From an uncultured Sphingorhabdus sp. (GTDB lineage Bacteria; Pseudomonadota; Alphaproteobacteria; Sphingomonadales; Sphingomonadaceae): 24,000 bases of DNA. The position numbers and the translations under genes were made by a program. Of the stretch, positions 1 to 24,000 are shown in pieces (the first letter of the stretch is position 1; the number at the start of each line of letters is the position of its first letter). The notes below the pieces were generated by a model. That model ran no database searches, was not told the origin of the DNA, and was given only the letters and a program-made list of their open reading frames with translations. The stretch spans positions 264,578 to 288,577 of the forward strand of contig CANLOL010000001.1 of NCBI GenBank assembly GCA_947492905.1. Reading direction: 5' to 3'.

Positions 1-1
1 T

Positions 2-220
2 ATCGCCAGTCAATTGCGCGATGCAGGCGCAGGCGACATTATATCTATATCGGGTGCTACGGGCGATAATATTAGTGCTGTGATGGATAAGGTTTTGGAA
101 TCGCTGCCTGGATTTAGCAGCGTCGAGACGAGTAAATCTGGTCCTTTTGATCCAAGCATATCCAATGGCACTTCACACAGCGAAGGTGATGAGGAAATAA
201 AGCAATGGTCACCGATTTAG
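2..220 (+). CDS. obg: GTPase Obg/CgtA, C-terminal fragment (5' end lies upstream of the window)
   Basis: The frame is open from the window edge (IASQLRDAGAGDIISISGATGDNISAVMDKVLE...). This resembles the end of the Obg G domain followed by a low-complexity acidic tail ending WSPI. It lies directly upstream of proB and overlaps it, matching the conserved obg-proB arrangement. Confidence 0.6.
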   Translation: MASQLRDAGAGDIISISGATGDNISAVMDKVLESLPGFSSVETSKSGPFDPSISNGTSHSEGDEEIKQWSPI

Positions 221-1374
221 GGGGCAATGATTTAGATGCCTCCGCTGCAGGGGACTCTGGCCTAAAAGAAGATAATTTAGGAACAGCAAAACGTATTGTC
301 ATAAAGATTGGATCATCACTATTGGTTCAATCTGATGGCGCGCCAAACAGCGCGTGGTTGCTTACGGTGGCCGAAGATATTGCAAGGCTGCGCGATCAAG
401 GCAAAGACATAATAGTCGTTAGCTCTGGAGCGGTTGCTCTTGGTGCTAAAAAATTGGGCATAGAAAGCCGTGAGAACCTGACCACATCGCAAGCATGTGC
501 AGCAGTCGGGCAAATTAATCTGGCTGGACTATGGACAGATACGCTTCAAACACAACAGCTTATAGCCGCGCAAATGCTATTGACGCTGGATGATTTAGAG
601 GACCGCAGGCGCTATTTGAATATTTCCTCAACGCTTGAAAAATTAATCCAAACGGGTGCGATCCCAATCATCAATGAAAATGATAGCGTTGCTACCGAAG
701 AAATTCGCTATGGCGATAATGATCGTTTAGCAGCCCGTGTTGCCCAAGCCTGTAATGCCGATTGCATCATATTATTATCCGATGTCGATGGGTTATTTGA
801 TCGCAACCCTTCTGAACCTTCAGCGAAAATCATCCCCAACATATATCATATTGATGAAACCATAATATCGGCGGCTACGGGGGCCACATCCGATGTTGGA
901 ACGGGCGGGATGACCTCTAAAGTAGAAGCCGCCGCCACCGCGATGAGCAGCGGTATTAATATGATTATAGCATCGGGGCAAAAAGAATATCCTCTATCTG
1001 CTATCCAAAAAGGTGAAGCGCATAGCCTGTTTCATAAACAAGAGGGTGATGCTGATAGAGGGCAGAAAAAATGGCTCAACGGCCGTTTGCATGCCCAAGG
1101 GAAATTATTCATTGATGATGGCGCTGCGCTGGCCCTTTCCAATGGTGCGAGCTTATTAGCGGTTGGCGTAAAAGGGTATGAACAAGATTTTCTGCGCGGT
1201 GATGTCGTTGAAATAATTGACCCTGTAGGCACTATTTTGGCGCGCGGTTTAAGCGAATATGATGCGCGTGAAATAGAGATTATCATGGGCAAAAGCAAAG
1301 ATGAGATTGCTGAAATATTATCCTATACACCGCGCAGCGCATTAGTGCATCGCAACCATATGGTCATGATATGA
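205..1374 (+). CDS. proB: Glutamate 5-kinase
   Basis: 389-aa ORF. It has the amino-acid-kinase motifs KRIVIKIGSS and NENDSVATEEIRYGDNDRLAA, plus a C-terminal PUA-like domain (GDVVEI...ARGLSEYDAREI). ATG 205 is the only in-frame start upstream of the kinase core and overlaps obg by 16 nt. Confidence 0.9.
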   Translation: MVTDLGGNDLDASAAGDSGLKEDNLGTAKRIVIKIGSSLLVQSDGAPNSAWLLTVAEDIARLRDQGKDIIVVSSGAVALGAKKLGIESRENLTTSQACAAVGQINLAGLWTDTLQTQQLIAAQMLLTLDDLEDRRRYLNISSTLEKLIQTGAIPIINENDSVATEEIRYGDNDRLAARVAQACNADCIILLSDVDGLFDRNPSEPSAKIIPNIYHIDETIISAATGATSDVGTGGMTSKVEAAATAMSSGINMIIASGQKEYPLSAIQKGEAHSLFHKQEGDADRGQKKWLNGRLHAQGKLFIDDGAALALSNGASLLAVGVKGYEQDFLRGDVVEIIDPVGTILARGLSEYDAREIEIIMGKSKDEIAEILSYTPRSALVHRNHMVMI

Positions 1375-2291
1375 GCAAGCCCGTCATAGCCATTACCGGA
1401 GCAACCGGATTTGTCGGCACGATCGTCATGCAGCAATTGCAAGAAATGGGATATGCAATCCGCGCGCTCACCCGCAAAGATCAAGAGCCGATCGAATATG
1501 TCGAATGGATCAATGGCGCGCTCGATAATCCATCTAGTCTGGAGACATTATGCGAAGGTGCAGATTGCATTTTGCACATAGCCGGCGTGGTCAATGCACC
1601 CAATATCGCAGGGTTTGAAGCAGGCAATGTCGATGGAACCGCTGCGGTGATAAAAGCTGCTAAAGCGCAAGGCATAAGACGCTTTATCCATATTTCGTCT
1701 TTATCGGCACGCGAGCCGCAATTATCGCATTATGGCGCGAGCAAAGCAAAGGCCGAGAAATTGGTTGGGGCAAGCATGCTCGATTGGACCATCATTCGCC
1801 CGCCTGCTATTTATGGGCCAGGGGATATGGAGATGCTTGATCTGTTTATCATGGCCCAAAAAGGATATATTCTCATGCCGCCCAAAGGCCGCGCCTCCTT
1901 TATCCATGTAGAGGATTTAGCACGGTTGATTATCGCACTTATCCCCGCGCACGAAGATGCGACTGCGCAAATATTTGAATGCGATGATGGCGTAGAAGGC
2001 GGATGGTCCCACGATAGTTTTGGCCGTGCCGTAGGTATGGCGATAGATAAGCAAGTAACGGCCATTAATGCGCCCAAAATATTATTAAAAATTGGGGCCT
2101 TATTTGATCGATTATTCCGCGGCAAAAAGGCCAAATTAACATGGGATCGTGCAAATTATCTATCGCACCCAGATTGGGTGATTGATAGAGCCAACGCGCC
2201 GTCACCTTCATTATGGAAACCCGCAATAGAGACGCGCCAAGGATTAAAAGACACGGCGCGATGGTATCGCAAAAACAGCCTAATTGATTAA
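1371..2291 (+). CDS. NAD(P)-dependent epimerase/dehydratase family protein (extended SDR)
   Basis: Rossmann motif ITGATGFVG and catalytic YxxxK (YGASK). ATGA start/stop overlap with proB. Confidence 0.8.
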   Translation: MSKPVIAITGATGFVGTIVMQQLQEMGYAIRALTRKDQEPIEYVEWINGALDNPSSLETLCEGADCILHIAGVVNAPNIAGFEAGNVDGTAAVIKAAKAQGIRRFIHISSLSAREPQLSHYGASKAKAEKLVGASMLDWTIIRPPAIYGPGDMEMLDLFIMAQKGYILMPPKGRASFIHVEDLARLIIALIPAHEDATAQIFECDDGVEGGWSHDSFGRAVGMAIDKQVTAINAPKILLKIGALFDRLFRGKKAKLTWDRANYLSHPDWVIDRANAPSPSLWKPAIETRQGLKDTARWYRKNSLID

Positions 2292-2521
2292 GCAGCTTCT
2301 TCCATAGGATGCAGATCCCTCAATGATGGGGGGATTGATTGCGCTAAGGGAATCGCATCATTACAAAAAGCACATTCAGCGCTAGAGCGTCCAATATGCC
2401 AATGAGAATGGCCACATGATGGGCAATGATTCACACTATCGGCATAATATAATGGTATGGCAACGCGATGTAATGGCGATTGCGCATTTGATTTCATAAA
2501 ATCTATATTATTCATATACAT
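2288..2521 (-). CDS. Small Cys/His-rich zinc-ribbon-like hypothetical protein
   Basis: The ORF track gives 2288..2566 from a TTG start. An internal ATG at 2521 is preceded by GAGGA with 8-nt spacing, so I prefer it. The paired CxxC motifs (HCPSCGHSHWH ... ECAFC) suggest a zinc ribbon. I recognise no family. Confidence 0.45.
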   Translation of the reverse strand: MYMNNIDFMKSNAQSPLHRVAIPLYYADSVNHCPSCGHSHWHIGRSSAECAFCNDAIPLAQSIPPSLRDLHPMEEAA

Positions 2522-2749
2522 ATTACATATCCTCTTATGTGCAACAGAAATTGGGGCTACGTTCAACTGTTGCTTACTGTCGATAAATTGAAGCAGATGG
2601 GATGAACCAATTCTGAATTATCTTGCGATATTCACTTTATGTTGGTTTTATAATTGAGATAAAAATATTAACGCCTACGCTGTTACACAGTGGAAAAATG
2701 AAAAGGATAGCAAGAAAACAAAAGCAGGACGTAGCAAGAGGACAAAAAA

Positions 2750-3700
2750 ATGAAATATATCGCGCTCGCACTCGCATTCATCGCATCCCCCATAATGGCA
2801 CAAGATAATATTAGTGATGAACCCATCACCGCCACTGGGCCGCTAGGCAATCTCGCAGGGAGCTATAAAGATGCAGGAAAAGATACGCCCGTCGTTTTGA
2901 TAATAGCAGGATCTGGCCCAACGGATCGCAATGGCAATAGCCCGCTCGGTATTAATGCCAATAGCTATAAATTGCTGGCTGAGGCCCTTGCCCAAAAAAA
3001 CATATCATCGGTACGCATTGATAAGCGCGGCATGTTCGGCAGCGCTTCTGCGATTAAGGATGCTAATGCAGTGACTATTGCCGATTATGTGAGCGATGTG
3101 AACGCATGGAGCGACACTATTCGCAGCAAAACCAACCAAAAATGTATCTGGCTTGCTGGACATTCAGAAGGCGCATTGGTCGCTTTAGCCTCTGCACAAG
3201 CCCCCAAAAATATTTGCGGTGTCATCACTATCGCTGGCCCTGGTAGGCCGCTTGATGAGGTTTTGCGCAAACAATTATCGAGCAACCCCGCCAATGCACC
3301 GATCATGGGCGATGCATTATCAGCGCTCAAAAAACTAAAGTCTGGTGAAAAGGTTGATGTATCGCGCATGCATCCTGCGCTACAAGGATTATTCAATCCC
3401 GCCGTTCAGCCCTTTATGATTGATTTATTTTCTTATGATCCCGCCGCATTAGCCGCGCAAACGCAACTGCCCTTGCTCATCATCCAAGGCGATAATGATA
3501 TACAGGTCTCGGTAAAGGATGCAGAAATTTTGGCGAAAGCAAACCCAAAATCGACCCTAGCCATCATCCCAAATATGAACCATGTGCTGAAAACTATAGA
3601 GAGTAAAAACCGCGCTGTGAATGCGCAAAGCTATGCCAATCCTGATTTGCCACTATCCCCGAAATTGGCTGATATTATAGCGCAATTTATCGAAAAATAA
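2750..3700 (+). CDS. Secreted alpha/beta-fold hydrolase
   Basis: Signal peptide MKYIALALAFIASPIMAQD. Nucleophile elbow GHSEGA (GxSxG). Downstream acid and His candidates (QGDNDIQV, NHVLK). AGAGGA Shine-Dalgarno upstream of the ATG. Confidence 0.8.
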   Translation: MKYIALALAFIASPIMAQDNISDEPITATGPLGNLAGSYKDAGKDTPVVLIIAGSGPTDRNGNSPLGINANSYKLLAEALAQKNISSVRIDKRGMFGSASAIKDANAVTIADYVSDVNAWSDTIRSKTNQKCIWLAGHSEGALVALASAQAPKNICGVITIAGPGRPLDEVLRKQLSSNPANAPIMGDALSALKKLKSGEKVDVSRMHPALQGLFNPAVQPFMIDLFSYDPAALAAQTQLPLLIIQGDNDIQVSVKDAEILAKANPKSTLAIIPNMNHVLKTIESKNRAVNAQSYANPDLPLSPKLADIIAQFIEK

Positions 3701-3717
3701 GCTCTTCTCAAAAGAGC
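3701..3717 (+). terminator. Weak hairpin immediately after the hydrolase stop (possible terminator)
   Basis: GCTCTT-ctcaa-AAGAGC, a 6-bp stem. It is followed only by a poor U-tract (attgctt), so terminator function is uncertain. Confidence 0.3.
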
Positions 3718-3832
3718 ATTGCTTCATCGCAAGATAGAAATTTACCGCTTCAAATTTCATAGGGTTTGTGCGTCATGAGCGCATTGCTGCTTCATGTCCA
3801 GCCTCCTGTTATACGCATTAAAAATATGTCGA

Positions 3833-3886
3833 CCTGTCAAACACTCTTGACAGGCATGAAAGAATCACTGTAAAGAGCTCTTGACA
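3833..3886 (+). promoter_or_regulatory. Candidate promoter and operator cluster of the XRE-HTH operon
   Basis: Inverted repeat CCTGTCAA-N6-TTGACAGG (3833-3854) contains a consensus -35 TTGACA (3847-3852). TAAAGA lies 18 nt downstream (3871-3876). A perfect 10-bp palindrome AAGAGCTCTT (3873-3882) overlaps that -10. The 9-mer CTCTTGACA occurs twice (3844-3852 and 3878-3886). Confidence 0.4.
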
Positions 3887-3902
3887 CAATGGAGAATGAT
3901 AT

Positions 3903-4112
3903 TTGGAAAATGTCGTAAAACAATATCGTGAAGCCAAAGGATGGAGCCAAGGCGAACTGGCAAAACGCTTGGGTGTGTCACGGCAAACAATCAATGCCGT
4001 TGAGACAGACAAATATGACCCCAGTCTGCCGCTCGCTCTGCGTATGTCCAAAACATTTGGAATAGAGGCACGCGAATTATTTATCGATGATTGGGAAAGT
4101 GGAGAAGAGTGA
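3903..4112 (+). CDS. XRE/Cro-CI family helix-turn-helix transcriptional regulator (69 aa)
   Basis: GWSQGELAKRLGVSRQTINAVETDKYDPSLPLALRMSKTFG is the classic short HTH_3 signature of the small stand-alone regulators that precede membrane-protein genes. TTG start with GGAG 8 nt upstream. Confidence 0.85.
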   Translation: MENVVKQYREAKGWSQGELAKRLGVSRQTINAVETDKYDPSLPLALRMSKTFGIEARELFIDDWESGEE

Positions 4113-4786
4113 TGACAGAGGTAAAAATGCCAGATGAAAAAATACAAAGTGAAAAACGTAAAAAATATTGGATGCAGACCGGTTTTGGAGCAGTGTTCGG
4201 ATTTATTGGTGCTTTGTTTGGACTTAAAATTATTGACAGCGCGCTAAATCCGCAAGATTTTAAATTATCGATAGAGTTGATCTTGGCTGGCAGTGTTGCA
4301 AACATATATGCTTGCATTGGTGCGTTCATGCTTATTGGTTTATTATTACCCAAAAAGCATGGCGTGAAACTTCTCAATGTTGAAGATGAAGAAGAATTAG
4401 CAGAACAAGGAAAAATATTATGGGGCAGTAGTTTTGCAATGGTGGCTATAGGCATTGCAATGTTCCTATTGCTTTTATCTGGGCCAGATGGATATTTTCA
4501 TCCCGCAATTGGGTTTTCGGCAATGAGTATAGCTTTTATATTTTCGGTAGCGGTATCCATAAAAGAATGGCCGCATTATGATGAAATGATGCGCAAACTA
4601 ACCATAGACTCAACCTATTTAACGGCATCAATATTATTCACTATCATATGGTTTTGGTGCAGCGCTGCTTGGATAGGGTGGATAGCAATGCCAAATCCAA
4701 TCATTTTATTGGCCCTATTCATGGGAATATATTTGCTAAGTGTATTTATAATTGCAGGCAAAATGGGTTTAACCGAAACGCGCTAA
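4112..4786 (+). CDS. Six-TM integral membrane protein, paralog 1 (uncharacterised)
   Basis: Start chosen by homology with paralog 2 (MTEVKMPDEKIQ vs MTEAKTPDEKIQ). GTG 4109 and TTG 4091 are alternative starts. The start overlaps the HTH stop (GTGATGA). About six hydrophobic segments by eye, an acidic loop LNVEDEEELAEQ, and the conserved motif CSAAWIGW. Confidence 0.75.
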   Translation: MTEVKMPDEKIQSEKRKKYWMQTGFGAVFGFIGALFGLKIIDSALNPQDFKLSIELILAGSVANIYACIGAFMLIGLLLPKKHGVKLLNVEDEEELAEQGKILWGSSFAMVAIGIAMFLLLLSGPDGYFHPAIGFSAMSIAFIFSVAVSIKEWPHYDEMMRKLTIDSTYLTASILFTIIWFWCSAAWIGWIAMPNPIILLALFMGIYLLSVFIIAGKMGLTETR

Positions 4787-4875
4787 TGATAGCCCAAAAC
4801 CAGGCAATATTGGCAAAATCCTCCGAGGTTAGACGCAAACTATCAATGCCATGTTTGGGAAAGTAGAGAAGAGTG

Positions 4876-5547
4876 ATGACAGAAGCAAAAACGCCAGACG
4901 AAAAAATACAGGGCGACAAACGCAAAACAATTTGGAAACAAATTATTTATGGAGCAATTTTCGGATTTACAATTACCTCCGCATTTAATTTCTTTTTTGG
5001 AGACAGGTTAGATAGTCTGCCTGCATTATCTGGCGATGCCATATTACTAAACTTCATTGGTTTTATATACGCACTGATGGGGGTTGTATGCGGATTGGGG
5101 CTTATACTTCCAAAAAAAATGGCCGTGCAAATGCTTAATATAGAAGATGAAGAAGAGCTAGATGAACAACGCCGTATTTTGACGGGATCTTCTGTCATTA
5201 TGCTCGCTATTGGAATTTCATTATGTTTGCTGGCATTATCTGGAGACAGCGCAATCATATCTCCTGAGATAGCTTTCTCAGCTATTATTATTAGCACTCT
5301 CGCTGCTATATTTATAACCGTAAAAGATTGGAAACATTATGACGAATTATTACGTCAAATGTCATTAGAAGCCACATATTTAAGCTTTAGTATTACGGCA
5401 ATGATATTATGGATATGGTGCAGTGCGGCTTGGATTGGCTGGATGTCATTGCCATCGCCCCTAATTATTATATCTCTAATTAGCGGATTTTATATTATTT
5501 CTATATTTATTATCTGTGCCCGCAAAGGGTTACTTATTAAGAAGTAG
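4876..5547 (+). CDS. Six-TM integral membrane protein, paralog 2 (uncharacterised)
   Basis: Colinear with paralog 1, roughly 40-50% identical by eye. Shared blocks are PDEKIQ, LPKK, LNIEDEEEL, KDWKHYDE and CSAAWIGW. GTG 4873 is an alternative start. Confidence 0.75.
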   Translation: MTEAKTPDEKIQGDKRKTIWKQIIYGAIFGFTITSAFNFFFGDRLDSLPALSGDAILLNFIGFIYALMGVVCGLGLILPKKMAVQMLNIEDEEELDEQRRILTGSSVIMLAIGISLCLLALSGDSAIISPEIAFSAIIISTLAAIFITVKDWKHYDELLRQMSLEATYLSFSITAMILWIWCSAAWIGWMSLPSPLIIISLISGFYIISIFIICARKGLLIKK

Positions 5548-5559
5548 AGGAGCTTCTAT

Positions 5560-5964
5560 ATGACAGAATTATTAGGCGGATGCCTGTGCGGCAAAGTGCG
5601 CTATAATATCAAAGGGTCAATCATTAATTCCGCTATTTGTCATTGCCCTTCATGCCGCAAAGCAAGCGGTGCGCCAATGGTCGGTTGGGCGATGGTGAAA
5701 CGTAGCGATGTTGATTTTGATAGGGATGCTATCGGACAATATGAATCATCGACAGGCGCATTGCGCAGCTTTTGCAGCAATTGCGGAACAACATTATTTT
5801 TCGAAGGCGATTATTTACCTGGAATGATCGACATTAGCACAGAGAGTTTTGATAATCCCGATAACGTCCTGCCGACGCTGCAAATATGGTGCAGCAGCAA
5901 ATCCCAATGCGTGAGAGAATTGCCCAATATGCAATGTTTTGATGAATTTCCACCGCAAGAGTGA
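5560..5964 (+). CDS. GFA/CENP-V family (glutathione-dependent formaldehyde-activating-like) zinc protein
   Basis: Characteristic Cys clusters GGCLCGKVRY, CHCPSCRKASGAP and FCSNCGT. GAGGAG Shine-Dalgarno upstream. Confidence 0.8.
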   Translation: MTELLGGCLCGKVRYNIKGSIINSAICHCPSCRKASGAPMVGWAMVKRSDVDFDRDAIGQYESSTGALRSFCSNCGTTLFFEGDYLPGMIDISTESFDNPDNVLPTLQIWCSSKSQCVRELPNMQCFDEFPPQE

Positions 5965-5973
5965 TTACCCCAT

Positions 5974-7497
5974 CTATAGCGCCGCTAAATCAGCAAATTC
6001 GCACAAGAGTTTGCGCGTATCGCGCGGGTCAATAATATCTTCTACGCTAAAATGCTCAGCACTCCTAAAGGGTGAGGTTACCCGCTCTAAACGCTCTTTA
6101 ATCTCTGCCAGTTTCGCCGCAGGATCATCGGCAGATTCCAGCTCGCTTTTATAGGCCACCTCTAATCCACCAGCGATAGGCAAAGAACCCCAATCGCCCG
6201 ATGGCCAAGCAAAACGATATTGAAATTTCTCGGCATTGCTCATCGCGCTGCCCGCTATACCAAAAGCGCGCCTAATAATGACGCTAGCCCAAGGAACATC
6301 GCTGCGATAAATGGCGTTCATCGCATTGACGCCATAGCGTATCGTGCCGGTTTTCTCAGCTTCTAAACCGATCATAAAACCCGGATTATCAACCAGATGG
6401 ACAATAGGCAGATGGAATTGATTAGCAAGCTTCACAAAACGTTCAACCTTTTCAGACGTTTTCGCATCCCATGATCCGCCCAAGAAACTCGGATCATTGG
6501 CCAGCACCGCAACGCTATGTCCATTTAGCCGCGCAAAAGCGGTCATAGAGGCCCGCCCCCATTTGCGCCCCATTTCAAACACGCTGCTTCGGCCATTCTC
6601 ATCTTGGTCAAAAACATGGTGCATGATTTTGCGCATCGAATAGACTTGCTTATCCTCGCGCGGCACGATTGAGAGTAATGCCTCATCGCTGCGATCCGAT
6701 GGGTCATGACACGCTATGCGCTGCGCTTTTGCGCGAACATTGCTCGGCAGGTAAGAGAGGAATTTGCGCGCATAGAGAAACGCTTCCGCCTCGCTTTCAA
6801 CTTCTTCATCCACTGTACCATTGCGCGCATGAATATCGCTGCCGCCCAATTCTTCCTTGGTCAAATTCTCACCAATAGCCGCCGCGACTGCTGGGCCAGC
6901 GGCAAAAATTTGCGATAGGCCTTTGACCATGATGCTATAATGGCTAGCCACCGTTCGCGCTGCCCCTAGACCCGCCGTTGGGCCAAGCGCCAATGCCACC
7001 ACAGGAACATTTTCTTGGTTGGTAATCACATCATCCCAACCCGGAACCGCTGGCACATAGGTAAAGCCCATATCCTCTAACATCTTCACCGAACCACCGC
7101 CGCCCGTGCCATCAATCATCCGAATGATAGGCAGACCCAATTCAGAGGCCATTTTTTCGGCCTGTTGGAATTTGCGGTGCAAAGCCGCATCGGCCGCGCC
7201 GCCGCGCACGGTAAAATCATCGGCCGTTGCGACAATGGGGTTGCCATTGATATTGGCCCTGCCAAAGATGAAATTGCTCGGCGCGAAATCCTTCAGCTCT
7301 CCATCCGCATCATAGCTGCCTCGGCCCGCTATTTTTCCAATTTCACGAAAACTGCCTTCATCGACCAAGCCCGCAATGCGCTGCCGTGCATCCAATTTGC
7401 CGCGCCCATGTTGGCGAGCGACTTTATCTTCGCCGCCCATTTTTTCGGCTAATTTTTGGCGCAATGCCAATTCATCCAATTCCGCTTTCCATGTCAT
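5974..7497 (-). CDS. Acyl-CoA carboxylase beta-subunit-like carboxyltransferase
   Basis: 507 aa. N-terminal ...QHGRGKLDARQRI..L.D.GSF.E, an oxyanion glycine stretch MIDGTGGGG and a second CT half (VAVLANDPSFLGGS) are typical of PccB/MccB-type two-domain carboxyltransferases. Substrate cannot be assigned. Confidence 0.8.
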   Translation of the reverse strand: MTWKAELDELALRQKLAEKMGGEDKVARQHGRGKLDARQRIAGLVDEGSFREIGKIAGRGSYDADGELKDFAPSNFIFGRANINGNPIVATADDFTVRGGAADAALHRKFQQAEKMASELGLPIIRMIDGTGGGGSVKMLEDMGFTYVPAVPGWDDVITNQENVPVVALALGPTAGLGAARTVASHYSIMVKGLSQIFAAGPAVAAAIGENLTKEELGGSDIHARNGTVDEEVESEAEAFLYARKFLSYLPSNVRAKAQRIACHDPSDRSDEALLSIVPREDKQVYSMRKIMHHVFDQDENGRSSVFEMGRKWGRASMTAFARLNGHSVAVLANDPSFLGGSWDAKTSEKVERFVKLANQFHLPIVHLVDNPGFMIGLEAEKTGTIRYGVNAMNAIYRSDVPWASVIIRRAFGIAGSAMSNAEKFQYRFAWPSGDWGSLPIAGGLEVAYKSELESADDPAAKLAEIKERLERVTSPFRSAEHFSVEDIIDPRDTRKLLCEFADLAAL

Positions 7498-7539
7498 CTG
7501 AAAAGCTTAACCGAGCAATTAATAATCTGAAAGCTTTAA

Positions 7540-8190
7540 TTAAGCCAGCACCGCATGGCCATATTCAACCCATGCAGCAAATTTGGGCGCTTTGGGGACA
7601 TATTCGCGTTTTTCTTGGACAATCTTATACCCATTGGCAACAAGGCTGCCAATCACGAGGCGGGTAAGATGACAACCGCCCGCAAGCGGTTTCCAAATCG
7701 GTTCGATGCGGTTTTGCCATTTCGATATATTGCTATCGGGCGATGCTCCATGTTCCAAAAATAGCAATTTACCATCAGCTTTCAGCACCCGCCGTGCCTC
7801 ACGCAACGTGGCAGTAACATCTTGCACAGAACAAAGCGTGAAGGTGACGACCACCGTGTCAAAATGATTATCGGGAAACGGCAAAGCCTCGGCAATGCCA
7901 GCCTTAATATCAAAATCTATGCCAGCCGTTTTGGCCGCGTCACGCGCACGGTTCAACAGTCCGGGTGATGGATCAACGCCCGATACGCTTGTCACGCGAG
8001 ACGCATCATAAAAGCTTAAATTCAGGCCGCCGCCAACGCCGAGTTCCAGCACTTTACCAATCGCATGCGGCACGATGAGCGCGCGGCGTTTCATAATCTG
8101 CCCCTGCCCGCACGCAATGGGAATGATGCGCGGCACAATATGTTTATCCCATAGATTTTGTCTGAAATCCGCTTGGCTGAATGTGTTCAT
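7540..8190 (-). CDS. Class I SAM-dependent methyltransferase (Methyltransf_11 type, METTL7-like)
   Basis: SAM motif I VLELGVGGGLN and post-I GVDPSP. The C-terminal WQ..IEPIWKPLAGGCHLTR block resembles the METTL7 (thiol methyltransferase-like) family. Confidence 0.75.
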   Translation of the reverse strand: MNTFSQADFRQNLWDKHIVPRIIPIACGQGQIMKRRALIVPHAIGKVLELGVGGGLNLSFYDASRVTSVSGVDPSPGLLNRARDAAKTAGIDFDIKAGIAEALPFPDNHFDTVVVTFTLCSVQDVTATLREARRVLKADGKLLFLEHGASPDSNISKWQNRIEPIWKPLAGGCHLTRLVIGSLVANGYKIVQEKREYVPKAPKFAAWVEYGHAVLA

Positions 8191-8193
8191 AGT

Positions 8194-8967
8194 TTACTCC
8201 TGCACTTTAGTTTCAACTATCTCTTTAAGACGGTCCAAGTTTTTCATAATATTCGCTTTGCCTTTTGCAATAGCATCTTCACGCTCTTTACCTTTATATG
8301 GGTTAATACATGCATATACTTCCAAACCGCTTTCATATTCAGCATCTGCTTTGGCAATAATAAAATGATACGCGTAATCTGTCCCAGAAATACTATCTTC
8401 AAACTGCTCTAGCTTTTTTGCTTCTTCTTCAAAAACCAAACCATTAAACACATAAGAACCGCAACCAAACCCACTAACTTGCCAATATATTGCTGCAACT
8501 AATGCTCTAAATTCAGCTACATGGTCGGTATAAACCCACAAAGGTAATTCAAACGAGCTATTGGATGATACAGACCATTTTTTCGTATCATTCAAACGAT
8601 TTTGTTTTTCGGTACTGCCATTCAACAACTCAATTGATTGATTCTGAACACCGAATTTAAAACAAGTTAAATTGACAGTCTGAGAGGTTTTATAATATTT
8701 ATCTTGCCTTGCAATTGCTATATCAACTGCATTCAATGTTTCATCTGATTGAGAATTAAGCTTTGATATAGCCAATTTCTCTAGAGTAAGAGAGCGTTCA
8801 AACTCACTGCTTGCATCATATCCACAAATAGAAAATAAATCGCTATAAGCCGCATTCAAACTATGACGCAGTTCAGGACTAAGTTTATCAACTTCAACTT
8901 CTGCTGGCGAAGCACATGATGTCAAAAATATCGCAGATATAAGGATCAGCGAACGAATGAACATCAC
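8194..8967 (-). CDS. Orphan lipoprotein, unknown function
   Basis: Lipobox ILISAIFLTSC. Visibly AT-richer than its neighbours. The start overlaps the upstream peptidase stop (ATGA), and only 3 nt separate it from the next gene. I recognise no domain. Confidence 0.6.
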   Translation of the reverse strand: MMFIRSLILISAIFLTSCASPAEVEVDKLSPELRHSLNAAYSDLFSICGYDASSEFERSLTLEKLAISKLNSQSDETLNAVDIAIARQDKYYKTSQTVNLTCFKFGVQNQSIELLNGSTEKQNRLNDTKKWSVSSNSSFELPLWVYTDHVAEFRALVAAIYWQVSGFGCGSYVFNGLVFEEEAKKLEQFEDSISGTDYAYHFIIAKADAEYESGLEVYACINPYKGKEREDAIAKGKANIMKNLDRLKEIVETKVQE

Positions 8968-10142
8968 TCATCGCCATATATCGCAATGACCTTCGTGCCA
9001 TTGCTGCCACCGCGCGCGCGGTACATGCCCTCGGTGTTGAAACTAAATCCGCTATGCCCAAAGGGTGTGACATAGATAATCCCGCCATCACCGCCAATAT
9101 CGCCTAATTCGGCGATCACCGCATCGGCCTCTTCTTGGACTTGCTTCTCGTTTAGTTCAAACTCGCTGGCATGGACAATATATGTATAATTGCCATCAGC
9201 ATCTTTGGGGACGGTTAATTGTGCCTTGTCAATTTCACGGCGGAAACGATGCCGCAAGCGTGAACAAATTTCTTGAGCCACAGCCAAACGGATGAAATAT
9301 TCGCCCGTTCCCGTTGCTGATATGCCGCAGGACCGATTATCCGCATAAGTACCAGCGCCGATAATCGGGCTATCGCCAACGCGGCCCCAACGTTTACCCG
9401 TTGTACCGCCTGTTGATGTACCCGCAGCGATATTGCCGTCCTTATCAACGGCGACAGCGCCGACAGTGCCAAACCTATAATCGCGCCCCAAAGCATCTAA
9501 TCCAGCGGCATCAGTTTTTAACTCTATTGAGGATGTTTTAGCAGCAGATTTTTCGGCTTCGCGCTTGGTTTGCGCCGCTTTATAACGTTGCAAACTATCA
9601 TAGCGCGATTGGGTGTAAAAATATTGCGGATCAACTTGTTCCAAACCTTGTTCGCGCGAAAATTGATCCGCGCCCGCTCCCGATAGCAAAACATGGCGGC
9701 TATTTTCCATAACCGCTCGCGCCAGCAAAATAGGATTTTTGGTATATTGCACGCCCGCTGCTGCCCCTGCGTTACGGGTCTTGCCATCCATAATGCTAGT
9801 GTCGAGTTCATTCTTGCCTTCCCAAGTGAACACAGCGCCTTTGCCAGCATTGAAATTAGGATCATTCTCTAAAATCATGATGGTGGCTGTAATCGCATCC
9901 ATTGAAGTGCCGCCGCTTTTAAGTATTTCGCTTCCTTTGGCTAGAGCTTCATCAAGCTTTGCACGGATTGCAGCTTCGCGTTCAGCGGATAGATTTGCGC
10001 GTTTGATAACGCCTGCTCCGCCATGAATAGCGATGGACCATGTTGGTTCTTCAGTGTCCAACGCCGATAGTGGCTGCACCGCGACAGATAATGCCATCAT
10101 GGCCGCAAACAATCTTTTCATGCTCATATCTCCTATTTGCAA
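8964..10142 (-). CDS. Periplasmic isoaspartyl peptidase / L-asparaginase (Ntn-hydrolase, asparaginase-2 family)
   Basis: Signal peptide MKRLFAAMMALSVAVQPLSA. IAIHGGAG, autoproteolytic nucleophile context FGTVGAVAVD, and GAGTYAD. There is an unusually long Lys/Glu/Ala-rich linker before the Thr nucleophile. Confidence 0.85.
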   Translation of the reverse strand: MQIGDMSMKRLFAAMMALSVAVQPLSALDTEEPTWSIAIHGGAGVIKRANLSAEREAAIRAKLDEALAKGSEILKSGGTSMDAITATIMILENDPNFNAGKGAVFTWEGKNELDTSIMDGKTRNAGAAAGVQYTKNPILLARAVMENSRHVLLSGAGADQFSREQGLEQVDPQYFYTQSRYDSLQRYKAAQTKREAEKSAAKTSSIELKTDAAGLDALGRDYRFGTVGAVAVDKDGNIAAGTSTGGTTGKRWGRVGDSPIIGAGTYADNRSCGISATGTGEYFIRLAVAQEICSRLRHRFRREIDKAQLTVPKDADGNYTYIVHASEFELNEKQVQEEADAVIAELGDIGGDGGIIYVTPFGHSGFSFNTEGMYRARGGSNGTKVIAIYGDE

Positions 10143-10182
10143 CTATCTTCATGATAATAGCAAATGGAGCAAGTGAAATTCT

Positions 10183-11451
10183 TTATGCCGCGCGAAATTG
10201 GTCTTTTGATGTTGTGATTTTCTTATTTCTATCTGATACTTTATTGAATCGTTTCAAACCAATCAATGGGCGAATAAAATCAAATGAACCGCCAATTCGA
10301 TAATAAGACCATGACAATATATAGGTCGATAGCAGCAAGATTAGATAATCTATCGGCATAGAGAAGTTATAAGATAATAAAATATAACCAACTACCACAA
10401 TGATGCTTTTGTGAATCACATAAAATGGGAATACAGATTCGTTGAGCATCGGCAGCCATTTATGATTATGGTTCAAAAACCGATCCGCAAAACCGATGAG
10501 TGCGATAGTCCCTAGCCATGCATGAACAGGCCGCGATAATGCAAATAAATTGCTCGCCCATAATGGTTGATTATCATCATTCCATATCAAACGGCTGCTG
10601 ATGGCATAAGCGATTAAGATTATTGATATGATGGCAGCGTGAATCCAATATTTACGAATGGCAGCCCACCCTTTTTGCGCGCCAAATAAATAACAACCAA
10701 AGAAAAAAGAGGCCATATATACTGGCTGTGCTGGTAATTTGCGTATCCATGAATCCAGCATAACGCTGTCCAATCCGACGCCCAATATTATAAAAGCAAA
10801 AAAGAAAGCTGGCACAGCTAACATGCGCCATCCCGATAATAATATGTCGCACTGCGCCGATAGTTTGACGCGTAAATTTTGGCTTGTTATCATTATGAAG
10901 AAAGCCGCAATCAACGTATAAGCCCAAAGATACCATATGAACCAAAGATGCTGCCACGTGGGCAAAAACATCCCCCACTCCCATGAGAAATTCCAATATT
11001 CTTGGATATAAAATTGCCAATAGCTGCCTTCATATCCATTGTTAAACCGAATATCGATCCATGGTTGAATGGGGATTAAAACAATCATCGCGAACAGGGT
11101 TGGGATTAATAAACGAGCGCTGCGTTCTTTGATAAAGGCGATTTGATCCGAATATTTTCTTATCATAGCGGCGCTAGCAAAACCGGCTACGACGAATAAT
11201 AATATCAACCGCCACGGGTTTACTGCGATCATCGGCGCTACCAATAATAATGAAGTTTCTTCGCGCACGACATGCCAATTCCATGGGACGAAATACATAT
11301 TTATATGATACATCGCCAGCGTCATAAAGGCCAATATGCGCAGCCAATCCATACCATAATTTCGTGTGTTTGTCATAGCTTTGCCTTCATCAAATGATTT
11401 CCTTATCAAGAACGGCATAATGCTATGAAAATTAACCATTTGCTGTTTCAT
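10183..11451 (-). CDS. Acyltransferase family 3 (OpgC/OafA-like) integral membrane protein
   Basis: The N-terminal GMDWLRILAFMTLAMYH motif and about 10 hydrophobic segments are typical of Acyltransf_3. The true start may be the internal Met at 11376 (MTNTRNYGMDWLRI). Confidence 0.7.
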   Translation of the reverse strand: MKQQMVNFHSIMPFLIRKSFDEGKAMTNTRNYGMDWLRILAFMTLAMYHINMYFVPWNWHVVREETSLLLVAPMIAVNPWRLILLFVVAGFASAAMIRKYSDQIAFIKERSARLLIPTLFAMIVLIPIQPWIDIRFNNGYEGSYWQFYIQEYWNFSWEWGMFLPTWQHLWFIWYLWAYTLIAAFFIMITSQNLRVKLSAQCDILLSGWRMLAVPAFFFAFIILGVGLDSVMLDSWIRKLPAQPVYMASFFFGCYLFGAQKGWAAIRKYWIHAAIISIILIAYAISSRLIWNDDNQPLWASNLFALSRPVHAWLGTIALIGFADRFLNHNHKWLPMLNESVFPFYVIHKSIIVVVGYILLSYNFSMPIDYLILLLSTYILSWSYYRIGGSFDFIRPLIGLKRFNKVSDRNKKITTSKDQFRAA

Positions 11452-11521
11452 TCACTGCATAGAAACCATCGCAACATTATGCTTTCAATTCACCGCCAAA
11501 CTCGGGTAAGGGTATTTTGAT

Positions 11522-12667
11522 ATGACAAGCGATAATCCCTCTTTGCGCCCATGGCGCGATATTGAACGCCGCCAGAGCCGCCAAATCATGGTCGGCGATG
11601 TGGCAGTTGGCGGCAATGCCCCCATTAGCGTACAAACCATGACCAACACGCCAACCTCTGATATAAAGGGGACAGTTGATCAAATCCGCCGTTGCGAAGA
11701 AGCAGGCGTGGATATTATTCGCGTTTCATGCCCCGATGAGGACAGCACAGCGGCTCTGAAACAAATTGTTCGGGCTAGCCGTGTGCCGATTGTGGCGGAT
11801 ATTCATTTCCACTATAAACGCGGGATAGAGGCCGCCGAAGCTGGCGCTGCATGCTTGCGTATTAACCCAGGTAATATTGGCAGCGAAAAACGTGTCAAAG
11901 AGGTGGTGGACGCCGCAAAATCAAACGGCTGCGCCATTCGTATTGGCGTCAATGCGGGCAGCCTCGAAAAAGGTTTGCTCGAAAAATATGGCGAGCCTTG
12001 CCCAGAAGCCTTGGTGGAAAGTGCATTAGACCATATTAAATTGCTGCAAGATCAAGATTTTCACGAATATAAAGTCGCGGTAAAAGCCAGCGATCTATTC
12101 TTGGCTGTTGCTGCCTATTCGCAGCTTGCCGATGTGGTCGATTGTCCGCTGCATCTAGGAATTACCGAAGCTGGCGGATTAATCGGCGGCACGGTGAAAA
12201 GTGCGATTGGTATGGGCAATCTGCTGTGGAGCGGGATTGGCGATACGATACGGGTCTCGCTCTCGGCTGAACCCGAAGAAGAAGTGCGCGTCGGTTATGA
12301 AATGCTCAAAGCATTGGGCCTGCGCACACGCGGCGTACGTGTGGTAAGCTGCCCTAGCTGTGCGCGCCAAGGCTTTGATGTAATCCGCACCGTTCAGACG
12401 CTCGAAGAGAGATTGCAACATATCAACACACCGCTTTCGCTCTCTGTGCTTGGCTGCGTGGTCAATGGGCCGGGTGAGGCGCGCGAAACCGATATTGGTT
12501 TAACCGGCGGCGGCAATGGCAAGCATATGATATTCCTATCGGGCGTTACCGACCATCATGTCCAAGACGATGATATGATTGAGCATATTGTCGGTCTCGT
12601 GGAGAAGAAAGCGGCTGAAATAGAGGCTGGCACCAGCGAGAGCATGGATGTCAAACATGGAATTTAA
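11522..12667 (+). CDS. ispG: 4-hydroxy-3-methylbut-2-en-1-yl diphosphate synthase (flavodoxin)
   Basis: [31 protein letters not shown], and the C-terminal 4Fe-4S cysteines SCPSCAR ... GCVVNGPGE. Confidence 0.95.
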
Positions 12668-12715
12668 ATTAATCTAAACAATTATTTACCTTTATAAGTA
12701 TAAGTTTGAATTATA

Positions 12716-12762
12716 AGATATTTCTAAAATATCTTGACAAGCGTGACGTTTCACACTAGTTT
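12716..12762 (+). promoter_or_regulatory. Orphan sigma70-type promoter with an upstream palindrome
   Basis: Perfect -35 TTGACA (12734-12739), 17-nt spacer, then -10 TAGTTT (12757-12762, with T1, A2 and T6 conserved). The palindrome AGATATTT-cta-AAATATCT (12716-12734) abuts the -35. GTGA-N4-TCAC (12743-12754) lies in the spacer. No ORF follows. Confidence 0.5.
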
Positions 12763-12769
12763 AAATATC

Positions 12770-12914
12770 GAACTTTAGAGGTGAGAACAGCCTCCTCACA
12801 CACCTTGTTGATTACAATCTATAAGGTATAGTAGCTGAAAAGCGAAGAGATCCAAGGGTGGGCAACTTGGCTAAAGCATTAAAACCTCTCGGCAATCCCG
12901 GGAGGTTTTATTTT
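12770..12914 (+). ncRNA. Candidate small RNA (about 145 nt), family unknown
   Basis: It is bounded by the promoter above and an intrinsic terminator. All six frames are full of stops. Internal hairpins are GTGAG-N9-CTCAC (12781-12799) and CCAAG-N9-CTTGG (12852-12870). There is an exposed CCUCCUC anti-Shine-Dalgarno-like tract (12791-12797). The start coordinate is inferred from the -10 position. Confidence 0.45.
12881..12914. terminator. Bidirectional rho-independent terminator
   Basis: AAAA-CCTCTCGG-caatc-CCGGGAGG-TTTTATTTT: an 8-bp GC-rich stem with one G-U pair and a 5-nt loop. The A-tract on one side and T-tract on the other let it work on both strands. The stop codon of the minus-strand ORF (12908-12910) lies inside the T-tract. 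Confidence 0.75.
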
Positions 12915-13309
12915 GTGATAAGCCGCTTATAATGACCTTTAGCTTTACGGTTTTCCACTTTCTTGTCAGATATAGGGTAGAATGATACAATATTGTAACA
13001 ACCATTTATATCAATAGAAATACGCACAGCCACTAGCAACCAATCAGGAAATCCCGCTGGTTTGCTTACTAACTCTACCTTATCTGGGTTTTTATAGTCA
13101 TCTCTTACATATAATGGATTGTTCACCACAGAAGCAATATGCGGTAGACAATGAGCATAATCTCTCGGGTGGTTTCTTTGTGCATGATTTTGTGCTGAAA
13201 TTGACATAGTCACATCGCCACTATCCAATTCTAAAGCAAGAGCATCGTTAATACCATTAATATTAAGAGGTCCAAAGTTTAAAGGTATTTTTTTCTTAGA
13301 TTGGTTCAT
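12908..13309 (-). CDS. Solitary BECR-fold (phage-Barnase-EndoU-ColicinE5/D-RelE-like, PBECR-type) putative RNase/toxin
   Basis: 133 aa. The pattern VTMSISAQNHAQRNHPRDYAHCLPHIASVVNNPLYVRDDYKNPDKVELVSK ... LLVAVRISIDINGCYNIVSFYPIS..K...R.AKG matches my recollection of the small PBECR proteins (x-H-I-x-x-R-H-P-x-D-Y ... I-I-x-N-P-D-Y-[IV] ... K-N ... [LV]-x-V-[AV]-[VI]). The assignment is by eye only. Confidence 0.55.
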   Translation of the reverse strand: MNQSKKKIPLNFGPLNINGINDALALELDSGDVTMSISAQNHAQRNHPRDYAHCLPHIASVVNNPLYVRDDYKNPDKVELVSKPAGFPDWLLVAVRISIDINGCYNIVSFYPISDKKVENRKAKGHYKRLITK

Positions 13310-13380
13310 TAAATTATTGTGACATATTAATGGTTAAAACAATAGAATATAGTATAATTTTACTATATTGGTTTGCTTAT
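13310..13380. promoter_or_regulatory. AT-rich divergent promoter region between the PBECR-like gene and the HExxH lipoprotein gene
   Basis: A perfect TATAAT at 13353-13358 (+ strand) lies inside the long version of the downstream ORF, which favours the ATG at 13381 as the real start. TAATAT on the minus strand sits about 15 nt upstream of the PBECR-like ATG. The -35 elements are weak. Confidence 0.35.
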
Positions 13381-14547
13381 ATGACCCGATATACACATTA
13401 CATCATCATTACAATATTAACCTTAATAATCTCGTCTTGCCAGACTAATGAATGGCAATCAAATGGCGGGCTCGATAAAACTGACACAGCATTATTCGCG
13501 TCTTGGCAAAAATTAGACGCGGCATTTAATTGCTGCTCCAATGAGGTTTGGACCAGCGATTATCGCCCCCAAGACGAACCTATATTATTTGTGCGCACCA
13601 ATGGTGGTAAATTTAGCCATGCCTATTTAATAAACCATCCTGCTCCAAATACTGTTGCGGGCGCGGTGCGCATTAACGCATCTGCTTTATCCAATTTTCC
13701 GCCTATATATCGGCTTAACCAATTATCGCCTCAGCAATTAGAATTTATTGGCAATTTTGATTTTGAATTTCCAATCGGTGGCATCGATGTTTTTGCGGTG
13801 ACGTATCAAAAGCGCAGCGCATCGAAGGTGCAGCAAGCATTAGAGAATGAGAATATCTATCAAGAACCAGGGGAAAGCAGTTTTGCCGATGTTGCATCCG
13901 ATGATTGGATATTGTTTTTGGCGCATGAAATATTTCACCGCCGACAGTTCAAATTATGGGCGCAATTTGAAAATGATCAAGATTTAGACCGATATAATTT
14001 CTCTCAAGAAAATATCGCGATGATATTATTAGAGCAAGAGATATTGACCAATGGATTGCGCCGCCGCACCAAAGAAGCAGCGCAAACAGCATTGGTCGAA
14101 TATGCAGCGGTCAGGCAATATCGGCAAGCGCGTTTTGGGTTGCAGGTCAAGACATTGGACAGCGCCCAAGAAATTTATGAAGGAACCAGCCGTTATATTG
14201 AACATCGCTTTGGCGAAATATTGGGCAATTCAGAATTTAATATGAATAATTTTGCTGAGATTATTGAAAATGATCAAGAGCTATTTCGCGAGAGCAATGT
14301 GCGCGAACAGATCGGTTTTGGCCGATTTTATGCGAGCGGTGCTGGCGTTGCCGCTCTATTAGATCGTGCTGATATTGAATGGAAAAATACCATCCGATTT
14401 GGCCAAAATTTTAATGATATTATTCGTGATAATTTTGTCCTTCAAGATGAAAGAAATATCATCAGTTCGATCCGAACTCGTTACGATTATAATGCATTAT
14501 TCAATCAAGCAGCAGAGCTATCAGCTTTGGCAAATCAAGAGCTGTAA
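13381..14547 (+). CDS. Putative zinc metallopeptidase lipoprotein (HExxH, MA-clan-like)
   Basis: The ORF track starts at 13330. From ATG 13381 the N-terminus is a textbook lipoprotein signal, MTRYTHYIIITILTLIISSC. It has HExxH (LAHEIFHRRQ) plus a downstream EGTSRYIE that could supply the third zinc ligand, as in Peptidase_MA-like proteins. I recognise no closer family. Confidence 0.55.
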   Translation: MTRYTHYIIITILTLIISSCQTNEWQSNGGLDKTDTALFASWQKLDAAFNCCSNEVWTSDYRPQDEPILFVRTNGGKFSHAYLINHPAPNTVAGAVRINASALSNFPPIYRLNQLSPQQLEFIGNFDFEFPIGGIDVFAVTYQKRSASKVQQALENENIYQEPGESSFADVASDDWILFLAHEIFHRRQFKLWAQFENDQDLDRYNFSQENIAMILLEQEILTNGLRRRTKEAAQTALVEYAAVRQYRQARFGLQVKTLDSAQEIYEGTSRYIEHRFGEILGNSEFNMNNFAEIIENDQELFRESNVREQIGFGRFYASGAGVAALLDRADIEWKNTIRFGQNFNDIIRDNFVLQDERNIISSIRTRYDYNALFNQAAELSALANQEL

Positions 14548-14604
14548 ATCCTATTAATATCATTATACTTTCATAAATTATGCGGCCGTGGCATAGGAGA
14601 ATTT

Positions 14605-15117
14605 ATGATGAAATATTTTCTTACCTTATTCTTTTTAATGGCCCCAATATCGCTATTTCCAATAGTCGCTCAAGATCTATCGCATCGTCCGCATGAAGAG
14701 GAGAGCGGTCATTATGATGCATCGCGCGATGCGGATGCGGACGTTAATGCAATGCTGGCTAAAATTGCCGAAAATGGTAAAATGGGTATCATCATATTAG
14801 GGGCCAATTGGTGCCATGATAGCCGCGGTCTTGCCAAACATTTTGACAGCGAGCGTTTCCAAGCGATGCTGAATCCGCGTTATGAAATTGTCTATGTTGA
14901 TGTGGGTGTACCGCAAACCGGCAATGGCCGTAATTTGCATATTGCCAAACGCTTTAAGCTGAAGAAATTAAAAGGCACACCAACGGTCGCTATCATTAGC
15001 AGCAGCGGCAAATTGCTTAATAAAAAAGATGCACCCAAATGGCGCAACGCCGACAGCCGCGATGAAGATGATATTTATAATCACTTTGCCAATTTTAGTG
15101 CAAATATAAGAAGGTAA
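14605..15117 (+). CDS. Secreted thioredoxin-fold protein with a CxxS active-site variant
   Basis: Signal peptide MMKYFLTLFFLMAPISLFPIVAQ. ILGANWCHDSRGL sits at the position of the WCxxC motif. The downstream GTPTVAIISSSGKLL is the cis-Pro loop and beta-strand typical of the Trx fold. Confidence 0.65.
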   Translation: MMKYFLTLFFLMAPISLFPIVAQDLSHRPHEEESGHYDASRDADADVNAMLAKIAENGKMGIIILGANWCHDSRGLAKHFDSERFQAMLNPRYEIVYVDVGVPQTGNGRNLHIAKRFKLKKLKGTPTVAIISSSGKLLNKKDAPKWRNADSRDEDDIYNHFANFSANIRR

Positions 15118-15118
15118 T

Positions 15119-16030
15119 TTGCGCAATCAATCTTTATGGGCCGCCCTTGCAGTTGTAACAGGGCTAATGACTTTCAGCATTATGGACGTGCTGATGAAGA
15201 GCCTTGCCATAGGTATGGGTACTTATAATGCGCTCATCTGGCGCACGTTGATTGCTGTAATTTTTGCGGTCATATTAATGACCTTCAAACCGTTCAAATG
15301 GCCCAATAAAGAGGCTCTGCGGGTGCATATCATTCGCGGCAGCGTAACATCGGTTATGGCCTTTACCTTTTTCTGGGGTCTTGCCCGAACGCCCATTGCC
15401 GAGGCCATAGCCATTAGCTTTATCGCCCCGCTCATTGCGCTTTATTTATCGGCAATATTGCTGGGTGAAACGATAGAGCGCAAAGCAATCTTTGCATCCA
15501 TCCTTGGCCTTGGCGGTGTCGGCATCATCATAGCCGCCAAAATACAAGGCGAATTTAGCAATGATGCTGGTTGGGGCATTGCTGCAATATTATTTTCTGC
15601 AACCCTCTATGCGTGGAATTTGGTGCTGCAACGCCAACAAGCTTTGGTTGCCAACCCAATCGAAATCGCCACATTCCAAAACAGCATTGTCAGTATGATT
15701 TTGCTGTTATTTGCGCCATGGTTTTTGGAAGTCCCCGATACAAAATTTGCCCCTGAATTAATCGGGGCAGCCTTTTGCGGAGTTATATCCTCTATGTTCA
15801 TCAGTTGGGGTTATGCTCGGGCGCAGGCGCAGGCCCTAGTGCCATTAGAATATAGCATATTCATTTGGGCCTGTTTATTTGGCTGGATCTATTTTAATGA
15901 AAGCGTGACCATAACCACGCTGCTAGGCACATTATTGATCGTCAGCGGGTGCTTAATTGCGACATGGCAGAGAAAACCGCCCCAAGAACCACCCAAAGAA
16001 CCGCACCACCCTATCCCCAATATTGATTAG
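15119..16030 (+). CDS. DMT superfamily (EamA) transporter
   Basis: About 10 TM segments by eye in two EamA-like halves. TTG start 1 nt after the preceding stop. Confidence 0.8.
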   Translation: MRNQSLWAALAVVTGLMTFSIMDVLMKSLAIGMGTYNALIWRTLIAVIFAVILMTFKPFKWPNKEALRVHIIRGSVTSVMAFTFFWGLARTPIAEAIAISFIAPLIALYLSAILLGETIERKAIFASILGLGGVGIIIAAKIQGEFSNDAGWGIAAILFSATLYAWNLVLQRQQALVANPIEIATFQNSIVSMILLLFAPWFLEVPDTKFAPELIGAAFCGVISSMFISWGYARAQAQALVPLEYSIFIWACLFGWIYFNESVTITTLLGTLLIVSGCLIATWQRKPPQEPPKEPHHPIPNID

Positions 16031-18051
16031 GGATTTTCAACAAATGCTGGGTTATGCTTTTGTAGAAATGCCTCTAATCTATTGTACCAATCTATTCTAT
16101 TGTCTTCATCGCTCAGGCCGTGGCCTTCGCCTTCATAGACATGAGTTTCTAATTCTACATTGGCCTTATTGGCGGCCTTTACCATCAATTCATATTGTTT
16201 AAATGGGACGGTTGAATCCGCATCACCATGCGATAGTAAGACAGGGCGTTTCAATCGATGGACTTGCTTAGCTGGTGATACATCATCTAGATCAAAACTC
16301 TTGTCTCCGCGCACAGTTTCTTTCCATGCGCGCGCATGCCTACTGCTAAAAAATTGCTTGTCATATTTTAATTGTTTATCAAATTCGGTAACCCCAGCAA
16401 AGCTAACTGCGCAGCGATAGCGCTCTGGGTTTCGTATCACGCCCCATAATGCCGCATAGCCGCCATAAGATGCGCCCACAATGCAAACACGCGCAGGATC
16501 AACAATAGAGCGCTTCACCAACCAATCCATACCATCGTCTAAATCATCTTGCATTTTACGGCCTATTTGACCTTCGCCCAATTCATAAAATGCTTCCCCA
16601 TAGCTATCAGAGCCACGAAAATTGGGTTGCAAAACAGCATAGCCTCTATTCACCAAAAATTGCACTTGCGGATCATAATCCCCATTATCACGCACGCCAT
16701 AAGGCCCGCCATGGGGCATGATTATTAGAGGCAAATTCTTGGCATCTCGCCCGTTAGGAAGCGTCAAATAGGAATGGATGGTTATTCCATCGCGGGCTTT
16801 ATATTGCACATATTTTGAAACTGACATTTTTTTAGGATCAATATAATCATTCACCCCGCCTATTCTATCCAATACTCCTTCTGCTTTATTGAACAAATAA
16901 TAGCTTCCTGGATCAGTCGAAGAGATTGTATATACAACAGTATAATTTCCATCCCTACTGCGTGATTGCAACCATATCTCTTGACCTGGCAAAGCTTTTT
17001 CCAAACTCTTTTGAATATTTGCTAATTCTTTATCGAACCAGATAATCCGGTCTTTATCTTCGGTGTAATTCACCGATAATAGAGCATCACCTTTGGTGTT
17101 TAAGTGATAATCAGTAATGTCATTGCTTTCATGATAAAAAATCTTTTCACCAATTTCGCCAGTAAAATAATTATATTTATAGAGCGCAAATCGCCCTGTA
17201 TCTTGATTGGACAACACATAGCCTTCGTCACTGTCAGTGACTATGGCATTAAAAGCGAAAAGAGCTTGGCGCGTTTTATCATCAGGGTCCTTAGTGTTGA
17301 TTTTTCCTGTGAGAAAAAATTTCTCATCATTGCTGCGACGATAATAGACTTTAATTTTATGACCAGAAGACGTTAGGCCAATGCGCACAACGCCATTTTT
17401 ATCGGCAAACCAGCTTGTTATTCCCTTTTGTGGTTTCACAATTCTTGTGATGATATTGCCCTTAACATCAACTCGAAAAACGGATGGATTCTGAAAAATC
17501 GACTCTTGCTTGGCTTCTAGGAAATATTCCCCTTCAGGGTCCAAATATAATAAATCTGTCCCCGTAAAAGAGAAACCTTCATGACCAATTGGCATATATG
17601 TGCGATTATCAATATCATAGATGTAGAGGTTATACGCCCTAAAAATACCAGAAACGCGCGTTAATATGCGGCGATTGCCTAGCCATGAAAAAGAGGTGAT
17701 TTCTGATGCTTCAAAACGCTGACCTTTTCGCGTTTTTGTATCTGCTATCACGAGATCAAATGTTTTGCCTTTATTTTCAATATAGGCGATTGAATTACCA
17801 TCGGGTGATATTTTCGGCGATGTAATTTTCTGTGGTGCTGCAAATTTAGCTGCTGAAACCATTCCATTCGGACGATCAGCATATTTTTGCTTCAGCCTCT
17901 CTAATTCGGCTTTATCATCTGCGCTATCAGCAACATCATCACCAGCATTTACCGCCTCTTGAGCCAGCGCATCATTGTATTGCACATGCAAAGGCACAAT
18001 AGTTAGAGCTAAAAAACAAAATAATAATTTATAGAAAAACATACGCTTCAT
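16027..18051 (-). CDS. S9 family prolyl oligopeptidase / dipeptidyl aminopeptidase (secreted)
   Basis: Signal peptide and a beta-propeller-like N-terminal half. The C-terminal hydrolase domain has GASYGGY (GxSxG), LLSHGDADSTVP (Asp) and GEGHGL (His). Confidence 0.9.
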   Translation of the reverse strand: MKRMFFYKLLFCFLALTIVPLHVQYNDALAQEAVNAGDDVADSADDKAELERLKQKYADRPNGMVSAAKFAAPQKITSPKISPDGNSIAYIENKGKTFDLVIADTKTRKGQRFEASEITSFSWLGNRRILTRVSGIFRAYNLYIYDIDNRTYMPIGHEGFSFTGTDLLYLDPEGEYFLEAKQESIFQNPSVFRVDVKGNIITRIVKPQKGITSWFADKNGVVRIGLTSSGHKIKVYYRRSNDEKFFLTGKINTKDPDDKTRQALFAFNAIVTDSDEGYVLSNQDTGRFALYKYNYFTGEIGEKIFYHESNDITDYHLNTKGDALLSVNYTEDKDRIIWFDKELANIQKSLEKALPGQEIWLQSRSRDGNYTVVYTISSTDPGSYYLFNKAEGVLDRIGGVNDYIDPKKMSVSKYVQYKARDGITIHSYLTLPNGRDAKNLPLIIMPHGGPYGVRDNGDYDPQVQFLVNRGYAVLQPNFRGSDSYGEAFYELGEGQIGRKMQDDLDDGMDWLVKRSIVDPARVCIVGASYGGYAALWGVIRNPERYRCAVSFAGVTEFDKQLKYDKQFFSSRHARAWKETVRGDKSFDLDDVSPAKQVHRLKRPVLLSHGDADSTVPFKQYELMVKAANKANVELETHVYEGEGHGLSDEDNRIDWYNRLEAFLQKHNPAFVENP

Positions 18052-18133
18052 TAGCTAAACATATAAATAGCCCAAATTTATACAAGCATTTTATAGAGGC
18101 AATCAATTAAGCCGCTATATTACAGCAGAATGA

Positions 18134-18706
18134 TTATGACCTTAATTTCTTATTCGCTCTCCACTGCGCTTTGCTCTGCCCCCAATTATTCACCTCTATA
18201 TCAGCATAAGGAGCGGGCATGCGCGTAGGGCCGCGATTGGTTGATCCCAATGCCGCTGCCAATTTCTCTGAGGGTTTATTGCGCGGATTAATGCAGTGCA
18301 TGACATCATCCCATCCCAGAACATCAAAAGCATAATCTATGCTCGCAACAGCCGCTTCATAAGCATAGCCTTTTCCAGCAAATTCGCTGGCAACGCCCCA
18401 GCCTACTTCGGTACCGGGCCAGCTATCGGGTTGCCACGGGCCGACACGGCCAATCCATTGGTTGCTCTCTTTCAATATTAGGGAAAACATAGTGAAACCG
18501 CGAATATAATAAGCCCCACTCATGCCGCATAAACCACGCCATGCAGCGCTGCGTTCTTGCACGCCGCCCAAATGTTCCATGGTGATTGAATCGGCATGAA
18601 AATCGGCCCAAGCTTCAAAATCTTCTGCATTGGGGATACGCAAGATTAAGCGCTCAGTCTCTAATATAGGGCCATCTATCTTTGGCAAATTTTCTGTTTC
18701 AATCAT
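18134..18706 (-). CDS. GNAT family N-acetyltransferase (RimJ/RimL-like, Acetyltransf_3)
   Basis: TERLILRIPNAEDFEAW at the N-terminus and the acetyl-CoA motif EFAGKGYAYEAAVASIDYAF. Confidence 0.8.
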   Translation of the reverse strand: MIETENLPKIDGPILETERLILRIPNAEDFEAWADFHADSITMEHLGGVQERSAAWRGLCGMSGAYYIRGFTMFSLILKESNQWIGRVGPWQPDSWPGTEVGWGVASEFAGKGYAYEAAVASIDYAFDVLGWDDVMHCINPRNKPSEKLAAALGSTNRGPTRMPAPYADIEVNNWGQSKAQWRANKKLRS

Positions 18707-18791
18707 CTTATCATCCTCAATATCTTATCTTGTACTTAACTGTAAAAAGGCGCAGAGGCTATAAAGATATTCATGCAACACTATAGGAGCG

Positions 18792-19697
18792 GTGAGGATG
18801 GAAAATAGCGCACGCAGCGGCCTGCTCCAAGCGATTGCAGCCTATATTATTTGGGGTTTTATGCCCCTATTTTTCAAACAATTGGTTGATATTAACCCGC
18901 TTGTCGTGGTGGCGCACCGCACGATATGGGCCGTAATATTGCTCATTATAGTATTAGCAATCGTCAAAAGATTGCCCGAATATAAGATTATATTTCAAAC
19001 GCCCAATTTGCTGCGCGCGCTAATATTGTCATCTCTGCTCATCGCGATCAATTGGCTGGTCTATATTTGGTCGGTGCAAAATGATCATATTTTAGCGGCC
19101 AGCCTTGGCTATTATCTCAACCCCTTGCTCAATGTTGTGCTGGGCTTTTTCATCCTAAAAGAACGGCTCAACCGATGGCAAATATTGTCGGTGATATTGG
19201 CGCTTGCGGGGGTCTTAGTCTTGGCCACTGGTTCGCTGAGTACATTATGGATCAGCTTAATTTTAGCAGGATCATTTGGATGCTATGGTCTGGTGCGCAA
19301 ATTAACCCCCGTTGGTTCAATTCCAGGACTAGCGGCAGAGACAACTATGCTGATGCCGATTGGGATATGTTTTTTAATCTATACGCAATTTGTCGGCGGG
19401 TTTAACGGCATGGGATATTCCACAAAGACAGATATATTCCTTATCCTAGGGGGAACTATGACGGCTATACCATTGCTGTTTTTTGCCGCTGCTGCTAAAA
19501 AATTAAGCTATACGACATTGGGTTTCATTCAATATATTGGGCCTAGCATCCAATTGCTATTGGCGATATTTCTCTATAATGAACCGCTAACCCTGCCCTA
19601 TGCTATTTGCTTCACACTCATCTGGATTGCGCTCGCGGTATATTCCATCAATGGATATATGCTCAGTAAATCTCTAGCCCAACAGAGCAAAATATAA
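18792..19697 (+). CDS. rarD: EamA-family transporter RarD
   Basis: GLLQAIAAYIIWGFMPLFFK is the RarD N-terminal signature. About 10 TM segments by eye. ATG 18798 is an alternative start. Confidence 0.85.
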   Translation: MRMENSARSGLLQAIAAYIIWGFMPLFFKQLVDINPLVVVAHRTIWAVILLIIVLAIVKRLPEYKIIFQTPNLLRALILSSLLIAINWLVYIWSVQNDHILAASLGYYLNPLLNVVLGFFILKERLNRWQILSVILALAGVLVLATGSLSTLWISLILAGSFGCYGLVRKLTPVGSIPGLAAETTMLMPIGICFLIYTQFVGGFNGMGYSTKTDIFLILGGTMTAIPLLFFAAAAKKLSYTTLGFIQYIGPSIQLLLAIFLYNEPLTLPYAICFTLIWIALAVYSINGYMLSKSLAQQSKI

Positions 19698-19739
19698 ATC
19701 TTTATGGCAATTTGAACCAATCATCGCCATATTGAAATA

Positions 19740-20492
19740 ATGCAAAATACAGTTTTTACCCAACGCGCTCTTATTCGCATTTCTTCCCTCGAACAGGGTG
19801 AAGATGCACGTGCTTTTTTACAAGGGCTTGTCACCCAAGATTTGAATAAGGTGCTCCATGATACCCCCCAATGGGGAGCATTATTATCCCCGCAGGGCAA
19901 ATGCCTGTTTGATTTCATATTATGGGCCGCCAAAGGCGAATTTGGCGATGATATATTAATCGACTGCCAGCGCGATAGTGCCGGAGATTTGGCAAAAAAG
20001 TTAATGCTCTATCGCTTGCGCCGCAAGCTACGCATCGAACGCGAAGAGATTTTATGCGTGCATTGGGCGCTTGATGCTGCGGATAAACCCAAAGACCCGC
20101 GTTTGGATGCATTGGGCCAACGCTGGCTAGCGCCGTTTGTTAGCGGCGATGAAGGCATTGATGATGCGTTTCGCAATCATCGATTATCGCTTGGCGTGTG
20201 CGAAGGCACAGATGAATTGGGCAACGATAAAATCCTCTGGTTGGAATGTAATGCAATAGAATTAAACGGCGTGTCGTTTGAAAAAGGATGTTATATCGGC
20301 CAAGAAAATACCGCACGCATGAATTACCGCAACAAAGTCAATCGCCGTATTGTCTGTGTTCCAATCGAACAAGCCAATGCAAAACGGCAAATCACTGTGG
20401 TGGGCAATCTATCCATTGAACATCGCAAGATTGATGATTTAGCCGATGCACTTATTCCCGACTGGCTGGCTTTGGAAACCACAGAAGCATGA
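19740..20492 (+). CDS. ygfZ: Folate-binding YgfZ-family protein (Fe-S cluster repair / tRNA modification associated)
   Basis: Diagnostic KGCYIGQE motif (EKGCYIGQENTARM) and GcvT-like N-terminal region. Confidence 0.85.
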   Translation: MQNTVFTQRALIRISSLEQGEDARAFLQGLVTQDLNKVLHDTPQWGALLSPQGKCLFDFILWAAKGEFGDDILIDCQRDSAGDLAKKLMLYRLRRKLRIEREEILCVHWALDAADKPKDPRLDALGQRWLAPFVSGDEGIDDAFRNHRLSLGVCEGTDELGNDKILWLECNAIELNGVSFEKGCYIGQENTARMNYRNKVNRRIVCVPIEQANAKRQITVVGNLSIEHRKIDDLADALIPDWLALETTEA

Positions 20493-21064
20493 GCACATTA
20501 GGCGCAGATGGGAAAATACGTTGTTTCGGCGGACAAGCAGGCAAAGAATTTTACGGTGATTATCATGATGATGAATGGGGCGTGCCCGTTCATGATGACC
20601 AGCATTTGTTTGAAATGCTCATCCTCGAAGGCGCACAGGCGGGCCTAAGCTGGGAGACGGTTTTGCGAAAACGCGATGGCTATCGCACAGCCTTTCATGG
20701 TTTTGACATAGAGAAATGCGCACAGATGAGCGATGCTGAATGCGAAGCCCTGCGTGAAAACCCCGATATTATTCGCAACAGATTAAAAATATATTCGGTG
20801 CGCAAAAATGCAAAGGCTTTCCTTGAAATTCAGCAAGAATTTGGCAGTTTCGAGCGCTGGCTCTGGGCCCATGTGGATGGCAAACCTATCATATTACGGC
20901 CCAAGGGCTTTGATGATCTCACCGTCACATCCCATATTAGCGATACTATTTCCAAAGCGCTCAAAAAACGCGGGATGAGCTTTGTCGGCAGCACCATCAT
21001 CTATGCCTATATGCAAGCCGTTGGCATGGTGAATGAACATATTGCCGATTGCTGGAAAGCTTAA
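20489..21064 (+). CDS. tag: DNA-3-methyladenine glycosylase I
   Basis: YHDDEWGVPVHDDQHLFEMLILEGAQAGLSW is a near-canonical Tag signature. C-terminal zinc ligands (...H..DC). ATGA overlap with ygfZ. Confidence 0.92.
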   Translation: MSTLGADGKIRCFGGQAGKEFYGDYHDDEWGVPVHDDQHLFEMLILEGAQAGLSWETVLRKRDGYRTAFHGFDIEKCAQMSDAECEALRENPDIIRNRLKIYSVRKNAKAFLEIQQEFGSFERWLWAHVDGKPIILRPKGFDDLTVTSHISDTISKALKKRGMSFVGSTIIYAYMQAVGMVNEHIADCWKA

Positions 21065-21076
21065 GAGGATAGCATC

Positions 21077-21697
21077 ATGAGCTGGATTAAAGTGATTTCA
21101 TATGCCGAGAGCAAAGGCAAATTGCGCAAGCTTTATGACCGCGTCAAAGGCCCTGATGATAATGTCGATAATATCATGATGGCCCATAGCCTGCGTCCGC
21201 ACAGCATGGAGGGGCATATGGCAATCTATAAATATATATTACACCATAGCGGCAATGATCTGCCCAAATATTTCCTCGAAATGCTCGGCACATGGGTTAG
21301 CATGCTCAACCAATGCGACTATTGCGCAGAGCATCATTTTGCCGGCATGAAGCGTTTGATGGCGCAAATGGACAATGGCGAAGCAAAAGCCGATGCTATC
21401 TATAGTGCGCTCAAATTTAATGATCTTGCCAATGATATATTCACGCCCGCCGATCGCGCGGCGCTCTATTATGCGCGCACGCTTACTCTGCAGCCCTCGG
21501 CCCTCACCGAAAAATCTATCCAACCTCTGCGCGATGCGGGATATGATGATGGCGCAATATTAGAGATTAACCAAGTCAGCGCTTATTTCAGCTATGCCAA
21601 TCGCACGGTCCTTGGCCTTGGTGTGAATACCGATGGCGATGTGCTAGGCCTGTCCCCAAACAATAGCGACAATCCCGATGATTGGGGGCATAGGTAA
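21077..21697 (+). CDS. Carboxymuconolactone decarboxylase / AhpD-core family peroxidase-related protein
   Basis: CDYCAEHH (CxxC-x-H motif of the AhpD/CMD core) and NQVSAYFSYANR in the second half. Confidence 0.7.
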   Translation: MSWIKVISYAESKGKLRKLYDRVKGPDDNVDNIMMAHSLRPHSMEGHMAIYKYILHHSGNDLPKYFLEMLGTWVSMLNQCDYCAEHHFAGMKRLMAQMDNGEAKADAIYSALKFNDLANDIFTPADRAALYYARTLTLQPSALTEKSIQPLRDAGYDDGAILEINQVSAYFSYANRTVLGLGVNTDGDVLGLSPNNSDNPDDWGHR

Positions 21698-21698
21698 A

Positions 21699-22949
21699 TC
21701 ACCCCATCGCATCATAATCAATCGGCTGATGGTGATCGATAAATGCATTGGCCTCTGGCATTGGATATTTAAGGCCCGTTGCGCAGTTGAAAAATATCGC
21801 TTTATCCTGCGCATCTATCAATCCGCGTTCCAATGACAATTCCCAAGCCGCAACGGTCGCCGCGCCTTCAGGACAGAGCAATAACCCATCCGCAGCGGCA
21901 ATACGATCGCGCACCTCAAAAATCGCGGCATCATCCACTGCAATAGCAAAGCCATTCGATTCCCGCACTGCATCAAGGATTAGAAAATCACCAATTGCCG
22001 CTGGTACCCTTATCCCCGCTGCGGCCGTATGCGCATCTTTGATAGGCTCTGCATGGCGCGCGCCAGCCTCAAACGCATTGACTATTGGGGCGCACCCCGT
22101 AGCTTGGACAGCAATCATTTTCGGGCGCTTTGATCCAATAAATCCGATTTTTTCTAACTCATCAAACGCCTTCCACATGCCGATAAGCCCTGTGCCGCCG
22201 CCGGTGGGATAGAATATGACATCGGGCAATTCCCAATCAAGCTGCTCGGCAAGTTCAAGCCCCATCGTTTTCTTACCTTCGATTCGGTAGGGCTCTTTTA
22301 AGGTCGAGAGATTGAACCAGCCTTTGGCCTCTTCGCCGTCTGCAACAATATGCCCGCAATCATTGATAAATCCATTCACGCGCCATGTTTTCGCACCTTG
22401 CAGGGCAATCTCACGCACATTGACCTCGGGCGTATCATCGGGGCAAAAAACATAAGTCTCTATACCTGCCGCGCTGCAATAGGCCGCAAGCGCTGCCCCT
22501 GCGTTCCCATTGGTCGGCATCGCAATTTTTTTGATACCTAGGGCCTTTGCCATTGATACTGCCATCACCAATCCGCGTGCTTTGAACGAACCCGTGGGCA
22601 AGCGTCCTTCATCTTTTACCAATAGATTAGCAGCATGCGCGCCATGTTTTTTGGCCAGAGAAGGAAGCGGAATAAGCGGTGTCGCAATTTCACCTAAGCT
22701 GACAATATTCGCCGCATCACGCACAGGCAATAATTCGCGCCAACGCCACATATCCATGGGGCGAGATTTCAAAATATCCTTGGTCAATGCTGCTTTCACA
22801 CCATCCAAATCATAGCGCACCAGCAGCGGTTTGCCCGCTTTGGATAGGCCATGAATTTCATCGGGCGGATAGCTATCGCCTTCATAACCGCACTCAAGAT
22901 GCGTTACAAAAGAAGGGCGTTTTTCGGTTAAATTCAGATCATAGGTCAT
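21699..22949 (-). CDS. thrC: Threonine synthase family PLP-dependent enzyme
   Basis: PLP lysine motif PTGSFKARG, glycine loop PTGGGTGLIG, and 416 aa, typical of the short ThrC class. Related activities are not excluded. Confidence 0.7.
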   Translation of the reverse strand: MTYDLNLTEKRPSFVTHLECGYEGDSYPPDEIHGLSKAGKPLLVRYDLDGVKAALTKDILKSRPMDMWRWRELLPVRDAANIVSLGEIATPLIPLPSLAKKHGAHAANLLVKDEGRLPTGSFKARGLVMAVSMAKALGIKKIAMPTNGNAGAALAAYCSAAGIETYVFCPDDTPEVNVREIALQGAKTWRVNGFINDCGHIVADGEEAKGWFNLSTLKEPYRIEGKKTMGLELAEQLDWELPDVIFYPTGGGTGLIGMWKAFDELEKIGFIGSKRPKMIAVQATGCAPIVNAFEAGARHAEPIKDAHTAAAGIRVPAAIGDFLILDAVRESNGFAIAVDDAAIFEVRDRIAAADGLLLCPEGAATVAAWELSLERGLIDAQDKAIFFNCATGLKYPMPEANAFIDHHQPIDYDAMG

Positions 22950-23008
22950 GGGGGGAGTCCTTATTATATAGGGCGTTACATAATGACTAGCATCGGCATT
23001 GGGAAGAT

Positions 23009-23042
23009 AAAAAAAGGGCGGTAGAATTGCTCCTACCGCCCT
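23009..23042 (-). terminator. Rho-independent terminator of the TonB-dependent receptor gene
   Basis: On the minus strand: AGGGCGGTAG-gagcaatt-CTACCGCCCT followed by TTTTTTTA. It starts 22 nt after the receptor stop codon. Confidence 0.8.
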
Positions 23043-23063
23043 CTAATCTCATATATTTCTATA

Positions 23064-24000
23064 TTAGAAACGTAGTCTCGCTGTAACAGAGAAACGACGG
23101 CCCAATGGATCATATGTTGATGGGAATGTGTTACCGCTGTTGAAAGCAGTTGAACCAATGTCACTACCTACAACTGTTGGATCATTGTCAAACAAGTTCA
23201 ATACAGCAAGAGTAACTTCTATATTATCTGTTGCTTGCGCACGGACTGTAAAGTCGAAATAATGTTCAGCATCAATTACAGTGAAGTCAGTAAATGGTGA
23301 ACCTGCAACTGCACCTGGGCTACCTGGTGAACCCAAGAACATGCCATTCTCAAATACTTCTGGTTCCAATTCTACTCCATCAATGTAACGCCATAGAAGC
23401 GATACATCAAAGTCATCAAATTGTAGCGTCGCACGGTTGTTGAAGGAAAGCTCAGGTTGAATTGAACCACAGTTAGAGCTGAAGAAACCAACACATTCAC
23501 GGTCAATTGCAGCAGGATTCGCTTGGAACCTGCTAGAATTTGTCCAGTTACCGTTTACGCTTAGGTTTAGACCAGCAAAACCAAGATCCGTGTTGTAATT
23601 AATCGCAAGATCAATACCATCCGTATTAATTTCACCCAAGTTTGAGCTTTGCGTAATGAAACCAGGTGTACTTGCTACTGGACCAGCAACAGCACCAGTA
23701 TCAGCATTACGTTGGATCAACTGACAAGCTGCCGAACCTGCAGCGCCTGCAGGTAGGTTAGGTGCACCACCTGCACCAGCGCCTGCACCAAAGCATGATG
23801 CAATAATATCATCTTCACTAGGAGCACTAACCGCACCTGTGAGGTTGATGTTATAATAATCAGCCGTGATTGACAAACCTGGTACCGCAGCTGGTTGGAA
23901 AATAAAACCAATTGTGTAGGTGTCAGCTGTTTCTGCATCTAGATTTGGATTACCACCAAATGTAACATTTACCTGACCAGCAATATCAGCAGGAACAGGC
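23064..24000 (-). CDS. TonB-dependent receptor, C-terminal beta-barrel portion (5' end beyond the window)
   Basis: The frame stays open to the window edge (...PVPADIAGQVNVTFGGNPNLDAETADTYTIGFIFQPAAVPGLSITADYYNINL...). The FGGNPNL block and the terminal ...GRRFSVTARLRF with a C-terminal Phe are classic TBDR features. The TTG at 23876 in the ORF track is internal. Confidence 0.9.
   Translation of the reverse strand, partial: PVPADIAGQVNVTFGGNPNLDAETADTYTIGFIFQPAAVPGLSITADYYNINLTGAVSAPSEDDIIASCFGAGAGAGGAPNLPAGAAGSAACQLIQRNADTGAVAGPVASTPGFITQSSNLGEINTDGIDLAINYNTDLGFAGLNLSVNGNWTNSSRFQANPAAIDRECVGFFSSNCGSIQPELSFNNRATLQFDDFDVSLLWRYIDGVELEPEVFENGMFLGSPGSPGAVAGSPFTDFTVIDAEHYFDFTVRAQATDNIEVTLAVLNLFDNDPTVVGSDIGSTAFNSGNTFPSTYDPLGRRFSVTARLRF

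Follow-up and report, generated by a model that had tools for sequence, protein, structure and literature searches.

The window, by which we mean the whole 24,000-nucleotide stretch of DNA analysed here, holds a predicted nuclease gene and a structured RNA that converge on a common terminator. The setting consists of housekeeping genes, with ispG among the neighbours. The nuclease gene is a minus-strand open reading frame (ORF) at 12908-13309, and its 133-amino-acid (aa) product is a predicted stand-alone endoribonuclease of the BECR fold. A sequence-only reading of this DNA had picked out the ORF and proposed a PBECR domain on the strength of four sequence blocks, all of which are present in the protein (HAQRNHPRDY at residues 42-51, VVNNPLYV at 61-68, YKNPDKVELV at 72-81, and LLVAVRISI at 91-99), and both profile and structure searches agree on the domain. 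The Pfam model PBECR3 (PF18812) matches residues 18-120 over profile positions 9-115 of 115 at 35.5 bits (gathering cut-off 30, E=1e-8); the only other Pfam match, to PBECR2, is weak and lies under its cut-off. The protein has no match in PADLOC or in NCBIfam and a single weak match in PHROGs, to a family of unknown function. Its AlphaFold2 model (pLDDT 91.8), searched against viral structures with Foldseek, returns 10 matches at E<=1e-3 with TM scores of 0.53-0.73, which are MuF-C, polyvalent-protein (PolyVal), and N4 RNA-polymerase-linked domains.

The 35 close homologues of the PBECR3 protein are all stand-alone, most of them 115-157 aa long with a few fragments, and nearly all carry a precomputed PF18812 assignment. 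According to the PBECR text of Iyer et al. 2017 (PMC5512222), the active-site pattern of these domains is a His in an N-terminal helix together with a C-terminal Ser or Thr. His42 and Ser114 are invariant in our alignment A1 (24 sequences), as are Lys117 and Arg121, and in the AlphaFold2 model His42 falls within a predicted helix (residues 37-46), with Ser114 directly following the last strand (residues 104-113). We take His42 and Ser114 as candidate catalytic residues, and because the PBECR pattern is invariant in this form, the predicted enzyme looks active. Most homologues also have a Lys or Arg before the active-site His, as described for PBECR3 in bioRxiv 10.64898/2026.08.28.747851. The PBECR3 start codon is separated from the gene next to it by an AT-rich, putative divergent promoter region (13310-13380, about 30% GC), in which a promoter scan finds one promoter-like site only, on the plus strand at 13319-13348. 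Inspection of the minus-strand sequence ahead of the PBECR3 ATG reveals no clear Shine-Dalgarno sequence.

On the plus strand, at 12771-12878, lies an RNA that the sequence-only reading had listed as an anonymous candidate small RNA and that we identify as the published skipping-rope motif (Rfam RF02924). Its Rfam score of 43.9 bits exceeds the gathering cut-off (36.7), at E=1.7e-7 and with a full-length match to model positions 1-80, and it reaches 104.5 bits with R1, a covariance model built in the present analysis. The motif comprises a closing stem (P1), a hairpin (P2), a variable hairpin (P3) with a small hairpin (P3a), and a further hairpin (P4). In the window, P2 is formed by GUGAG/CUCAC and carries the loop AACAGCCUC, and P4 carries the loop GGUGGGCAA. 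Across 21 loci, compensatory changes are found in 18 of the 27 predicted pairs. The P2 and P4 loops covary with each other, GCC occurring with GGC or CCC with GGG, and in the copy from Bacillus thuringiensis the G-rich and C-rich sides are swapped between the two loops. Many unpaired bases are invariant. Sequence comparison gives the RNA a pseudoknotted fold supported by covariation.

The signals that would start and end this RNA can also be read from the sequence. A predicted promoter at 12734-12762 on the plus strand consists of a -35 box TTGACA (12734-12739), a 17-nt spacer, and a -10 box TAGTTT (12757-12762), with transcription predicted to start at about 12770; it escaped a simple promoter scan, its -10 hexamer fitting at 3/6 positions only. 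A box of the TTGAC/TTGAA type is found at the equivalent distance 5' of the RNA in 32/32 related loci, including those in which gene and RNA lie on the same strand. A terminator scan places an intrinsic terminator at 12880-12916, with a 13-bp hairpin (12880-12910) between a 5' A-run and a 3' T-run. On the plus strand the hairpin is followed by TTTTGT, and this terminator ends the skipping-rope RNA. Its minus-strand version has a folding energy of -21.8 kcal/mol (z=-3.2) and a moderately U-rich tract behind it, and the terminator probably ends the PBECR3 mRNA as well. The earlier placement of the PBECR3 stop codon within a shared terminator is essentially right, the codon (12908-12910) being the last three bases of the hairpin's 3' arm. 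Every related cellular locus has a GC-rich hairpin and a T-run after the RNA. No tRNA is called in the window by ARAGORN, a permissive Rfam search of 12740-12930 lists no match from the tRNA clan, and no ToxI-like tandem repeats occur in 12500-13500.

We observe the same pairing across bacteria. In the window and 32 homologous loci from distinct species, the RNA is found near the 3' end of the PBECR3 gene in 33/33 cases, with E-values of 1e-8 to 1e-25 under the R1 model at these loci found through the protein. The distance from stop codon to RNA is 10-65 nt, except at one locus (L031) where it is about 1.3 kb. Approached from the other side, through a pattern for the RNA sequence in metagenome contigs, 142 loci were recovered, of which 73 contain the PBECR3 gene, and in these the RNA always lies past the gene's 3' end. 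The pair is also present on plasmids of Sinorhizobium and Azospirillum and on the B. thuringiensis plasmid pKBT11, and so in two phyla. Its overall distribution is patchy and sometimes plasmid-borne. The sequence-only reading had asked for homologues that always come with a convergent RNA unit; the constant presence of the RNA bears this out, and the constant orientation does not, the RNA being on the gene's strand in 3/33 genome loci (L028, L029, and L030), in 9/73 metagenome loci, and in pKBT11.

No conserved protein neighbour accompanies the pair. An all-against-all comparison of ORFs at the 33 loci, at lengths of >=70 aa and >=25 aa, recovered, besides the PBECR3 gene, only antisense shadow ORFs and reading frames within the RNA, in agreement with the earlier view of a free-standing gene without an antitoxin or immunity ORF. 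By eye, the flanking genes differ at every locus and include housekeeping genes, a few transposases, and one ParA/resolvase context. Chance can be ruled out for the pairing because the RNA lies beside the gene in all of the 33 loci, and these observations support a functional tie between the PBECR3 gene and its usually convergent RNA that goes beyond the shared terminator.

Gene and RNA are not lost symmetrically. Five loci (L007, L017, L023, L031, and L032) have apparently truncated or frameshifted PBECR3 genes next to an intact RNA, some of them from metagenome-assembled genomes in which the breaks may be assembly errors, and at least six partial genes internal to metagenome contigs likewise retain an intact RNA. 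In the opposite direction, no apparently intact PBECR3 gene is without the RNA (0/28). Orphan skipping-rope RNAs, with no gene beside them, occur in cells and in phages. The CCC/GGG loop variant is found alongside the proteins that diverge most (L020, L024, L025, and L028-L030).

Phages carry the skipping-rope RNA inside tRNA arrays without the PBECR3 gene. The gene is near the RNA in 0/22 viral contigs, tblastn finds no match to it in 50,697 phage records, and a pattern scan of 2.9 million viral contigs finds no relative. In the phiCbK-like Caulobacter phage CcrRogue, which carries the RNA at about 48702-48798 of its record, a search of the complete genome for PBECR3-like domains found none (best E=2.2, against 1e-33 to 1e-58 for the positive controls), leaving room for other PBECR families; among the annotated genes of this phage are a tRNA splicing ligase and other tRNA-related enzymes. 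The window RNA itself finds no GenBank phage by blastn, since the sequences are too divergent, and a phage-type copy used as the query does match Caulobacter phages. Phage copies begin 2-6 nt after a tRNA, usually have an unpaired A directly behind their own end, and are called as skipping-rope and not as tRNA. They have no terminator of their own, in contrast to the cellular copies with their constant 3' hairpin, and their P3 is capped by stable UUCG or GNRA tetraloops. Their surroundings are translation-related and include tRNA arrays, a tmRNA, and an S21-like protein. The location alone is no proof of an anti-defence role, since other phage noncoding RNAs, GOLLD and ROOL, also lie near tRNAs, possibly merely through cotranscription, as stated in the main text of Weinberg et al. 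2017 (PMC5737381).

We propose that the PBECR3 gene and the skipping-rope RNA form a type III-like toxin-antitoxin or abortive-infection pair and that the phage copies are antidote mimics, a reading to which we assign a probability of roughly 0.5. The module would have two parts, a stand-alone, metal-independent PBECR3 endoribonuclease and a dedicated structured small RNA, the latter with a strong promoter and a terminator of its own and folded into a compact pseudoknotted four-way junction. The folded RNA would bind the RNase directly and keep it inactive. A falling RNA supply or a disturbed complex, for example upon phage shut-off of host transcription, would free the RNase to cleave cellular RNA, with tRNA a plausible target by analogy to colicin D/E5 and CdiA-CT relatives. 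A phage that carries the RNA alone, cotranscribed within a tRNA array, would supply a surrogate antidote. We infer toxicity, binding of the RNA to the protein, inhibition and not activation, the target, and a role in defence; that the RNA would inhibit a toxin is suggested by co-occurrence, asymmetric decay, and orphan copies in phages. The decay of the gene beside an intact RNA counts in favour of an antidote. Against it count the position of the modules among housekeeping genes and not in recognisable defence islands, as well as the lack of PADLOC and NCBIfam matches for the protein. Strict co-occurrence would be equally expected if the RNA were an obligatory cofactor.

Precedents exist for the individual elements of this proposal. 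Type III systems (ToxIN, CptIN, and TenpIN; PMC3475682, PMC5086642) also combine an endoribonuclease with an RNA partner and have no protein antitoxin, and phages carrying the RNA alone would parallel the pseudo-ToxI by which a phage mimics a type III antitoxin (PMC3475682). The PBECR3 protein differs in its predicted fold, which is BECR and not of the ToxN/AbiQ type, with no ToxN match in the Pfam and PADLOC scans. Whereas the type III antitoxin is an upstream tandem array of toxin-processed 34-36-nt repeats in one operon with the toxin, skipping-rope consists of one structured element of ~110 nt, with its own promoter and in a downstream, usually convergent position. A second parallel is AbiF (Abi_2) of Clostridioides difficile with its abiF-motif RNA, RCd22, in which a conserved structured RNA is likewise tied to one protein family and neutralises the Abi_2 toxin through direct binding (bioRxiv 10.1101/2025.04.15.648962). 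That system involves another protein family and another RNA fold.

A more specific version of the proposed toxin-antitoxin pair, which we hold only tentatively and consider somewhat doubtful, is that the RNA acts as a tRNA-shaped, noncleavable substrate decoy that plugs a colicin-D-like tRNase, PBECR3, and has been captured by phages. Alphaproteobacterial phages, for example the phiCbK-like Caulobacter phages, would have taken the RNA into their tRNA arrays, out of which the tRNA-processing enzymes of the host would cut it, yielding an anti-defence RNA. The tRNA cloverleaf is laid out as a 7-bp stem, 2 nt, the D arm, 1 nt, the anticodon arm, 4-5 nt, the T arm, and 0 nt. The Rfam layout of skipping-rope is an 8-bp stem, 2 nt, a hairpin, 1 nt, a hairpin, 4 nt, a hairpin, and 0 nt. 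The pairing between the first and last hairpin loops of the RNA has its counterpart in the pairing of D loop and T loop in tRNA; the arm in the anticodon position is variable and tetraloop-capped in phage copies; and the short distance of these copies from a tRNA, with the unpaired A that usually follows, also suits a decoy. The stems and loops, however, have lengths foreign to tRNA, no tRNA detector calls the RNA, and other phage RNAs also lie near tRNAs. The likeness to a cloverleaf is one of junction connectivity only. Phage tRNAs that counter tRNA-cleaving defences (PMC10264068, PMC11555353, PMC11464382) resemble the phage skipping-rope copies in their place inside tRNA arrays. The skipping-rope RNA differs in not being a tRNA by ARAGORN and the Rfam tRNA model, and it would counter a nuclease as a decoy or inhibitor and not as a replacement tRNA.

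Protein and RNA could instead form a ribonucleoprotein enzyme, in which the RNA, as an obligatory cofactor, a sensor, or the subunit that confers specificity, switches the PBECR3 RNase on or guides it. Strict co-occurrence and co-inheritance of both parts agree with such an arrangement, as do the riboswitch-like complexity of the RNA with its many invariant unpaired bases, the tracking of protein clades by RNA variants (the CCC/GGG form with the most divergent proteins), and the proposal of a demanding biochemical job for the RNA in the main text of Weinberg et al. (PMC5737381). We nevertheless judge it unlikely: protein-free RNA in phages is hard to explain if the RNA merely activates a host nuclease, genes decay beside an intact RNA while the reverse is not seen, and the plain stable tetraloops on P3 in phage copies offer no obvious guide segment.

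It is also conceivable, and in our estimation improbable, that the RNA itself does the work of the locus, for instance as a tRNA-shaped molecule in translation or RNA metabolism, and that PBECR3 trims the terminator hairpin from it. In phages, the enzymes that process the flanking tRNAs would then replace PBECR3. The absence of a terminator from the tRNA-adjacent phage copies, set against the constant 3' hairpin of the cellular ones, would be accounted for, as would the orphan RNAs of cells and phages and the translation-related phage contexts. However, the patchy and sometimes plasmid-borne occurrence of the pair is more in keeping with an accessory module, selfish or defensive, than with a factor of translation. 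A nuclease dedicated to one transcript would be an unusual arrangement, and the great majority of characterised BECR-fold enzymes are toxins (PMC5512222; bioRxiv 10.64898/2026.08.28.747851).

The mechanism put forward by the sequence-only reading, a txpA/RatA-like antisense antitoxin in which the 3' ends of convergent transcripts pair and the toxin mRNA is degraded or silenced, has become very improbable. Gene and RNA do converge on one hairpin in the window and at most loci, and at three loci with distances of 10-20 nt (L016, L021, and L008) the RNA terminator necessarily extends into the final codons of the gene. This geometry is not general, as the same-strand arrangements in genomes, metagenome contigs, and pKBT11 attest, and where it exists, the two transcripts overlap in the terminator hairpin only, with a variable spacing of 10 to 62 nt between stop codon and RNA. 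What is conserved is the structured body of the RNA and not the overlapping segment, and phage copies, which would act in trans, have no complementary gene. We also find no locus-specific complementarity of the RNA to the translation start region of the gene (p=0.45); mean RNA-mRNA duplex energies are -41.2 kcal/mol for the same locus and -40.3 kcal/mol for mismatched loci, in a crude test that left duplex length unlimited. In the type I pair txpA/RatA, moreover, the toxin is a small hydrophobic peptide and pairing with the mRNA in antisense geometry is obligatory, whereas PBECR3 is a 133-aa soluble alpha/beta enzyme domain and not a small membrane peptide. The other possibility raised for this locus, namely that gene and RNA are unrelated and have only a bidirectional terminator in common, as convergent genes often do, is already refuted by the conserved pairing at all 33 loci in different species with wholly different flanks, at 73 of the 142 RNA-first loci, and on plasmids of two phyla.

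The association of skipping-rope with a protein was already noted in 2017: the main text of Weinberg et al. (PMC5737381) reports a strong association with a nearby-encoded protein in either orientation and gives neither a function for the RNA nor a name for the protein. The window RNA belongs to that motif by its gathering score and its 3' intrinsic terminator. Relative to the published description, we add that the partner is a PBECR3 nuclease, that the RNA lies past the gene's 3' end in every locus examined, and that gene-free copies reside in phage tRNA arrays. The nuclease identity, an antidote role, and the copies in phage tRNA arrays were not found in the literature searched, which for the 2017 study comprises its main text. 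Likewise, the protein belongs with the PBECR domains of Iyer et al. 2017 (PMC5512222; PF18812) by profile match, His and Ser/Thr pattern, and model similarity. The domains described in the PBECR text of that study sit mostly in injected phage proteins, with some solo phage versions. The present subfamily is instead a solo cellular or plasmid gene, not detected in the phages searched, and is tied to a dedicated RNA of which the same PBECR text makes no mention.

Skipping-rope belongs to the strongly conserved and structurally elaborate RNAs of bacteria. With a predicted BECR-fold RNase as the partner, the question of its function, standing since 2017, turns into one that can be tested simply, and the hypothesis is sharpened by two results: no protein immunity factor accompanies the nuclease, and phages carry the RNA alone. 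If the RNA is an antidote, the range of RNA antitoxins would come to include a new toxin fold and a new RNA architecture, one folded unit instead of repeats, and a physiological role would be at hand for the solo PBECR genes of cells. If it works as a substrate decoy, skipping-rope would represent a new class of RNA antitoxin. A compact RNA that silences an RNase would also be a useful tool. For the phages, an antidote role would mean that an RNA-based counter-defence lies hidden in their tRNA arrays.

The only match in an Rfam scan of the whole window is the skipping-rope RNA (RF02924) at 12771-12878 (+), which scores 43.9 bits against a cut-off of 36.7. Upstream on the same strand lie a -35 box, TTGACA (12734-12739), and, after a 17-nt spacer, TAGTTT in the -10 position (12757-12762), from which transcription is predicted to start near 12770, at the motif's first base. 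Downstream, a T-run follows a 13-bp hairpin (12880-12910), and the final three bases of the hairpin's 3' arm are the stop codon (12908-12910) of a minus-strand ORF. The hairpin also folds on the minus strand, again ahead of a moderately U-rich stretch, so the sequence-only reading had correctly described a stop codon within a terminator shared with a convergent small RNA. In every cellular copy, a TTGAC-type box precedes the RNA at a constant distance and a strong GC hairpin plus T-run comes after it, so the RNA is an independent transcription unit. Weinberg et al. discovered the motif and report that they saw no self-cleavage of the RNA in their experiments (PMC5737381). In our full-text literature search, no later functional study of skipping-rope came up, and no paper linked a PBECR domain to an RNA partner.

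The minus-strand ORF (12908..13309, 133 aa) is present in the window with all four sequence blocks from which a PBECR-type nuclease had been proposed, and Pfam bears this assignment out: PBECR3 (PF18812) matches residues 18-120, almost the full profile, at E=1e-8 and 35.5 bits against a curated cut-off of 30, with PBECR2 matching weakly, under its own cut-off. NCBIfam and PADLOC gave zero matches for the protein, and PHROGs just one weak family of unknown function. Its 35 close relatives in a large protein collection are all stand-alone, mostly of 115-157 aa with a few fragments, and a profile search yielded 270 clusters at 50% identity, almost all solo proteins of similar size. Across 24 aligned homologues, H42, S114, K117, and R121 never vary. 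In the confident AlphaFold2 model (pLDDT 91.8), H42 lies in helix 37-46 and S114 right after the last of four strands, an arrangement that agrees with the His plus C-terminal Ser/Thr configuration defining five of six PBECR families (PMC5512222), and that also fits the colicin-like BECR layout given for PBECR3 (bioRxiv 10.64898/2026.08.28.747851). Judging by its residues, the catalytic site is apparently active. Foldseek returned ten matches among predicted viral structures (E<=1e-3, TM 0.53-0.73). They cover minor capsid proteins, MuF-C proteins, PolyVal ADP-ribosyltransferases, large polyvalent proteins, and an N4-type RNA polymerase fragment, which are the settings from which PBECR domains were originally defined. 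Among solved structures there was no significant match, two CdiA-CT toxin entries appearing at E about 0.6-1, and no PDB sequence matches the profile. The protein's place in the PBECR family is well supported.

Gene and RNA occur together well beyond the window. A scan of one genome per species gave 32 loci, mostly from alphaproteobacteria (Sphingomonas, Methylobacterium, Azospirillum, Maricaulis, Microvirga, Rhodobacterales) and one from Janthinobacterium. Skipping-rope exceeds the Rfam threshold in 21 of these, and a covariance model built from those 21 matches detects the RNA in 32/32 loci and the window (E=1e-8 to 1e-25). When viral and metagenomic loci were collected from the RNA side, with one exact pattern from its invariant hairpin, the PBECR3 gene adjoined the RNA in 73 of 142, a fraction biased by a pattern typical of the alphaproteobacterial variant. 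Plasmids carry the pair as well: Sinorhizobium americanum plasmid B (RNA at 47.5 bits, convergent with the gene), Azospirillum argentinense p7 (30.9 bits, under the Rfam cut-off, convergent), and Bacillus thuringiensis pKBT11 (61.5 bits, same strand), whose protein is annotated as a PBECR2 nuclease fold protein. The module thus covers two phyla. One Maricaulis MAG (OZ245800.1; loci L010 and L011, about 36 kb apart) has the module twice in one chromosome, each time with several kilobases of small co-directional ORFs flanking it; either a large duplication or a mobile or prophage-like element present in two copies could account for this. At another locus (L031:3845-5709), the gene ends after residue 83, an IS-type transposase-like ORF lies immediately upstream, and an intact RNA follows 1305 nt further on; this module appears to have been broken by insertion.

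No protein partner accompanies the gene. Clustering of ORFs around the 33 loci, at size limits of >=70 aa and >=25 aa, recovered, besides the nuclease gene, only shadow ORFs antisense to genes in GC-rich genomes and reading frames translated from the RNA, and found no conserved partner ORF, which upholds the earlier claim that an antitoxin or immunity gene is absent. Flanking genes differ at every locus. In the window, where the module is slightly more AT-rich than its surroundings, they are ispG, an unannotated 405-aa protein, a thioredoxin-like protein, an EamA transporter, and an acyltransferase. The 405-aa ORF (13330-14547, +; start codon probably the ATG at 13381) has no Pfam match, a HEIFH (HExxH) motif, and a lipoprotein-like N-terminus (…LIISSC), and may encode an uncharacterised lipoprotein metallopeptidase divergent from the nuclease gene.

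Cellular and phage copies of the RNA share a common core, GAGGUGAGAAC..CC.CCUCA..CACC - GGUAAAGUAGC - GAAGAGAU, plus a covarying closing stem. The first-hairpin loop covaries with the last-hairpin loop (GCC with GGC, or CCC with GGG), and the Bacillus copy has swapped the G-rich and C-rich sides between them, in agreement with pairing of the two loops. In the Rfam consensus, an 8-bp stem, 2 nt, a hairpin, 1 nt, a hairpin, 4 nt, a hairpin, and 0 nt follow one another, a connectivity that we infer to resemble that of the tRNA cloverleaf; tRNA detectors make no tRNA call on the RNA. The variable middle arm ends, in phage copies, in a UUCG or GNRA tetraloop. A second structural variant (L020, L024, L025, L028, L030, and many metagenome loci) has an extra hairpin within the loop of the last hairpin, ending in conserved CUGAAAACUGGGACC, and accompanies the CCC form of the first-hairpin loop and the most divergent protein clade.

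A PBECR3 gene lies near the RNA in 0/22 viral contigs; tblastn of the protein against 50,697 phage records gave no match, and a pattern scan of 2.9 million viral contigs found no relative. The viral RNAs are genuine and full-length (35-100 bits with our own model, 40-59 bits with Rfam). In 25 loci they are embedded in tRNA gene arrays, on the same strand as the tRNAs and often separated by 2-6 nt from the end of one. Array copies of this kind, full-length and with no PBECR3 gene, occur in L036, L037, L041, L042, L045, L047, L048, L050, L077, L080, L124, and others. Gene-linked and tRNA-array loci are almost mutually exclusive. Other phage RNAs likewise lie near tRNAs (PMC5737381). Two of the contigs, L041 and L042, are Caulobacter phages CcrBL10 and CcrRogue; in these and in seven more records of related phages, tRNA-Gly is followed by an unannotated gap that the RNA fills (about 48702-48798 in the CcrRogue record). 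When all of the unique CcrRogue sequence was searched by HMM in six frames, no PBECR3-like domain was found, with a best E-value of 2.2 against 1e-33 to 1e-58 for positive controls. Annotations as given in this record (NC_019408.1; L179-L183) include tRNA splicing ligase gp257, tRNA amidotransferase gp284, nucleotidyltransferase gp316, and a PhoH-like protein, a set that would amount to a toolkit for tRNA/RNA repair and would be consistent with defence against host toxins that cleave RNA.

Further settings of the RNA were observed. ARAGORN calls CUA-anticodon tRNAs (amber suppressor type, labelled tRNA-Pyl) at L036:2647-2720, L037:3382-3456, and L063:2199-2273, upstream of the RNA by 5 nt in the first and about 180 nt in the other two. 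In the viral contig L038 (4406-5067), a tmRNA gene of the two-piece alphaproteobacterial type (Rfam alpha_tmRNA, 118 bits) comes about 130 nt after the RNA. In four phage-like contigs (L043, L046, L086, L093), a conserved ORF of about 110 aa (MLVKVYNNDVGGALRKLKKKMFNEG...) that by eye resembles ribosomal protein S21 has the RNA downstream of it at no more than about 0.25 kb; in L043 and L086 the RNA begins directly after this ORF. Copies at L060:507-617 and L114:954-1064 (92-100 bits) occur in GC-rich metagenome contigs with no tRNA genes nearby and, despite enough flanking sequence, no PBECR3 gene nearby; we take these contigs to be cellular, and their RNAs appear to be orphans that do not belong to phage tRNA arrays.

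We propose, at a probability of about one half, that gene and RNA form a type III-like toxin-antitoxin or abortive-infection pair: the RNA, once folded, would bind the PBECR3 RNase and silence it. This best-supported reading draws on the exclusive partnership without a protein immunity factor, the apparently active catalytic site, and asymmetric decay: broken genes stand beside intact RNAs at five loci of the genome set and at six or more metagenome loci (some may be assembly errors), orphan RNAs exist, and 0/28 apparently intact genes lack the RNA. It draws also on the gene-less phage copies, which parallel pseudo-ToxI, a phage mimicry of antitoxin RNA (PMC3475682), and on a direct precedent in the abiF motif, another RNA motif with an associated protein, which turned out to be an RNA antitoxin that acts by direct binding (bioRxiv 10.1101/2025.04.15.648962). 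That gene product and RNA form an RNA-dependent ribonucleoprotein enzyme is an unlikely alternative, and somewhat less likely still is PBECR3 as an enzyme dedicated to processing the RNA, which would itself be the true effector.

The antisense antitoxin proposed in the sequence-only reading, overlapping the 3' end of the mRNA as in txpA/RatA, fares far worse. The RNA does lie beyond the 3' end of the gene in all linked loci, but its orientation varies: the genome set is convergent in the window and 29 loci and same-strand in L028-L030, the RNA-first set has 64 convergent and 9 same-strand loci, and pKBT11 is same-strand. The distance from stop codon to RNA ranges from 10 to 62 nt. The would-be overlap with the mRNA is the terminator, whose sequence is not conserved, and the conserved portion of the RNA is its structured body, with compensatory changes in 18 of 27 pairs. 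Same-locus pairing between RNA and translation start region was no better than different-locus pairing, and tandem repeats are not present. Together these results leave a txpA/RatA-like mechanism unsupported and very improbable, and the shared terminator looks like a by-product of compact convergent packing. With gene and RNA paired across so many loci, mere coincidence has a negligible probability.

The RNA motif and an unexplained protein association are already published (PMC5737381). The searchable literature yielded no earlier identification of the partner as a PBECR3 nuclease, no antidote interpretation, and no account of the phage tRNA-array copies, though the 2017 supplement may include some of these. 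If the type III-like mechanism holds, the pair would represent a new variant of RNA-antitoxin systems, in which a BECR-fold toxin is matched with a single folded RNA that has its own promoter.
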